Source: Longimicrobium sp. (GTDB lineage Bacteria; Gemmatimonadota; Gemmatimonadetes; Longimicrobiales; Longimicrobiaceae). Taken from it: a DNA stretch of 64,000 bases. Below, piece by piece: positions 1 through 64,000 of this stretch (position 1 is the stretch's first letter; each line of letters starts with the position of its first letter). The translations under genes and the position numbers were made by a program. The notes under the pieces are model-generated. The model was not told the origin of the DNA, did not search any database, and saw nothing but the letters and a program-made list of their open reading frames with translations. The stretch is taken from NCBI GenBank assembly GCA_036387335.1, contig DASVTZ010000177.1, forward strand, positions 2,413-66,412, given 5' to 3'.

Positions 1-32
1 TGTCTGGCGGCCCCTGCGGGAGGGGCGCGGGA

Positions 33-326
33 TCACCCTTCTTCGCGCCCGACGCCGGCCAGGATGCCCACGGCCCGGAAGCACTTGTGGCAGTAGAGCG
101 CGGCGGCGTACTCGCCCTCCGGGTCCGTGACCGAGGCGAAGCCGTTGGGGTCGATCTGCGGTTCGATGAAGGCGAGGACCTCGATGTTCCCCGGGCCGCA
201 CATGGGGCAGGGGACGTTGGAGGGATCCTTTCGGTACGCCATCAGGAGCTCCAGCGCTTCGGCGTCCGTAAACGGGCCCTTGGGCTGCGGAAGCGCGTCG
301 GAAAGCTCACGGTCGATGCGGTTCAT
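33..326 (-). CDS. Small hypothetical protein with two CxxC pairs (putative Zn-binding)
   Basis: 97 aa ORF with host-like codons; CPMC and CHKC motifs; GGAG upstream of ATG. Confidence 0.7.
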   Translation of the reverse strand: MNRIDRELSDALPQPKGPFTDAEALELLMAYRKDPSNVPCPMCGPGNIEVLAFIEPQIDPNGFASVTDPEGEYAAALYCHKCFRAVGILAGVGREEG

Positions 327-512
327 GGGTCCCTCCTGGGTGTCTGCGGCGCGCCGGCCCTCCGTCGCCCCGCCTGCATGCTGACCTGTCCCCGTGGCTC
401 CTCAAATGCAACGCACGTGCCGAACCGCATAACAGACAAACGCTTACGAAAGTGCTCGCCAGCCCTGCCGCTCCGGCCCGGGGTGATTGGGCAAGGTCCG
501 GGCCGGAACTTT

Positions 513-530
513 GGGGAATGGGGAATGGGG
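513..530 (+). repeat. Short tandem heptamer (GGGGAAT)n, STRR-like
   Basis: ggggaatggggaatgggg; the complementary form ccccatt x3 occurs at 32476-32499. Confidence 0.6.
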
Positions 531-547
531 TCGGGGGGAGGGCCCCC

Positions 548-2860
548 TCACCTCAGCGTCCGCTCGAACAGCTCGTAGATGCGCCGGTACTCGTCCGCCC
601 ACGACTCGGGGCGGGTGAAGCCGTGGTCCTCCACCGGGTACACGGCCAGCTCCCAGTTCGTCTTCCCCAGCTCGATCAGGCGCTGGCTGAGGCGCACGAT
701 GTCCTGGAAGTGCACGTTGGTGTCCACCATGCCATGCGCCATCAGCAGGTCGCCGCGCAGGCCCTCGGCGAAGTAGATGGGCGACGAGCGGCGGTAGGCG
801 AGCGTGTCATCCTGCGGCTGGTTCAGGATGCGCGCCGTGTACGGATGGTTGTAGTGCGCCCAGTCCGTCACCGAGCGCAGCGCGGCGCCCGAGCGGAAGA
901 CGTCCGGCTCCGTGAACAGCCCCATCAGCGTGATGAAGCCGCCGTACGATCCGCCGTAGAGGCCCACGCGCTTCGCATCGACGCCCTCGTTGGCCACCAT
1001 CCAGCGCGCGGCGTCCACGTGGTCGGAGAGGTCCTTGCCGCCCATGTGGCGATAGATCCCCGTGCGCCACGCGCCGCCATACCCCGCCGAGCCGCGGTAG
1101 TCCACGTCCATCACCGTGTAGCCGCGCGACGCGAGCAGGTGGTTGAACATGTACTCGCGGTAATACGTGCTCCATCCGCGGTGCGCGTTCTGGAGGTACC
1201 CCGCGCCGTGCACGAAGAGGACGCCCGCCCCGTTGGGCGCGGCGCCCAGCTCGCGCGGACGGTAGATGCGCGCGTACACCGTGGCCCCGTCCTGCGCCTT
1301 GAAGGTCACCACCTGGGGCTTGATCCAGGGACCGCGCCGGAACTCCGCCGTGGTCGAGGTCGTCACGCGGCGGGGCGCGGCGCCGCGGCCCACGGGCATC
1401 AGGTACAGCTCGTTCGGCGCGTCGGCGGTGGAGTGGAGGAGGGCGGCCCAGCGGCCGTCCGGCGACACGCGTGCCTCGGTCCATCCCTCCAGCGACGTGA
1501 GGCGGGTGCGCGGGCCGCCGTCGATGCCCACTACGTACAGGCTCCGCTCGCCGGGGTGCGTCTCGCTGGTGGTGATGTGGAAGCGGCGCCCGTCCGCCGA
1601 GGGCTGCACATCCGTCACCTCCCAATCGCCCTGCGTCAGCGCGGTGATGGCGCCGCCGGTGGCGGGGGCGGTGTAGAGGTGCGAGTAGCCCGTCTTTTCC
1701 GAGACGAACCAGACGCGGTCGTCCCCCGTCCAGCCGCCGGAGAAGAAGGCGGGGCCGCCCACCCACGCGTCGTCGTGCAGGTGCTCGATGAGCGTGGTGC
1801 GCGCATCCGGCGTGGCCACGTAGATCCAGCGGTCCTTGAAGTTCTCGGGCACGGACATGAGCAGCGCCCGGTCCGCGCGCGGCGCCCACCCCAGCGTGGC
1901 GATGGAGGGGCGGCGCTCCTTCTCCGCCTCCACCCAGGACACCTTTCCCGTCGCCAGTTCCAGGATGCCGACCCGTCCGCCCGCCTGCACGTCGCCGACC
2001 TTGGTGCGGGAGGGGATGTCCTCGGTGAAGCCGCTTTCCGTGATGTAGTTCGGGACGATGGTGGTCTTCTGCGCATCGACCCGCGCGTTGGTGGTCAGCA
2101 GCAGGTAGCGGCCGGACGGCGACACCTCGGCGCCCTGCAGGGTGACGTCCTTGCCCAGGTACACGGGCGGCACGCGGACGCGCAGCGAGTCCTCGCGGGC
2201 GCGGTGCAGGCGCTCCTCGCGGCGGTCGCGCACAGCGTCCAGGAGCTCGCGCTGCTGGTTCTCGAGGAAGCGGCGCTGGCCCCGGGCCGTGTCGCGGGCG
2301 GGCGCGGCCTCCATGCGCAGGTCCGTGATCTGGCGCAGCGGACCACCCTCCACCTCCATGGCGAAGACGTTGTTGCCGGAGAGGAAGTAGACCGTGCGCC
2401 CGTCCGCCGAGAGATGTGGCGACCGCTCGCGCTGGGGCGTGTCGGTGATGCGATGCTCGCGGCCGGTGGCGTCCACCACGAAGACGTCGCCGCCGCGCTC
2501 CGACGCGCGGCGCGTGCGCTCCGGATTCCAGTCGCCCTGCTGCGCGGGCGCGATGCGGTACGCGAGGCTGTCCGGCACCATCTCCGGCGCGCCGCCCGCC
2601 GCGCGGACGCGGTAGACGTGCGTGGTGGTGTCGCGCGACTCCGGGTCGCGCCAGCGGAAGTAGACGGTGCGCGAGTCCTCCGACCACCTCACCTCGTCCG
2701 GCGAGCGGCCCACCAGCCCCTCGCCGCGCATGATGTTGCGCACGCTCAGGTCGAAGGCTGGGCGTGCGGGCGCGGTCGTCTGCGCGGCGGCGGGGGCGTA
2801 CACGGCCTGCACGGCCGCGACGAGGAGGGGCGCCGCGAGGGCGCGGATCGGGATGGTCAT
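548..2860 (-). CDS. Secreted S9 family peptidase (DPP IV / prolyl oligopeptidase-like)
   Basis: Signal peptide, beta-propeller repeats, GGSYGG nucleophile elbow, DTNV Asp and DHGF His of the catalytic triad. Confidence 0.92.
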   Translation of the reverse strand: MTIPIRALAAPLLVAAVQAVYAPAAAQTTAPARPAFDLSVRNIMRGEGLVGRSPDEVRWSEDSRTVYFRWRDPESRDTTTHVYRVRAAGGAPEMVPDSLAYRIAPAQQGDWNPERTRRASERGGDVFVVDATGREHRITDTPQRERSPHLSADGRTVYFLSGNNVFAMEVEGGPLRQITDLRMEAAPARDTARGQRRFLENQQRELLDAVRDRREERLHRAREDSLRVRVPPVYLGKDVTLQGAEVSPSGRYLLLTTNARVDAQKTTIVPNYITESGFTEDIPSRTKVGDVQAGGRVGILELATGKVSWVEAEKERRPSIATLGWAPRADRALLMSVPENFKDRWIYVATPDARTTLIEHLHDDAWVGGPAFFSGGWTGDDRVWFVSEKTGYSHLYTAPATGGAITALTQGDWEVTDVQPSADGRRFHITTSETHPGERSLYVVGIDGGPRTRLTSLEGWTEARVSPDGRWAALLHSTADAPNELYLMPVGRGAAPRRVTTSTTAEFRRGPWIKPQVVTFKAQDGATVYARIYRPRELGAAPNGAGVLFVHGAGYLQNAHRGWSTYYREYMFNHLLASRGYTVMDVDYRGSAGYGGAWRTGIYRHMGGKDLSDHVDAARWMVANEGVDAKRVGLYGGSYGGFITLMGLFTEPDVFRSGAALRSVTDWAHYNHPYTARILNQPQDDTLAYRRSSPIYFAEGLRGDLLMAHGMVDTNVHFQDIVRLSQRLIELGKTNWELAVYPVEDHGFTRPESWADEYRRIYELFERTLR

Positions 2861-5800
2861 GGCTGCAATCGTTGAAGTCGTCGGCGCGCCCGCTCCACTC
2901 GCGGGCGCAGCACGGGGTCACACTCCCGCCACAGCTCCACGAAGCGCCGGTAGTGCGCGGCGGCTTCGGCGGGGCGGCCCAGGCGGTCCAGGATCTCGGC
3001 GGTGCGCAGGTGCACCGGGGCCGCGTACACGATGCTCTTGTCGAAGTGCTCCGTCACCGCTCCGTACCACGCCAGCGCCTCGCGGTGCCGCCCCGCCATG
3101 CGCAGCAGCTCCGCGCGGAGGAAGCGCGGGTGCCCGGAATCCAGCAGGTAGGGAAAGACCTCGGGCTTGCGGTCGACCTCCTGCCAGGCGCTGTCGATCA
3201 CCGCCAGCCCGTCCGCCGGCCTGCCGCCCAGCCACGCCACGTGCGCACGCACTCCATCCGCCAGCAGCGGTCCACGGATGCGCATCCCGGCCGTAGGCGG
3301 ATCGAAGGCATCCAGGCGCCGCGCGTACTCCAGCGCCGCCGCCAGGTCGCCGCGCCGCGCCTCCAGCAGCCCCAGCGCGTGAAGCTGGAGCTCGGCGTGC
3401 GGCGTGGGCGCCCGCTGCGGCTCGGGTCCCGGCGGCGCATCCGCGATCCCCGCGCTCCGGGCGAGAAGCGCGGCCCTCACGCGCTCCACCTCCGTCCGCT
3501 CCACGGGCACGAAGGGGAGGACGGCGAAAAGGGTGCGCGCCTGCAACGCCATCGCGGGGTCCAGCTCGGCCGCGGAGTCGAGCTGGGCGCGGGCCGCCCT
3601 CCACCGGCCGCGGGCGACCTCGGTGTGCGCCAGGAGCACGCGGCCGCTGGCGCGGATGCGGGCCGGGCGCACGGGGTCGAGGAGCGTCTCCACCATCGGC
3701 CGGGCGCGGAGCGGGTCGCGGGTGTCCTCCACCATCCGCCACGCGATCACCCACGCCGCAAGGTCGCTCACGCGGCGCATCCCCGCCACTGCCGCGTCCA
3801 GCGCCGCGCGGTCGTCCAGCAGGATGCCGCGGTAGCCACGCCACACCAGCGCGCGGTCGCCCTCGGGATTCAGCGCCAGGGCGCGGGCCAGCAGGGTGTC
3901 CGCATCCTCCAGCCGGCGCTCCGCCATGGCGATGCGGGCCAGGTAGCCCATGGCGTCCACGTTGTCCGGCTCCAGCGCCAGGACGCGCTCCCACGCCGGG
4001 CGAGACTCGGCGGTGGAGTGGCCGCTCGGCGCGGCGCCGTGGAAGAGGACGTGGGCGAGCTGGCTCCATGCCTCCACGTCGTCCGGCCGTGCGGCGACAG
4101 CCTGGCGGTACATCCGCTCCGCGTCGGCGTAGCGGAACTCCCACGACGCGAGCCACGCCTGCAGGAGCAGCCTGTCGTACGGCTCCAGCCGTCCGGCGTA
4201 ACGCACCGCCTGCCGCGCGGCCTCTCCGGTGCGCTCCCCGGAGCCCGCGACGGCCACCGAGAGGCGGTACCAGGCGAGGGCGAATGTGGTGTCCTCCTCC
4301 ACCGCGCGCTGCAGGGCCGCCTTGGCCGCATCGTAGTTGCCGGCGCGCATCTCGCTTTCGCCCTGCAGATACGCCTTGAGCGCGGGGACGGAGGGCGTGG
4401 TGAGCACCGCCGTCCGCTGGAGCCGCGCGTGCGGCCCGGTGAGGCGCCCGGCCAGCAGCTGCGCGACCAGCCGGTCCACCAAGCGGGGCAGCGAGTCGCG
4501 CGCCCCCTCCACCACCGCGTCCGATTGCGGCGACGGTCCATCCGGGGTCCGCCGATAAAGGGCGGCGCGGAGCTGAAGCTGCGGCCCCGCCTCCACCACG
4601 CTCCCCATCACGAACAGCTTCGCGCCCATCCTGGCCGCCGCGTCTCCGCCCGCGCCCGGACCGGCGGCCGAGCCCAGCGACGCGAGGAGCGCGCGCGCAT
4701 CCACGCTCCGCAGGTCGCCCGCGCCGTCCAGCTTGGTGGAGAGGAGGTCCACCATCCCCTCCCTCAGATACGCCATCTCCCCCCGCCCGTACACCGCGAA
4801 CGGGAGGACCGCCACCAGCTCCTCGGGCGCCGCACCGGCCGCGGTCCGCCCCGCCGGTTCGCGTAAGCGCCAGATGCCGGCCCCTACCGCCGCGCACAAG
4901 ACGACCGCCGCCAGCGCCGCGATCCATCGCCGCCCGATTCGCGGACGCACCGCAATGTCGCTCGCGACCGGCGCTGGCGCTACATCCGCGATGGGCGCGA
5001 GCTCAGGCGTCGGAGCAGGCGCTGGCACGGCCTCCGGTACGGCGGGTGGCGCGGGCTCCACGGCGGAGACGCGCGCCGGCTCTGCACCCCGCGGGGGGTC
5101 GGCACGAGATTCGGGAACGGGCGCGGGCGGCTCGGGATCGGCGGCGCCGCGGCGGATCTCGTCGGCCAGGGCGCGCGTCTGGCGCGACGGCTCGGCTACG
5201 TAGTCCGCGCGGAGGCGCTTCGAGAACTCCTCGTAGGCGTAGATGGCCCCCGCGCGGTCGCCGTGCGCGGCCAGGCGCTGCATCAGGCGGCGCAGCGTGC
5301 CCTCGTCTTCCGGGTCCAGCGCGGCCGCACGGCGCGACCAACGGGCCACCGCGGGGACATCCCCCTCCTCCTCCGCGCGCGCGGCCAGCGACTCGGCGGC
5401 CTCCACCGCACGGCGCCGCAGCCGCTCGCGCTCCCCGCTCAACCAGCGCTCCCAGTCCGCCATCCCAGCCAGGTTGAAGCCGGCGAGCAGAGGTCCCCGG
5501 TACAGCTCCAGCGCCTCGGCGGCGCGGCCGGCGTCCAGCGCCTCCTCGAAGGCGAGCGCGTCGCACCACACCGCCCCCGGCGCGATGCCGACCTCCTCGG
5601 TCCCGCGCCCCGCGATCACCCCAGCTCCCAGCGCGCGGCGCAGGAAGTGGAGGCCGGTCCTCAGCGAGCTTCGCGCCCGCTCCGCGTCCGACTCGGGCCA
5701 GAAGAGGGTGAAGAGGGTGTCGCGGCGGTGGAAGGCGCCTCGCCCGGCGACCACCAGGTAGACGAGCAGGGCGAACCGTTTGGGCTGTGCCAGCACCTGC

Positions 5801-5862
5801 CGAAGCTCGCCGTCCTCCGCCGAACGGAGGTCGATGGAGCCGAGGGTGCGAATTCGGATCAT
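2857..5862 (-). CDS. SARP/BTAD-family transcriptional regulator with TM helix, TolB-like and TPR region
   Basis: N-terminal IRTLGSIDL..QPKRFALLVYL..RRDTLFTLFWPE winged HTH plus BTAD (ALELYRGPLL); hydrophobic segment WIAALAAVVLCAAVGAGIW; VAVLPF TolB-like motif; TPR-like helices. Confidence 0.85.
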   Translation of the reverse strand: MIRIRTLGSIDLRSAEDGELRQVLAQPKRFALLVYLVVAGRGAFHRRDTLFTLFWPESDAERARSSLRTGLHFLRRALGAGVIAGRGTEEVGIAPGAVWCDALAFEEALDAGRAAEALELYRGPLLAGFNLAGMADWERWLSGERERLRRRAVEAAESLAARAEEEGDVPAVARWSRRAAALDPEDEGTLRRLMQRLAAHGDRAGAIYAYEEFSKRLRADYVAEPSRQTRALADEIRRGAADPEPPAPVPESRADPPRGAEPARVSAVEPAPPAVPEAVPAPAPTPELAPIADVAPAPVASDIAVRPRIGRRWIAALAAVVLCAAVGAGIWRLREPAGRTAAGAAPEELVAVLPFAVYGRGEMAYLREGMVDLLSTKLDGAGDLRSVDARALLASLGSAAGPGAGGDAAARMGAKLFVMGSVVEAGPQLQLRAALYRRTPDGPSPQSDAVVEGARDSLPRLVDRLVAQLLAGRLTGPHARLQRTAVLTTPSVPALKAYLQGESEMRAGNYDAAKAALQRAVEEDTTFALAWYRLSVAVAGSGERTGEAARQAVRYAGRLEPYDRLLLQAWLASWEFRYADAERMYRQAVAARPDDVEAWSQLAHVLFHGAAPSGHSTAESRPAWERVLALEPDNVDAMGYLARIAMAERRLEDADTLLARALALNPEGDRALVWRGYRGILLDDRAALDAAVAGMRRVSDLAAWVIAWRMVEDTRDPLRARPMVETLLDPVRPARIRASGRVLLAHTEVARGRWRAARAQLDSAAELDPAMALQARTLFAVLPFVPVERTEVERVRAALLARSAGIADAPPGPEPQRAPTPHAELQLHALGLLEARRGDLAAALEYARRLDAFDPPTAGMRIRGPLLADGVRAHVAWLGGRPADGLAVIDSAWQEVDRKPEVFPYLLDSGHPRFLRAELLRMAGRHREALAWYGAVTEHFDKSIVYAAPVHLRTAEILDRLGRPAEAAAHYRRFVELWRECDPVLRPRVERARRRLQRLQP

Positions 5863-6013
5863 GCCGTCGGATGGGGAGGAACCGAACGATTCCGGCGAAT
5901 CACGCCCAGATCACGCAGCGGTGACGGCGGGAATGTATAGTGTTGCGCAGCTTCACGTCAGATCCCCGCTTTCCACTCGTCTGCATCCGTGCCGCGCTCG
6001 CTGAACAGCATGT

Positions 6014-6040
6014 CTCACGCGGAGGCGCGGAGACGCAGAG
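6014..6040 (+). repeat. CTCACGCGGAG-family intergenic repeat (half copy)
   Basis: ctcacgcggaggcgcggagacgcagag; related copies at 13630, 45510, 50828, 52730. Confidence 0.75.
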
Positions 6041-6065
6041 AGAGGTCGCGGGCGGGCTGGTGCAG

Positions 6066-6086
6066 TATCGCCCGCGATATTAAAAT
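6066..6086 (+). promoter_or_regulatory. Putative operator palindrome and -10 box of the PIN TA operon
   Basis: TATCGC-cc-GCGATA (6066-6079) followed by TAAAAT (6081-6086), 6 nt before the ATG. Confidence 0.5.
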
Positions 6087-6092
6087 GGTGCG

Positions 6093-6518
6093 ATGCGGAT
6101 CGTTCTCGACACCTCAGTCTTCGTGGCGGCGCTCCGGAGCAACAGTGGAGCCTCGAACCGTCTGGTACAGGAGGCGCTGCACGGGAGATACACGCTCCTG
6201 GTTTCAGTGCCGCTCCTGCTCGAGTACGAGGCGGTACTGAGCCGGGAAGAACACCTTGCCGCCTCCGGTGTTACACCTGATGATGTAGGTGTCCTCTTGG
6301 ACGCGATCGCTTCGGTCGCGGAGCAGGTTCGGCTCTCTTTTCTCTGGAGGCCGACCCTTCGCGACGAGGACGATGAGGTCGTGCTGGAGACGGCGATCAA
6401 CGGCCGCGCGGATCGGCTCGTGACCTTCAACGTGAAGGATTTCGACGCCGCGCCTCGATTCGGTGTGGCCGTAGTCACCCCTGGTGAGGCATTGCGCTCA
6501 ATCGAGAGGAAACAATGA
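6093..6518 (+). CDS. PIN-domain (VapC-like) toxin of a type II TA system
   Basis: IVLDTSVFVAAL, LLEYEAVL, LRDEDDEVVLETA, LVTFNVKDF acidic PIN motifs. Confidence 0.9.
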   Translation: MRIVLDTSVFVAALRSNSGASNRLVQEALHGRYTLLVSVPLLLEYEAVLSREEHLAASGVTPDDVGVLLDAIASVAEQVRLSFLWRPTLRDEDDEVVLETAINGRADRLVTFNVKDFDAAPRFGVAVVTPGEALRSIERKQ

Positions 6519-6766
6519 GACGGAGCAATTTTGCGCTGAGGCTGCAGCCCTCGCTGCTGGAGGAAGCGCGCCGTTTAGCGAAAGAGGAGGGGGTGGCGCT
6601 CAACCAGTTGATCAACGTTGCGGTGGCGGAAAAGCTCTCCGCTCTGCGCACGGAGAGCTACTTCCGCGAGCGAGCCGAGCGCGCCAACCTACCCGCGGCG
6701 CTGGAGGTGCTCCGGCGCGCGGGAGCGGACCGCGAGCCTTTGGCTGGCGACGAACTCCCCGAATAG
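6515..6766 (+). CDS. RHH/HicB-like antitoxin
   Basis: FALRLQPSLLEEARRLAKEEGVALNQLINVAVAEKL ribbon-helix-helix; ATGA overlap with the PIN gene; RBS GAGAGG. Confidence 0.85.
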   Translation: MRRSNFALRLQPSLLEEARRLAKEEGVALNQLINVAVAEKLSALRTESYFRERAERANLPAALEVLRRAGADREPLAGDELPE

Positions 6767-6825
6767 CATGCAAGTGGCCCCGGTCCTACCTGGACCGGGG
6801 CCGCTCTACTGTCTCTAAACCAGCG

Positions 6826-7614
6826 CTACGGCGCTGACGGTGAGGCGGTGGTGGAGACGTTCTCGTCGATGGTCAGGGTGACGCCGGCCCAGGTGCGGGG
6901 GGCGGGGAGGCCCTGCCAGACGGTTGCGAAGTCGACGCCGCTCTCGCGCGGGGTGCGCTCGAGGGAGAAGTTCGGGCCGCCCGCGACCCAGAAGGGGACG
7001 GGCGCGCCCGCCGCTCCTTCGACGACCGGGCGGAGTACGGCGGCGTTTTCGCGGTGCGCGTAGAGGGCCGGGCGGAAGCGGCCATCGCGGCGCATCGCTT
7101 CGGTCCACGCGCCGACGTAGGCGGAGAGCTCGGGGCTGAGCGTCGTGAAGCGCTCCACATCCAGGAACACGGCCGTTCCGCCAGGGAACCCCTCGAACGC
7201 GGTGCGGGCGATGGCATCGGCCGCGTCCGCGCGGCCACGGTCGGCGGTGAGGAGGGCGCGCGAGCAGACCAGGGGAGTGCCGGGCAGGACGACGGCGGTG
7301 TCGCTCTCGAACTGCTGCTGGCCCACGTAGATCACCGCGAAGCCGTAGCCCATCGCCTGGATGGCCGCGCGCTTGCCGCTCCAAGACGCGTCGCGGTGGC
7401 AGGGCGCGGGGAGGTAGTAGCCCACCCACTCGTACGGCGCGACGCCCCGCCAGGCCCGCAGCGCGTCGTCGCCGGGGTAGCGGCCGAGGTCGAAGCCGGG
7501 GTGGTTGGGCGACGCGGCGCGCGGAGCCGCGGGTGCCGGGCCCGCGCCGGTTGCGGGCGCGGAGGCGCAGGCGCCCGCGAGGATCAGCAGGACGGGAGCA
7601 AGGTAGTTTCGCAT
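6826..7614 (-). CDS. Lipoprotein with DUF1906 / GH25-like glycoside hydrolase domain
   Basis: Start reassigned to MRNYLAPV (7614); lipobox LAGAC; GFDLGRYPG, WVGYYL, VFLDVE, VTLTIDENV motifs. Confidence 0.78.
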   Translation of the reverse strand: MRNYLAPVLLILAGACASAPATGAGPAPAAPRAASPNHPGFDLGRYPGDDALRAWRGVAPYEWVGYYLPAPCHRDASWSGKRAAIQAMGYGFAVIYVGQQQFESDTAVVLPGTPLVCSRALLTADRGRADAADAIARTAFEGFPGGTAVFLDVERFTTLSPELSAYVGAWTEAMRRDGRFRPALYAHRENAAVLRPVVEGAAGAPVPFWVAGGPNFSLERTPRESGVDFATVWQGLPAPRTWAGVTLTIDENVSTTASPSAP

Positions 7615-7655
7615 GCGCGGCCGGTGGCGCAAAAACGGCGCCCGCACGCTCGTCC

Positions 7656-8738
7656 TCAGACCCAGTGCTTGCGGCGGAAGTAGAGAAAGATCGCCGTCCC
7701 GATCGCCGCCATCAGGGCCAGCGCCCACCAGTAGCCGTAGCCCCACCGGAGCTCCGGCATCACGCGGAAGTTCATCCCGTAGACCCCCGCCACCCACGCC
7801 ATCGCCATCAGGATGATGGACCACGCGGCCATCAGCCGCATCGTCTCGTTGAGCTGGTTGGAGGAGACGGTCATCTGCGCCTCGATCGCCATCCCCAGGC
7901 GGTCGCGGAGCGCCTCGGTCTCTTCCACCACGCGGATCGAGTGGTCGTACACGTCCTGGAAGTACAGCATCAGGTCGGGGGAGAGGAAGGGAAGCTCGCG
8001 CCTCACCAGCGTCCCCAGCACCTCGCGCCCGGGGCCGAGCACGCGGCGCAGGGTCGTGAGCTCGCGGCGCATCCCAAGCACCTCTTCGAGAGAGGCGATC
8101 TTCCCGGCGGTCGCGTTCGTGTAGATGCGGCTCTCCATCTCGTCCACGCGGTCCGCGAAGTGGTCGAGCACGGGAAAGTAGCCGTCGACGATGGTGTCCA
8201 CGATGGCGTGCGCCAGCGCCCCCACGTTGCGGAAGCCGGCCTCGTTGGCGCGCCAGCGCACCAGCACCTCGCTGAGCGGCGAGATGTCGTGGTCGTGCAC
8301 CGTCACGATGAAGCGGCGCCCGATGAAGACGTGCACCTCGTGCAGCGCCATTCGCCCCCGCCCCGCGTTGATGGCGGCCGCGTAGAATACCAGGAAGAAG
8401 TAGCCGGGATAGCGGTCCAGCTTGGGGCGCTGGCGGCCGCGGACGGTATCCTCAACCGCCAGCGGGTGGAAGTGCAGCGTCTCGCGGAGGAAGCGGGCCT
8501 CCTCGTCGCCCGGAGCGGCCACGTCGATCCACACCAGCGGCGTGGTCTCGTCGGTGGGCGACGCGGCGGCCTGGCAGCGCGCGTAGAGCTCGACGCCGCG
8601 ATCCATTTTGACCGCGTGCACCCCCTCACCTTCATCCGCGTAGATCATGATGCGGGAGCGGGCGCGGACCTCCTCCACGTCCATCCCGTACAGGTCCAGC
8701 CCGGACTCGCCGGACTCAGCGGGCGCGTCGGCGCTCAT
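7656..8738 (-). CDS. corA: CorA family Mg2+/Co2+ transporter
   Basis: HPLAVED, RPKLDRY, YFQDVYDH and the GVYGMNF signature before two TM helices. Confidence 0.93.
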   Translation of the reverse strand: MSADAPAESGESGLDLYGMDVEEVRARSRIMIYADEGEGVHAVKMDRGVELYARCQAAASPTDETTPLVWIDVAAPGDEEARFLRETLHFHPLAVEDTVRGRQRPKLDRYPGYFFLVFYAAAINAGRGRMALHEVHVFIGRRFIVTVHDHDISPLSEVLVRWRANEAGFRNVGALAHAIVDTIVDGYFPVLDHFADRVDEMESRIYTNATAGKIASLEEVLGMRRELTTLRRVLGPGREVLGTLVRRELPFLSPDLMLYFQDVYDHSIRVVEETEALRDRLGMAIEAQMTVSSNQLNETMRLMAAWSIILMAMAWVAGVYGMNFRVMPELRWGYGYWWALALMAAIGTAIFLYFRRKHWV

Positions 8739-9081
8739 AGGCGGGGATGGTGTTGGTGAAGAAGGCGGTGACCACCTCCAGCGCCCCTGCGACCACGTGG
8801 GGGATCCACACCTTTTCGTCGAAGCCCAGCACCCACGGCGACGCGATCAGCACGACCCCCGCGATCCCGTCCAGCAGCAGGTGCATGGGCACCTGGATGC
8901 GCTTCACCACGCCCAGCTCGTAGTCGGTGAAGAGGGAGTACAGGATGGCGCCGGCACCCACGCCGACCGGCACCCACTGCTCTGGCCCGCCCGTGGCGAA
9001 GCCCAGCAGCCAGGGCGCCGCGATGAGTAGTGCGCCCATCAGGTAGTCCAGCACCCCGTGTACGCGGGTGGGGATGCGCAT
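8716..9081 (-). CDS. SPW-repeat small membrane protein
   Basis: HGVLDY..LIAAPWLLGF..SLFTDYELG..HLLLD..IASPWVLGF. Confidence 0.8.
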   Translation of the reverse strand: MRIPTRVHGVLDYLMGALLIAAPWLLGFATGGPEQWVPVGVGAGAILYSLFTDYELGVVKRIQVPMHLLLDGIAGVVLIASPWVLGFDEKVWIPHVVAGALEVVTAFFTNTIPAYERRRAR

Positions 9082-9154
9082 GGCACGGCCTCCGGCGGTG
9101 GTTTCGTTGGATGATGCCCGTCACTGCCTTCGCGCGGTGTGCAAGCGGCGCGCC

Positions 9155-10063
9155 CTACGCCCACCGCTCCAGCCGCCCCTCGGCGGCGCTCACGGGCAGG
9201 GTGCCCGGGTGGAGCCACGCGGCGAGCGCCTCGATGCCGCCCACCGCGCGCGGGCCGGAGCGGCTGAAGAAGGCGCTGTGCCCGATCGCCGCCTTGCCGT
9301 CCGTCTGCGCACGCGGGGCGAGCGCCTCCAGCTTGGGCCGCGCGCGCTCCGCGTCCGCCCGCGTGGCTTCGAGGTCGTAGCCGCAGGGGATCAGGAGGAG
9401 GCGCTCGGGATCCAGTCCTTCCGCCTGCGCCCAGGGGATCTCCACCGAGTGCCCGCCCGCCGTGCCGAGCAGCGACTCCGCGCCCGCGTGCTCGATCATC
9501 TCCGGGATCCAGTGCCCCGGCGCGAACGGCGGATCGAGCCACTCCAGCGCCAGCGTGCGCGGCCGGTTCCTCCCCGCGACGGCCTCCGCGACCCTGTCCA
9601 GCCGCCCGCGCAGCCGAGCCACCGCCGCCTCTCCACGACGTGCATTGCCCGCCGCCTCCGCCACCTGCGCCACGGTCCCGAGGATTTCCTCGAGCGTGTG
9701 CGCATCCAGCGAGAGCACGGTGGGCCGCGACGGCAGCGCGTCCACCGCCTCGTGCACTGATGCGGTGGGAACGGCGCACACTTCGCAGACGGCCTGGGTG
9801 AGGATGAGGTCGGGCTTCGCGTCGCGGAGGGCGTCCACGTCGATGGCGTACACGCTCCCGAACTCCATCATGCAGCGCCGCACCTCCGCGTCGATCTCGC
9901 CGCTGGTGAGTCCCGCCGGCTCGAAGCGCACTCGGCTCGCCCGGGGGAGCCGCAGCGCCTCGGGCGGGTAGTCGCACTCGTGCGAGATGGCGACCAGGTG
10001 CTCCTGGAGCCCCAGCTCGTACACGATCTCGGTCGCGCTGGAAAGAAGGGAGGCGATTCGCAT
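9155..10063 (-). CDS. BtuF-like (cobalamin/Fe-siderophore) substrate-binding protein
   Basis: MRIASLLSSATEIVYELG..SHECDYP, PDLILTQAVCEVCAV, LEWLDPPF..GHWIPEMI, FSRSGPR. Confidence 0.85.
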   Translation of the reverse strand: MRIASLLSSATEIVYELGLQEHLVAISHECDYPPEALRLPRASRVRFEPAGLTSGEIDAEVRRCMMEFGSVYAIDVDALRDAKPDLILTQAVCEVCAVPTASVHEAVDALPSRPTVLSLDAHTLEEILGTVAQVAEAAGNARRGEAAVARLRGRLDRVAEAVAGRNRPRTLALEWLDPPFAPGHWIPEMIEHAGAESLLGTAGGHSVEIPWAQAEGLDPERLLLIPCGYDLEATRADAERARPKLEALAPRAQTDGKAAIGHSAFFSRSGPRAVGGIEALAAWLHPGTLPVSAAEGRLERWA

Positions 10064-10078
10064 GGGGGTAAGGTAAGG

Positions 10079-10390
10079 CCCTCACCCCCGCTCGTCAGGC
10101 CCCCTCCCCCCAGCCCCCTCCCCCGCCTGCGGGGGCGCAGGGCGGGTGAGGGGGAGAACTGCCCTCCGCTTCACACGGATCTGGTAGGGGCGCGATTCAT
10201 CGCGCCCGTGCCCGCCGCCGCTCCGCCACCCGCCTTCCACACCAACGCCCGTAGGGGCCGACCTGCGTGTCTGCCCACCGCCCGCCTCCCCCCGATCCCC
10301 CGCCTCCCCGCACCCAAACCCGTAGGGGCGGCCCCGCGTGGCCGCCCGTGCCCGCCGCCGCCCCGCCGCCCGCCGCCCGCACCCATGCCG
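10079..10390 (+). repeat. Composite intergenic repeat cassette: CCCTCACCCC hairpin plus three GTAG-REP palindromes (A-B-C)
   Basis: GTAGGGGCGCGATTCATCGCGCCC (10184), GTAGGGGCCGACCTGCGTGTCTGCCC (10251), GTAGGGGCGGCCCCGCGTGGCCGCCC (10322). Confidence 0.85.
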
Positions 10391-10418
10391 GCCATCACGC
10401 CGCCGCATACAGCCCGGT

Positions 10419-10447
10419 TTGACGCTCCGCGCCCGCCTGCCTACCTT
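10419..10447 (+). promoter_or_regulatory. Sigma70-like promoter of thyX
   Basis: TTGACG-N17-TACCTT about 40 nt upstream of the ATG. Confidence 0.6.
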
Positions 10448-10489
10448 GTCGCGCTCGCCCGCGACGACCCCCGAGACACCGGTTCCCCG

Positions 10490-12361
10490 ATGCACATCAT
10501 CCGCGCGCCGCGCGTGACTCTGATCGCGCGCCAGCAGTTCATCCCGCCCCCGCACATCCGCTGGGAGAGCGACAGCGACGTGCCGGGCGAGGCGCTGGCG
10601 GAATTTGCGGGACGTCTTTGCTATTTGTCCTTCGGAGAGGACAGTGGCCTCGAAGGAGGACACCGCACCATCGCCGGCCGCACGACGAACGAAGCGTATC
10701 TGGGGAACATCCTGCAGGTGAAGCACGGGAGCGTACTGGAGCACGCGGTCTTCACTTTCCTCATCGAAGGGGTGAGCCGCTCGCTTACGCACGAGCTCGT
10801 CCGGCACAGGGCTGGAATGGCGTACTGTCTGAGCGGCGACACGCTCGTGTACAGCGAGCGGCGCGCTGGGGGAATGCGGAACGGGCCACGCAAGCGCACA
10901 CTGCGCAGCATCTACGAGATGACGCAGACGCCGCACGGCCGTTCGCGGCTGAAGCTCCTCCGCCTGCGCACGCTGGACGAAACGACCGGCACCTTCACGA
11001 CCGGCCGCGTGCGCGCCGTCGTCTGCTCCGGGAGCAAGCCGGTGTTCCGGGTGGAGCTCGAGGATGGGAAGACCATCACCTGCACGAAGGAGCACCGCTT
11101 CCTCACGCCGAACGACGGATGGAAGCCGCTGGAGGAGATCGTCGGCGGGCTGGAGGTTTCCGCGAGCGGGCTCGCTGTGTACGGGCGGAACGACGCCTCG
11201 CTGCTGGCCAACGGCGTGCCCGCGTACCGCGATCCTGCCTGGCTCCGGCACCACTACCACGAGCGCGCTCTTCCGCAGGAAACCATCGCGCAGCTCGCGG
11301 GCGTATCTACGCACACCATACGCGCCTGGGTGCGAAAGCTCGGCCTGCAGAAGCCGCTCGGCTCGTGGACGCGGGGGGTCTCCCCGTGGAACCGCGGTAA
11401 GCGCTACCGTGCCGGTTGGACGCACACCGAAGAGACGAAGCGGATGCTCGCCGAGATGAAGCTCGGCGAGGCCAACCCGCAGTGGAAGGGTGGGATCACT
11501 CCCGATGGCGTCCGGCTCCGGAAGCCCCTGGAGGCCCTCCGGGCGGAGATCTATGCGCGCGACGCCCACACCTGCCGTGTCTGTGCGGAGAAGGGCGGGA
11601 GGCTGACGCTGCACCACGTACTGCCGATATGGGCGCGCCCCGACCTGGCGGACGACGTGAGCAACGTGGTGACCGTCTGCCGCGATTGCCACCTCTCGCT
11701 CAACGGGAGGGAGTTGGAGTACGTGGAGCACTTCGGGCGCAGCCTGTCCGAGATTCCGGAGGGCGTCACCCAGCCTCATGGCCGGGGCAACGCGCTCGTC
11801 CCGCACGCCCTGCGCATCCGCTCCGTGACGTACGAGGGCGAGCAGATGACGTACGACCTGGAGATGGAGGGGCCAAACCACAACTTCGTGGCCGACGGCA
11901 TCGTCACGCACAACTCGCAGCTAAGTCAACGTTATGTAGACGAGTCGGACATCGCGTTCGTGATCCCGCCGGAGATCGACGAGGGGACGGAGGCGTACCG
12001 GGCTTGGGAGCAGGCCTGCGAGGGGTCGCTGCAGGCGTACCGGCGGCTGCTGGACGAGATGACGGAGCTGGTGGGGGAGAGCGGGCCCGCGACGATGCGG
12101 AAGAAGCGCGCACGCCAGGCCGCCCGCGCCGTCCTCCCCAACTGCGCGGAGACCAAGCTGGTGATGACGGGGAACGCCCGCGCCTGGCGCCACTTCGTGG
12201 AGATGCGCGGGAGCGCCACCGCCGACGTGGAGATCCGCCGCCTGGCCGGCGCCGTGCTCAGCCGCCTTCGCGACGAGGCGCCGCACATCTTCGGCGACAT
12301 GCACCTGGTGCCGCACAACGACGGCACCGCGACGGTCGAGACGCCCAACAGCAAGGTCTGA
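10490..12361 (+). CDS. thyX: FAD-dependent thymidylate synthase ThyX precursor containing an intein
   Basis: AGRLCYLS, HGSVLEHA, SRSLTHELVRHR; removing the intein restores RHRAGMAY-SQLSQRYV; C-terminal ARAVLPN..GNARAWRHFVEMR; start reassigned to MHIIRAP (10490). Confidence 0.95.
   Translation: MHIIRAPRVTLIARQQFIPPPHIRWESDSDVPGEALAEFAGRLCYLSFGEDSGLEGGHRTIAGRTTNEAYLGNILQVKHGSVLEHAVFTFLIEGVSRSLTHELVRHRAGMAYCLSGDTLVYSERRAGGMRNGPRKRTLRSIYEMTQTPHGRSRLKLLRLRTLDETTGTFTTGRVRAVVCSGSKPVFRVELEDGKTITCTKEHRFLTPNDGWKPLEEIVGGLEVSASGLAVYGRNDASLLANGVPAYRDPAWLRHHYHERALPQETIAQLAGVSTHTIRAWVRKLGLQKPLGSWTRGVSPWNRGKRYRAGWTHTEETKRMLAEMKLGEANPQWKGGITPDGVRLRKPLEALRAEIYARDAHTCRVCAEKGGRLTLHHVLPIWARPDLADDVSNVVTVCRDCHLSLNGRELEYVEHFGRSLSEIPEGVTQPHGRGNALVPHALRIRSVTYEGEQMTYDLEMEGPNHNFVADGIVTHNSQLSQRYVDESDIAFVIPPEIDEGTEAYRAWEQACEGSLQAYRRLLDEMTELVGESGPATMRKKRARQAARAVLPNCAETKLVMTGNARAWRHFVEMRGSATADVEIRRLAGAVLSRLRDEAPHIFGDMHLVPHNDGTATVETPNSKV
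10826..11914 (+). mobile_element. Intein (363 aa) with HTH, NUMOD3-like and HNH endonuclease domains
   Basis: C1 (CLSGDT), block B TKEH, block F/G YDLEMEGPNHNFVADGIVTHN followed by Ser+1; CRVC..LHH..N..CRDCH HNH/Zn motif. Confidence 0.95.
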
Positions 12362-12362
12362 C

Positions 12363-12899
12363 GTGGCGGGGGAGCGCTGGGTGGAGATCGAATACCGGCG
12401 CCTCCCCGACCGCGAGCAGCGCTTCCACCAGCGGGTGCTGGATGATGACGGCGAGTGCGTCGTCACCTTTCTGGAGTCCGCCGAGCTGCCGAAGCCGGTC
12501 AGAGCGGGGACGCGAGTGATCCTGGAGCCGGGGGCGCCCGTGGTCTGGCTCACCTTTCGCGGCCTCTGGCACGACGTCGGCCGCTTCCACCTGCGCGACG
12601 GCACCTTTACCGGCTTCTACGCCAACGTCCTCACGCCGGTGGAGATGGAGGGGGACCGCTGGCGCACGACCGACCTCTGCCTGGACGTCTGGCTGGGCGC
12701 GGACGGCGAGGTGCAGGTGCTGGACGAGGACGAGCTGGCCGAGGCGGAGCGCCGCGGCTGGGCCACCGCCGAAACCGCCGCGCGCGCGCGCCACGAAGCC
12801 GCCGATCTGGTGGAGCGGGCGAGGGAGGGGCGCTGGCCCTCCGCGCTTCTCCACGATTGGACGCTGGAGCGCGCACGCGCCGCCATCCAACCCACATGA
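12363..12899 (+). CDS. DUF402 (FomD-like) domain protein
   Basis: WHDVGRFH..FYANV..TTDLCLDVW..VLDEDE; starts 1 nt after the thyX stop. Confidence 0.85.
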   Translation: MAGERWVEIEYRRLPDREQRFHQRVLDDDGECVVTFLESAELPKPVRAGTRVILEPGAPVVWLTFRGLWHDVGRFHLRDGTFTGFYANVLTPVEMEGDRWRTTDLCLDVWLGADGEVQVLDEDELAEAERRGWATAETAARARHEAADLVERAREGRWPSALLHDWTLERARAAIQPT

Positions 12900-13615
12900 A
12901 GGCTCCGATGAATCGCAACGACGCACTTCGCCGCGCCCTCGTGGCCGCCATCGCGCTCACCCTGGCGGGGAGCGGCGCGTGCGCCCGGCCGCCGGCTCCA
13001 TCCGCGGGCGCCGCGGCGGCGCCCGTGCCCGCCGACGTGGACTCCGTGCTCCCGCGCGCCGACCGCGACCGCGCCAAGGGCGTGCAGGGCGCGCCGCTGA
13101 CGGTGGTGGAGGTCTCCGACTTCCAGTGCCCGTTCTGCCGCCAGTGGACGGAGACCACGTACCGGCAGTTCGACAGCGCGTACATCCGCACGGGGAAGGT
13201 GAGGATGGTCTTCATCAACTACCCGCTCCCCAACCACCCGCGCGCCTACGCCGCCGCCGAGGCAGCCATGTGCGCGGGGGCGCAGGGGAAGTTCTGGGCG
13301 ATGCACGACCGCCTCTTCGCCACGCAGCGCGATTGGAGCGGGATGGCCGACGCTTCGCGCCGCTTCGACGCCTTCGCCACGGAGATCGGCCTCGAAATGG
13401 GAGCGTACCGCGACTGCACCGCCAACGACCGTGTGGCGCAGCTCATCATCGGCGACGCGCTGAAGGCGGCGGGCGGCGGGATCAGCGGGACGCCCGCGTT
13501 CGTCATCAACGGCACCCGTTTCCTGGGCGGCGCCGTCACGTTCGACCAGATGAAGACGGAGCTCGACGCCGCGCTCGCGAGCCCCGCGCCCGCGCCGCCG
13601 CCGCCGCCCAACTGA
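12896..13615 (+). CDS. DsbA/thioredoxin-fold protein (exported)
   Basis: EVSDFQCPFC, FINYPL, GISGTPAFVING; signal/lipoprotein-like N-terminus; ATGA overlap with the DUF402 gene. Confidence 0.9.
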   Translation: MKAPMNRNDALRRALVAAIALTLAGSGACARPPAPSAGAAAAPVPADVDSVLPRADRDRAKGVQGAPLTVVEVSDFQCPFCRQWTETTYRQFDSAYIRTGKVRMVFINYPLPNHPRAYAAAEAAMCAGAQGKFWAMHDRLFATQRDWSGMADASRRFDAFATEIGLEMGAYRDCTANDRVAQLIIGDALKAAGGGISGTPAFVINGTRFLGGAVTFDQMKTELDAALASPAPAPPPPPN

Positions 13616-13629
13616 AGAACAGTAATAGT

Positions 13630-13702
13630 CTCACGCAAAGGCGCGAAGGCGCAAAGAAAGCGTTTCCGTGTCTTTCCTTCGCGTCTTCGCGCCTTCGCGT
13701 GA
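13630..13702. repeat. CTCACGC-family inverted-repeat element between convergent genes
   Basis: tcacgcaaaggcgcgaaggcgc...gcgtcttcgcgccttcgcgtga. Confidence 0.75.
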
Positions 13703-13774
13703 CATTGCTTTTGGTGAATGCACGAACGCCCGCACCTGTCGTCAGGCGCGGGCGTTCGGACGTGCGGGTACGGA

Positions 13775-14020
13775 TCAGTGCTCTTCGCCGACGACGTAGG
13801 CGGAGACGAGGCGCTGCATGTCGAGGTACATGTGCTGCGTCACGCTTTCTTCCTCGCGGAGCAGGTCGATCAGACGGTCGTAGCGGCTGAGGACGCTCTG
13901 CTGCACGTGCACCGTCTCCGCGTGAAAGGTGCCCTTGTCCGCGAAGACAAGGCGGACGGGTACGGTGGGGCCCGGCGCTTCCGGCATCATGCCTCCAGCG
14001 GTTGGATCGAGGCCGCTCAC
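13775..14020 (-). CDS. Small hypothetical protein (~81 aa)
   Basis: GTG start overlapping the VKOR stop (GTGA); host-like codons; VRLVFADKGTFH..YDRLIDLLRE. Confidence 0.65.
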   Translation of the reverse strand: MSGLDPTAGGMMPEAPGPTVPVRLVFADKGTFHAETVHVQQSVLSRYDRLIDLLREEESVTQHMYLDMQRLVSAYVVGEEH

Positions 14021-14505
14021 CGGGCCCTCTTCAGGCCCGGGACCGACAGGAGAAAGATCAGCGTGACGAGGATCGCGGAGATCACGCACCACTGGCACCA
14101 CGCGTGGATCACCGCCGCCTCCAGGTACGTGAGGTAGGCGGAGAAGAGCACCCCCACTCCCGAGATCCCAAAGAGGGCCAGCGCCACCCACCGCGCATCG
14201 GCGAAGCGCGGCTGAAGCCCCAGGATGGAGACCACCAGCAGGGTGACGTAGGCGCCCAGCCCCCACACCGACACCGGCTGCCCAAAGAGCACGGACCAGG
14301 GCGAGTTCTGCACCGTCTCGCATCCGCCGATGGTGCACTGGATGGGGCCCATCACCCCCCACTTGTACATCGACAGGTAGAGCGCCACGAACAGCCCCAG
14401 CAGCGACAGCACGGCGATCCCCATCCGCGCCACCGGCGGGCGCGGAGAGGCGTCGGCGTAGTCGTCGCCGTGCACCTCCGCGCGCGCCGCCTGCGAGGTC
14501 GTCAC
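14017..14505 (-). CDS. Vitamin K epoxide reductase (VKOR) family disulfide oxidoreductase
   Basis: CTIGGCETVQNSPWS..GQPVSVWG loop cysteines and WCQWC active site; four TM helices; GTG start overlapping the DsbA stop. Confidence 0.92.
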   Translation of the reverse strand: MTTSQAARAEVHGDDYADASPRPPVARMGIAVLSLLGLFVALYLSMYKWGVMGPIQCTIGGCETVQNSPWSVLFGQPVSVWGLGAYVTLLVVSILGLQPRFADARWVALALFGISGVGVLFSAYLTYLEAAVIHAWCQWCVISAILVTLIFLLSVPGLKRAR

Positions 14506-15254
14506 CGGGCCGCCGCGCTGTCGGCCGCGGGTGCGGCAGCCGGAGCAGCACCGGTGGAGCCGGGAGCGATCTTCTCCAGCTCGGCGGCGAACGCGCTGTA
14601 GTCGCGCGGGATGTCCTGCAGGCGCTGGCCGTTCACGAAGATGGTGGGCGTGCCCCCCACCCCGAGCGACTCGCCCAGCTTGACGCTCTCGGAGACTTCC
14701 CGGGCGAACCGGTCCGAGCGGATGCACTCCTCGAAGCGGTCCTCGTCCGCCCCGGCGGCCCCGGCGTACCCGACGAAGAGGGGGACGGGGTCTTCCTCGA
14801 AGGCCCACTTTCCCTGATTCTGGAAGAGCGCGTCGTGGTACGCCCAGAACTTCCCCTGCTCGTTGGCGCAGCGGCCGGCCCGCGAGGCGATGAAGCCGTT
14901 CACGTGCATCGCAAGGGGGAAGTCGTAGAAGACGTAGCGGGCGCGCCCCGTGTTCACCAGCCGCTCCTTGATCAGCGGCTCCATGAAGGTGGCCCACCCC
15001 TGGCAGCCGGGGCACTGGAAGTCGGCGAACTCCAGGATGGTGAGCGGCGCGTCCGGGCGGCCGATGCTCATCCCCGGGAGGCGCTGGAGCTCGGCCGGGC
15101 TCATCTCGACCTTGATGGGCGCGCGGGCAGCTTCGCCGCCCTTGCGCATCTGGGTGAACAGGACCCCGGCGCCGGCTACGACGATGAGGCCCAGGAGCAG
15201 GTACAGCGGCGTGAGCGGCGAGCGCTTCTTGGCCGCCGGGGCGGGTCGGGGCAC
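14502..15254 (-). CDS. Membrane-anchored DsbA family protein
   Basis: EFADFQCPGC, YDFPL, GVGGTPTIFVNG; N-terminal TM; GTG start at 15254 with GGAGG RBS. Confidence 0.9.
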   Translation of the reverse strand: MPRPAPAAKKRSPLTPLYLLLGLIVVAGAGVLFTQMRKGGEAARAPIKVEMSPAELQRLPGMSIGRPDAPLTILEFADFQCPGCQGWATFMEPLIKERLVNTGRARYVFYDFPLAMHVNGFIASRAGRCANEQGKFWAYHDALFQNQGKWAFEEDPVPLFVGYAGAAGADEDRFEECIRSDRFAREVSESVKLGESLGVGGTPTIFVNGQRLQDIPRDYSAFAAELEKIAPGSTGAAPAAAPAADSAAAR

Positions 15255-15412
15255 GCTTCTTCCTCCGTGGGATTGTCCGATGATACGGTGGACCGCCGTC
15301 GGCGGCGGTCCATGATAACGGATCGGCGCGCGGCAGAGCAAGCCGACGCGCCTTGTAAACCAGGGGCGGAACGCCGGTTCCGGCGCCTCCCTGCAACCTT
15401 CAGCGGACCACG

Positions 15413-16219
15413 ATGGACATCCGGCTCGTACGAGGCCGCAACCAGCGGCTCTGGGTTTGGACGATGGGGATCGTCACCGTCGCGCTGCTCGCGTGGGGGT
15501 CGGCGTTCGTCCTGGGCGACGCCACCATGAACCCCGGGAAGCAGGTGGGCGCCAAGGCCAACTTCGGCGGCGAGCGCGCCCAGGTGGTCCCCATGCAGAG
15601 CGAGGCGTTCGAGTCCGCGCTCCCGCTGGAGGATCGCGAGCTGGGGCGCCGCCTGCGCCTTACCGGCATCGCGGAGAGCCGCACGGTGCGCAACGCCGTA
15701 TGGGTGCGCACCCAGAACCCGCGCCGCTGGATCCTGCTGCGCGTGGAGCCGGTGCCGAAAGGGCAGGCGATGCGTCCCCTCTACCCCGGCAGCGGGGTGG
15801 ACGTGCAGGGCTATCTTCAAAAGATCTCGCGCGCGGAGTTCGACGCCTGGATCGACTCGCTGGACGTGTACCTTCCGCGCCCCACGCCGGGGGTGAAGTT
15901 CGGCGACCTGCCGGACAGCGGCTTCATCCGGATCGATTCGCTCTTCATCCGCGACTACTACATCTCGGTGCGGCCCGAGGGGCTGCCCGGCGGACTGATC
16001 GCCGCGCCCGTCCGGCCCGCCCCGCGCCCGACGCGCGCCGCTCCGCGCACCCCGCCGCCGCCCGCGCGCAACCCCGTGCCGGAGAAGAGCGCGCCCGCCG
16101 CGCCGGCCACGGGCACCACGACGACGCCCGCGCAGACGACGACGCCCGCGCCGGCGCAGGGTCCGCCTCCCCCTGCCGAGTTCCCGCCGCCAGACAGCGG
16201 GCGGGCGCCCCCTCCATGA
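15413..16219 (+). CDS. Hypothetical membrane-anchored protein with Pro-rich C-terminus
   Basis: N-terminal TM (LWVWTMGIVTVALLAWG); globular beta-rich middle; P/A/T-rich tail. Confidence 0.75.
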   Translation: MDIRLVRGRNQRLWVWTMGIVTVALLAWGSAFVLGDATMNPGKQVGAKANFGGERAQVVPMQSEAFESALPLEDRELGRRLRLTGIAESRTVRNAVWVRTQNPRRWILLRVEPVPKGQAMRPLYPGSGVDVQGYLQKISRAEFDAWIDSLDVYLPRPTPGVKFGDLPDSGFIRIDSLFIRDYYISVRPEGLPGGLIAAPVRPAPRPTRAAPRTPPPPARNPVPEKSAPAAPATGTTTTPAQTTTPAPAQGPPPPAEFPPPDSGRAPPP

Positions 16220-16431
16220 GGTGGACGCCGGACGACCTGGACCGCCTGGAGCGCGCGATCCTGGACGGCACCCGGGTGCAGCTCTGCCGGCGGGGCACGG
16301 AGCTGATCGTGGTGCCGGAGGACGTGCGCGCCCGCTTCGGCCGCGACATCCTCCGCGCCCGCCGCGTCGCCACCGGCGAGTCCGACGAGTTTCCGCTGGA
16401 CGAGGTGGAGAGCTTCGAAGTGCTGGACTGA
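16216..16431 (+). CDS. Small hypothetical protein (71 aa)
   Basis: ATGA overlap with the upstream stop; MRWTPDDLDRLERAILDG..FPLDEVESFEVLD. Confidence 0.7.
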   Translation: MRWTPDDLDRLERAILDGTRVQLCRRGTELIVVPEDVRARFGRDILRARRVATGESDEFPLDEVESFEVLD

Positions 16432-16700
16432 AGGGCCTCCCTCCCGGCCCCCTCCCCCGCTCGTCACCTCGCGACCCCTCCCCCAAACTGCTGGGGGAGG
16501 GGTGTTTGCGTCGTGTCCCGTCCCCTCCGCCGGCTGTCGTCACAACCGAAATCGTAGGGGCAGACCTGCGTGTCTGCCCTCCCTCGCCCCCGCCCGGATC
16601 TCCGCACCTTCGCACGAATCCTCGTAGGGGCCGCCCCACGTGGCTGCCCGTGTCCTCCCCCACACCAACGCCTGCATCCTCACACCCATCCCCCACCGGC
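16432..16700 (+). repeat. Composite repeat cassette (CCCTCCCC hairpin plus REP B-C)
   Basis: GTAGGGGCAGACCTGCGTGTCTGCCC at 16554 and GTAGGGGCCGCCCCACGTGGCTGCCC at 16624. Confidence 0.82.
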
Positions 16701-16702
16701 CC

Positions 16703-17506
16703 TTACTCCGCCGCGGCGCCCACCGGCCGCGCCGTACCTGCGGCGAACTCGCGGGCGGCCTCGACGAAGTCCCAGAACAGGCGCCGGTTGGGATCGCGCT
16801 GGTCCTGCGGTGCCTCGGCCTCCCCGCGCTCGGGGTGCCACTGGACGCCGCAGATCCACGTGTCGCCGGTCCCCTCCACGCCCTCCACCACACCGTCCTC
16901 TGCCCAGGCGGAGGCGCGCAGGCCGTCGCCGAGGGCATCCACGGCCTGGTGGTGAAAGGAGTTGATGAAGAGCGCGCGCGTGCCAAAGATCGCCGCCAGC
17001 CCGCTTCCCTCCTCGACGGTGGCGTGGTGCCACTCCTTGTCCACCGGCGCGGCCTGCTCGTGAAGAAGGCCGCCGGTGCGCTGCGACGGGATGTCCTGGA
17101 TGAGCGTGCCGCCGAGCCCCACGTTCAGCACCTGCATTCCGCGGCAGATGCCGAGCACCGGGATGCCGCGCCGCACCGCCGCCGCCAGCGCAGCCAGCTC
17201 CACCGCGTCGCGCGCCGGGTTCACGGAGGTGACGGTGGGGTGCGGCGACTGGCCGTAGCGCGCCGGGTCCACGTCTTCGCCGCCGGTCAGCATCAGCCCG
17301 TGCGCCACTCCCACAATCTGCTCCACCGATGCCAGGTGGTGCGCCGGGGTCAGCAGCAGGGTGGCGCCGCCGGGCGCCTCCACCGCCGCGATGTACTGCG
17401 CGTTCAGCTTCACCCCCGGTAGCCCGTGCGCCCCCACGGGCGCGAGCGAGGTGGTCACGGCGATCAGCGGGCGTTCGGGGTGCAGCACGGGATCTCTGTC
17501 TTCCAC
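16703..17506 (-). CDS. Class I glutamine amidotransferase (PuuD / peptidase C26 family)
   Basis: GLMLTGGEDVDP, LGICRGMQVLNV (Cys nucleophile), VNS/INSFHHQAV, GVQWHPE; GTG start inferred. Confidence 0.9.
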   Translation of the reverse strand: MEDRDPVLHPERPLIAVTTSLAPVGAHGLPGVKLNAQYIAAVEAPGGATLLLTPAHHLASVEQIVGVAHGLMLTGGEDVDPARYGQSPHPTVTSVNPARDAVELAALAAAVRRGIPVLGICRGMQVLNVGLGGTLIQDIPSQRTGGLLHEQAAPVDKEWHHATVEEGSGLAAIFGTRALFINSFHHQAVDALGDGLRASAWAEDGVVEGVEGTGDTWICGVQWHPERGEAEAPQDQRDPNRRLFWDFVEAAREFAAGTARPVGAAAE

Positions 17507-17544
17507 GGGTTGGTCTCTTCGGGTTTTCGGGTCGTACGGTGTCG

Positions 17545-17822
17545 GGCGCGGAGGTCTGGCGCAAACACGGGGCCGGGAGGGTGGGGCGGAGGTCGCGGAC
17601 GGGGTGCGAGGGGCGGGGCCCGGGATGGCACGGGCAGCCACGTGGGGCGGCCCCTACGAGGGTTCGTGGTAAGGTGCGGAGGTCTGGGTGGCGGCGAGGG
17701 CGGGCAGACACACAGGTCTGCCCCTACCGGAACCTATGCACAGGGCGGCGAATTCTCCCCCTCACCCGCCCTGCGCCCCCGCAGGCGGGGGAGGGGGCCG
17801 GGGGGTGGGGGCCCTCCCCCAC
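17545..17822 (-). repeat. Composite repeat cassette, reverse orientation (hairpin plus REP B-C)
   Basis: Reverse complements of REP B (17702-17727) and REP C (17632-17657) plus the GGGGGAGGGGGCCGGGGGG hairpin. Confidence 0.82.
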
Positions 17823-17852
17823 GGCCCGCTCCTTGTATCCACCCCAGGCCAA

Positions 17853-18860
17853 ATGCCCAAGAAAACGACGAAAGAGCGGCCCTGGCGCAGGGTCGGGACG
17901 CCCGAAACGGGGTTCAGCTACCTGCGAGGCGACGGAGCGCCGCTCAAGAGCAAGGCGGCGCTGGAGCGCATCCGCAAGCTGGTGATTCCGCCGGCGTGGA
18001 CGGACGTGGAGATCTCGCCCGACCCCGAGGCCAAGGTACAGGTCACCGGGATCGACAAGGCGGGGCGCAAGCAGTACCGCTACAACGCCGAGTTCACCGC
18101 CAAGCGCTCGCGCGGCAAGTACCGCAAGCTGCTCGACCTGGCGCGCTGCATCCCGCACCTGCGCGAGGCCACGGACGAGCACCTTGAGCGCGAGGGCGTA
18201 GGGCGCGAGCGCGTGCTCGCCACCATCGTGCGGCTGATGATGCGCGGGGCTTTCCGCGTGGGGAGCGAGCGCTACGCCACCGAGAACAAGACGTTCGGGC
18301 TCGCCACGCTGCGCAAGAACCACCTGCGCATCGAGGGAAACAACCTCGTCTTCAAGTACCGCGGCAAGAAGGCCGTCCACCAGCGGCAGGTGGTGGCCGA
18401 CACGCCGCTGGTGGAGGTGATGCGGGAGATCCTGGAGATCCCCGGGCCGCGCCTCTTCAAGTACCTGGACGACGAGGGAAAGGCGCACCCCGTGACCTCG
18501 CGCGACGTCAACGAGTACGTCAAGGAGATCGTGGGGAAGCGGTTCACGTCCAAGGACTTGCGGACGTGGGGCGGCACCGTGCGCGCGGCCGTCGTGCTGG
18601 CGGAGCTCGGGCCGCCCAAGAATCCGAGCGAGGCGAAGAAGAACACCCTCCTCGCCTGCAAGCTGGTCTCGGCGGACCTGGGGAACACGCCGGCCGTGTG
18701 CCGCAGCTCGTACATCCACCCCGCCGTCTTCGAGCGGTACGAGCGCGGGCTTACCATCGCGCCGCTGATGCGCAAAGAAATACGCCCCGGCGAGGAAAGC
18801 CTGCCGGGGCGCTTCTACGCGGAAGAGGCCGCGCTCATGCGCTTTCTGGAGCGCCGCTAG
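17853..18860 (+). CDS. Bacterial DNA topoisomerase IB
   Basis: IPPAWTDV, GIDKAGRKQYRY, FRVGSERY, SKDLRTW, LGNTPAVCRSSYIHP (catalytic Tyr); start at MPKKTT. Confidence 0.93.
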   Translation: MPKKTTKERPWRRVGTPETGFSYLRGDGAPLKSKAALERIRKLVIPPAWTDVEISPDPEAKVQVTGIDKAGRKQYRYNAEFTAKRSRGKYRKLLDLARCIPHLREATDEHLEREGVGRERVLATIVRLMMRGAFRVGSERYATENKTFGLATLRKNHLRIEGNNLVFKYRGKKAVHQRQVVADTPLVEVMREILEIPGPRLFKYLDDEGKAHPVTSRDVNEYVKEIVGKRFTSKDLRTWGGTVRAAVVLAELGPPKNPSEAKKNTLLACKLVSADLGNTPAVCRSSYIHPAVFERYERGLTIAPLMRKEIRPGEESLPGRFYAEEAALMRFLERR

Positions 18861-19695
18861 CCGCGGGGGCGGGCTCCATCGTCTCCACCGCGTCCTGCGG
18901 GATGGGGATCTCGTAGACGAAGTACATCTCGCCCACGCCCTCCTGTCGCACCAGCGAGAGCGACACGTTGAACACCGGCACCCCGCCCGCCGTCTTGCCC
19001 CGAAAGGTGCCGTGGTGCGCGTGCCCGTGGAAGACCACCGAGGCGCCGAAGCGGTCGATCGGCTCCGCCAGTCGGTCGTTCCCCAAGAAGGCGTGGATCG
19101 TCTCCGGCTCGCCCAGCACCGTGTCCACCGTGGGCGAGTAGTGGAGGAGCACCACGCGGATGGGCGTCGACAGCCGGCGCAGCGCGAACTCCAGCGTCTG
19201 CGCCTCCTCGATGGTGGTGCCCACGAACTCCTTGGTGGCCGCCTCGCCGAACGCGGTCAGCGTCCAGCGCCCGAAGCCGCCCATGAAGCCCTTCACCCCC
19301 GCGATCCCCACGTGCGGGTTGAGCTGGAAGGGCTCGTCGTCCAGCAGGTGCAGCCCCTCGCGCGAGCGCAGGAGCGCCTTCGCCTCTTCCACGCGGCCGC
19401 TCTCGTGGTCGTGGTTCCCCAGGACGGCCAGGATGGGGATGCGCACGTCCGCAAGCTCGCCCAGCACCACCCTGATCTCGGGCGGGGTGCCGCGCCGCGT
19501 CAGGTCGCCGGCCAGCAGCAGGACGTCGGCGTCGTCGTTGACGCGGGCGAAGTGCTCGCGGTACTTCCCCACGTCCTCCTCGCCGCAATGAAAGTCGCCG
19601 ACGGCGGCGATGCGCACCACGCCGGGGCGCGGATCGGTCCTGCGCCGCCGCTCCGCGGGCCGCCCGTCCGAAGCGGGTGTAGCCGGATCCGTCAT
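18835..19695 (-). CDS. Calcineurin-like metallophosphoesterase
   Basis: VGDFH, AGDLT, LGNHD, LLHYSP, HGHAH motifs. Confidence 0.9.
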   Translation of the reverse strand: MTDPATPASDGRPAERRRRTDPRPGVVRIAAVGDFHCGEEDVGKYREHFARVNDDADVLLLAGDLTRRGTPPEIRVVLGELADVRIPILAVLGNHDHESGRVEEAKALLRSREGLHLLDDEPFQLNPHVGIAGVKGFMGGFGRWTLTAFGEAATKEFVGTTIEEAQTLEFALRRLSTPIRVVLLHYSPTVDTVLGEPETIHAFLGNDRLAEPIDRFGASVVFHGHAHHGTFRGKTAGGVPVFNVSLSLVRQEGVGEMYFVYEIPIPQDAVETMEPAPAASGAPESA

Positions 19696-20624
19696 CCGTC
19701 GCCCTCCTCAGAGTCTGCCTCGTTCTTTTCGGCGGACGCGCGCTCGTCCCAGACTTCGCTCGCCACCAGCGCGGTGACGGAGGGGTGCTGCTCCATGCGC
19801 TGGATCAGCTCCTCGCGCTGGTCGTGGAAGCCCCACTCGTTCACGTCGATGGTGAAGGAGAAGCGCGAGATCAGGGTGCCGCGCGTCACGTCGTGCGCAT
19901 CGCCCTCGGCAGGGCGGTTGCTGGCGGCGGAGCGCGCGTTCTCCAGCAGCTCGTCCAGCACCCACGCGGGCACCTGGTCGCTGTAGCCCGGATAGACGTA
20001 GCGGAACATCATCACCTGCGACAGGAGGAGCGGCCAGTGCTCGCCCGTCTTGTCCACCAGCCGGCGCCAGTCCATCTGGTGCCCCTTGCACAGGATCAGG
20101 TGCGCGATGTCGGCCATGTCGTGCCGGTGGCGCTCGCTGATGAAGAGGCGGTGCCAGATCAGCTCCTCCACCGGCGCCACGCGCACGGGCATCGCGGCCA
20201 GGATTGCGGGCGACGAGTGCTGGAACCAGTCGCGGTCGATCAGCGCCAGCCCGTTCCCCATCCCGTAGATGACGTCGATGAAGTACGGGTCGTCGAGCGC
20301 CTTGGCCAGCCAGTGCCCCTGCTCCAGCCGGCTGCGGAAGCCGACCGTGCGAAGGACCTCCATGGCCTGCATCACCGCCTCCGGCTCGCAGAAGAGGTCC
20401 AGGTCCTTGGTCTGGCGGTAGATGCCGGTGTGCTCGTAGATGGCGTACGCGCCGGCGACCACGTACGGCACGCCCGCCTCGTTGAGCGCCGCGAGGGCAC
20501 GCTTGTAGATCTCCCGCTCCGCTTCCGGGATCCAGAAGCCGCCGTGGGTGACGGATTTCTGCTCTTCCTTGGACAGGTTCCCCATGCGGGGGAGGCGGAT
20601 GGGAACCGGTTCGGTCTTGGCCAT
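19692..20624 (-). CDS. Pol-beta-like nucleotidyltransferase family protein
   Basis: PYVVAGAYAIY..RQTKDLDLF, IDVIY, RHRHDMAD; ATGA overlap with the phosphoesterase; start at MAKTEP. Confidence 0.82.
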   Translation of the reverse strand: MAKTEPVPIRLPRMGNLSKEEQKSVTHGGFWIPEAEREIYKRALAALNEAGVPYVVAGAYAIYEHTGIYRQTKDLDLFCEPEAVMQAMEVLRTVGFRSRLEQGHWLAKALDDPYFIDVIYGMGNGLALIDRDWFQHSSPAILAAMPVRVAPVEELIWHRLFISERHRHDMADIAHLILCKGHQMDWRRLVDKTGEHWPLLLSQVMMFRYVYPGYSDQVPAWVLDELLENARSAASNRPAEGDAHDVTRGTLISRFSFTIDVNEWGFHDQREELIQRMEQHPSVTALVASEVWDERASAEKNEADSEEGDG

Positions 20625-20778
20625 TGGGAATCCTCGGGTGGTCGTCGGGGACGCGGTCAAGGCAAGGATCAGGCCCACGGGGCTCCAAGCTCGGCCCCGC
20701 CAACCCCTTGCCCCGGCCCCCTCCGCGCCCCGACATTCCGGGGCCCGCGCCACCACCACCTCCCGCTCCCCGCCGCCC

Positions 20779-21417
20779 ATGCTGGACGACCTGAAGAGAC
20801 TGTTCGCGCAGAGCTGGAACGCCCTGCTGGAGGAGACGGCGCGGCGCGATCCCGAGGACGACGTGGCGGGTCTGCTGGCCTCCATGCGCCGCGAGATGGT
20901 GCAGGCGCGCGCCGCCCTCCCGCTGTACGAGAAGAACGTGCAGGCCACCACCGCCCAGCTGGAGCGCGAGCGCCGCGCCCTGGACGACACGGTGCGCCGC
21001 GGTGGGATGGCCGAGCGCATCAACGACGCGGAGACGGCGCGCGTGGCCAAGGAGTTCGCGGACCGCCACCGCCAGCGCGTCGCCGTGCTGGAGGAGAAGC
21101 TGCGCGCCGCCAACGCCGAGCTCCAGCTTCGCCGCGCCGAGTCCGAGGAGATGATGCGGCGCTACAAGGAGGCGGACGCGAACCGTTTCATCCTGGTCGC
21201 CGAGATCCGCCGCCGCGGCGCCCACGCCGCCATCGACGCCGCCGGCCGCCGCGACCCCTCCGACCCGCTGGACGACATGTCGCGCATGGAGGAGCGCATC
21301 GCCACCGACACCGCCTACTCTGACGCGCTCAACGACCTCTCCGGCGCCCCCCCCCCCCCTCCGCGCCCCAACGTCGACGACCAGCTCGCCGAGCTGAAGC
21401 GGCGGATGGGGCAGTAG
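20779..21417 (+). CDS. PspA/IM30 family protein
   Basis: Coiled-coil pattern DPEDDV..MRREMVQAR; C-terminal VDDQLAELKRRMG. Confidence 0.85.
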   Translation: MLDDLKRLFAQSWNALLEETARRDPEDDVAGLLASMRREMVQARAALPLYEKNVQATTAQLERERRALDDTVRRGGMAERINDAETARVAKEFADRHRQRVAVLEEKLRAANAELQLRRAESEEMMRRYKEADANRFILVAEIRRRGAHAAIDAAGRRDPSDPLDDMSRMEERIATDTAYSDALNDLSGAPPPPPRPNVDDQLAELKRRMGQ

Positions 21418-21620
21418 GAGGCCCTCACCCCCGCTCGTTCCTCGCTGCCCCCTCTCCCGATAACAGGAGAGGGCTGCGCCCTCTGTTCTCGAGAGAGGGG
21501 GCGAAACGGCACCGAATCCGTAGGGGCAGACCTGCGTGTCTGCCCGCCCTTGCCCGCACCCCGATCTCCGCCCCGCACCCCAACCTCGTAGGGGCGGCCC
21601 CGCGTGGCCGCCCGTGCCCA
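21418..21620 (+). repeat. Composite repeat cassette (hairpin plus REP B-C)
   Basis: 66 bp identical to 60351-60416; REP B at 21520 and REP C at 21588. Confidence 0.85.
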
Positions 21621-21714
21621 ACCCCACACCGTCGCCCGCGGTCGGCACGGACCCAAACGAAACCGGCCCGCCGCGACAACCGTCGCGGCGGGCCGTTCCC
21701 CGTTCCCGGTTCGC

Positions 21715-22620
21715 CTAGAACCAGTCGCGGTCCCTGCGGTTCCGGTAGTTCGCGTCGTAGCGCGCCGCGAACCCGGGGTCGTCCATGTCGCCGCCCTGCG
21801 CGCCGAACTCGCCGCCGTTGTAGTACGGATCGTAGTTCGGGCCGCGGTTGTAGCCGCCCTGGCCCTGGTGCGCGCGGTACGACTCGTCCTCGCGATCCAG
21901 CCGGTCGGACGAGAGGCGGTTGTTGCGGTCGCCGCGGTTGAAGTCGGTGCGCTCCATCCCCTGCGCGCCGAAGGCCCAGCTCCGGTCGTATCCGCCGCGG
22001 TCGCGCCCCATCATCCCGCGATTGCCGAAGTCGCCGCGCCCCATGTTGCCGCCGCCCATGTTCCCCTCGCGCCCGCGCATCACGCGGATGGGAGTCTGCT
22101 GCTGGCGGTCGCCGAACGGGTCGCCGTTGTCGGTGTCGCGGCCGGGCTGGAATCCGCGGTCGTACCCCATCCCGCCCGCCGCGCCGTAGCCGCGGTCGTA
22201 CCCGAAGCTCATCCGCCCGCCGCCCATCCCGTACTCGCGGTCGTAGTTCATGGAGGCGAACCCGGCCTCGTCGCGATCGCCAGCGCCGTAGCCGTAGCCC
22301 AGGTCGCGCCCCATGCCGCCGTTGTCGTTGCCGCCCGGCACGCCGCGATACGTCATGTCGCGGTCGTACTCGTTCCCCATCGGCCGCGTGCCGGAGCCCA
22401 TGGTGTTTCCGCCGGCCCCGTACGAATCCCCGTTCCAGCCGCCGTTGGGGCGGCCCTGGTAGTTCATGCGGTCGTAGCCGCCGTTGCCGCGGTCGTGCAC
22501 GTGGTCCATCCCCTGGCGCATCGCGTTCCCCGCGCGGTCGGTCAGGTTGCGGGCGCGCCCGCCCATGTTGCCGCGGTTGCCGTTGTCGTTGCGGTCCCAG
22601 ATCGCCATGTGACCCTCCAT
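21715..22620 (-). CDS. Low-complexity Gly/Arg/Asp/Met/Asn/Tyr-rich protein
   Basis: Host-like codons; GNMGG, YDR and RGG-like repeats; aromatic C-terminus DRDWF; start may be 22608. Confidence 0.8.
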   Translation of the reverse strand: MEGHMAIWDRNDNGNRGNMGGRARNLTDRAGNAMRQGMDHVHDRGNGGYDRMNYQGRPNGGWNGDSYGAGGNTMGSGTRPMGNEYDRDMTYRGVPGGNDNGGMGRDLGYGYGAGDRDEAGFASMNYDREYGMGGGRMSFGYDRGYGAAGGMGYDRGFQPGRDTDNGDPFGDRQQQTPIRVMRGREGNMGGGNMGRGDFGNRGMMGRDRGGYDRSWAFGAQGMERTDFNRGDRNNRLSSDRLDREDESYRAHQGQGGYNRGPNYDPYYNGGEFGAQGGDMDDPGFAARYDANYRNRRDRDWF

Positions 22621-22801
22621 TGCGTGGTCCCCTCACCGGCCCGCGGAAGCGGGCCCGTCCGGTCCAAGGAGGGGCGCGGGGGTGCAATCTCCGTTCCATG
22701 CACCGGGTTGCGTACACGAGGCAGAGAGAACAGGTTACAGCGCTCGGGCGGGGGCTGGTTCCCGTCCCTCGTCTCACATCCAACGTGCCCCCGCAGTCGC
22801 C

Positions 22802-24679
22802 ATGGACCGGTCCGCCGCCGACGCCCTTCGCTCGCACCCGCTCTTCCAATCGCTCAGCGACGAGGAGCTCGGGATGCTCGCCGCGCACGCGCAGTCCAAG
22901 AGCTGCCCGGCGGGCGCGTACGTCTTCCGCGAGAGCCAGCCGCGCCGCGCGTTCGGGGTGCTGGTGAAGGGGCGGGTGCAGATCGTGAAGGGCTTCAACG
23001 GGCGGCCGCAGGTGCTGCACCTCCTCACCGAGGGCGAGTCGTTCGGTGAGGGGAGCCTGCTGGACGACTACCCGCACTCCACCAGCGGCGTGGTGACCGA
23101 GGACGCCGAGTTCGTGGAGATCCCGCGCGACGCCGTGGCCCGCATCGCAGGCGAGCACCCGCAGCTGTACGGGAAGCTGGTGACCGCCGCGGCGCAGGTG
23201 ATCTCGTCGCGTCTGCGGTACGCCAACACGCTCCTGAGCGGGCGCGGCAGCGGGTACCTTTCCGGCGAGCTGCGCACCGAGCACGACCTGCTGGGCGAGC
23301 GCCAGCTCTCCGTGGACCTGTACTACGGCGTGCAGACGCTGCGCGCCACCGAGAACTTTCCCATCACGGGGATACCGGTGTCGCAGTACCCTTACCTGAT
23401 CCACGCGCTGGCGGCCATCAAGGAAGCAGCCGCGCTGGCCAACAGGGAGCTGGACCTCCTGCCGGAAGACGTGGCCGACGCCATCGTCCGCGCCTGCCGC
23501 GAGATCCGCGACGGCGGGCTGCACGCGCAGTTCGTGGTGGACGTGGTGCAGGGCGGGGCGGGGACTTCCACCAACATGAACGCCAACGAGGTCATCGCCA
23601 ACCGCGCGCTGGAGCTGATGGGGCGGCGCAAGGGCGACTACGACGTAGTGCACCCCAACAACCACGTCAACCTCAGCCAGAGCACCAACGACGTGTATCC
23701 CACCGCGCTCAAGATCGCCGCGCACTGGGGGATCGACGACCTGGTGAGGGCGCTGGGCGAGCTGCGCGACGCCTTCTTCGCCAAGGGCGCCGAGTTCGCG
23801 GACGTCCTCAAGATGGGCCGCACGCAGCTCCAGGACGCCGTGCCCATGACGCTCGGCCAGGAGTTCAACGCCTTCGCCGTCACCATCGGCGAAGACATGG
23901 ACAGGCTGCGCGAAGCCTCCGCGCTGATCCGCGAGACCAACATGGGCGCCACCGCCATCGGCACCGGCATCAACAGCGACCCGCGCTACGCCGCCCTCGT
24001 CTGCCAGCGCCTCTCCGAGATCACGCAGCTCGACCTCGAGACGGCGCCCGACCTGATCGAAGCGACCGCGGATACGGGCGCGTTCGTGCAGGTCTCGGGC
24101 GTGCTCAAGCGGGTGGCGGTGAAGCTGAGCAAGATCTGCAACGACCTGCGCCTCCTCTCGTCGGGACCGCGCACGGGGCTCAACGAGATCAACCTGCCGC
24201 CGATGCAGCCGGGCTCCTCCATCATGCCGGGGAAGGTGAACCCGGTGATCCCGGAAGTCGTGAACCAGGTCTGCTTCCAGGTGGTGGGGAACGACCTCAC
24301 CATCACCATGGCGGCCGAGGCGGGGCAGCTGCAGCTCAACGTCTTCGAACCGGTGATCGGCTTCAACCTCTTCCAGAGCACCGACATGCTCACCCGCGCG
24401 GCCATCGTGCTGCGCGAGCGGTGCATCGTGGGCATCACCGCCAACCGCGAGCGCCTCCGCTGGATGGTGGAGAACTCCATCGGCCTGGTGACGGCGCTCG
24501 TCCCGTACATCGGCTACGAGCGCTCCACCGAAGTCGCCCTGGAAGCGCTCCAGACCGGCGCCGGCGTCTGGGACCTGATCTGCGCGAAGGGCTGGATCGC
24601 GCGCGAGGACCTCGACAAGATCCTCTCCCCCGAGCGCATGACCCGCCCACAGCCCATGCCGCACCCGGTGGAAAGCTGA
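22802..24679 (+). CDS. aspA: Aspartate ammonia-lyase with N-terminal cyclic nucleotide-binding domain
   Basis: cNMP domain (LFQSL..GRVQI..GESFGEGSLL); AspA motifs YYGVQTLRA, GGAGTSTNMNANEV, GRTQLQDAVP, GSSIMPGKVNPVIPE. Confidence 0.93.
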   Translation: MDRSAADALRSHPLFQSLSDEELGMLAAHAQSKSCPAGAYVFRESQPRRAFGVLVKGRVQIVKGFNGRPQVLHLLTEGESFGEGSLLDDYPHSTSGVVTEDAEFVEIPRDAVARIAGEHPQLYGKLVTAAAQVISSRLRYANTLLSGRGSGYLSGELRTEHDLLGERQLSVDLYYGVQTLRATENFPITGIPVSQYPYLIHALAAIKEAAALANRELDLLPEDVADAIVRACREIRDGGLHAQFVVDVVQGGAGTSTNMNANEVIANRALELMGRRKGDYDVVHPNNHVNLSQSTNDVYPTALKIAAHWGIDDLVRALGELRDAFFAKGAEFADVLKMGRTQLQDAVPMTLGQEFNAFAVTIGEDMDRLREASALIRETNMGATAIGTGINSDPRYAALVCQRLSEITQLDLETAPDLIEATADTGAFVQVSGVLKRVAVKLSKICNDLRLLSSGPRTGLNEINLPPMQPGSSIMPGKVNPVIPEVVNQVCFQVVGNDLTITMAAEAGQLQLNVFEPVIGFNLFQSTDMLTRAAIVLRERCIVGITANRERLRWMVENSIGLVTALVPYIGYERSTEVALEALQTGAGVWDLICAKGWIAREDLDKILSPERMTRPQPMPHPVES

Positions 24680-24693
24680 GCGGCTCCGCTCCC

Positions 24694-26430
24694 GTGGACG
24701 CGCCTCTCGTACGCTTCGACTCGTTCGATCCGCTGCGGGGGGCGCGCTCGTTCCGCTTCGGCGGGTTCCAGCGCATCGTGCGGGCGGACCGCGTGGAGGA
24801 CGTGCTCCGCGTGCTCGCCGAGGTTGAGGCGGCGACGGATGCGGGGCTGCACCCGGCGGGCTTCGTGGCGTACGAGGCCGCCCCCGCTTTCGATCCCGTG
24901 CTCACCACTCGCACCCCCGACCCGCGCCTCCCACTCGCCTGGTTCGCGCTCTTCTCCAGGCGCGACGAGGCCGATCCGGATGAGATACCGCACGGACGAT
25001 TCGAGCTGGGCGGTTGGGAGGCCGCCACCCCGAAATCCGCGTACCTACAGCGCGTCGGCGAGATCCGCGAGCTGATCGCGGCGGGCGACACGTACCAGGT
25101 CAACTACACCCTGCGCCTGCGCGCGCCCTTTCGAGGCGACCCGCTGGCACTGTACGACCGCTTGGCGCGCGCGCAGCGCTCCGCCTTCTGCGCGTACCTG
25201 GAGGTGGACGGCAGCGCCATTATCTCCGCGTCACCCGAGCTCTTTTTCAGCTTCCGCGACGGCGGGCTGGTGATGCGGCCGATGAAGGGCACCCGCCCCC
25301 GCGGCCGCTTCCCGACGGAGGACGTGGCGCTGGCGGCGGAGCTGCTCGCATCGCCCAAGGAGCGGGCGGAGAACCTGATGATCGTGGATCTGCTGCGGAA
25401 CGATGCGGGGCGGGTGGCGGAGCCCGGAAGCGTGCGCGTGGAGCGGATGTTCGAGGTCGAGCGCTACGAAACCGTCCACCAGCTCACCTCCACCATCCAC
25501 GCCCGCCCGCGCGCCGGCGCGCGCCTGACCGACATCTTTCGCGCGCTCTTCCCCTGCGGCAGCGTGACGGGCGCGCCCAAAGTGCGGACGATGCAGATCA
25601 TCGCGGACGTGGAGGACGAGCCGCGCGGCGTGTACTGTGGCGCCATCGGCTTCGCGTCGCCGGGGGAGGCGGTGTTCAGCGTCGCGATCCGGACGGTGGT
25701 GGTGGATCGCGATGCCGGGCGGGCGGAGCTGGGGGTGGGGAGCGGGATCACCTGGGACTCGGATGCGGCGGCGGAGCACCGTGAGTGCCTGGACAAGGCC
25801 GCCTTCACCCACCGCGCCCCCAACGACTTCCGCCTCCTGGAAACGCTCCTCTACGAACCCGGCGCGGGCTTCTTCCTGCTGGACGGGCACCTGCGGCGGC
25901 TGGCGGAATCGGCCGCCCACTTCGGCTTCCGCTTCGACCGCCGCGAGATCATCCGCGCGCTCCACAGCGGCCTGGACACGAGCGGACCGCAACGCGTGCG
26001 ACTCCTCCTGGATCGCACCGGAGAAGCCGTCGTTGAGACATCCCCGCTCGACCGCACGCCATCGCCGGTGCGCGTCGGAATCGCGCCGGAGCCGGTGGAC
26101 AGCCGCGACGCGCTCCTCTTCCACAAGACGACGAGTCGCGCCGCTTACGACACCCGCCGCGCCTCCCGCCCCGACTGCGACGACGTCCTCCTGGTGAACG
26201 AGCGTGGCGAGCTGACGGAATCCACCCTCGCCAACCTCGTTCTCCGCCTCGACGGCGCGCTCTGCACGCCGCCTCTCGCGAGCGGTCTCCTCCCCGGCGT
26301 CTTCCGCGCGCACCTCCTGCACCGCGGCGACATCCGCGAGCGCGTCCTCCGCCCCGCCGACCTGCACCGCGCCGGCGGCATCTACCTGATTAACTCCGTC
26401 CGCCGTTGGCGACGCGTGGAGTACGTTTAG
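24694..26430 (+). CDS. pabB: Aminodeoxychorismate synthase component I fused to ADC lyase (PabB-PabC)
   Basis: YQVNYT, SPELFF, KERAENLMIVDLLRND, FPCGSVTGAPK; C-terminal class IV lyase HKTT..R, TESTLANL, GLLPGVFR; GTG start inferred. Confidence 0.9.
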   Translation: MDAPLVRFDSFDPLRGARSFRFGGFQRIVRADRVEDVLRVLAEVEAATDAGLHPAGFVAYEAAPAFDPVLTTRTPDPRLPLAWFALFSRRDEADPDEIPHGRFELGGWEAATPKSAYLQRVGEIRELIAAGDTYQVNYTLRLRAPFRGDPLALYDRLARAQRSAFCAYLEVDGSAIISASPELFFSFRDGGLVMRPMKGTRPRGRFPTEDVALAAELLASPKERAENLMIVDLLRNDAGRVAEPGSVRVERMFEVERYETVHQLTSTIHARPRAGARLTDIFRALFPCGSVTGAPKVRTMQIIADVEDEPRGVYCGAIGFASPGEAVFSVAIRTVVVDRDAGRAELGVGSGITWDSDAAAEHRECLDKAAFTHRAPNDFRLLETLLYEPGAGFFLLDGHLRRLAESAAHFGFRFDRREIIRALHSGLDTSGPQRVRLLLDRTGEAVVETSPLDRTPSPVRVGIAPEPVDSRDALLFHKTTSRAAYDTRRASRPDCDDVLLVNERGELTESTLANLVLRLDGALCTPPLASGLLPGVFRAHLLHRGDIRERVLRPADLHRAGGIYLINSVRRWRRVEYV

Positions 26431-26638
26431 GTACGACGCCGCGACAGCGGCGCGAATACAATGCGCCGCGTGCTGTTCGCGCCACCGGATTCACAGGTGA
26501 AGCGACACGGTGTCCGCCTTTGCACCCTGGTGGGCGCCGTGTAGTCACATCGGGTACTTGTTGGTGATGGTTGACTCGACACCTGCGGAGCAGTGATATT
26601 GAAGTACCTTATAAAGCACCGATAAAGGGGACATAGAC

Positions 26639-26935
26639 ATGTTTGAGACCCGAGGCTCTGCGGTATTCGCCACTATGGGCGACCTGAAGATGCGCGCGAA
26701 GCAGACGATTGAGAGAGCCCAGGACAAACCCGTTTACCTGCTCCGCGACGGCGAGCCCGTCGGCGGAATCGTCAGCCTCGAAATGCTTGAGTTGCTCCAG
26801 GATGTGCTGGAGGACCGATATCTCTCGGACGTGGCCGCGCAGCGCCTGCAACGGATTCGCGACGGCGGTGAAGACCTGTTGGACGAGGACGATTTCTGGA
26901 TGAGGGCAGATCAGATCATGGGGCAGAGGAAGTAA
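26639..26935 (+). CDS. Phd/YefM-like antitoxin
   Basis: MGDLK..A..PVYLLRDGEPVGGIVSLE; acidic C-terminus. Confidence 0.78.
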   Translation: MFETRGSAVFATMGDLKMRAKQTIERAQDKPVYLLRDGEPVGGIVSLEMLELLQDVLEDRYLSDVAAQRLQRIRDGGEDLLDEDDFWMRADQIMGQRK

Positions 26936-27376
26936 GTGACGGCCGCGAAGAAGAATGACAGGGGGAGAGGCGGTCGTGGCGGCCCGAACATACCTCCTTC
27001 GGTGCCTGAACCATGGAAGCTACGCTTCTCAGCTCGCATCCTCACCGACGATTTGGGCGAGCTCGGGCACGCCGCGTACGAGAATGCGAGAAAGGCAATC
27101 CAGAAGAAGCTCCCGATAGATCCGCATCAGTACGGAGACGGGCTCCGCCCTCCGCTAGGTGGAATCCACAAGCTCAAATCGTCGCACGTCAGGGTCGCGT
27201 ACCACATCGAGGAGGCCGAGCACGAGGTCTGGATTCTCATGATCGCGGATCGAAACGTGATTTGGGACAGGCACGAGGACGAAATCCTCGGACGATTGGG
27301 TGGGATGGTCGAGTCGCAGCGGCAGCGGCGCGCCGCACAATCCGAAACGGATCAGGGGCGGACGAAGGGCCGCTGA
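26936..27376 (+). CDS. RelE/ParE-superfamily toxin
   Basis: WKLRFS..DDL..LGGIHKLKSSHVRVAYHI..VWILMIADR; abuts the antitoxin stop. Confidence 0.75.
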   Translation: MTAAKKNDRGRGGRGGPNIPPSVPEPWKLRFSARILTDDLGELGHAAYENARKAIQKKLPIDPHQYGDGLRPPLGGIHKLKSSHVRVAYHIEEAEHEVWILMIADRNVIWDRHEDEILGRLGGMVESQRQRRAAQSETDQGRTKGR

Positions 27377-27475
27377 CCGCCAAAGGGTGGTTGTTTACGT
27401 TGACTACCCAGGCTTAGCCCATTCCTTGCCGGTGCTCACTCGCGACCTCGTCTGAAAGCCCTGACCCAATAACCC

Positions 27476-28531
27476 ATGCGTCGCTCGACCGTCCTCCTGC
27501 TCGTGGTCACCCTCGCCGCCGCGGCCTCCGCGTGCTCGCCGGCGTACCTGGTGCGCGCGAGCTGGGAGGAGGCCAGGATCCTGGCGCGGCGCAAGCCGAT
27601 CGCGCGGATCGTAGCGGATCCGGCCACGGATGCGGAGACGCGGCGCAAGCTGGTGCTGGTGCAGGAGGCGCGGCTCTTCGCGCGCGACTCGCTGGGGCTG
27701 GAAGCAGGCGACAGCTACACGCTCTTCGCGCGCGTCCGCTCGGACACGCTGGCGATGGTGCTCTCGGCGGCGCGCCAGGACACCTTTCAGGCGCACACCT
27801 GGTGGTTTCCCATCGTGGGACGGGTGCCGTACAAGGGGTACTTCGACCCCGAGGACGCGGAGAAGGAGGCGCGGCGGCTGGAGAGGAAGGGATTCGACAC
27901 GTACGTGCGGCCGACCTCGGCGTTCAGCACGCTGGGGTGGTTCAACGACCCGCTCCTCTCCACGCTTCTACGCTACGACGACGTGTCGCTGGGGAACACG
28001 GTGGTGCACGAGATCGTCCACAACACTTTTTTCGCGCCGGGGCAGGCGGCGTTCAACGAGAGCTTCGCCAACTTCGTGGGCGGGCGCGGCGCCGTGCACT
28101 TCTTCTGTGCGCGCGAGGGGGCGCAGGGGCCGCGATGCCGCGAAGCCGCCGCGTCGTGGGAAGACGACGTCATCTTCGGCGAGTTCCTGGAGGGGCTGGT
28201 CCGGGAGCTGGAGGCGCTCTACGCCCGGCCAGACCTCACGCGCGACGACAAGCTGCGCGAGCGCGAGCACGTCTTCGCGCGCGCACGCGAGCGCTTCACG
28301 GCGGAGGTGCAGCCGCGCTTCAAGGCCGGCTCGTTCTCCGGGTTCACACGCGGGCCGCTCAACAACGCCACGCTCATCTCGCGCCGCATCTACTACCAGC
28401 GGCTCGGCCTCTTCGACCGCGTCTACCGCTCGCGCGGCGGGGACCTGCGGCGGACGGTCGCGGACATCATCGCCGCCGCGCGAAGCAACCGCGCCGACCC
28501 GTACGCCGCCGTGGCCGCGCTGGCGCCCTGA
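27476..28531 (+). CDS. Predicted Zn-dependent aminopeptidase lipoprotein (DUF2265-like)
   Basis: Lipobox ASAC; WWFPIVGRVPYKGYF, AFSTLGWFNDP, HEIVH and FNESFA. Confidence 0.85.
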   Translation: MRRSTVLLLVVTLAAAASACSPAYLVRASWEEARILARRKPIARIVADPATDAETRRKLVLVQEARLFARDSLGLEAGDSYTLFARVRSDTLAMVLSAARQDTFQAHTWWFPIVGRVPYKGYFDPEDAEKEARRLERKGFDTYVRPTSAFSTLGWFNDPLLSTLLRYDDVSLGNTVVHEIVHNTFFAPGQAAFNESFANFVGGRGAVHFFCAREGAQGPRCREAAASWEDDVIFGEFLEGLVRELEALYARPDLTRDDKLREREHVFARARERFTAEVQPRFKAGSFSGFTRGPLNNATLISRRIYYQRLGLFDRVYRSRGGDLRRTVADIIAAARSNRADPYAAVAALAP

Positions 28532-28608
28532 GCCCCGTTGTGCGTTGCGGTGGGCGCCATTACCTTCCACTTCCCCGCAAACCTCTGTTCCCCCAAGCAG
28601 GCCTCTCC

Positions 28609-29832
28609 ATGAGTACCTCAACTCCCGCCAGGGTGCGCATCTTCCAGGTCGCGCTGACCACGCTGTGCGCCGCGAGCATCGTGCAGTCGCTGATCGGCCT
28701 GGTGTGGCCGCAGGTGATCTCCGCGCACCGCGGGCTGATGAACGCGGCCCTCTCCGCATCCGCCGGAGTCAACCTGGGCAGCGCGAAGGTCCCCGCGGTG
28801 GAGCTGTACGTGGAGGGCGCGGTTTGCCTCGCCGCGGTGGGGCTCGCGCTGGCGCTGGTGTGGCGCGCGGGTGCACGGGCCGACTCGCGCGCGCTGGTGC
28901 TCGTGCTGGCGACAGCGTTCTTTCCCGCATACGTCGTGGCGAAGGCGGGGGTGCCGTATTCGGCGGTCGTCATCATCCAGAGCGCCATGCAGTGGGTGTA
29001 CCTGGGCGCGTTCCTGCGCTTCGCCGCACTCTTTCCGCAGCCGCTCACGCTGGCGGACCTGGAGGCGTCGGACCGCGCGCGCGCCGAGCGCAAGGGGCGC
29101 GTCGCGAAGCCGGTGAGCCGCGGGCGCCGCATCCTCCTGAAGCCCGCCGCGGTGTGGGGTGGCACGGCGGTGGCGAGCGTCATCTCGGGGCTCGGCGTGG
29201 CGACCGGGCAGGCGGCGTTGCACGTGGTGCTGGTGCCGGTGATGCTCTGGTCGCTGTACCGCGGGGTGGGGCTGCTGCGGGCCAGCTACGCCGTGGCCGA
29301 TCCCGTGGGCCAGCGCCGCATCCTGTGGGTGGTGCAGGGGCTCTACTCGATGGTGTGGCTGGGCGTGGTGATGATGGGGGCGATGGGGTACGGCATGGTG
29401 CACGGCGCGCGTGCCGCCACCGCCGGCATCCCGGCCAACGAGATCCCGATCCCGTACGGCGTGTTGATGGTCACCAACATCAGCCAGTCGCTTTCCGTGC
29501 TGGTGATGGTGGTGTGCCTCGCCTTCGCCATCTTCTTCCAGGGCGCGCTGGATCCGCGACTGGCCCTGAAGCGCACCACCGTCTACGGCATGATGGCGGT
29601 GAGCGGTGCGCTTCTCTTCGCCGTGGTGGAGAACGTCGCCTCGTCGTTCATCGCGGACGTGCTGCACCTCTCCGACGGTTTCGGGGCGGCGGTGGCGGGC
29701 GGCGTGGTGGCGCTGGGGTTCAACCCGGCGCGCGCCTGGCTCGACCGCCGGGTGGAGGGCCGCCTGGGCGGCGCGATCCCGGACGCCGATCATTCCGCCG
29801 CCGAGCTCCCGGCCGAGGTCGCGCCCGCGTAG
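28609..29832 (+). CDS. Multi-pass membrane protein resembling a sensor module without output domain
   Basis: About 9 hydrophobic helices; C-terminal LDPRLALKRTTVY..ALGFNPARAWLDRRVE; upstream TTGTGC-N17-TACCTT. Confidence 0.75.
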   Translation: MSTSTPARVRIFQVALTTLCAASIVQSLIGLVWPQVISAHRGLMNAALSASAGVNLGSAKVPAVELYVEGAVCLAAVGLALALVWRAGARADSRALVLVLATAFFPAYVVAKAGVPYSAVVIIQSAMQWVYLGAFLRFAALFPQPLTLADLEASDRARAERKGRVAKPVSRGRRILLKPAAVWGGTAVASVISGLGVATGQAALHVVLVPVMLWSLYRGVGLLRASYAVADPVGQRRILWVVQGLYSMVWLGVVMMGAMGYGMVHGARAATAGIPANEIPIPYGVLMVTNISQSLSVLVMVVCLAFAIFFQGALDPRLALKRTTVYGMMAVSGALLFAVVENVASSFIADVLHLSDGFGAAVAGGVVALGFNPARAWLDRRVEGRLGGAIPDADHSAAELPAEVAPA

Positions 29833-29846
29833 CAATCGCCGCGGGG

Positions 29847-29874
29847 TTGTAAATCGCGGGCGTCGGGATAGATT
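29847..29874 (+). promoter_or_regulatory. Sigma70-like promoter of leuS
   Basis: TTGTAA-N16-TAGATT. Confidence 0.5.
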
Positions 29875-29946
29875 TGCAGAAGGCTACAGGCCGCCGCCGC
29901 GAGGGAGCTCCCCCGCGGCGGCGGCCCGATTTTCAGGGGACCGACC

Positions 29947-32397
29947 ATGAGCAGCGAACACATCACCGGCAGCTATCAGCCCGCCGAGGTCGAGCGGAAG
30001 TGGCAGGCGCGCTGGGACGAGCGGGGAACCAACACGTGGACGGAGGAGGAGCTCCGCACGGCCGCGCGCCCCTTCTACAACCTGATGATGTTCCCGTACC
30101 CGAGCGCCGAAGGGCTGCACGTGGGGAACATCTACGCCTTCACGGGCGCCGACATCTTCGGCCGCTTCAAGCGGCTGCAGGGGTACGACGTCTTCGAGCC
30201 GATCGGCTTCGACGCATTCGGCATCCACTCGGAGAACTTCGCGCTCAAGCAGGGGATCCACCCCGGCGAGCTGATCCCGCGCAACGTGGAGCGCTTCACG
30301 AAGCAGCTGCGCCGCGTGGGCTTCATGTACGACTGGAACCACACCGTCGACACCACGCGCCCCGAGTACTACCGCTGGACGCAGTGGATCTTTCTGCAGC
30401 TCTACAAGGCGGGGCTGGCGGAAAAGAAGGAAGCGGCGGTCAACTGGTGTCCCAACTGCAACACCGTGCTCGCCAACGAGCAGGTGGTGGGCGGCGAGTG
30501 CGAGCGCTGCGGCACGGCCGTGGAGATGCGCTTCCTGAGCCAGTGGTTCTTTCGCATCACGCAGTACGCGGGGAAGCTGCTGGACAACCTGAAGGGGCTC
30601 GACTGGTCCGACACGACGCGCAAGGCGCAGGAGAACTGGATCGGGCGCAGCGAGGGGGCGGAGATCCTCTTTCCCGTCGTGGGGCAGGACGCGGGCGAGC
30701 CGATGGCGGTCTCCGTCTTCACCACGCGGCCGGACACGCTCTTCGGCGCCACCTACATGGTGCTGGCCCCCGAGCACCCGCTGGTGGACCGCATCACGAC
30801 GGACGGACAGCGCGCCGAAGTGGACGAGTACCGCCGCCAGGCGACCGCCACCGACCTGGTGTCGCGCAAGAAGTCGGACAAGACCAAGACCGGCGTGGAC
30901 ACCGGCGCCCGCGCGCTCAACCCGATCAACGGCGAGGAGATCCCCGTCTGGATCGCGGACTACGTGCTGATGGAGTACGGCACGGGCGCCATCATGGCCG
31001 TGCCGGGCCACGACGAGCGCGACTTCGAGTTCGCGCATAAGTTCGGCCTCACCATCCGCCGCGTCGTCGCCGGCGAGGGGGAGGACGGAGACACGCCGCT
31101 GGAGGCCGCGTACACGGGCGGTGGCCGCCTGGTGAACTCCGGCCGCTTCACGGGGCTGGAGGTGGAGACGGGGAAGATGGCGATCACCACGCACATCGCG
31201 CAGCAGGGGGCGGGGACGTCTCGCGTCAACTACCGGCTGCACGACTGGACGATCTCGCGCCAGCGCTACTGGGGGCCGCCCATCCCCATCCTGTACTGCG
31301 ACGAGTGCGGCACCGTGCCCGTGCCCGAGGACCAGCTCCCGGTGCTGCTGCCGCCGATCGAGGACTTCAAGCCGGACGCGTCGGGCGTGTCGCCGCTGGC
31401 GCGCCACGAGGAATGGTACCTCACCGACTGCCCCTCGTGCGGCGGCCGCGCGCGGCGCGAAACCGACGTGTCGGACACGTTCCTGGACTCGTCGTGGTAC
31501 TTCCTGCGCTACCCGTCCGCGGGGAACGAGGCGGTGGCGTTCGACGACGCGGTCACGAAGGCGTGGCTCCCGGTGCACAGCTACATCGGCGGCAACGAGC
31601 ACGCGGTGCTGCACCTGCTGTACTCGCGCTTCATCACGATGGCGCTCAAGGACATGGGGCACGTTGGATTCGAGGAGCCGTTCACCCGCTTCCGCGCGCA
31701 CGGCCACATCGTGCGCGAGGGCGCCAAGATGTCCAAGTCCAAGGGCAACGTGGTGGTGCCGGACGAGTACATCGCGGAGTGGGGCGCGGACACGTTCCGC
31801 ACTTTCCTGATGTTCCTGGGCCCGTACCAGGAGGGCGGCGACTTCCGCGACGCGGCGCTGGTGGGGCCGTTCAACTTCCTCAACCGCCTGTGGGACAGCG
31901 TCCTGACGGCGGAGGATCGCGAGCTGGACCCGGCGGTCGAGCAGAAGCTGCACGCCACCATCAAAAAGGTGACGGACGACCTCGAGGTGCTCTCCTACAA
32001 CACCGCCATCGCGGCGATGATGGAGTACCTCAACGCCGTCCGCGCCGGCGGCCGCACCCCCGAGCGTGCCGCGGTCGAGCCGCTGGTGCGCCTGGTGGCC
32101 CCCTTCGCCCCGCACCTGGCGGAGGAGCTGTGGGAGCGGACGGGCCACACGAGCTCGATCTGGGACGAAGCCGAGTGGCCGTCGTACGACGCCGACAAGA
32201 CGATCGCGGACAGGGTGGAGTTCGTGGTGCAGGTGAACGGAAAGGTGCGCGCGCGCATGCCCATGCCGCGCGGCATCGCTGAAACGGACGCCCGCGCCGC
32301 CGCCCTCGCGGACGAGAACGTGCGCAAGTTCACGGAGGGCAAGGAGGTGCGAAAGGTGATCTTCGTGGCGGACCGGCTGGTGAACCTGGTGGTGTGA
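29947..32397 (+). CDS. leuS: Leucine--tRNA ligase
   Basis: MFPYPS..LHVGN (HIGH), FTTRPDTLFG, GTGAIMAVPGHD editing domain, DWTISRQRYWG, KMSKS. Confidence 0.97.
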   Translation: MSSEHITGSYQPAEVERKWQARWDERGTNTWTEEELRTAARPFYNLMMFPYPSAEGLHVGNIYAFTGADIFGRFKRLQGYDVFEPIGFDAFGIHSENFALKQGIHPGELIPRNVERFTKQLRRVGFMYDWNHTVDTTRPEYYRWTQWIFLQLYKAGLAEKKEAAVNWCPNCNTVLANEQVVGGECERCGTAVEMRFLSQWFFRITQYAGKLLDNLKGLDWSDTTRKAQENWIGRSEGAEILFPVVGQDAGEPMAVSVFTTRPDTLFGATYMVLAPEHPLVDRITTDGQRAEVDEYRRQATATDLVSRKKSDKTKTGVDTGARALNPINGEEIPVWIADYVLMEYGTGAIMAVPGHDERDFEFAHKFGLTIRRVVAGEGEDGDTPLEAAYTGGGRLVNSGRFTGLEVETGKMAITTHIAQQGAGTSRVNYRLHDWTISRQRYWGPPIPILYCDECGTVPVPEDQLPVLLPPIEDFKPDASGVSPLARHEEWYLTDCPSCGGRARRETDVSDTFLDSSWYFLRYPSAGNEAVAFDDAVTKAWLPVHSYIGGNEHAVLHLLYSRFITMALKDMGHVGFEEPFTRFRAHGHIVREGAKMSKSKGNVVVPDEYIAEWGADTFRTFLMFLGPYQEGGDFRDAALVGPFNFLNRLWDSVLTAEDRELDPAVEQKLHATIKKVTDDLEVLSYNTAIAAMMEYLNAVRAGGRTPERAAVEPLVRLVAPFAPHLAEELWERTGHTSSIWDEAEWPSYDADKTIADRVEFVVQVNGKVRARMPMPRGIAETDARAAALADENVRKFTEGKEVRKVIFVADRLVNLVV

Positions 32398-32500
32398 GGG
32401 GCGGGCCCCCTCCCCCGCTCGTTCCTCGCGACCCCTCCCCAAAACTGCCTGGGGGAGGGGTTGCTTGCGTACATGCCCATTCCCCATTCCCCATTCCCCT
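32398..32500 (+). repeat. CCCTCCCC hairpin element plus (CCCCATT)3 heptamers
   Basis: ccctcccccgctcgttcctcgcgacccctccccaaaactgcctgggggagggg, close to the copy at 16452. Confidence 0.75.
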
Positions 32501-32568
32501 TCGTTGTGCCCGCCGTCCGCCGTATATATGTTCGAACAGGCTCCGCAAACCTCACCCGTGGGGCGGCC

Positions 32569-33177
32569 ATGAGAAGCATCTTCCAGGCACCGCCGGTACA
32601 CCTGATCCTGCGCGCGTACCCGCCCGCTCCGGCGCGGCTGGGGCTGTGGCGCAGGCCGTTCGCGTTCCGGGTGGTGGCGTCGGTGCTGTCGCTGGCGGTG
32701 TTCTGGGGGGTGGCGCCGGTGTCGTTCTGGGTGCCGCCGCACTACCCGTGGCCGGTCCTCTGCTTCGTGGCGGGGGCGTACCTGGCGATCTGGTTCTCGC
32801 GCCAGTACCGGGTGCGCTGGTTCGCGGGGTTCTGCCCCCGGTGCGGCAAGGAGCTGGAGCTGCAGCGCGGCGCCGCCATCAACCTGCCACACTCGCTCAC
32901 CTGCTTCCACTGCCACTTCGAGCCGCAGCTCGAAGCCTTCACCGAGGCCGAGGAGGAGCGCCTGGCGGTGGACGAGCGCCTCCACCTGCGCCACGTGCGC
33001 TCCGAGTGCACGGGCAACTGGAGCGAGGTCGCGGTCTGGCGGCAGCACTACCTGGCCTGCACCACCTGCGGCGCCCGCCATCACGCCACCGGCGCCCTCC
33101 GCCGCGCCGCCGAAGAAGAGAACGCCACCGGCCGCCTGCTCGAGGACCTCGCTGACGAGGGCCGCTATCTCTGCTGA
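32569..33177 (+). CDS. Hypothetical membrane protein with Zn-ribbon motifs
   Basis: Two TM helices followed by CPRC, CFHC, C..CTTC; start at MRSIFQ. Confidence 0.72.
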   Translation: MRSIFQAPPVHLILRAYPPAPARLGLWRRPFAFRVVASVLSLAVFWGVAPVSFWVPPHYPWPVLCFVAGAYLAIWFSRQYRVRWFAGFCPRCGKELELQRGAAINLPHSLTCFHCHFEPQLEAFTEAEEERLAVDERLHLRHVRSECTGNWSEVAVWRQHYLACTTCGARHHATGALRRAAEEENATGRLLEDLADEGRYLC

Positions 33178-33204
33178 TTTGTGCGATGGGTGTGCGCCAG
33201 GCGA

Positions 33205-33549
33205 TCAGAGCGGCGGCGTTGTCCCGGTCCCCGGGCGCCTGAGCTGAGCCTGTCGCTGATGCCGGACGCGCATGGCCCACACGCGGTCGTCCACGATCAG
33301 GTAGAGGATGCGGTAGTTGGCGAAAAGGGCGTTGCGCACGTCCCGCCTCCACGCTCTGCGCTCCGGTGCCCACGGGTGGCGCTCGGCGGGCGTGCGGAGG
33401 CCGGCGAGGGTCTCTTCGAGCATGCCGTACCACGACTCCGTATAACCAGCAGTTATCTCGCCCTTCTCCTCACGATCGCGAAGGTGCGCGACGAGCTTCT
33501 CGACGTCGTCCTCCAGCCGAGGCGCCAGGAGTACGGTGAACCGCTTCAA
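33205..33549 (-). CDS. RelE/ParE-superfamily toxin
   Basis: FTVLLAPRLEDDV..L..PAERHP..VRNALFANYRILYLI..VWAMRVRHQRQ. Confidence 0.8.
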   Translation of the reverse strand: MKRFTVLLAPRLEDDVEKLVAHLRDREEKGEITAGYTESWYGMLEETLAGLRTPAERHPWAPERRAWRRDVRNALFANYRILYLIVDDRVWAMRVRHQRQAQLRRPGTGTTPPL

Positions 33550-33884
33550 CGCGATGCCTTCCCGATGCCGAGCCGGTCACGAAGCGCGGGAAGCACTTCC
33601 TCCAGGGGCCGCCCCTCGCCTCGTCGCAACTCGCCGTACGCCTCTTCGAGAGCGTTCAGCGTCTCCAGCTCGTCCAGCCTCTCACGCAGCTCGCGGTTCT
33701 CTTCGCGGATGCGACTCGCCTCTTCAGCGTCTCGCTCGTACGCCCGCACATCCTGCAGGACGAGCTCGGCGGTTCCGTTGATCGTGAGCACTTCTGGGCG
33801 CCCCGTCCTGCGCAGCTGCTCGTGGTGCCGCTTGTGGTTGCGCACGAAGTCGGTGACGGGGTGAATATCCTCAGACTTGAACAT
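33546..33884 (-). CDS. Phd/YefM antitoxin
   Basis: IHPVTDFVRN..GRPEVLTING.AELVLQDVRAYE; C-terminal ELRRGEGRPLEEV. Confidence 0.88.
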   Translation of the reverse strand: MFKSEDIHPVTDFVRNHKRHHEQLRRTGRPEVLTINGTAELVLQDVRAYERDAEEASRIREENRELRERLDELETLNALEEAYGELRRGEGRPLEEVLPALRDRLGIGKASR

Positions 33885-33904
33885 TGGTCTCCACTGTATG
33901 AGTT

Positions 33905-33923
33905 ACATATGATAATTATATGT
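33905..33923 (-). promoter_or_regulatory. Operator palindrome overlapping the -10 box of the Phd-ParE operon
   Basis: ACATAT-N7-ATATGT inverted repeat; TATAAT on the minus strand at 33915-33920. Confidence 0.6.
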
Positions 33924-33940
33924 CGTGCCACTCTCCGGCA

Positions 33941-33991
33941 AGACAAAGAGGCACAGAGATCAACTCATCTCTGTGCCTCTTTGTCTCTGTG
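33941..33991. repeat. Inverted-repeat hairpin (AGACAAAGAGGCACAGAG / CTCTGTGCCTCTTTGTCT)
   Basis: Perfect 18 bp inverted repeat with a short spacer, downstream of the S9A peptidase. Confidence 0.75.
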
Positions 33992-34003
33992 TGGGCCCAG
34001 TCT

Positions 34004-36151
<2,148 letters not shown>

Positions 36152-36350
36152 GGCTCCGATCGGGGTAGCTTGGGAAACGTGGAGCGGGATGGTGCCACGA
36201 TACGAACGTTTTCCCGGGGCGGCAACCGGCGCGGGGCGCTAACCGGAGGCGGATTGTTGTCAAGGGCTTCCGTTTCCGGGAAATCGGAATATGTTTGTCC
36301 CTCCCCGGCGGGCCCGTCCCGCGGCGCCTGCGGGGCGGGGAAAACGGGGG

Positions 36351-36379
36351 TTGACGGTGGGGGAGGGGCAGGTTAGATT
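36351..36379 (+). promoter_or_regulatory. Sigma70 promoter of the tRNA cluster
   Basis: TTGACG-N17-TAGATT, 13 nt before tRNA-fMet. Confidence 0.75.
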
Positions 36380-36392
36380 GGTGGCTCTGTGT

Positions 36393-36466
<74 letters not shown>

Positions 36467-36473
36467 TAGCCCC

Positions 36474-36507
36474 AAACCCCGCCGCCGAAGCCGGGCGGTT
36501 TTTTGTT
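36474..36507 (+). terminator. Intrinsic terminator-like hairpin inside the tRNA cluster
   Basis: CCGCC..GGCGG stem followed by TTTTTT. Confidence 0.55.
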
Positions 36508-36510
36508 CGG

Positions 36511-36583
36511 GGCCAGGTAGCTCAGTTGGTAGAGCATGCGACTGAAAATCGCAGTGTCGGGGGTTCGACTCCCTCCCTGGCCA
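36511..36583 (+). tRNA. tRNA-Phe(GAA)
   Basis: Cloverleaf GGCCAGG..CTGAAAA..CCTGGCC-A. Confidence 0.95.
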
Positions 36584-36608
36584 TCTGGGTCGAGAATGTG
36601 AAGTCTGT

Positions 36609-36681
36609 ACGCCTGTAGCTCAATTGGTAGAGCACCGGTCTCCAAAACCGGCGGTTGGGGGTTCGATTCCCTCCGGGCGTG
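36609..36681 (+). tRNA. tRNA-Trp(CCA)
   Basis: ACGCCTG/CGGGCGT-G acceptor; CCGGT-CTCCAAA-ACCGG. Confidence 0.95.
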
Positions 36682-36700
36682 TGCGGACACCAAGCGATAC

Positions 36701-36773
36701 GCCGCTATCGTCTAGGGGACTAGGACGGCGCCCTCTCACGGCGCAAACCGGGGTTCGAATCCCCGTAGCGGTA
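36701..36773 (+). tRNA. tRNA-Glu(CTC)
   Basis: GCGCC-CTCTCAC-GGCGC anticodon arm; GGTTCGAATCC. Confidence 0.93.
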
Positions 36774-36802
36774 TTGACGGACAAGCTCGGGACCCGGGCG
36801 TT

Positions 36803-36875
<73 letters not shown>

Positions 36876-36897
36876 TGTAGGGAATTGATCGGGATCG

Positions 36898-36969
36898 GCT
36901 CCCATCGTCTATCGGTTAGGACACGACCCTTTCAAGGTTGAGAGCGGGGTTCGACTCCCCGTGGGAGCG
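36898..36969 (+). tRNA. tRNA-Glu(TTC)
   Basis: CGACC-CTTTCAA-GGTTG. Confidence 0.93.
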
Positions 36970-36976
36970 CTGGTAC

Positions 36977-37049
36977 GCGGGAATAGCTCAGTTGGTAGAG
37001 CGCAACCTTGCCAAGGTTGAGGTCGCCGGTTCGAGCCCGGTTTCCCGCT
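36977..37049 (+). tRNA. tRNA-Gly(GCC)
   Basis: CAACC-TTGCCAA-GGTTG. Confidence 0.95.
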
Positions 37050-37094
37050 CTGTTGAAGGACCGGAGAGGTGAGTTCTCCGCAAGCAGTACCCAA

Positions 37095-37168
37095 GGGGCC
37101 GTAGCTCAGTCGGTTAGAGTGCCGGACTGTCACTCCGGAGGTCGCGGGTTCGAGTCCCGTCGGCCCCG
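37095..37168 (+). tRNA. tRNA-Asp(GTC)
   Basis: CCGGA-CTGTCAC-TCCGG. Confidence 0.95.
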
Positions 37169-37239
37169 CTTGAAGATGAGCGAAAGTGCTTTTTGAAAAT
37201 CCGGGTTGGTTCGCTCACCCCTCCGGGGGCGGGCACAGC

Positions 37240-37312
<73 letters not shown>

Positions 37313-37328
37313 TGAAAGGCGAGTACAT

Positions 37329-37412
37329 GGTGGGGTGGCCGAGTGGCTAATGGCAGCAGACTGTAAATCTGCCGGGCTTCGCCCTACGTAGGTTCGAATC
37401 CTACCCCCACCA
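37329..37412 (+). tRNA. tRNA-Tyr(GTA)
   Basis: GCAGA-CTGTAAA-TCTGC; long variable arm. Confidence 0.95.
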
Positions 37413-37426
37413 CTCAGGGCAGCATC

Positions 37427-37500
37427 GGGCGGTTAGCTCAGTTGGTTAGAGCGCCACGTTGACATCGTGGAGGTCACAAGTTCGAGTCTTGTACCGCCCA
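37427..37500 (+). tRNA. tRNA-Val(GAC)
   Basis: CCACG-TTGACAT-CGTGG. Confidence 0.95.
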
Positions 37501-37519
37501 CTGCGCAGGTGACAAACAC

Positions 37520-37592
37520 GGGGCTGTAGCTCAGATGGGAGAGCGCTGCAATCGCACTGCAGAGGTCAGGGGTTCGATTCCCCTCAGCTCCA
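37520..37592 (+). tRNA. tRNA-Ala(CGC)
   Basis: CTGCA-ATCGCAC-TGCAG; G3:U70. Confidence 0.93.
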
Positions 37593-37607
37593 TTGGTACG
37601 GGAGAGC

Positions 37608-37679
37608 GCCACCGTAGCTCAGTGGTAGAGCACTCGATTCGTAATCGAGCGGTCGTCGGTTCAATCCCGACCGGTGGCT
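37608..37679 (+). tRNA. tRNA-Thr(CGT)
   Basis: CTCGA-TTCGTAA-TCGAG. Confidence 0.95.
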
Positions 37680-37720
37680 CTTGTTCAAATCGCCGATCCG
37701 GCGTTAGCTTGTAGGCCGTC

Positions 37721-37793
37721 GCGGGAGTAGCTCAGTTGGTAGAGCATCAGCTTCCCAAGCTGAGGGTCGCGGGTTCGAGCCCCGTCTCCCGCT
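37721..37793 (+). tRNA. tRNA-Gly(CCC)
   Basis: TCAGC-TTCCCAA-GCTGA. Confidence 0.95.
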
Positions 37794-37802
37794 TGTGTGT
37801 GC

Positions 37803-37875
37803 AGCCCTCTGGTGTAATTGGCAACACGCCTGACTCTGACTCAGGAAAGTCCAGGTTCGATCCCTGGGGGGGCTA
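37803..37875 (+). tRNA. tRNA-Gln(CTG)
   Basis: CCTGA-CTCTGAC-TCAGG; acceptor AGCCCTC/GGGGGCT. Confidence 0.92.
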
Positions 37876-37899
37876 CTTTCGGTTTCGGTTGCGGGTTTT

Positions 37900-37986
37900 G
37901 GAGAGGTGGGTGAGTGGCTAAAACCAACGGTTTGCTAAACCGTCCTGTCCAAAAGACAGACGCGGGTTCGAATCCCGCCCTCTCCG
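37900..37986 (+). tRNA. tRNA-Ser(GCT)
   Basis: ACGGT-TTGCTAA-ACCGT; long variable arm; G73. Confidence 0.93.
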
Positions 37987-37996
37987 CTCCGCGTTT

Positions 37997-38082
37997 GGAC
38001 CGGTGTCCGAGTGGCTTAAGGAGCACGATTGGAAATCGTGTGGGGTGAATAGCCCTCGTGGGTTCGAATCCCACCCGGTCCG
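37997..38082 (+). tRNA. tRNA-Ser(GGA)
   Basis: CACGA-TTGGAAA-TCGTG; long variable arm. Confidence 0.93.
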
Positions 38083-38106
38083 CTCGGTGGTCGCAGGTGG
38101 TTGTTT

Positions 38107-38180
38107 CGGGACGTGGCTCAGCCCGGTAGAGCACTCGCTTCGGGAGCGAGGGGTCGCCGGTTCAAATCCGGCCGTCCCGA
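38107..38180 (+). tRNA. tRNA-Pro(CGG)
   Basis: CTCGC-TTCGGGA-GCGAG; C1-G72. Confidence 0.95.
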
Positions 38181-38195
38181 CTGTGTGCAGGATCA

Positions 38196-38278
38196 GGAGG
38201 CGTAGTCTAATTGGTAAGGCACCGCACTCGAAATGCGGCGGGCGCAAGCCTTTGGGGGTTCGAGTCCCTCCGCCTCCG
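38196..38278 (+). tRNA. tRNA-Ser(CGA)
   Basis: CCGCA-CTCGAAA-TGCGG; variable arm GGGCGCAAGCCT; G73. Confidence 0.92.
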
Positions 38279-38293
38279 TGCTGTGGTAGCAAC

Positions 38294-38335
38294 AAAAAAC
38301 GGCCCTGGTTCGCTTCGGCGAGCCAGGGCCGTTTT
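38294..38335. terminator. Bidirectional intrinsic terminator after the tRNA cluster
   Basis: AAAAAACGGCCCTGGTTCGC-TTCG-GCGAGCCAGGGCCGTTTT. Confidence 0.85.
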
Positions 38336-38473
38336 CGATGGTACCTATCGCCTTGGGCCAAGCAAGCTATTTGAGCCCTTCGCCAAAGTACACCCGCTTC
38401 GCCCCAGTCTCTCGCCTGGGGCGGGCCTTTCCGTTGCCTGGAGAGCAGGCGCACACCTGCATGCTGCTGTGGT

Positions 38474-39733
38474 CTAAGGCCGAAACACTTCAGACTTCCC
38501 GAGTTGTGGCTGCAGCGCGGAAGTCAATGACGCCATCGCGTCTACTAACGCCGACTGAATCGCGGCCCACTGCTCCTCGGGTGCTGTCAAACCGCGGTCG
38601 GTTACTGTGTAGCGGATCTCGGATCGGCGGTTGTCGTCGAGACGCTCCCACTCAAGAGGCGCGCCGAAGGATGCTTCGATCGCAGACCTATTTCTATGCA
38701 GTGCATCGAAGGCTTCTTTGTTTTTGTCCTTGTCATTCGTGCCGATCATGAGCTCGACAGCGGTTGCGTCGGTCCAAACGACGTAATTCCAACTGTATCC
38801 CGTAATTCCGACAGCTCCACCTAGCCAATGCGCAGTAGTGGGCGATCGGTTGGCATGGAAGGGCAAGCCCTTTCTCCTCGCTCTGTCGAGCAACTGCTTC
38901 CAGAATCGAAGCCGGCGATCATCGCGTGTCTCAGCCTGCTTTTTATCGGATCGTCGGCTCGGATCGAGATCGGCTATCTGATCGATGATGACACGCCCAA
39001 GTTGACGTGTGTTCAGCGGATTCCCGTTTCGATTGAGCAGTCCGATCTGTAGCTGCAACGCGATTTCCCGCAGCACTGGTTTCGTCGGGGTCACGTGATG
39101 CCCATCCTTCTCGACTTCGATACTCCCGCTCTCCAACGCCCGGATGGCGTACGGCCCAAACTCGACCACCGTAGCGAGTGAGTCTCCGTGTTTCCGAGTG
39201 GGTTGTTGCTCAACTAGGTCGGGCGCGGTCCGTACGGCCTCTACCTTAGGCGCGCGCAACGCTTCCTCAATGACTCCACTCAGCCTGGAGAACAGCTCTT
39301 CGCGCCGGGCGGAGCGGAGCGCGACCAAGGGCTTGGAAGGACTGTTCACCGCCTGAAAGTCACAGAGCCCCTCAGTCTGCTCGAAACGGCAAGGTTTGAT
39401 GATTACTGGTAGGATCAGGGTTCCCCGTTTCTCCGCCGCCCTAAGAAGCGGTGGCAACTCGTCCATCGTAATGAAATCAGACGCAAGGAAATCGGCGGTG
39501 ACCAGCAGCACCGCCACTCTCGCGTGCTCTAATGCATTTCGGATCTCCTCTCGCCAACGGGTGCCGGGTTTGATCCTTGTGTCGTCCCACAAGGTGATTG
39601 CACCCTGCCGTTCCAGTGGTTTCAGGTGTACCCGCAGTCGCTGCAGCCACGTTGTGTCTGCGTGGCTGTACGAAACAAATACCAGGTTCTGACCGGCGGA
39701 GCTAACGGCAGAGGTAGCGGGTCGTGGGCTCAT
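38474..39733 (-). CDS. TIR-domain protein with central small helical domain and C-terminal DUF4268-like domain
   Basis: VFVSYSHAD..LWDDTRIKPG..LLVTADFLASDFITMDEL (TIR with catalytic-position Glu); RFWKQLL..FDALH..IEASFGAPLEWERLD (DUF4268-like); visibly AT-richer than its flanks. Confidence 0.85.
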   Translation of the reverse strand: MSPRPATSAVSSAGQNLVFVSYSHADTTWLQRLRVHLKPLERQGAITLWDDTRIKPGTRWREEIRNALEHARVAVLLVTADFLASDFITMDELPPLLRAAEKRGTLILPVIIKPCRFEQTEGLCDFQAVNSPSKPLVALRSARREELFSRLSGVIEEALRAPKVEAVRTAPDLVEQQPTRKHGDSLATVVEFGPYAIRALESGSIEVEKDGHHVTPTKPVLREIALQLQIGLLNRNGNPLNTRQLGRVIIDQIADLDPSRRSDKKQAETRDDRRLRFWKQLLDRARRKGLPFHANRSPTTAHWLGGAVGITGYSWNYVVWTDATAVELMIGTNDKDKNKEAFDALHRNRSAIEASFGAPLEWERLDDNRRSEIRYTVTDRGLTAPEEQWAAIQSALVDAMASLTSALQPQLGKSEVFRP

Positions 39734-39876
39734 CTTAGTAGCTGGCTCAGTAAACGGATGCAGCTAAACCTCAGCCGTCCCGACGGGTAGAACAAGGATC
39801 ATTATGTACCCCAGTAACCGTTCTAATCCTCGGTGTCAACATCGGGACGACGACTTGGACTTCGTGGTATCTGCAG

Positions 39877-39921
39877 AATCCAATACGAATCCTACTAACA
39901 ATCCAATACAAATCCTACTAA
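39877..39921. repeat. 22 bp tandem direct repeat in the divergent promoter region
   Basis: AATCCAATACGAATCCTACTAA (39877) and AATCCAATACAAATCCTACTAA (39900), one mismatch, 23 bp period. Confidence 0.8.
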
Positions 39922-40132
39922 GCTTGAATAGTACTTCTCTGAACTCCTTACGAGGGGCCCTGGGGCGTTTTCGCCTGCGGGGCCTTTTTCGCGCCCGCAC
40001 GTGCGTGCCGGTACCAGCCCCCCCGCTTGCGCTCGGACTGAAACGTGCATGGGCGGCGGGCTTCGTTTGCGGTACGGACCCCGGCGGGCTCGCCCGCACC
40101 TCGTCAACGACCTCGACGGAACGGCTAGCGAA

Positions 40133-40855
40133 ATGGACCAGCAGCAGAGCAAGACGCGGGGCGTCGCGGACATCGTCTTCCTGATCGACGTGTCGGGGAG
40201 CATGGCCCCGGCGATCGACGCGCTTAAGGCGAACATCGGGACGTTCGTGGAGTCGCTGAGCAAGGGGGAGGGGAACAACGTGTCGCCCGTGCGCGACTGG
40301 CGCGCCAAGGCGGTGGGCTACCGCGACTTCGACCACGACGCGGAGCCGTTCATCGACAACCCCTTCGTCACCGACGTGGAGGCGCTCCGGTCGCAGCTCG
40401 CCGGGCTGACGGCGGAGGGCGGCGAGGACGAGCCGGAGTCGCTCCTGGACGCGCTCTTCAAGGTCGCGAACATGGGGCAGACGGAGAAGGGCGCGCAGAG
40501 CCTGGACGCGACCAGGTGGCGCTACCGCAGCGACGCGGCGCGTGTAGTCGTCGTGTTCACCGACGCCTCGTTTAAGCCCGCGATGACCATCCCCGAGGCC
40601 AAGGGCGGCGGCGTGCAGGACGTGACCAACGCCGTCATCAACAACCGCATCATCCTGAGCCTCTTCGCCCCCGACATGCCCGGCTACGACGAGCTGAGCC
40701 AGATCGACAAGTCGGAGTGGGAGGCGATCTCGTACCCCGGGATGAACCCGCAGGAGGCGCTGGTGAAGTTCACCACCGACCAGGCGAACTTCAAGAACAC
40801 GCTGCGCCAGCTCGCGGCCAGCGTGTCGAAGTCGGCGGAGACGGTAGCGCTTTGA
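40133..40855 (+). CDS. vWA domain protein
   Basis: DIVFLIDVSGSM (MIDAS DxSxS), VGYRD, GGEDEPESLLDAL, VVVVFTDA; start at MDQQQS. Confidence 0.9.
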   Translation: MDQQQSKTRGVADIVFLIDVSGSMAPAIDALKANIGTFVESLSKGEGNNVSPVRDWRAKAVGYRDFDHDAEPFIDNPFVTDVEALRSQLAGLTAEGGEDEPESLLDALFKVANMGQTEKGAQSLDATRWRYRSDAARVVVVFTDASFKPAMTIPEAKGGGVQDVTNAVINNRIILSLFAPDMPGYDELSQIDKSEWEAISYPGMNPQEALVKFTTDQANFKNTLRQLAASVSKSAETVAL

Positions 40856-40861
40856 ACGGAT

Positions 40862-40930
40862 AGTGCTGAGTGCTAAGTGCTAAGTGCTGGGTTGAAGGCA
40901 CTTAGGACTTAGCACTTAGGACTCAGCACT
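40862..40930. repeat. Inverted heptamer arrays (AGTGCTA)n/(TAGCACT)n between the vWA and kinase genes
   Basis: agtgctg agtgcta agtgcta agtgct ... gcact taggact tagcact taggact cagcact. Confidence 0.8.
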
Positions 40931-40954
40931 CACGCACCTCTCCTGCATTCCGCG

Positions 40955-42346
40955 ATGGCCAAGAAGCTAAAAGTCGGCGACGAGATCAACGGGTACCGGA
41001 TCACCGACGTGTTCGGGCCGGGGGCGATGGCCATCTCGTATGGGGCGGTGAACGGCGCGGGGCAGCGCGTCTTCTTCAAGCAGTACAAGTCGCCGGCGGT
41101 GACGGTGGACTGGTACCGCGACTACGTGCGATACCAGAAGGAGCTCAACCGCCGCATCGCCGAGAGCCCGGCGCGGAACTACTGCGTGCGCGCCATCGAC
41201 GCGTTCGAGGCGGTGTGGGGCGGGCGCAACTACTTCCAGGTCTTCGAGTTCGTGGAGAACGGCGCGGACCTGGGCGGGATCTTTGAGCGCGAGGCGGCGG
41301 AGAACGGCGGCCGCCTGCTCACGGTGCCGTTCAGCTCGCGCCTGTGGGAGCAGCACCTGATCTGGGCCAAGGTGCTGATGTCCGGCATCGATACGCTCCA
41401 CAAGGCGAAGGTGGCGCACGCGGACCTGAAGCCGGACAACGCGTTCCTGATCGAGGACCCCTCCATCGCGGCCGGCTTCCAGCTCAAGCTGATCGACGTG
41501 GACTTCTCGATCCTCACGGACCAGACGGCGCCCTGGCACGGGAAGCAGGGGTACGTGGGGACCGACAACTACCGGTCGCCCGAGCACTTCACCGCGGGCG
41601 CCACGCCGGGTGCCGCGTCGGACGTCTTCACCTGCGGGCTGATCCTCTACCAACTGCTGACCGGCCGCCATCCCTACTGGTCGGACGACCAGGCGGAGTA
41701 CGCGAAGATGGCCCTGGCGCACGCCGCCGAGCGGCCCATCCTGGGCGGCGCGGTGCCGGCTCCCGCCAGCGCCGAGGCCATCGCGGAGGTCATGCACCGC
41801 TGCCTCGCCCCGCGCGCCGCGGACCGCCCCACCGCCACCGAAGTCCGCGACGTGCTCACCGGGCGCGCGGGCGGCATCGCGGTGAAGGCGGCGCCCGCGC
41901 CCGCGCCCGCTGCCGCGCCCACGCCCGCGCCCGCGCCGGCCGCGCCTGCACCGCCGCCGGCCGCACCGCGCGCGCCGCAGCCGGCGCCCGCTCCGCCAGC
42001 GCCCGCCGCGTCGGGAGGGGACGGCGCGCCGATCCGCTCGGAGCGCATCCAGCTCGTGGGCGAGTCCGGGGAGGTGCTGACGATGGGGACGCGGACGCCG
42101 CTGGGGAAGCACATCGTCCGCCAGTTCGGAGCCGACTTCAACGTGTGGGATGCGGAGCAGTGCGCCGTGGAGCGCGGGGCCGACGGGGTCTGGCAGGTCG
42201 TGCCGGTTCCGGGTACGACCAACGAGACGCTGCTGAACGGCCAGACGCTGACCGGTGCGCACCCCCTACGCGAGGGCGACGTGATCGCGGTGGGGCGTGC
42301 GGCCAAGGGGATCGCGAAGCTGCCGCTCACCGTGCGAGCGGGCTGA
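40955..42346 (+). CDS. Hanks-type Ser/Thr protein kinase with Pro/Ala linker and C-terminal FHA-like domain
   Basis: GPGAMA G-loop, FFKQY Lys, HADLKPDN catalytic loop, IDVDFS, YRSPE, DVFTCGLILYQLLTG; TTNETLLNG..GDVIAVG FHA-like. Confidence 0.92.
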   Translation: MAKKLKVGDEINGYRITDVFGPGAMAISYGAVNGAGQRVFFKQYKSPAVTVDWYRDYVRYQKELNRRIAESPARNYCVRAIDAFEAVWGGRNYFQVFEFVENGADLGGIFEREAAENGGRLLTVPFSSRLWEQHLIWAKVLMSGIDTLHKAKVAHADLKPDNAFLIEDPSIAAGFQLKLIDVDFSILTDQTAPWHGKQGYVGTDNYRSPEHFTAGATPGAASDVFTCGLILYQLLTGRHPYWSDDQAEYAKMALAHAAERPILGGAVPAPASAEAIAEVMHRCLAPRAADRPTATEVRDVLTGRAGGIAVKAAPAPAPAAAPTPAPAPAAPAPPPAAPRAPQPAPAPPAPAASGGDGAPIRSERIQLVGESGEVLTMGTRTPLGKHIVRQFGADFNVWDAEQCAVERGADGVWQVVPVPGTTNETLLNGQTLTGAHPLREGDVIAVGRAAKGIAKLPLTVRAG

Positions 42347-42442
42347 GGGAACGGAGAGAACGCGGCGGAGCTTCGCCGCTGGAGGAGGGCGCGATGATCG
42401 CCATCGAGCCGACCCAGTCGTGACCGCATGTGGAGGACGACC

Positions 42443-43276
42443 GTGACGGAGAGCAAGAACACGCCCGAAGAGGGAACCGCATCCACCACTCCGCTGGAGG
42501 AGGCACCGCTCGCGACCCCGACGCCTGAGGAGGGGACCGCGTCCATGGGAGCTGCTCCATCGACCGGCGACACCGCGGCGGCGACTCCTGCGCCCGTAAC
42601 CGAAACACCGGCCGTGGATGCCGATGCCACGTTGATCTCGCCGCCGCCCGCCGACGCGACGCTCGAATCGCCCGCGGCTACGTCCACCGAGGGAGGCGCA
42701 GTCGTGGAAGCGCCGCCCGCGGAATCCGGCACGGAAGCACCGGCCTCGGAGGCGCCGACCACCGAGACTGCGACGGAAGCACCGGCTGCGGAGGCACCGC
42801 CCGTCGAAGCGCCGGCCGCGGAGCTGCCGACTACCGAGACTCCGGCGGAAGTGCCGGCCGCCGAGGCGCTCACGCCGCCCAGCGCTCCCGCCACGGACGC
42901 TTCGGCCGGGGCACCCGCCGCGGTGCCCCCGACGCTCCCGGCCGATCCGCCGGGGGGCGCGCTCCGTTCCGAGCGCATCAACCTCGTCTCGTCGGCCGGC
43001 CAGGCGATGACGGTGGGGGTGCGGACGCCACTGGGGAAGCACGTCGTGCGGCGCTTCGGCGAGGAGTCGAACGTGTGGGATACGGAGCAGTGCGTGCTGG
43101 AGCGCGGGCCGGATGGCGCCTGGCAGATCGTTCCGGGTGAGGGCACCACCAACGAGACGCTGCTGAACGGCGAGGCGATCACCTCGCCCCGGCCGCTCCA
43201 CGACGGCGACGTGATCGCGGTGGGCCGGGTGGAGAAGGGGATCGTGAAGCTGCCGCTCACCGCGCGGCAGGGCTGA
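42443..43276 (+). CDS. FHA-like domain protein with long acidic Thr/Pro-rich disordered N-terminus
   Basis: GTG start after GGAGG; ~170 aa E/A/P/T-rich region; C-terminal domain about two-thirds identical to the kinase FHA-like domain. Confidence 0.85.
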   Translation: MTESKNTPEEGTASTTPLEEAPLATPTPEEGTASMGAAPSTGDTAAATPAPVTETPAVDADATLISPPPADATLESPAATSTEGGAVVEAPPAESGTEAPASEAPTTETATEAPAAEAPPVEAPAAELPTTETPAEVPAAEALTPPSAPATDASAGAPAAVPPTLPADPPGGALRSERINLVSSAGQAMTVGVRTPLGKHVVRRFGEESNVWDTEQCVLERGPDGAWQIVPGEGTTNETLLNGEAITSPRPLHDGDVIAVGRVEKGIVKLPLTARQG

Positions 43277-43284
43277 GACGGCGT

Positions 43285-43674
43285 ATGGCGTGGAAGTGCC
43301 CCCAGTGCGGCTTCGTCCACGAGGACGACGCTACCCTGAGCTGCGAGGCGTGCGGCTTCACCCGTGCCGGGAAGCTCGTGCTCGTGTCCGAGGAGACCAC
43401 GAAGCAGCTCAGCGTGGGGGTGGACACCGCCATCGGCAAGCGGCTGCTGGAGAGCTTCGCGGGCGGCGACCACGTGTACGCGGCGGACCCGCAGTTCCTG
43501 GTGGCGCGCGACCTGGTGCGGGGCGGGTGGAGCATCTCCCCCGCACCCGCCACCAAGAACCCGACCTTTCTCAACGGCGCGGCGCTCGGCGACGCGCCGG
43601 CGCCGCTGGTGAAGGGCGCCATCATCTCCATTGGCCCGACCCGGCTGCGGCTGCGCGTCGAGAGCGAACCGTGA
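43285..43674 (+). CDS. Zn-ribbon plus FHA-like domain protein
   Basis: WKCPQCG..CEACG (RanBP2-like); IGK..TKNPTFLNG..GAIISIG. Confidence 0.8.
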   Translation: MAWKCPQCGFVHEDDATLSCEACGFTRAGKLVLVSEETTKQLSVGVDTAIGKRLLESFAGGDHVYAADPQFLVARDLVRGGWSISPAPATKNPTFLNGAALGDAPAPLVKGAIISIGPTRLRLRVESEP

Positions 43675-44924
43675 TCCAGCCCGACGATCTCCCCACCGAT
43701 GGCGCGCCGGAAGCCGGCGAGAACGCGCCGCTCGTGCCCGAAGCCGCGCCTGCCGCCGAGCCGCCGCCGGAAGACACGCCCGCTCCGGCCGTGGAACCGG
43801 CGCCTGCGCCTGAACCGGCCGCTGCCCCGGCCGTCAGCGGATCCGCGGGCCTGGTGAACGTGCTGGAAGTGCGGGAGCTGGACTGGGATGCCATCCGCGC
43901 CGCCGTCAGCACCCCGTTCGAGCAGGAGCGGGCGGAGCGGATCATCGGGCGGATGGAGGAGCGGCTGGCGGGGGGCGGGCCTCTGGGGCTCGCCTTCGAG
44001 GAGTACGCGGCGGGACCGGACGACCGCGCGGTGCTGATCGGCGAGGACTGGCCGGTAGGCGAGGTGTGGTTCGTGGGCGATCTGCACGGCGACCTGCTGG
44101 CGCTGGAGTCCGCGCTCCAGCACATCGACCGGAGCGGCGGCGGGGCGGATGCGCGCATCGTCTTCCTGGGCGACCTGTTCGACGACGGGGTGCACTCGGC
44201 CGAGGTCGTGCTGCGCATCTTCGAGCTGCTGCTGGACGGGCCCATGCGCGTGACCGTGGTGACGGGCAACCACGACGACGCGGTGCAGTGGGAGGACGGG
44301 CGCTTTCAATCGACCGTCCTGCCATCCGACTTCACGGACTGGCTGAACCAGGCCACCGCGGACGGCCACCCCTGGGCGGAGCGGCTGGGGCGGACAATCG
44401 TGCACTTCTTTCGCCGCACGCCGCGCGCGCTCTTCTTTCCAGACGGGCTGTTGGTGGCGCACGGCGGGATTCCGCACACGGACCTGCACCCCGTGCTGGC
44501 CGAGTGCCGGGACTGGAACGACCCGCGCGTGCTGCAGGACTTCGTCTGGCTGCGCGCCCATCCGCGCGCCCGCAAGCGCATCCCCAACCGCACCACGCGG
44601 GGGAGCGAGTTCGGGCGCGAGGACTTCGCGGCCTTCTGCGATCTGGCCACGCGGCTGGGGCGCCCGGTGAGCCGCATGCTGCGCGGCCACGACCACGTGG
44701 AGGAGCGCTTCGCCGTCTTCCCCGCCTGGGCGGAGCACCCCGCGCTCACCATCAACACCCTGTCGCACCGGCTTCCGCGCGAGGTGTTCGGGCCGTACGA
44801 GCGGGTGCCGGTCGTGGCGCGCTGGGTGCGCGGCGAGCTTCCGGAGGTGCGGCGGCTGTTCATCCCGCCCGAGCTGATCCGCGAGATCTACCCCGAGCCC
44901 GGCGGCGCGACGGAGGGCGGATGA
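43671..44924 (+). CDS. PPP-family (PP1-like) Ser/Thr metallophosphatase
   Basis: GDLHG, GDLFDDG, GNHD, HGG, DFVW, RGSEFG, RGHDH; GTG start overlapping the upstream stop. Confidence 0.88.
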   Translation: MIQPDDLPTDGAPEAGENAPLVPEAAPAAEPPPEDTPAPAVEPAPAPEPAAAPAVSGSAGLVNVLEVRELDWDAIRAAVSTPFEQERAERIIGRMEERLAGGGPLGLAFEEYAAGPDDRAVLIGEDWPVGEVWFVGDLHGDLLALESALQHIDRSGGGADARIVFLGDLFDDGVHSAEVVLRIFELLLDGPMRVTVVTGNHDDAVQWEDGRFQSTVLPSDFTDWLNQATADGHPWAERLGRTIVHFFRRTPRALFFPDGLLVAHGGIPHTDLHPVLAECRDWNDPRVLQDFVWLRAHPRARKRIPNRTTRGSEFGREDFAAFCDLATRLGRPVSRMLRGHDHVEERFAVFPAWAEHPALTINTLSHRLPREVFGPYERVPVVARWVRGELPEVRRLFIPPELIREIYPEPGGATEGG

Positions 44925-45499
44925 GCCGCGTCGTCGCGCGCTGCCCCAACTGCGGCGTGGAGAACGACGACGCCCGGGGCGGCCCGTGCGAGGTGTGCGG
45001 CACCGAGCTGCGCTTCTGGTGCCGCCTGCACGGGGCGGAGACGGGGTGGCTCGACTCCCCTGACTGCCCCCGCTGCGCCGCGGAGGAGCAGGCGCGCCGC
45101 TCGCGCCCGGCGCCGCCGCCCGCGCCCGCTCGGCGGCCCGCCCCCTCTCGCTGGCGCCGCCGCGCTCCCGTCGAGCGCCCGCACGTTCCGCCCCCCGAGC
45201 CCGCCCGCGACCCGCGCGAAGTGCTGCGCGAGAGCGCCGAGGACCTGCGCCCGTACATGGAGGCCGGGGCGGACGTGGCGAATCGGCTAGTCCGCGCGAC
45301 GTTCGCCGTGATCCGCAGCGTCATCCTGTTCGGAGTGCTGGGCGCGATCGTGGGCGGAGTGTTCGCCTACAACCAGCGCGGCGACCTGGTGTGGCCGGTG
45401 ATCTCCGGGGCCCTCATCGGTGGCGCGGTTGGCCTCTTCTTCGGCGGCATCGGCGCGCTCCGCATCCTATTCGCGGGCACCTCTCGCCGCGTTCGGTAA
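44921..45499 (+). CDS. Double Zn-ribbon protein with two C-terminal Gly-rich TM helices
   Basis: CPNC, CEVC, CxxH, CPRC; Pro/Arg linker; FGVLGAIVGGVF and GALIGGAVGLFFGGIG; ATGA overlap. Confidence 0.8.
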   Translation: MSRVVARCPNCGVENDDARGGPCEVCGTELRFWCRLHGAETGWLDSPDCPRCAAEEQARRSRPAPPPAPARRPAPSRWRRRAPVERPHVPPPEPARDPREVLRESAEDLRPYMEAGADVANRLVRATFAVIRSVILFGVLGAIVGGVFAYNQRGDLVWPVISGALIGGAVGLFFGGIGALRILFAGTSRRVR

Positions 45500-45509
45500 A
45501 AAAACAGGG

Positions 45510-45582
45510 CTCACGCGGAGACGCGGAGACGCAGAGGAGAGGGGCAAGAGTTCCCTCCCGCGTCTCCGCGTCTCCGCGTGAG
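45510..45582. repeat. CTCACGCGGAGACGCGGAGAC inverted-repeat element
   Basis: ctcacgcggagacgcggagacgc..gcgtctccgcgtctccgcgtgag between convergent genes. Confidence 0.85.
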
Positions 45583-45592
45583 AGTGCAGTTC

Positions 45593-48500
45593 CTACGCGA
45601 GAGGGAGCGTCAGGGTAAAGGTGCTGCCGGCACCCACCTCGCTTTCCGCCGCGAGCGTGCCGCCCATACCCAGGGCAAGGTCGCGGCTGATGGCGAGGCC
45701 GAGCCCCACCCCCTGCTGGCTCTCGTGCGTCCGGTGCCGCTCCACCTGCACGAACGGCTCGAAGATGCGCTCGAGCTGCTCCGCGGGAATCCCCCGGCCG
45801 GTATCGGTCACCTGGATGCGCATTACGCCCGCCGAGGCGTCGGGGACGCAGCGCACGGCGACGCGGCCCCCCTCGCCCGTGAACTTGACGGCGTTGGTGA
45901 GAAGGTTGAGCAGCACCTGGCGCAGCTTCTCCGGGTCGGCGCGGACGAGGTGCGGCGGGCCGCACGCGTCGTGGTCGAAGGCGAGCCCCTTGGCGGCGAT
46001 CTGCGGAGACATCAGGGGCTCGATGTCCGCCAGGAGCGCCGCGAGGTCGACTTCGGCGATGTTGTACTCCACCTGGCCTGCATCCAGCCGCGCGAAGTTG
46101 AGGATGTCGTTGACCAGCGACAGGAGGTACTGGTTGGCGCGCCGGATCCGCTCCAGGTCGTGCTCCTGCGCCTCGGTGACCGGGCCCCGCAGCCCCATGG
46201 TGAGGAGCTCCGCGTACCCCGCGATGGCGTTCAGCGGCGTCCTTAGCTCGTGGCTCATCGTGGAGAGGAACTGGCTCTTGGCCTGGTTCGCGGCCTCCGC
46301 GTGCGCCCGCTGGCGCTCGGCGTCGGCGCGCGCGGCTTCCACCTCCTGCCGCGCCCGCACCTGCTCCGTCACGTCGTAGGCGGCGCTGGCGATGGCGTAC
46401 ACCTCGCCGGCCGCGTCGCGCAGCGGCTGGTAGCCGATGTTGAAGAAGCGTTCCTCCAGCGCGCCGTCCGCCTGGTTCGCGATCAGCACGCCCCGCTCCG
46501 TGGCGGAATAGGGCTCGCCCGTCTCGTACACGCGGTCCATCGTCTCCCAGTAGCCCGTGCCCGCGAGCTCGGGGAAGGCCTCGCGCACCGTGCGGCCCAG
46601 CAGCGGCCGGCCCTGCCCCGGCGAGCGGGCGTAGACGGGGCTCACGATGGAGTAGACGTGCTCCGGGCCGGTGAGCACCGCCACGGCGATGGGCGCCTGT
46701 TCGAAGACCTCGCGCAGCCGCTCCTCGGCGGCTTCGGCGGCGTCGCGGGCGGCGCGCTCGACCTCCACGTCCGTGTTGGTGCCGAACCAGCGCAGCACGC
46801 GCCCCGCCGCGTCGCGCACCGGCATCGCGCGGGTCAGGAAGCGGCGGAACGCGCCGTCCGCGCCACGCAGCGGGATGATCATCTCGAACGGGGCCCCGGT
46901 GGCGAGCGAGGCCTGCCACCGCTCCACGACTCCGGCCAGCTGGGCGGGGTCGTGCACGGACTGCCACCCCCACCCCTCCATCTGCTCGGGCGTGGCGCCG
47001 GTGTACTCGTACCAGCGCGCGTTGTACCAGTCGATGTAGCCGTCCGCGCGCGCCGTCCACGCCAGCGTGGGGATGGCGTCCGCGAGCGTACGGAACTGGC
47101 GCTCGCTTTCGGCCAGCGCGGCCTCGATGCGGCGGCGCGGGGCGATGTCGCGCCAGAACACCGCCACGCCCCCGGCGGCGGTCGGGTAGGCGTCCACCTC
47201 CGCCACCAGCTCCAGGCCCTGGCCGGCGTACTCAGCAGTGAAGTGGACCTCCACCCCCTCACGCGCCACCTGCCGGTACGAGCTCTCGAAGATGGTGCCC
47301 ACCGTGTCCGGAAAGGCCTCCCATATGCTTCGCCCCAGCAGTGACTCGCGCGCTACCCCCACGCTCCGCTCCATCGCGGCGTTGGCGCTGGTGAAGCGGA
47401 ATTCGGCGTCGAGCACGAAGTGCGCGTCGGCCATCGCCTCCAGGATCTCCTGTGCGTTGCGCCGCTCGTGCTCGGCCTCCTGCCGCGCTGCCTCCGCCTC
47501 CCGGTACAGCCGCGCGTTGTCGACCGCCGCCGCCGCACGCCGCGCCAGCTCCTCCGCGAACGCCACGTCGTCCGGCCCGAAGCGCCGCCCGGACTCGCCG
47601 ATGCCGAAGCCGAGCGCGCCGAGCACCTCGCCGTGCGCGACCACGGGCACGGTCATCAGCGAGCGGAAGCCGATGGAGCGGAGCAGCTCCAGGTGCTCGC
47701 TGTCGCGCGCTACCTGCTCCAGCACTGCGTCCGGGATCTCCTCGATCAGCTCGGGCTCTCCCGTGCGGAGCACCAGGGCGGCTCCGGCGGGCTCGTCCGC
47801 GCGGATGGGGTAGCGCCGGGCGAGCTCGCGCACGAACGCCGTCCTCTCCGGGTCCGTGTGGTGGATCGCCACCATGCGCACGGTGCCGTCGCCGGCGTCC
47901 ACCGTGTACGCGCACCAGTCGGCGATGTCCGGCACGGCCAGGGCGACGACCTGCCGCAGGGTCGCCTCGTAGTCCAGCGACGATGCCAACCGCGTGCTCG
48001 CCTCGGCCAGGAAGGCAAGGCGTCGCGCGGCCTCGTCCGCCGCGGCGCGGGCCCGTTCCGCCTCGCCGGTGCGCGCCTCGAACTCCGCCGCTCCCTCCTG
48101 GAGCTGCTGGTTGGCCATCTCCAGCTCCAGCGCCTGCTCGGCGAGCTCGTCGTTCCGGGCGCGCAGCTCCGCCTCGGCGTGCAGGCGCGCTGAGACCTCC
48201 CGCCAGAACACCGCAATGCCGCCGTCCTCCGTCGGGTAGGCGTCGATCTCGATGTGGCGGTCGTATCCCTCGCCCACGTAGTGATGGGCGAAATGCACCT
48301 CTACCCGCTCCTCGACAACGCGCCGGTACTGCCGCTCCGCTTCCGTGCCCACGGAGGCGGGAAACACCTCCCAGTGCGTGCGTCCCAGCAGCGCCTCCGC
48401 CGGCATGCCCAGCGCCCGCAACGCGGCGCGGTTCACCGACAGGATGCGGAACTCCGCATCCATGGTGATGTGCTCGTCCGCCACCTGGTCGAGCACGCGC

Positions 48501-48960
48501 GCCGCACGGCGTTCCGCGCGCTCGGCCTCCACGCGATGGGTATCGTCGCGCAGGGTGAGCACCGCTCCTAGCCGCTCGCCCGCCGGCCCCACGATGGGGC
48601 GCGCCGTGCCCACGGCGAAGGTCTCGCCGCCGTCCGGCCGGCGGATGCGCCAGCGCTCGTCCACCACCGTCTCGCCGCGCAGGACCGCGCGGGAGAGCGG
48701 GAGCTCGGACGATGGATAGGGGCGGCCGTCCTCGGTGAGCAGGTTGTACGTCTTGGCGTAGCCTTCGGGGAGCACGTCCAGCCGGACGGTGCCGTGCATG
48801 CGCGCCGCCGCCTCGTTCACGAAGATGATGCGGCCTCCGCATCGGCCAGGATCACCCCCTCCGCGAGCTGCGCAAGCGCGGCCGCGACCAGTGAGGTCGG
48901 GCCGGTCTGCGAGTCTTCGTGTGGGACGGTGGGCGCGTGGCCCCGGGAGTCGGGCGGCAT
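45593..48960 (-). pseudogene. Multi-PAS/GAF sensor histidine kinase with a 1-nt frameshift near 48835 (real or sequencing error)
   Basis: N-terminus MPPDS..LAEGVILADA continues in another frame as GRIIFVNEAAARMHG; H-box SHELRTPLN, N-box NLLTNAVKF, G-boxes. Confidence 0.8.
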
Positions 48961-49176
48961 CCGGGTGCGGATGGGGGATGGAACGAACGCGGCGGGCGGC
49001 TCCGCCTCGCCAATCACAATCGGGCAAGGCAAGATACCGGCCCGTGTTCGTCGCACGATAGCCGATTCCGGGACGGTATGTAAGCGGGATGAAGTCAGCG
49101 CTTCTGCCGCGGTGCACCCTTGCCGAAGGGCGGATCGGGTGGCGGGAGCTTCAAGAGACGTACGCGAGCGGATGCT

Positions 49177-49353
49177 TTACGAGCCTACGAGGTCCTCTAC
49201 TTCGCTCAGGTCGAACTCGTCGCCCACGTTCCCCTCGGCCATCTGCCGCATCGCCTCGTCCACGTGGGCGAGGGTGCGCTCCGAGATCGTCTCGGGAGCG
49301 CACTGCTCCAGCATGCTGCGTCCGTCATCGTGCTCGCCGTTCACATTCGCCAT
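49177..49353 (-). CDS. Small acidic protein (58 aa), below the ORF-track cutoff
   Basis: MANVNGEHDDGRSMLEQCAPETISERTLAHVDEAMRQMAEGNVGDEFDLSEVEDLVGS; RBS GGGAGGGAG 5 nt upstream. Confidence 0.6.
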   Translation of the reverse strand: MANVNGEHDDGRSMLEQCAPETISERTLAHVDEAMRQMAEGNVGDEFDLSEVEDLVGS

Positions 49354-49387
49354 CGGTCTCCCTCCCGGTCGACGGTGGATTACCCCC

Positions 49388-50689
49388 TCACATCCAGGGC
49401 ATCGGCGGGACGACGGCGGGTTCGCGGAAGGGGCCGTCGCCGAGGAAGGGGACCGCGCCGTGGCCGTTGAGGTTGTCGAAGGAGTAGAAGGAAAAGCCCT
49501 GTACTCCCTGCTCGCGTCCGATGCGGATCTGGCGCGCGATCTCGTCGTGCGGCATGCCGGAGGCGATGCCGATGTACACGTGCCGGCCCGTGGGACGCAT
49601 CCCGGCGAGATGGTCTTCGAGCATGCAGCGCCAGTCCGGGTTCGGCTCGCGACCGGGGCGGCGCAGGTAAGTGCAGCGCTCCTCGTTGACGCGGAAGTAG
49701 GCCATCGGCACGGCCACGTCCAGCGACCCCTCGCGCGCCCATCCCCAGGTGTCCTGGTAGAACTGCCCGACCCCGCTGGACGACGGCCATCCGAAGCGGT
49801 CGCGGTCGTAGATGGGCCACACCGCCGCGGAGAGCGGCACCCTGCGGACGGCGCGGATGCTGTCGGCGGTCTCGCGCACCGTGCGGCTCACCATCTCGCG
49901 GCGGAAGCGGGCCCAGCCGGTGGGATCGGCCGCGGGGTCGCGCCCAAAGGCAGCGAGGCTGGCGCGGTCCCATCCGTAGTCGGAGCCGGGATAGCGGATG
50001 CGATCCAGGTGCACACCGTCGACCCGGTAGCGCCGCACCACGTCCGCGGCGACGCGGGCCAGGTGGGTGCGCACGCCCGGGTTGCCGGGGGAGAGATAGA
50101 CGTACTCCTCGCCGTTCGGGCACGCCATCGGACGGCCGGCGCGGGTGTGCATCGCCCACTCCGGATGCCGCACCAGGATGTGGTCGGGGCGACCGGGCGC
50201 GCTCGGGTGCAGGCGGCGGCAGAAGTCAGCCTCCTGCGAGTCCCAGCCGGAGAGCGCGTTGATCCAGGCGTGAAGCTGCAGCCCGCGCGCATGTGCCTCA
50301 CGCACGGCCACCTCGAGCGGGTCCCACGACGGGGTGCCGCCGAGCCGGCCGCAGAGCCGCACGGAGCAGGGGTCCAGCTCAGAGCGGTAGTAGGCGTCCG
50401 AGGGACCGCGCACCTGGAAGTACACCATGTTCAGGTGCGCGCGGACGGCGCGCACCATGATGTTGCGCACGTCGGCCTCCGTGCGGTACTCCCAGCGGTT
50501 GACCCACACCGCGCGGGCTTCGGCGCGGGGCTGCGGGGTCGTGGGCGCGGGTGACGGCGCGGGCTGCGCTTTCTCGACGTGCGTCGGGGCGGCCTCGGAT
50601 GCACGAGGGGCGGTTCCGATTCCGATTGCCGCGCCTGCGATCAGGGCCAGCGGCGCGACGGCGAGCACCGCGCGGCGGGTTTGGATCAT
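49388..50689 (-). CDS. GHL10 (family 10 glycosylhydrolase-like, YddW/DUF187) exported protein
   Basis: EARAVWV, VYFQVRG, AHARGLQLHAWIN, DGVHLDRIRYP; signal peptide. Confidence 0.88.
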   Translation of the reverse strand: MIQTRRAVLAVAPLALIAGAAIGIGTAPRASEAAPTHVEKAQPAPSPAPTTPQPRAEARAVWVNRWEYRTEADVRNIMVRAVRAHLNMVYFQVRGPSDAYYRSELDPCSVRLCGRLGGTPSWDPLEVAVREAHARGLQLHAWINALSGWDSQEADFCRRLHPSAPGRPDHILVRHPEWAMHTRAGRPMACPNGEEYVYLSPGNPGVRTHLARVAADVVRRYRVDGVHLDRIRYPGSDYGWDRASLAAFGRDPAADPTGWARFRREMVSRTVRETADSIRAVRRVPLSAAVWPIYDRDRFGWPSSSGVGQFYQDTWGWAREGSLDVAVPMAYFRVNEERCTYLRRPGREPNPDWRCMLEDHLAGMRPTGRHVYIGIASGMPHDEIARQIRIGREQGVQGFSFYSFDNLNGHGAVPFLGDGPFREPAVVPPMPWM

Positions 50690-50827
50690 CGGGTCTTTCC
50701 TCTGGTGTGGCTTGCTGGTCTGTGTCGGCGAAAGGTACCCTGAGGCCGCTACAAGGTGCTAGGGCTACTCCGCGCGGTCGCCCCATGTTCCCGGCGCAGG
50801 GCTGATTCCGAGCGGGAAACAGCAGGG

Positions 50828-50854
50828 CTCACGCGGAGACGCGGAGACGCAGAG
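50828..50854 (+). repeat. CTCACGCGGAG-family repeat (half copy)
   Basis: ctcacgcggagacgcggagacgcagag. Confidence 0.75.
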
Positions 50855-50875
50855 CAAGGGCGCAGAGCGCCGCCC

Positions 50876-51078
50876 TTTGTCATCCTGAGCGACGCGCCGC
50901 TCCGCCCTTGCCCGTGCTCAGGTCTTTGGCGCGGAGCGAAGGATCTACTGCGCGTGACGAGGGGTTCGCTCATTACCGCGGTCCTCGTGCCTCGCCGGAC
51001 AGCTAGATCCTTCGGTTGCCGCAAAAGCAGGGCGGGGCACGGCGGACATCTGGGGGGCGGCTCCCTCAGGATGACAAA
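50876..51078. repeat. MITE-like element with nested inverted repeats
   Basis: Outer perfect 14 bp IR TTTGTCATCCTGAG/CTCAGGATGACAAA; inner 11 bp IR CGAAGGATCTA/TAGATCCTTCG. Confidence 0.78.
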
Positions 51079-51226
51079 TGCATTCCGCGCCCCGCGTGTG
51101 CCCGGCGGCGCTACGGGGCTGGTTCGGCGCTCAGCGGTAGGCAACGCATGGCCCGGCTCGGTTCGTGCGGCCCGGGGTGGCCACGACGCGCTTCCGGCGA
51201 TCGTCATCACCCGTCCAGAGTCCGCA

Positions 51227-52717
51227 ATGACCACGACCAGCCCGGACGCCGAGACGAGCGCCGACCCGCGCACGCGCCTGGGCTTCCTGGCGGAGACAAG
51301 CCGCTGCCTGGCGGGTTCGCTCGACTACGAGACGACGCTGGCGACGGGGGCGGGGCTAGCGCTGCCGCACTTCGGCACCTGGTGCATGGTGGACGTGGTG
51401 GAGCCGGACGACACCATCCGCCGCGTGGCCGTGATCCACCCCGACGCGGAGAAGCAGCGCACCGCCCGCGAGTTCTACGCGACCCATCCGCCGGACCGCG
51501 ACGATCCGCTCGGCGCGCCGCGGGTGATCCGCACCCGCGAGTCGGAGTTCGTGCTCGCCTACGAGGACGTGCTGGAGAGCATCGCGCAGGAGGAGCACCG
51601 GGCGCTGCTGCAGGGGCTGGGCGCGCAGTCGTTCCTCATGGTGCCCATGTGCGCGCGCGGGCGGACGATGGGGGCCATCACCTTCGTCTCGGACGACCGG
51701 CGGCGGTACGACCCCGCGGACCTGCTGCTGGCCGAGGACCTGGGACGGCGCTGCGCGATGGCCGTGGACAACGCGCGGCTGTACGCGGCGTCGCGGGAGG
51801 CGCACCGCGTGGCGGAGGCGGCGCGCATGGCCGCCACCCTCACCGCCCGCCGGGCGGAGGAGCTTCTGGGCGAGGCCAACCTCGCGCGCTACGAGGCTGC
51901 CGCGGCGAACCACGCCAAGACAACCTTTCTCGGCACGATCTCGCACGAGTTCCGCACGCCACTCACGGCGGTGCAGGGGTACGCGGACCTGCTGACGGAC
52001 GAGGGTTCCGCCCCGCTTACCGACGGCCAGCGGCGCCAGGTGGGACGCATCCGCGCGGCGAGCGACCACCTGCTGGGGCTGATCGAGGAGATCCTCACCT
52101 TCGCCCGGCAGCAGGCGGGGCGCTCCGAGCTGCGCATCCACGAGGTGGACCTCGCCGCGCTGGTGCGCGACGCTTCGGCGGTGGTGGAGCCGCTCGCGGC
52201 GGCCAAGGGGCTGAGCTTCGTGCTGGCGGTGCCCGAAGGGCCGATCCCCTTTCGCACCGACGTGGGGAAGCTGCGCCAGATCATCCTGAACATCGCCGCG
52301 AACGCCGTGAAGTTCACCGAGGCGGGCGAGGTGCGGATGGAGCTGGAGGCCACGGACCGCGCGGTGCTGCTGCGCGTGGCGGACACGGGGATCGGCATCG
52401 CCGCCGAGCACGCGGAGCACGTGTTCGAGGCGTTCTGGCAGGTGGACCAGACGGATGGCCGCGTCGGCGGAACGGGGCTGGGGCTGGCGGTCACGCAGCA
52501 GCTCGCCCACTTGCTGGAGGGCGAGGTGACGCTGGAGCCCGGCACCAAGGGCGGGAGCGTGTTCACCATCCGCCTGCCGCGCTACGCCCCCGAGCTGGGC
52601 GAGGCGGCCCAGGAAGCGCCGCCGGAGCCCGGCGCCGCGGAGAAGCGGTTGCGCGGGCGCCGCTACGAGACTCGGCGCGGCTCCAAGGGCCCGCCGGCGG
52701 GTCCGGCTAAAGGCTAG
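51227..52717 (+). CDS. GAF sensor histidine kinase
   Basis: FLAETS..SLDYETTL GAF; SHEFRTPL H-box; NIAANAVKF; DTGIGI; GTGLGL; start at MTTTSP. Confidence 0.9.
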   Translation: MTTTSPDAETSADPRTRLGFLAETSRCLAGSLDYETTLATGAGLALPHFGTWCMVDVVEPDDTIRRVAVIHPDAEKQRTAREFYATHPPDRDDPLGAPRVIRTRESEFVLAYEDVLESIAQEEHRALLQGLGAQSFLMVPMCARGRTMGAITFVSDDRRRYDPADLLLAEDLGRRCAMAVDNARLYAASREAHRVAEAARMAATLTARRAEELLGEANLARYEAAAANHAKTTFLGTISHEFRTPLTAVQGYADLLTDEGSAPLTDGQRRQVGRIRAASDHLLGLIEEILTFARQQAGRSELRIHEVDLAALVRDASAVVEPLAAAKGLSFVLAVPEGPIPFRTDVGKLRQIILNIAANAVKFTEAGEVRMELEATDRAVLLRVADTGIGIAAEHAEHVFEAFWQVDQTDGRVGGTGLGLAVTQQLAHLLEGEVTLEPGTKGGSVFTIRLPRYAPELGEAAQEAPPEPGAAEKRLRGRRYETRRGSKGPPAGPAKG

Positions 52718-52729
52718 GAACAGCAGGGT

Positions 52730-52790
52730 CTCACGCGGAGACGCGGAGACGCAGAGAGAGAACTCCGCCTGCGCCGCGGCTCCGCGTGAG
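52730..52790. repeat. CTCACGCGGAG-family inverted-repeat element
   Basis: ctcacgcggagacgcggagacgcagag..gcggctccgcgtgag. Confidence 0.78.
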
Positions 52791-52872
52791 ATTGCGGTTC
52801 GAGCGTTGGCAGAGCAACTTTGCGGAACGACGGGCATTCACACGGGGCGCGTTGCTCCCACCACCAGGCATC

Positions 52873-54039
52873 ATGGCCGCCAAGAACAACCGCAACCATT
52901 CCGCGCCCGGCGACGGATCGGAGACGCTCCTGGCGCCTTCGGAGCCGATGCAGGACGAGCCGGCGCGCCGCGCCGAGAGCACGCCTCCGTCGCGGATTCG
53001 CGAGACGCGGCCCGCTCCCCGCGGCTTCCTCGAGCGCATGGCCGAGTCGCGGAGGGCGCCGTTTCTGCGGCTGATCGCGTACTACGTGCTGCTCATCGGC
53101 ATCATGGGCGCGCTGGTGTACTGGGTGCCGATGGTGCGCGACGCCTTCATCTCCCCCGTCGTCCTTCCCGATCTGGGCAGAGGCGGGAGCGGATCGGAGC
53201 TGCTCACTCGCGCGCCCACGCTGGGCGACTACGGCGCACGGCTGTCGCTGGGCGAGGCGCTTCACCGCGCGCTCACTACGCTGCTGGTGATCGCCGGCGC
53301 GCTGTCGCTCGTGATTCCGGTGGCGTGGGTGTACATGTTCACCAAGCGCTTCCGCTACGATCCGGCGCTCGTTTCCTCGGTCATCATCCTGCCGATCGTG
53401 GTGGCGGGGATCGCGCTGGTGGTCAAGAACTCGCTGGCGCTGGCCTTTTCGCTGGCCGGGATCGTGGCGGCGGTCCGGTTCCGCAACACGCTCAAGGACC
53501 CGCGCGACGCCGTCTACATATTCCTGGTGATCGGGATCGGGCTGTCGGCGGGGGTGCAGGCGCTGGACGTTGCGCTGGCGATGTCGCTGGCCTTCAACTT
53601 CGTCGTGCTGTTGGTGTGGAAGCACAACGTGGGGTCGATCTACAGCGGCAGCTACGGGCGCACGGGCATCCTGTCGGTGGGCGATCCGGAGCTGATGGTG
53701 GCGGACGACCCCGCGGCGCAGCGCGACATTCGCCGGCGGATGCTGGAGCACGACGGCGACATGCGCACGGACGGCATCCTGCTGGTGCACTCAGGCGCAC
53801 CGGACCTTGCGCGCCTCACGGTGCAGGAAGCGCTCGGCGACACCGCGAGTGACTGGCGGCTGGTGAACGTGCGGCGCGAGCCCGAGCGCCCCGCCGTGCT
53901 GGAGTACCTGGTGCGCCTCAAGACGGAGATCACCCCGGCCGAGCTCGTCGGCGCGCTGGACGAGCGCTGGTCCGCACAGGTCTCGGCCGCCGAGTACGTC
54001 CCCTTCCGCACGCGGAAGAAGAAGCGCAAGAAGGGTTAG
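52873..54039 (+). CDS. DUF4956 domain membrane protein
   Basis: VKNSLALAFSLAGIVAAVRFRNTLKDPRDAVYIF..GLSAG. Confidence 0.85.
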   Translation: MAAKNNRNHSAPGDGSETLLAPSEPMQDEPARRAESTPPSRIRETRPAPRGFLERMAESRRAPFLRLIAYYVLLIGIMGALVYWVPMVRDAFISPVVLPDLGRGGSGSELLTRAPTLGDYGARLSLGEALHRALTTLLVIAGALSLVIPVAWVYMFTKRFRYDPALVSSVIILPIVVAGIALVVKNSLALAFSLAGIVAAVRFRNTLKDPRDAVYIFLVIGIGLSAGVQALDVALAMSLAFNFVVLLVWKHNVGSIYSGSYGRTGILSVGDPELMVADDPAAQRDIRRRMLEHDGDMRTDGILLVHSGAPDLARLTVQEALGDTASDWRLVNVRREPERPAVLEYLVRLKTEITPAELVGALDERWSAQVSAAEYVPFRTRKKKRKKG

Positions 54040-54042
54040 CGG

Positions 54043-55164
54043 GTGCGCGTGTGGCGTCGTGCGCTCCTGCTGGCCGCGCTCCTCTCCGCGTGCGCCTCGC
54101 CCGAGCGCTACTTTCCCGCCGAGCGGGAGCTGACGGCTCTTCTCGAGACGCGTGTGCGGGAGCGGCGCGCGGTCGGGATCGCGGTCGGCGTGCTGGAGGC
54201 GGATGGCTCCGCCACGATGGCGTTCGCGGGGAGCGCGGGTGAGGGCGCGCGGCCGCTCGACGGCCGTACGCGGTTCGAGATCGGCTCCATCACCAAGACG
54301 TTCACGGGCGTCCTGCTGGCGGAGATGGTGCGGACCGGCGAGGTGCGCTACGACGATCCCGTCTCCCGCTACCTCCCCGAAGGCGTGCGCGTCCCTGCCC
54401 TCAACGGCCGCGAGATCACCCTCCTCGACCTGGCCACGCACCACTCCGGCCTCCCCGCCGTGCCGGACAACATGGACCCGGCGGACCCTCGCAATCCGTA
54501 CGCGGACTACTCGGCTGCGCAGATGTACGCGTTCCTCTCCGGCTTCACGCCGGAGCGCGAGGCGGGCGCGGCCTATCAGTACTCCAACATCGGCTTCGGG
54601 CTGCTGGGCCACGCCCTGGGCCGGGCGGCGGGTTCCGGGTACGACGAGCTCGTCCGCGAGCGCATCCTGCGGCCGCTGCGGATGGATGGGACCGCGATCG
54701 ATCTGCGGGGCGAGCTCATGGCGAAGGGGCACAACAGGCAGGGCGAGATCGTGCCCTACTGGGACCTGCCGACGCTGGCGGGCGCGGGCGCCTACCGCTC
54801 GAACCTGGACGACCTGATGCGCTTCCTCGCCGCAAACCTGCGGCCGCCGCAGACGGAGCTGGAGCGCTCGATCCACGCGACGCAAAGGATGCAGCGCACG
54901 GTCACCGACACGGTCGCAAACCGCATCGGCACCGACGCGATGGGCGTCGGCTGGCAGATCCGTACGCGAGGCGGCTCCAGCATCGTCTGGAAGGACGGCG
55001 GCACGGCGGGGTTCCAGACGTTCATCGGGTTCGATCCTGAGCGGCGGATCGGCGTGGTGGTGCTCTCGAACACCGCCATCGAGGTGGACGACATCGGATT
55101 CCACCTCCTCGACCCGGCGTCGCCGTTGGGAGCGCCGCCCCCGATGCCCCCTAGCGGTTCTTGA
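54043..55164 (+). CDS. Serine hydrolase, beta-lactamase class C-like family (lipoprotein)
   Basis: Lipobox LSAC; FEIGSITK (SxxK), YSN, KDGGTAGF. Confidence 0.88.
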   Translation: MRVWRRALLLAALLSACASPERYFPAERELTALLETRVRERRAVGIAVGVLEADGSATMAFAGSAGEGARPLDGRTRFEIGSITKTFTGVLLAEMVRTGEVRYDDPVSRYLPEGVRVPALNGREITLLDLATHHSGLPAVPDNMDPADPRNPYADYSAAQMYAFLSGFTPEREAGAAYQYSNIGFGLLGHALGRAAGSGYDELVRERILRPLRMDGTAIDLRGELMAKGHNRQGEIVPYWDLPTLAGAGAYRSNLDDLMRFLAANLRPPQTELERSIHATQRMQRTVTDTVANRIGTDAMGVGWQIRTRGGSSIVWKDGGTAGFQTFIGFDPERRIGVVVLSNTAIEVDDIGFHLLDPASPLGAPPPMPPSGS

Positions 55165-55777
55165 TGGCGACGCTCTCCAGCACGTCCGCCACCGTCTCGA
55201 TCCCGTCGATCGCCGCTTCCAGCTTGTCGTAGATCTCCTTCCACTTCAGCGTCTCGATGGGGTCGGGCTTGCCGGCGAACAGCCCGGTCATCACGCGCTC
55301 GTACACGGCATCGCCCTCCTCGCCGAGCGCCTGGATCTCGCGAAAGGGGTCGCGGTCGATGCCGGAGGTGCGCAGGTTGGCGACGGCCGTGGCCACCAGC
55401 ATGCTCCCCCTGAGCAGGACGCCCGCCAGTTCGCGCGCCCCCTCGTCCGCCCGCGAGATCTCGAACGCGGCCACGTACGACGCCGCATCCTCCACCTGGT
55501 CCACCACGTTGTCCAGCCCGCGCGCGATGGCGTACAGGTCCTCGCGGTCGAACGGCGCCACGAGCGAGCCGTCGAGCCGCGACGTGATCTCGCCGGTCAG
55601 CTCGTCGGCCTCGTGCTCCGCCGTGCGGATGCGCCGCTCCAGCCGGGCGGGCTCGCGGGGGTCCTGAAAGAGCCGGTTGAGCAGGTCCGCCGCCGTGGTC
55701 AGGTGCCCCGCCAGCGTCTCCAACTCGTCGAAATAGCTGTCGTCCTTGGGGAAAAGCCGGACCATGCCGTGCTCCAT
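55151..55777 (-). CDS. DUF47 / PhoU-like phosphate transport regulator
   Basis: EHEADE..PFDREDLY..LDNVVD, EEGDAVY, KWKEIYDKLE; start may be 55765. Confidence 0.88.
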   Translation of the reverse strand: MEHGMVRLFPKDDSYFDELETLAGHLTTAADLLNRLFQDPREPARLERRIRTAEHEADELTGEITSRLDGSLVAPFDREDLYAIARGLDNVVDQVEDAASYVAAFEISRADEGARELAGVLLRGSMLVATAVANLRTSGIDRDPFREIQALGEEGDAVYERVMTGLFAGKPDPIETLKWKEIYDKLEAAIDGIETVADVLESVAIKNR

Positions 55778-55952
55778 GTGCGGGTGGAAGATCCCCAGCG
55801 CGCGCGTCTCGCCGGATCAGTGCAAACGGCAATCCCGCAGGAAAAGGCAGCGCGGCCGAACAGCCTGTTGTCAGGGAGCCTGGGTCGCGGAAAGTATGGT
55901 TGTTGCAGCACCGCGATCGATCCCCAGACGACCCGCCCCATTGGAGCACGGA

Positions 55953-58487
55953 ATGACCGAGCACGGCAACATCGATCCGGCAGAGAGGAAGGAGCTGGAG
56001 GAACGGGCGTCGGTCGAGCCGGAGCAGGGGGCGATCCGGGGGGACGTGCCGGACGGGGAGCAGGCCAACGCGTGGGAGAGCGCCAAGATCGGCCTCGCCA
56101 GCGAGGGCGGGGTGCGGCGCGAGATGGCACGCGCCGGAGAGCCCCCCGCCACGGCCGCAGACGAGGCGTTCCACGGCCGTGTCCACGCGCAGCCGCCGGC
56201 GGAGCACACCGGGCTGCGCCTGGGCGACGTGCAGAAGACCGCCGCCGGCATCAACGCCGTGCGCGTGGCGATGAAGTACACGCTCGCCGAGATGGGCGCC
56301 GCGGACGGCGCGCGCATGCTCCAGAAGCTGAACCAGGAGGGCGGCTTCGACTGCCAGAGCTGCGCGTGGCCCGATCCGCCCGCCGGCGAGCGGCCGGCGT
56401 TCGCGGAGTACTGCGAGAACGGCGCAAAGGTCACCGCCGAGGAGAACACGCGGAAGCTGATCGACCCCGACTTCTTTCGCCGCTACAGCGTCGCCGAGCT
56501 GTCCGAGAGGTCCGACTACTGGCTGGCGAAGCAGGGGCGCATCGACCGGCCGATGGTGCTGCGCGAGGGCGCCACGCACTACGAGCCGATCGGCTGGGAA
56601 GAGGCGATCGGGCTGGTGGCGAAGGAGCTACGGGCGCTGGACTCGCCGGACGAGGCGGCGTTCTACACATCCGGGCGCACCGCCAACGAGACGGCGTTCC
56701 TCTACCAGCTCTTCGTGCGGCACTTCGGCACCAACAACCTGCCGGACTGCAGCAACATGTGCCACGAGTCCAGCGGCAGCGCCCTCACCGACTCCATCGG
56801 CATCGGCAAGGGTACGGTGACGCTGGACGACGTGCATCACGCCGACCTGCTGATCAGCATCGGCCAGAACCCGGGATCGTGCCACCCGCGCATGCTCACG
56901 GCGCTCCAGCGGCTGAAGCGCAACGGCGGCAAGATCATCGCCATCAACCCCCTCCCCGAGACGGGGCTGAACCACTTCAAGCACCCGCAGGACCTCAAGC
57001 ACCCCGGCCGCATCCTCAGCGTGCTGGTGGGCGACGGCACCCCCATCGCCGAGTTCTTTGTGCCGGTGCGCATCGCGGGCGACGTGGCGCTCCTCAAGGG
57101 CGTGCTCAAAGAGATGCTGGAGGAGGAGGAGCGGCGCCCCGGCACCGTTTTCGACCACGAGTTCATCCGCACCCACACGCACGGCTACGAGGCCTTCGTC
57201 GAGGACCTGCGCGCCGAAAGCTGGGACCTCATCATTGAGCAGAGCGGGGTGGAGCGCGCGCAGATCCGCACCGTGGCCGAGATGGTGATGCGGCACGAGC
57301 GCATCATCGTGGCGTGGGCGATGGGGCTCACGCAGCAGCCGGACGCGGTGAGCGCCATCCAGGAGATCGTCAACCTGCTGCTGCTGAAGGGGAGCATTGG
57401 GAAGAAGGGGGCGGGCGCGCTCCCCGTGCGCGGCCACAGCAACGTGCAGGGCGACCGCACGGTCGGGATCTGGGAACGGATGCCGGACCGGTTCCTGGAC
57501 GCGCTGAAGAGGGAGTTCGGCTTCAACCCGCCGCGCCACCACGGCTACGACACCGTGGAGACAATCAAGGCGATGCACGCTGGGAAGGTGAAGGTGTTCT
57601 TTGGGATGGGCGGCAACTTCCTTTCGGCCGGGCCGGACACGGAGTACACCGCCGCCGCCATGCGCCGCTGCCGCCTGACCGCGCATGTCTCCATCAAGCT
57701 CAATCGCGGCCACCTGGTGACGGGGAGGCAGGCGCTCATCCTCCCCACCATCGGCCGCGCCGAGCGCGACGTGCAGCTCACGGGCGAGCAGTTCGTGACC
57801 GCCGAGAACTCGATGGGCGTGGTGCGCACGTCGCGCGGCGTGCTGGACCCCGCATCGCCGCACCTGAAGAGCGAGCCCACCATCGTCGCGCTCCTGGCCA
57901 CCGCCACGCTCGGAGCGCGCAACCGGGTGGAGTGGTACTCGCTGATCGCCGACTACGGCCGCATCCGCGACCTGATCGAGCGGGTGATCCCCGGCTTCGA
58001 GGGCTACAACCGCCGCCTGCGCGAGCACGGGGAGCTCGTCCTCCCCAACCTTCCGCGCGACCGCCGCGAGTTCAGCACCACCACGGGGAAGGCCAACTTC
58101 ACCGTGCACCGCATCCAGCCGGTGAAGCTGGAGCCGGGGCAGCTGGTGATGATGTCGATGCGCAGCCACGACCAATTCAACACCACCGTCTACGGCCTGG
58201 ACGACCGCTATCGCGGCATCTACAACGAGCGCCGCGTCGTGATGATGAACCCAGAGGACATCCGCGAGCTGGGCCTGGCCGCGGGCGACGTGGTGGACCT
58301 GACGAGCCATTTCCGCGGGGAGGAGCGGGTGGCGCGGCGCTTCATCGTGGTGAGCTACCCCATCCCCCGCCGCTGCGCCGCCACCTACTATCCCGAGACC
58401 AACGTCCTGGTCCCCATCGGCAGCGTCGCCGCGCGCAGCAACACGCCGACCTCGAAGTTCGTGATCATCACGGTGGCGAAGGCGTGA
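55953..58487 (+). CDS. FdhF/YdeP family molybdopterin oxidoreductase
   Basis: GFDCQSCAWPD..EYCENGAK, YTSGRT, PDCSNMCHESSG, RGHSNVQG, RSHDQFNTT. Confidence 0.93.
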   Translation: MTEHGNIDPAERKELEERASVEPEQGAIRGDVPDGEQANAWESAKIGLASEGGVRREMARAGEPPATAADEAFHGRVHAQPPAEHTGLRLGDVQKTAAGINAVRVAMKYTLAEMGAADGARMLQKLNQEGGFDCQSCAWPDPPAGERPAFAEYCENGAKVTAEENTRKLIDPDFFRRYSVAELSERSDYWLAKQGRIDRPMVLREGATHYEPIGWEEAIGLVAKELRALDSPDEAAFYTSGRTANETAFLYQLFVRHFGTNNLPDCSNMCHESSGSALTDSIGIGKGTVTLDDVHHADLLISIGQNPGSCHPRMLTALQRLKRNGGKIIAINPLPETGLNHFKHPQDLKHPGRILSVLVGDGTPIAEFFVPVRIAGDVALLKGVLKEMLEEEERRPGTVFDHEFIRTHTHGYEAFVEDLRAESWDLIIEQSGVERAQIRTVAEMVMRHERIIVAWAMGLTQQPDAVSAIQEIVNLLLLKGSIGKKGAGALPVRGHSNVQGDRTVGIWERMPDRFLDALKREFGFNPPRHHGYDTVETIKAMHAGKVKVFFGMGGNFLSAGPDTEYTAAAMRRCRLTAHVSIKLNRGHLVTGRQALILPTIGRAERDVQLTGEQFVTAENSMGVVRTSRGVLDPASPHLKSEPTIVALLATATLGARNRVEWYSLIADYGRIRDLIERVIPGFEGYNRRLREHGELVLPNLPRDRREFSTTTGKANFTVHRIQPVKLEPGQLVMMSMRSHDQFNTTVYGLDDRYRGIYNERRVVMMNPEDIRELGLAAGDVVDLTSHFRGEERVARRFIVVSYPIPRRCAATYYPETNVLVPIGSVAARSNTPTSKFVIITVAKA

Positions 58488-58880
58488 GGGGCCCTCACCC
58501 CCGTCTCGTTACACTCGACTGCCCCCTCTCCCGATAACAGGAGAGGGCTGCGCCCTCGCCGTTATCGAGAGAGGGGGCTTGCGTGCGGTTCGGCGGGTTT
58601 GTGCGCGCGCAGAGGGCCCCCTCCCCCCGGCCCCCTCCCCCGCCTGCGGGGGCGCAGGGCGGGTGAGGGGGAGAACTGCACAGATCCCGTAGGGGCGCGA
58701 TTCATCGCGCCCGCCCTTTCCGCCGCGCCGATCACCGCGGTTCCGCACGAATATCTGTAGGGGCAGACCTGCGTGTCTGCCCACCGTTTCCTCCGCGCCA
58801 ACCCCCGCAAACACGCACCGTCACATGTAGGGGCCGCCCCATGTGGCTGCCCGTGCCCGCCCCCACGACAATCTCCGCTA
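58488..58880 (+). repeat. Composite repeat cassette (two hairpins plus REP A-B-C)
   Basis: REP A at 58689, B at 58757, C at 58827; hairpins matching those at 10079 and 21418. Confidence 0.85.
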
Positions 58881-58899
58881 CCGCAACCCGCTCCAACCA

Positions 58900-60333
58900 T
58901 CACGCATTCGGCGCCGCTAGCGGCCGGCGCAGGGCTGCGCGGGCTGCGTAGTACCCGCACATGCCGTGGACGGCACCGCCGGGAGGCGTGGAAGCGGAGC
59001 ACATAAACAGCCCGTCCACCGGCGTGGAGTACGGGTTGCGGCGGAAGGCGGGGCGGAAGAAGACCTGCCGCAGGGTCATGGCGCCCGCGCTGATGTCGCC
59101 GCCCACCAGGTTCGGGTTGTGGCGCTCCAGCGCGGAGGGCGGCATCACGCTACGCGCCAGCACCACGTCGCGGAAGCCGGGGGCGAAGCGCTCGATTTGC
59201 GCCTCGATGGCCTCCGTCATGTCCACGTCGCGGCCGAAGGGGACGTGGCAGTACGCCCACGCGACGTGCTTCCCCTCCGGTGCGCGCGTCGGGTCGAAGA
59301 GGGTGGGCTGCACCAGGAGGACGAAGGGCTTCTCCGGAACCTGGCCGGCGAGGGGCGCGTGCTCCGAGGCGGCGATCTCGTCCAGGGTGCCGCCGAGGTG
59401 CACGGTGGCGGCGCGGCGGCACTCCGGGGAGCGCCAGGGGATCGGCTCGGAGAGCGCCCAGTCCATCTTGAACGACCCCGCGCCGTACTGGTATCGCTCC
59501 AGCGCCCCGCGATAGCGCGCCGGCAGCCGGTGCCCGGCGATGCGCAGCACCTGCCGCGGGGTCAGGTCCAGGAGGATGGTGCCGACCCCTCGCAGCTCGT
59601 CCACGTCGTCCACGGGCGCGCCGGTGACGATCTCGCCCCCAAGCGAGCGGAAGTACGACGCCAGTGCCGTGGCGATGCTCCGCGACCCGCCGCGCGCGAT
59701 CGGCCATCCCACCGCGTGCCCCGCCGCCGCCAGCGTCAGCCCGAACGCCGCAGTGGGCGACTGCGTCAGCGGGACCATGGAGTGGGCGGCGTTGCCCGCG
59801 AAGAGCGCGCGTGCGCGATCGCCGCGGAAGGCGCCCTTCGCCACGCCGTACGCTGGGCGCACGGCGGTGAGGCCGAAGCGGGCGAGGAGAAAGGGGTGGT
59901 CGGGGAACTCCAGCGGCCCCAGCACGTCCTCCGCCAGCGTCAGCCAGCGCTCCGTCCAGAAGCCGAGCAGCTTCTTCCACGCGCGCGCATCGGGGCCGAG
60001 CGTGGCGCCGGTGGCCTCGATGGAGCGCTCCAGCATCGCCACGGCGCCGTCGTCGAACGGGTGCGCGAGGCAGGCGGGGGAGTGCACCCACTCCAGCCCG
60101 TGCTCCTCAAGCGGCAGGGTGCGGAAAAAGGGGGAAGAGAGGGCGAGCGGGTGCACGATGGAGCAGACGTCGTGCAGGTAGCCGGGGAGCGTCAGCTCTT
60201 CGGTGCGCATCCCGCCGCCGATGGTGTCCGCCGCCTCGCGTACGACGACGGAGCGCCCCGCCCGCGCCAGCGCGATCGCCGCCGACAGCCCGTTGGGACC
60301 AGAGCCCACCACCACCGCGTCCGGAACGCTCAC
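58900..60333 (-). CDS. Phytoene desaturase-like FAD-dependent oxidoreductase
   Basis: VVGSGPNGL..GGGMRT, HDVCS, C-terminal SASTPPGGAVHGMCGY. Confidence 0.9.
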   Translation of the reverse strand: MSVPDAVVVGSGPNGLSAAIALARAGRSVVVREAADTIGGGMRTEELTLPGYLHDVCSIVHPLALSSPFFRTLPLEEHGLEWVHSPACLAHPFDDGAVAMLERSIEATGATLGPDARAWKKLLGFWTERWLTLAEDVLGPLEFPDHPFLLARFGLTAVRPAYGVAKGAFRGDRARALFAGNAAHSMVPLTQSPTAAFGLTLAAAGHAVGWPIARGGSRSIATALASYFRSLGGEIVTGAPVDDVDELRGVGTILLDLTPRQVLRIAGHRLPARYRGALERYQYGAGSFKMDWALSEPIPWRSPECRRAATVHLGGTLDEIAASEHAPLAGQVPEKPFVLLVQPTLFDPTRAPEGKHVAWAYCHVPFGRDVDMTEAIEAQIERFAPGFRDVVLARSVMPPSALERHNPNLVGGDISAGAMTLRQVFFRPAFRRNPYSTPVDGLFMCSASTPPGGAVHGMCGYYAARAALRRPLAAPNA

Positions 60334-60350
60334 GTGTGTTCTCCCGGAAA

Positions 60351-60629
60351 GAGGCCCTCACCCCCGCTCGTTCCTCGCTGCCCCCTCTCCCGATAACAGG
60401 AGAGGGCTGCGCCCTCACGTTATCGAGAGAGGGGGCGTGGGTGTGCATCGCCGGCGTCTGGTGCACGCAGGGTGCCCCCTCCCCCCGGCCCCCTCCCCCG
60501 CCTGCGGGGGCGCAGGGCGGGGGAGGGGGCAGACCTGCGGGCGCGGACCGTCCAGCCTCCCCCCTCTCTCGATAACAGAGGCGCCAGCCTCTCCTGTTAT
60601 CGGGAGAGGGGGGTCGGGGGGGTGAGGGC
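60351..60629. repeat. Head-to-head CCCTCACCCC hairpin cassette
   Basis: Forward copy at 60351 identical to 21418; reverse copy ending at 60629 overlaps the hybrid kinase 3' end. Confidence 0.82.
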
Positions 60630-62351
60630 CACCGCCCGCGCCAGCTGCACCACGAAGGTCGTGCCCTCGCCGACGACGCTCTCCACGGAGAGGGTGCCGT
60701 TCATCAGGCGCAGGAGCTCGCGGCTGATGGCGAGGCCCAGGCCCACGCCCTGGCGCGTCTCCGCGTCGGAGTTGCCGGCCTGGATGAAGGGGCTGAAGAT
60801 CGCCTCGATCCGCTCCGGCGGGATGCCGCGGCCGGTGTCGCGCACGCGGATGGCGACGGTGCCGTCGGAGGGGACGCAGTCGAGCACCACGCGGCCGCCG
60901 GGGTCGGTGAACTTGGCGGCGTTGGTCAGCAGGTTCAGGCACACCTGGATCAGCCGCTCGCCGTCGGCCAGCACGTGGAGCGCGGCGTCGGGGGCGCGCA
61001 GCTCCAGCGCCACGCCACGCTTGGCGAAGAGGGGCTGCACCAGCGGACGCAGCTCCTCGATCGTGTCGCGCAGGGGGACCGCCGCGATCTCGATCTGCAC
61101 CTGGCCCGCTTCGAGCCGCGCGAAGCTGAGGATGTCGTTGATCAGGGTGAGGAGGTGCTCCTGCGCGCGGATGATCCGTCCCATCGCCTCGCGCTGCAGC
61201 TCGCTGACGGGGCCCTGCACCCCCATCTCCACGAGCTGCGCGTAGCCGCCGATGGCGTTGAGCGGCGTGCGCAGGTCGTGCGACATGCGCGCCAGGAACT
61301 CGCTCTTGGCCCGGTTCGCCTCCTCGGCGGCGGCGCGGGCCTGGGCGGCGTCTTCGAAGAGGCGCGCGTTGTCGATGGCCACCGCCGCGCGCCGCGCCAG
61401 GTCCTCCGCCAGCGCGACCTGGGCGGGGGTGTAGACGGCGCCCGGGCTGGTGCGCAGGAGGCCGATGGCGCCCAGCACGTGGCCGCGGGCGGCGAGCGGC
61501 ACGAAGAGCCCCGCCTGCGAGCGCAGGGCGCGGAAGACCTCCAGCTCCTCCGCGGTGCGGGCGAGGGTGGCCAGGTGCTCGTCCGGCACCACGGCCACGT
61601 GGCGCACCTCGCCGGAGCGGATGGCGTCGGCCACGTAGCTGGTGGGATGGTCGCGGGTAGGGCGGTAGTGCCGCTCCAGCGCGCGCACCAGCGGCTCCTT
61701 TTCCGGGTCCGCGTGGGCTGCGGCCACGCCGCGGTGCTCCCCGTTCTCCTGGGTGAGGTAGATGACGCAGTAGTCGCCCAGCATGGGGACGGCCAGCCGC
61801 GCCACGGCGCGCAGGGTGGCGTCCATGTCCAGCGAGTCGGCAAGCACGCGGCTGGCCTCGGCCAGGAAGCGGGTGCGCTCGGCGCTGGCGCGCAGCTCCT
61901 CCTGGGCCGCCTGCGTCTCGGCCTCGGCGCGGCGCAGCTCCACGGCGTAGCGCAGGGAGGCCGCCAGCCGCTCGGGGGTGATGCCGTCCTTGGGAAGGTA
62001 GTCCGCCGCGCCGGCCTTCATCAGCGCCACCGCCACCCGCTCGTCGCCCTGGCCGGTAAGCATCACCACCGGCGCGTTCACCCCGGCCGCGCGGATGGAG
62101 CGCAGCAGGGTGAGGCCGTTGCCGCCGGGGAGGTTGTAGTCCAGGAAGACGCAGTCGTACCCGCCGGCCACGGCCAGCGCCAGCGCCTGGGGGACGGCTT
62201 CGGCCTCGTCCACCGCCGCGTCCACCCCCGCGCGCAGGAGCGCACGGCGGATCGCCATCCGGTCCACCCGGTCGTCGTCCACCACAAGGATGCGCAGCCG
62301 CGGCTGCGCATCTTCGGTGGCGACGGCGGGCGGATCCAGCGGCTCGGTCAC
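60597..62351 (-). CDS. Hybrid sensor kinase: receiver-GAF-HisKA-HATPase
   Basis: ILVVDDD..VFLDYNLPGG receiver; GAF; SHDLRTPLN; NLLTNAAKF; GVGLGL. Confidence 0.92.
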   Translation of the reverse strand: MTEPLDPPAVATEDAQPRLRILVVDDDRVDRMAIRRALLRAGVDAAVDEAEAVPQALALAVAGGYDCVFLDYNLPGGNGLTLLRSIRAAGVNAPVVMLTGQGDERVAVALMKAGAADYLPKDGITPERLAASLRYAVELRRAEAETQAAQEELRASAERTRFLAEASRVLADSLDMDATLRAVARLAVPMLGDYCVIYLTQENGEHRGVAAAHADPEKEPLVRALERHYRPTRDHPTSYVADAIRSGEVRHVAVVPDEHLATLARTAEELEVFRALRSQAGLFVPLAARGHVLGAIGLLRTSPGAVYTPAQVALAEDLARRAAVAIDNARLFEDAAQARAAAEEANRAKSEFLARMSHDLRTPLNAIGGYAQLVEMGVQGPVSELQREAMGRIIRAQEHLLTLINDILSFARLEAGQVQIEIAAVPLRDTIEELRPLVQPLFAKRGVALELRAPDAALHVLADGERLIQVCLNLLTNAAKFTDPGGRVVLDCVPSDGTVAIRVRDTGRGIPPERIEAIFSPFIQAGNSDAETRQGVGLGLAISRELLRLMNGTLSVESVVGEGTTFVVQLARAVALTPPTPLSR

Positions 62352-62764
62352 GGCATCTCCACGAGCGCCCAGTACTTGTTGAGGGAGGCCATCGTCTCGC
62401 AGAAGTTGCTGAAGGTGACGGGCTTCAGCAGGTAACCCGCCACGTGGAGGTTGTACGCCTCCACCTTGTCGCGCTCCGCGTCGGAGGTGGTGAGCACCAC
62501 TACGGGGGTGGGGCTCAGCTCGGGGTCCGCGCGCAGCTCGCGCAGGAACTCGATGCCGTTCATGCGCGGCATGTTGAGGTCGAGCAGTACCAGGCGGCGG
62601 GTGCGCGGCAGCTCGTCGCCGCGCAGCATCTCCAGCGCTTCCAGGCCGTTCCCCGCCACGAAGAGCGGGTTGGAGATGTTCCCCTTTTTGAAGGCGCGGC
62701 GGATGTTCATCACGTCCACCTCGTCGTCCTCCACCAGCAGGATGTTCAGCAGCTTGTCACTCAT
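62348..62764 (-). CDS. Single-domain response regulator (Rcp1-like)
   Basis: ILLVEDDEVD, LLDLNMPRMNG, VVVLTTS, YLLKPV..YW; start at MSDKLL. Confidence 0.92.
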   Translation of the reverse strand: MSDKLLNILLVEDDEVDVMNIRRAFKKGNISNPLFVAGNGLEALEMLRGDELPRTRRLVLLDLNMPRMNGIEFLRELRADPELSPTPVVVLTTSDAERDKVEAYNLHVAGYLLKPVTFSNFCETMASLNKYWALVEMP

Positions 62765-64000
62765 TCCCGGTGCTCTCCTCATGCGCCTGGGGCCACAGGA
62801 AGCGGAACGTGCTCCCCGCTCCCTCTTCCGATTCCACCCACACCCGCCCGCCGCGGCTCTCCACCAGCTTCTTGACGATGGAAAGCCCGATCCCCGTTCC
62901 CTCCACCTTGTCGCGCGCTTCGAGCATCTGGAAGATCCCGAAGATGCGCTCGTGGTACTCCGGCGCAATCCCGGGGCCGTTGTCGATGACGGCGAACTCG
63001 CACATCCCCTCCGCCGACTCGCGCGACTCCACCCGCACCAGCGGCGCGCCGCCGCGCGCGTACTTCACCGCGTTGCCTATCAGGTTCATGAAGACCTGCT
63101 GCAGCGGCAGGCGCTCGGTGTGCACCACGGGCATGCCGGCGGCCACCTCCACGCGCACCCCCTCGGGCGGCGCAATCAGCTCCACCACTTCCTCCACCAG
63201 CTCCGCCGTGTCCACCCGCACCGCGCGCTCCTTCATCCGCCCGGCGCGCGAGTACTGCAGGATTCCCTCGATCAGCCCCTCCATGCGGTGCACCCGGCCG
63301 CGCAGCAGCTCCAGGTGCTCCTTCACCTCGGGGCCCACCACGCCCTCCAGGTCTTCCTCGATCCAGGTGGAGATGTTGCTGATCCCCCGCAGCGGCGCCT
63401 TGAGGTCGTGGCTGGCGACGTAGGCGAACTGGTCCAGCTCGCGGTTGCTGGTCTCCAGGGCGCGCGCGGTCCGCGCCAGCTCCTGGGCTTTGCGCTCCAC
63501 TTCCTGGCGGGCGTGCACCTGGTCGGTGACGTCCACGGCGTGGATCAGGATCCCCCCCACCGAGCCGTCGGCGTCGGGGAGGGCCTGGAAGACGAAGTTG
63601 AAGAACCCCTCTTCCAGCTTCCCCTGCCCCGTGCGGTCCAGCAGGGCGGGGGTCTCGTTGCCCACGTGGGGCTCGCCGGTGGCGTAGACGCCGTTCAGCA
63701 TCTCGATGAAGCCCTGCTCCACCACCTCCGGGATGGCCTCGCGCAGCTTCTTCCCCACCAGCGGGCGCCCTCCCATGAGCGACACGTACGGGCGGTTCGC
63801 CATCTCGAAGACGAAGTCCGGCCCGCGCAGAACGGCGATCATCGCCGGCGCCTGCTGAAAGACGGTGCGCAGGCGCGCGCGCTCCAGGCCCAGCTCCCGG
63901 ATCAGGCTCTCGCGCTCTTCCTGGGCGCGGCGCTCCGCGTCCACGTCGTCCAGCACCACGAGCGCGCTGGTGACGGCGCCGCGCGCGTCGCGCAGCGGCA
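62757..64000 (-). CDS. PAS sensor histidine kinase (5' end beyond the window)
   Basis: PAS (QQAPAMIAVLRGPDFVFEMAN); ELDQFAYVASHDLKAPLRGI; NLIGNAVKY; GTGIGL; frame stays open to the window edge. Confidence 0.9.
   Translation of the reverse strand, partial: PLRDARGAVTSALVVLDDVDAERRAQEERESLIRELGLERARLRTVFQQAPAMIAVLRGPDFVFEMANRPYVSLMGGRPLVGKKLREAIPEVVEQGFIEMLNGVYATGEPHVGNETPALLDRTGQGKLEEGFFNFVFQALPDADGSVGGILIHAVDVTDQVHARQEVERKAQELARTARALETSNRELDQFAYVASHDLKAPLRGISNISTWIEEDLEGVVGPEVKEHLELLRGRVHRMEGLIEGILQYSRAGRMKERAVRVDTAELVEEVVELIAPPEGVRVEVAAGMPVVHTERLPLQQVFMNLIGNAVKYARGGAPLVRVESRESAEGMCEFAVIDNGPGIAPEYHERIFGIFQMLEARDKVEGTGIGLSIVKKLVESRGGRVWVESEEGAGSTFRFLWPQAHEESTGNE

Follow-up and report, generated by a model that had tools for sequence, protein, structure and literature searches.

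A run of six genes encoding a vWA protein, a Ser/Thr kinase, FHA-like proteins, a phosphatase and a membrane protein lies beside a TIR gene and a tRNA array in the window analyzed here, the whole 64,000-nucleotide stretch of a Longimicrobium sp. contig. The question raised by this locus is whether it serves in defense against phages, as a first-pass annotation had proposed, or in another form of signaling. The reading preferred here, at a probability of about 0.5, is that a four-gene Ser/Thr phospho-switch cassette, self-contained and spread by horizontal transfer, takes a lineage-specific form with six genes at this locus, and that this cassette acts as an accessory stress or physiological signaling switch rather than as a dedicated anti-phage system.

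Modules that combine a vWA protein with a kinase and a phosphatase are already known (TerY-P, ArnA/B and a Deinococcus operon). The present cassette is a compact, sharply bounded and very strongly conserved variant, with 84% mean vWA column identity across four phyla. It is distinguished by a PPP phosphatase instead of one from the PP2C superfamily, an FHA domain devoid of the pThr pocket and a dedicated membrane partner.

Organization of the operon

The six genes (g1 to g6) are all encoded on the + strand and fill exactly positions 40133-45499, as judged from the ORF listing and inspection of start codons. They form a real operon with a GC content of 73%. Genes g3 and g4 are separated by 8 nt, and 4-nt overlaps join g4 to g5 (GTGA) and g5 to g6 (ATGA), which bears out the original description of six co-oriented genes of which the last three overlap. 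No terminator-like sites are found within 40133-45499.

A stand-alone vWA protein and an intergenic hairpin

The first gene, g1 (40133-40855, + strand, 240 aa), encodes a cytoplasmic, stand-alone vWA/MIDAS protein. Its matches to the Pfam families VWA_2 (2.6e-8) and VWA (6.3e-8) both exceed the gathering score, and it carries the MIDAS motif DVSGS together with GGEDEPE and FTDA. Alignment of 33 vWA homologues gives a mean column identity of 84%, and g1 is 65-70% identical to the non-Longimicrobium members. Homologues in other phyla bear an acidic Ser/Thr/Pro-rich N-terminal tail of 50-80 aa that g1 lacks. A search of 72,556 plasmids with g1 returned its own cassette only, plus weak generic vWA matches.

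An AF2 model of g1 (pLDDT 70, pTM 0.74) adopts the vWA fold followed by two C-terminal helices. Integrin beta I-domains are its best PDB matches (E 6.5e-9, TM about 0.6) and account for all of the best 50, and a PDB search with the g1 family profile found neither ArnB nor a vWA2 chain. The lack of a detectable sequence relation to ArnB/vWA2, with integrin beta I-domains as the nearest structures, is an observation that runs counter to a signaling function of the Arn kind.

Between g1 and g2, at 40861-40930 (+ strand), (AGTGCTA)n repeats detected by TRF and their complement form a hairpin (dG -52.3 kcal/mol, z -6.0 by RNA folding). The repeat is a palindrome dispersed throughout the genome, with 361 genome matches versus 0 for the control, and the same junction in other Longimicrobium loci harbors hairpins of different sequence. 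This element may act as an mRNA stabilizer or attenuator.

The kinase and the FHA-like domains

The product of g2 (40955-42346, + strand, 463 aa) is a Hanks-type Ser/Thr kinase (Pfam Pkinase, 2.5e-24) in which the kinase region (residues about 1-305) is followed by a Pro/Ala linker and a divergent FHA-like C-terminal domain (about 355-463; Pfam FHA 1.1e-3, marginally below the cut-off). No TM segment is predicted. K42, E63 and the motifs HADLKPDN, DFS and SPEH are invariant across 62 homologues, and the kinase is predicted to be catalytically intact. Its PADLOC matches, to the PD-T4-6, mad6, PglW and MkoA models (best 1.6e-25), cover the generic kinase domain only; PD-T4-6 is a stand-alone kinase gene for defense, and g2 sits inside a multi-gene cassette.

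Against the PDB, a profile of the kinase tail matches the FHA domains of kinesin-3, Ki-67, Rv0020c and Rad53. FHA domains make up the 22 best of the 24 matches at E<=10, with KIF13B first (9e-4). The product of g3 (42428-43276, + strand, 282 aa) begins with an acidic tail of 175 aa, in which Thr (17%), Pro, Ala and Glu are abundant, and ends in an FHA-like domain that scores above the Pfam cut-off (9.5e-6, 26.4 bits); the gene contains internal DNA repeats. The FHA-like domains of g2 and g3 are 64% identical, which points to duplication of the g3 domain from the kinase tail. The product of g4 (43285-43674, + strand, 129 aa) combines an N-terminal CPxCG...CxxCG zinc ribbon (Pfam rubredoxin-like, 1.3e-4) with an FHA-like domain that gives a weak Pfam match (0.088), an ArnA/FraH-like architecture. 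Its 20 orthologues show 84% mean column identity and invariant cysteines. The AF2 model of g4 (pLDDT 55) is too low in confidence for use, and its FHA fold rests on profiles, the g4 family aligning with the kinase-tail profile at an hhalign probability of 98.8% (E 8e-17). Profile comparison thus detects a predicted FHA beta-sandwich fold in g2, g3 and g4, and the three related FHA-like domains first noted in this operon hold up.

The ligand-binding residues of these domains have changed. The kinase-tail family carries the signature GK...FWD..QC...TNETL.NG, in which Lys, Asp and Gln take the place of the Arg, Ser and His that bind pThr in canonical FHA domains, and Asn alone is retained; the equivalents in g4 (GK / YAADPQF / KNPTF) are likewise altered. 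Because the canonical Arg, Ser and His are missing, a role as pThr adaptors is doubtful. The first-pass annotation had spoken of multiple FHA-like adaptors: the additional FHA-like proteins are real, but the domains are probably docking modules and not classical pThr readers.

The phosphatase and its membrane partner

The fifth gene, g5 (43671-44924, + strand, 417 aa, GTG start), encodes a Pro/Ala-rich N-terminus, a short conserved helical region and a calcineurin/lambda-phosphatase-like catalytic domain (Pfam Metallophos, 1.7e-14). Across 36 sequences, the motifs GDLHGD, GDLFDDG, GNHD, HGG and RGHDH do not vary. Motif inspection and homologue alignments therefore agree with the earlier statement that the kinase and phosphatase motifs of g2 and g5 are intact. 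In a representative library, 271 clusters match g5 at E<=1e-30.

Against the PDB, the g5 family profile aligns over about 225 positions with calcineurin first (8.4e-13), then PP1 and PP2A; among the matches listed, all are PPP Ser/Thr phosphatases bar the flagellar protein FAP15. The best PHROG is a NinI-like (lambda-type) Ser/Thr phosphatase (8.5e-16). Together these matches substantiate the assignment to PPP rather than PP2C, and g5 is classed here as a predicted PPP-type phosphatase with one deviating phosphate-binding residue: the Arg of the GDxxDRG motif of PPPs is Asp throughout the family. This substitution is a second observation that runs counter to the signaling reading. It also lends something to another proposal, namely that g5 is a nucleotide or cyclic-nucleotide phosphodiesterase of the ApaH or SpdA kind that couples the kinase to a small-molecule signal. 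The best NCBIfam match is ApaH (5e-6, far below the cut-off), accompanied by PdeM and SpdA, and calcineurin-superfamily phosphodiesterases occur repeatedly in conflict systems (PMC7159879). Such an activity is nevertheless improbable given the order of the PDB matches, with FAP15 the sole non-phosphatase among those listed, the NinI-type best PHROG and the constant association of the g5-type gene with a Hanks kinase that has intact catalytic residues.

The last gene, g6 (44921-45499, + strand, 192 aa), encodes an N-terminal double zinc ribbon (8 Cys/His; weak Pfam match, 0.017), an Arg/Pro-rich linker and two C-terminal TM helices. The hydrophobic segments, at roughly residues 122-152 and 155-187, are GxxxG-rich and Gly-zipper-like. 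With these two segments, and the Pfam VWA match and DVSGS motif of g1, the predicted MIDAS vWA and terminal membrane protein are both present. In other phyla, nearly every locus has a protein of the same zinc-ribbon, linker and C-terminal hydrophobic type after the phosphatase, and some Longimicrobium genomes encode 3-5 tandem, divergent g6 paralogues.

A mobile four-gene core

The vWA, kinase-FHA, PPP and Zn-ribbon-TM genes recur in this fixed order as a core at about 55 loci, in Microvirga, Rhizobium, Roseomonas, sphingomonads, Polaromonas, Myxococcota, Acidobacteriota and Gemmatimonadaceae. The spread is patchy and covers soil bacteria from Pseudomonadota, Myxococcota, Acidobacteriota and other Gemmatimonadota, four phyla between which the vWA protein is 64-70% identical. 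This four-gene phosphorylation switch is apparently previously undescribed. Within Longimicrobium, the vWA gene, g4 and the phosphatase gene co-occur in an all-or-none fashion in an identical 14 of 24 other genomes, with no genome that has g4 without the phosphatase gene or the reverse, and the expectation that the genes are conserved together is confirmed to this extent. g3 is missing from every non-Longimicrobium cassette locus examined. Both g3 and g4, which are built from copies of the FHA-like domain of the kinase, are confined to cassettes of the Longimicrobium type and are a Longimicrobium-specific addition to the core. The proposed six-gene unit therefore stands as an operon, but the conserved unit is the four-gene core.

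Several features indicate that the cassette is accessory and horizontally transferred. Among 301 sampled Gemmatimonadota genomes it is confined to Longimicrobium. It occurs in 6 of 151 Rhizobium species and on 9 of 72,556 plasmids, every one a replicon of 1.1-1.4 Mb (megaplasmid or chromid size). A tree of the cassette disagrees with taxonomy, in that Rhizobium falls inside Microvirga, the Alphaproteobacteria are split and one Gemmatimonadales MAG clusters with Acidobacteriota. A similar domain vocabulary (kinase, phosphatase, FHA) is used by core housekeeping Ser/Thr signaling operons, such as the FhaA/FhaB-PstP-PknB cell-division type or the T6SS threonine-phosphorylation pathway, but it is highly improbable that this operon is one of them. 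The cassette is missing from the high-quality Longimicrobium genomes G001, G009 and G014 and from 145 of the 151 Rhizobium species, its phosphatase is not a PP2C, and cell-division or T6SS genes do not recur among the neighbors examined.

Genomic neighborhood and the question of defense

As first described, a TIR gene adjoins the operon at a tRNA locus: just upstream of g1, a TIR-DUF4268 gene occupies 38474-39733 on the - strand, and an array of 19 tRNA genes occupies 36392-38278. The two units are 400 bp apart and divergently oriented, an arrangement that could suggest a joint tRNA-linked defense island in which the phospho-switch regulates a TIR NADase. This idea has very little to recommend it once other genomes are considered. 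By tblastn, TIR-DUF4268 is absent from all of about 100 related loci, including those of both syntenic closest relatives. In these two, the identity of the operon proteins is still about 80-99% (90% for g5), and cytochrome c-like and multicopper-oxidase-like ORFs occupy the same tRNA-operon junction. The TIR region has a GC content of 57-59% versus 73% for the operon, and in other Longimicrobium genomes the operon lies elsewhere, adjoining ffh/rpsP/trmD or purL/aldo-keto reductases. The TIR-DUF4268 neighbor is an unrelated insert and its position coincidental; the absent linkage, the GC gap and the differing genomic positions effectively refute a joint island.

The operon could still be, on its own, a new anti-phage or abortive-infection system working like TerY-P, in which the vWA protein and kinase would sense infection, the phosphatase would hold the system off and g6 would be released or oligomerized to damage the membrane. 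TerY-P-like modules (vWA, phosphatase and kinase) are stand-alone anti-phage systems (summarized in PMC11090510), the cassette is accessory, patchy, all-or-none and horizontally transferred, g6 has two GxxxG-rich TM helices and, in some Longimicrobium, 3-5 divergent paralogues, and a candidate defense gene, TIR-DUF4268, adjoins the operon in the window. On balance this account, taken as a whole, is possible but doubtful. PADLOC gives no match to g1, g3, g5 or g6 and only generic kinase models for g2; it identifies no described defense system matching the operon, which agrees with the supposition that the operon is unclassified. The TIR neighbor is not kept even in close relatives. Eight annotated contexts show no enrichment for defense islands or mobile elements, and no recurrent or defense-enriched neighbors appear among 147 flanking ORFs from 35 loci of other phyla, surveyed with a simple custom gene caller and the 25 commonest families per library; PADLOC matches in these flanks are scattered and mostly generic. 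A phage search found no copies of the g5 phosphatase, the plasmid copies are limited to replicons of megaplasmid or chromid size, and the vWA protein is more strongly conserved than is usual for parts of a system engaged in an arms race. The genomic context does not support a link to defense.

Patchy all-or-none transfer, a Gly-zipper membrane protein and tandem g6 paralogues are traits that fit conflict systems equally well. A more elaborate form of the immune proposal, somewhat less likely again, holds that the core is a hitherto unrecognized cross-phylum mobile immune or abortive-infection system. Phosphorylation of Thr residues in an acidic disordered tail would gate a non-canonical assembly of FHA and vWA proteins, and this assembly would control a glycine-zipper membrane effector. 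Longimicrobium would then have diversified the system by adding FHA adaptors, and certain of its species by multiplying the effector into arrays of paralogues.

A proposed phospho-switch

For the preferred reading, a signaling switch, the mechanism is likened by analogy to that of ArnA/ArnB-ArnC-PP2A (PMC7472852, PMC6509490). The g2 kinase would phosphorylate an acidic Thr-rich disordered tail, which is found here on g3 but in other phyla on the vWA protein, and this modification would alter the assembly of the vWA and FHA-like proteins. The PPP phosphatase g5 would reset the phosphorylation state, and the Zn-ribbon-TM protein g6 may tether the complex to the membrane or relay its state there. 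A pThr-dependent assembly of the Arn type is not guaranteed, because the FHA-like domains are missing the canonical Arg, Ser and His. The roles first assigned, with the vWA protein as sensor, the phosphatase as the brake and the 2-TM protein as effector, are purely conjectural.

The acidic Thr-rich tail belongs to the vWA protein outside Longimicrobium and to g3 in this operon, an apparent relocation from the vWA protein to a separate FHA protein that offers a natural experiment on the substrate of the kinase. Because hosts of the cassette such as Rhizobium leguminosarum, Microvirga, Roseomonas and Sphingomonas are culturable and genetically tractable, a function in defense versus stress signaling is directly testable.

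Comparison with known systems

According to the summary in PMC11090510 of Anantharaman 2012 and Gao 2020, TerY-P consists of a TerY-like vWA protein, a PP2C and a Ser/Thr kinase with a C-terminal zinc ribbon or OB fold, the zinc ribbon marking classical versions and the OB fold the validated anti-phage ones. TerY-P and the cassette have in common a stand-alone, horizontally mobile vWA/kinase/phosphatase set, a zinc ribbon and a proposed phosphorylation switch. The cassette, however, uses a PPP (g5) and has no PP2C anywhere in the operon, and the tail of g2 is a divergent FHA-like domain. Its zinc ribbons are found on g4 and on g6, a separate membrane protein, and not on the kinase. The g1 protein is a small MIDAS vWA with no match to a PADLOC model or to the vWA proteins of ter plasmids. 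Membership in TerY-P is rejected on the phosphatase and the kinase tail, and the differences first listed (a PPP phosphatase, additional proteins with FHA-like domains and a Zn-ribbon protein in the membrane) are all confirmed.

The ArnA/ArnB-ArnC/ArnD-PP2A module of Sulfolobus acidocaldarius regulates the archaellum; phosphorylation by its kinases drives the formation of higher-order FHA/vWA complexes, which the PPP phosphatase dissolves (PMC6509490, PMC7472852). Its domain families are shared: ArnA, with a zinc finger and an FHA domain, resembles g4, ArnB resembles g1 through its vWA domain, both systems use Hanks kinases and PP2A resembles g5. The pairing of a zinc-finger-FHA protein with a vWA protein is thus matched by g4 and g1, at the level of architecture only, and that of a Hanks kinase as writer with a PPP phosphatase as eraser by the predicted activities of g2 and g5. 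Profile searches detect no sequence relation between the solved ArnA/vWA2 chains and cassette proteins. In ArnB the vWA domain is accompanied by a beta-sandwich and by a helix bundle at the C-terminus that is phosphorylated, whereas g1 is a bare 240-aa vWA protein, and the Arn FHA domains hold the canonical pSer/pThr-binding residues that are altered here. Unlike the Arn module, the cassette is a single mobile bacterial operon with a membrane Zn-ribbon protein and no link to motility genes.

A parallel in gene order is DRA0331-DRA0334 of Deinococcus radiodurans, which encodes a vWA protein, an STPK, a FraH-like FHA protein and KI-FHA-PP2C, and in which FHA docking modulates the antagonism between kinase and phosphatase (bioRxiv 10.64898/2026.01.23.701218). 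Both operons follow the order vWA, kinase, FHA protein and phosphatase, and one FHA domain of the Deinococcus set is also atypical. Its phosphatase is a PP2C fused to an FHA domain whereas that of the cassette is a PPP, its kinase has C-terminal TM helices whereas g2 is soluble with an FHA-like tail of its own, and DRA0333 retains the canonical GR/SxxH/NG motifs, unlike the FHA-like domains described here. A separate Zn-ribbon-TM protein further sets the cassette apart from DRA0331-DRA0334.

Anatomy of the operon

Six genes on the forward strand fill window positions 40133-45499. The first-pass annotation had described six co-oriented genes, and ORF listing, start-codon inspection, Pfam matches and hydrophobic segments bear it out in every particular. 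The first gene, g1 (40133-40855, +), encodes a vWA protein (Pfam VWA_2 2.6e-8 and VWA 6.3e-8, above cut-off) and is followed by g2 (40955-42346, +), a Hanks kinase (Pkinase 2.5e-24) with an FHA-like tail (FHA 1.1e-3, borderline). Next come g3 (42428-43276, +), an FHA-like protein (FHA 9.5e-6, above cut-off), and g4 (43285-43674, +), which joins a rubredoxin-like zinc ribbon (1.3e-4) to an FHA-like domain (FHA 0.088, weak). The phosphatase g5 (43671-44924, +; GTG start; Metallophos 1.7e-14) and the zinc-ribbon protein g6 (44921-45499, +; double zinc ribbon 0.017, weak) complete the set. The g4/g5 and g5/g6 pairs overlap by GTGA and ATGA, respectively, and no terminator-like sites were found within the operon. 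Two C-terminal hydrophobic segments are present in g6 and none in g1-g5.

One Longimicrobium-type locus (L021, 7778-11650) seemingly has no separately called g3. There, a kinase of 608 aa is directly followed by a g4-like protein of 119 aa and then a phosphatase of 549 aa, a layout that suggests a fusion, or low-complexity regions of variable length.

The g1-g2 spacer forms a hairpin (window 40861-40930; dG -52 kcal/mol, z -6) from (AGTGCTA)n and its complement. A search of the source genome gave 361 matches to this motif versus 0 for a reversed control, and the hairpin therefore belongs to a REP-like dispersed family of heptamer palindromes. As a copy of a genome-wide repeat, it is ruled out as an operon-specific regulator. 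Hairpins at the same junction in other Longimicrobium species are built from different heptamers (CAGTGCC, CACAGAG and CGGCACT).

A four-gene core across phyla

The phosphatase is represented by 271 clusters at E<=1e-30 in a library of 1.84 billion proteins, and a pattern scan of GTDB species genomes yielded 80 loci. In tblastn searches with all six proteins, vWA, kinase-FHA and PPP phosphatase occur in fixed order at every non-Longimicrobium locus with enough flank, at identities of 64-70%, 50-57% and 47-60%, respectively. The gene after the phosphatase encodes a zinc-ribbon protein in most of these loci, with the same build throughout: a double zinc ribbon, then a linker rich in Pro, then a hydrophobic segment at the C-terminus. 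Carriers include Microvirga, Rhizobium, Roseomonas/Belnapia, sphingomonads, Beijerinckiaceae and Polaromonas/Burkholderiaceae, as well as Myxococcota, Acidobacteriota and Gemmatimonadaceae. The unit conserved across phyla is thus the four-gene core of vWA, kinase-FHA, PPP and zinc-ribbon protein; g3 and g4 are confined to a Longimicrobium-type clade. In the concatenated tree, a long stem branch leads to this clade.

Several Longimicrobium genomes have, in place of one g6 gene, 3-5 divergent Zn-ribbon-TM paralogues in tandem (L034 9176-12771; L042 9077-12628; L043 1506-3492; L032 4416-6368). Within these arrays the ribbon is conserved and the linkers and TM portions differ, and one paralogue of L043 carries an in-frame stop.

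Distribution and transfer

The source names of close homologues place the window in Longimicrobium (Gemmatimonadota), a genus with 24 other species genomes, 14 of which carry the phosphatase. The same 14 carry g4, and the vWA is found in these and in one contig-end fragment. Three high-quality Longimicrobium genomes are missing all three genes; presence of the cassette is therefore all-or-none. Among 301 sampled Gemmatimonadota genomes only Longimicrobium was positive, and the GTDB pattern scan also recovered the cassette from a few Gemmatimonadaceae MAGs. It is present in 6 of 151 Rhizobium species and in 9 of 72,556 plasmid records, all nine being Rhizobium or Microvirga replicons of 1.1-1.4 Mb. 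With only these megaplasmid or chromid records, and no match to the phosphatase in 50,697 phage records, an origin in phages or small plasmids is unsupported. More distant plasmid vWA matches (Paenibacillus, Natrinema) are unrelated giant vWA proteins.

The cassette tree, built with FastTree only, is at odds with taxonomy. Rhizobium falls within Microvirga, the Alphaproteobacteria form two separate clades, and a Gemmatimonadales MAG groups with Acidobacteriota. This conflict and the patchy distribution argue that the cassette is an accessory module that was acquired horizontally and afterwards passed on by descent inside genera.

Kinase, phosphatase and vWA domain

The catalytic residues of g2 (K42, E63, HADLKPDN, the D of DFS rather than DFG, and SPEH) are invariant in 62 homologues, which argues that the kinase is probably active. 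The g5 family keeps the motifs GDxHGD, GDLFDDG, GNHD, HGG and RGHDH. A profile of 36 diverse members matches calcineurin best (8.4e-13), with PP1 and PP2A next; all but one of the 60 matches listed are PPP Ser/Thr phosphatases, and among PHROG families the NinI/lambda-type Ser/Thr phosphatase matches best. These matches support the earlier assignment of g5 to the PPP rather than the PP2C class, with the caveat that Asp takes the place of the phosphate-binding Arg of GDxxDRG family-wide.

The vWA protein g1 contains the motifs DVSGS, GGEDEPE and FTDA, and its AF2 model adopts a vWA fold at moderate confidence (pLDDT 70, pTM 0.74). Among solved structures, integrin beta I-domains match it best (E about 1e-8, TM about 0.6). 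Mean column identity reaches 84% in an alignment of 33 sequences from four phyla, a conservation far above that of the kinase or phosphatase within the same cassette. This suggests that the vWA may engage many interaction surfaces simultaneously, or self-assemble.

FHA-like domains

The tails of g2 and g3 are 64% identical, and hhalign links g4 to the kinase-tail family at 98.8%. By these comparisons the three FHA-like domains are homologous, as the first-pass annotation had proposed. The AF2 model of g4 (pLDDT 55) is too poor for a fold search. Against the PDB, the family profile retrieves almost exclusively FHA domains, kinesin-3 first and then Ki-67, Rv0020c, Rad53, RNF8 and EssC. The family signature is GK...FWD..QC...TNETL.NG, in which Lys, Asp and Gln stand where GR and SxxH have the canonical Arg, Ser and His, with loss of the phosphothreonine pocket. 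The FHA domains of kinesin-3 and EssC have been reported to work independently of phosphothreonine. Given these replacements and this precedent, the domains are treated here as putative docking modules, and phosphothreonine reading is not taken as proven.

Genomic context and the question of defence

Upstream of the operon lie an array of 19 tRNA genes (window 36392-38278) and a TIR-DUF4268 gene (38474-39733, -; Pfam TIR_2 4e-16, DUF4268 1.5e-27; PADLOC PDC-S11 2e-37, ThsB 4e-20). The order of the tRNA genes is kept at the two nearest relatives, loci L018 (5968-7860) and L015 (17948-18987); the array is therefore a stable chromosomal feature outside any mobile element. The operon proteins of these relatives are about 80-99% identical to those of the window (g5 90%), and in both the tRNA-operon interval is devoid of TIR-DUF4268. 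The slot in L018 (7944-10693) instead holds cytochrome c-like and multicopper-oxidase-like ORFs. These differing contents, together with the GC of the TIR patch (57-59% versus about 73% for the operon), identify the slot adjoining the tRNA array as a variable insertion hotspot. TIR-DUF4268 was found in none of about 100 related loci, and a joint system with the operon is therefore rejected. The TIR gene, to which the first reading had looked for a link to defence, provides none: its GC is low, it is not kept in the nearest relatives, and the cassette lies elsewhere in other genomes.

In other Longimicrobium, the cassette adjoins histidine kinases and ffh/rpsP/rimM/trmD, or purL/purF and aldo-keto reductases. 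Metabolic or housekeeping genes flank it in Rhizobium, Sphingomonas, a myxobacterium, a Vicinamibacterales MAG and Polaromonas. The expected defence-island setting was seen neither in eight Pfam-annotated contexts nor in 147 flanking ORFs from 35 loci, a survey made with a crude GC3-based gene caller and the 25 commonest families per library. Within these limits no Pfam family occurred in more than five members, and no integrase or transposase among the families listed reached two. PADLOC matches in the flanks were few and mostly generic (MotB, helicase, ABC), with mad3 and mad8 in two members each and one PDC-S09. Within the operon, PADLOC models gave no match for g1, g3, g5 or g6 and only generic kinase models for g2. 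The cassette is therefore unclassified, as first supposed, and it behaves unlike a typical defence-island resident. An anti-phage or abortive-infection role may be entertained by analogy with TerY-P (PMC11090510), and is judged possible but rather unlikely.

At many loci (L020, L027, L029, L034, L042, L043, L108, L111), a histidine kinase or response regulator is found no more than a few kb from the cassette, and in the window a PAS/GAF kinase of 1174 aa (45593-49117, -) is convergent with the operon. Because only 2-3 of the 147 flanking ORFs carry HisKA, HATPase or receiver domains, this proximity may be due to chance in kinase-rich genomes.

Proposed mechanism and role

The analysis shows joint inheritance of a predicted writer and eraser, a vWA protein with a MIDAS, putative docking domains of the FHA-like type, and a zinc-ribbon protein anchored in the membrane. 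Outside Longimicrobium, the vWA bears an acidic Ser/Thr/Pro-rich N-terminal tail of 50-80 aa. This tail is missing from the Longimicrobium vWA, and g3 there carries one of the same make-up, 175 aa long with 17% Thr. In the proposed mechanism, the acidic Thr-rich tail, on the vWA elsewhere and on g3 here, would first serve as the kinase substrate. In the ArnA/ArnB-ArnC-PP2A system, the only biochemically dissected one with the same four domain families, FHA/vWA oligomers are driven by a kinase and dissolved by a PPP phosphatase (PMC7472852, PMC6509490). By analogy, phosphorylation would toggle assembly of the vWA with the FHA-like proteins. The predicted phosphatase g5 would reset this state, and g6 may place the complex at the membrane or pass its state on there.

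An accessory stress or physiological role, of the kind proposed for the Deinococcus DRA0331-0334 operon (bioRxiv 10.64898/2026.01.23.701218), is the favored reading at about 45-50%, with readings other than this and the anti-phage one sharing what is left.

Comparison with known systems

No description of a vWA, kinase and metallophosphatase cassette was found in the literature searched. The cassette is of interest mainly for its compactness, its extreme conservation and its occurrence in tractable bacteria. It is not a member of TerY-P, in which the phosphatase is PP2C rather than PPP and the kinase tail is a zinc ribbon or OB fold rather than FHA-like; no ter-plasmid relative of the vWA was found. 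With ArnA/ArnB it shares an architecture, but it lacks the ArnB topology and the canonical FHA residues, and searches by sequence or fold detected no homology. The Deinococcus operon differs in its phosphatase and kinase architecture, yet its gene order is mirrored in the cassette.
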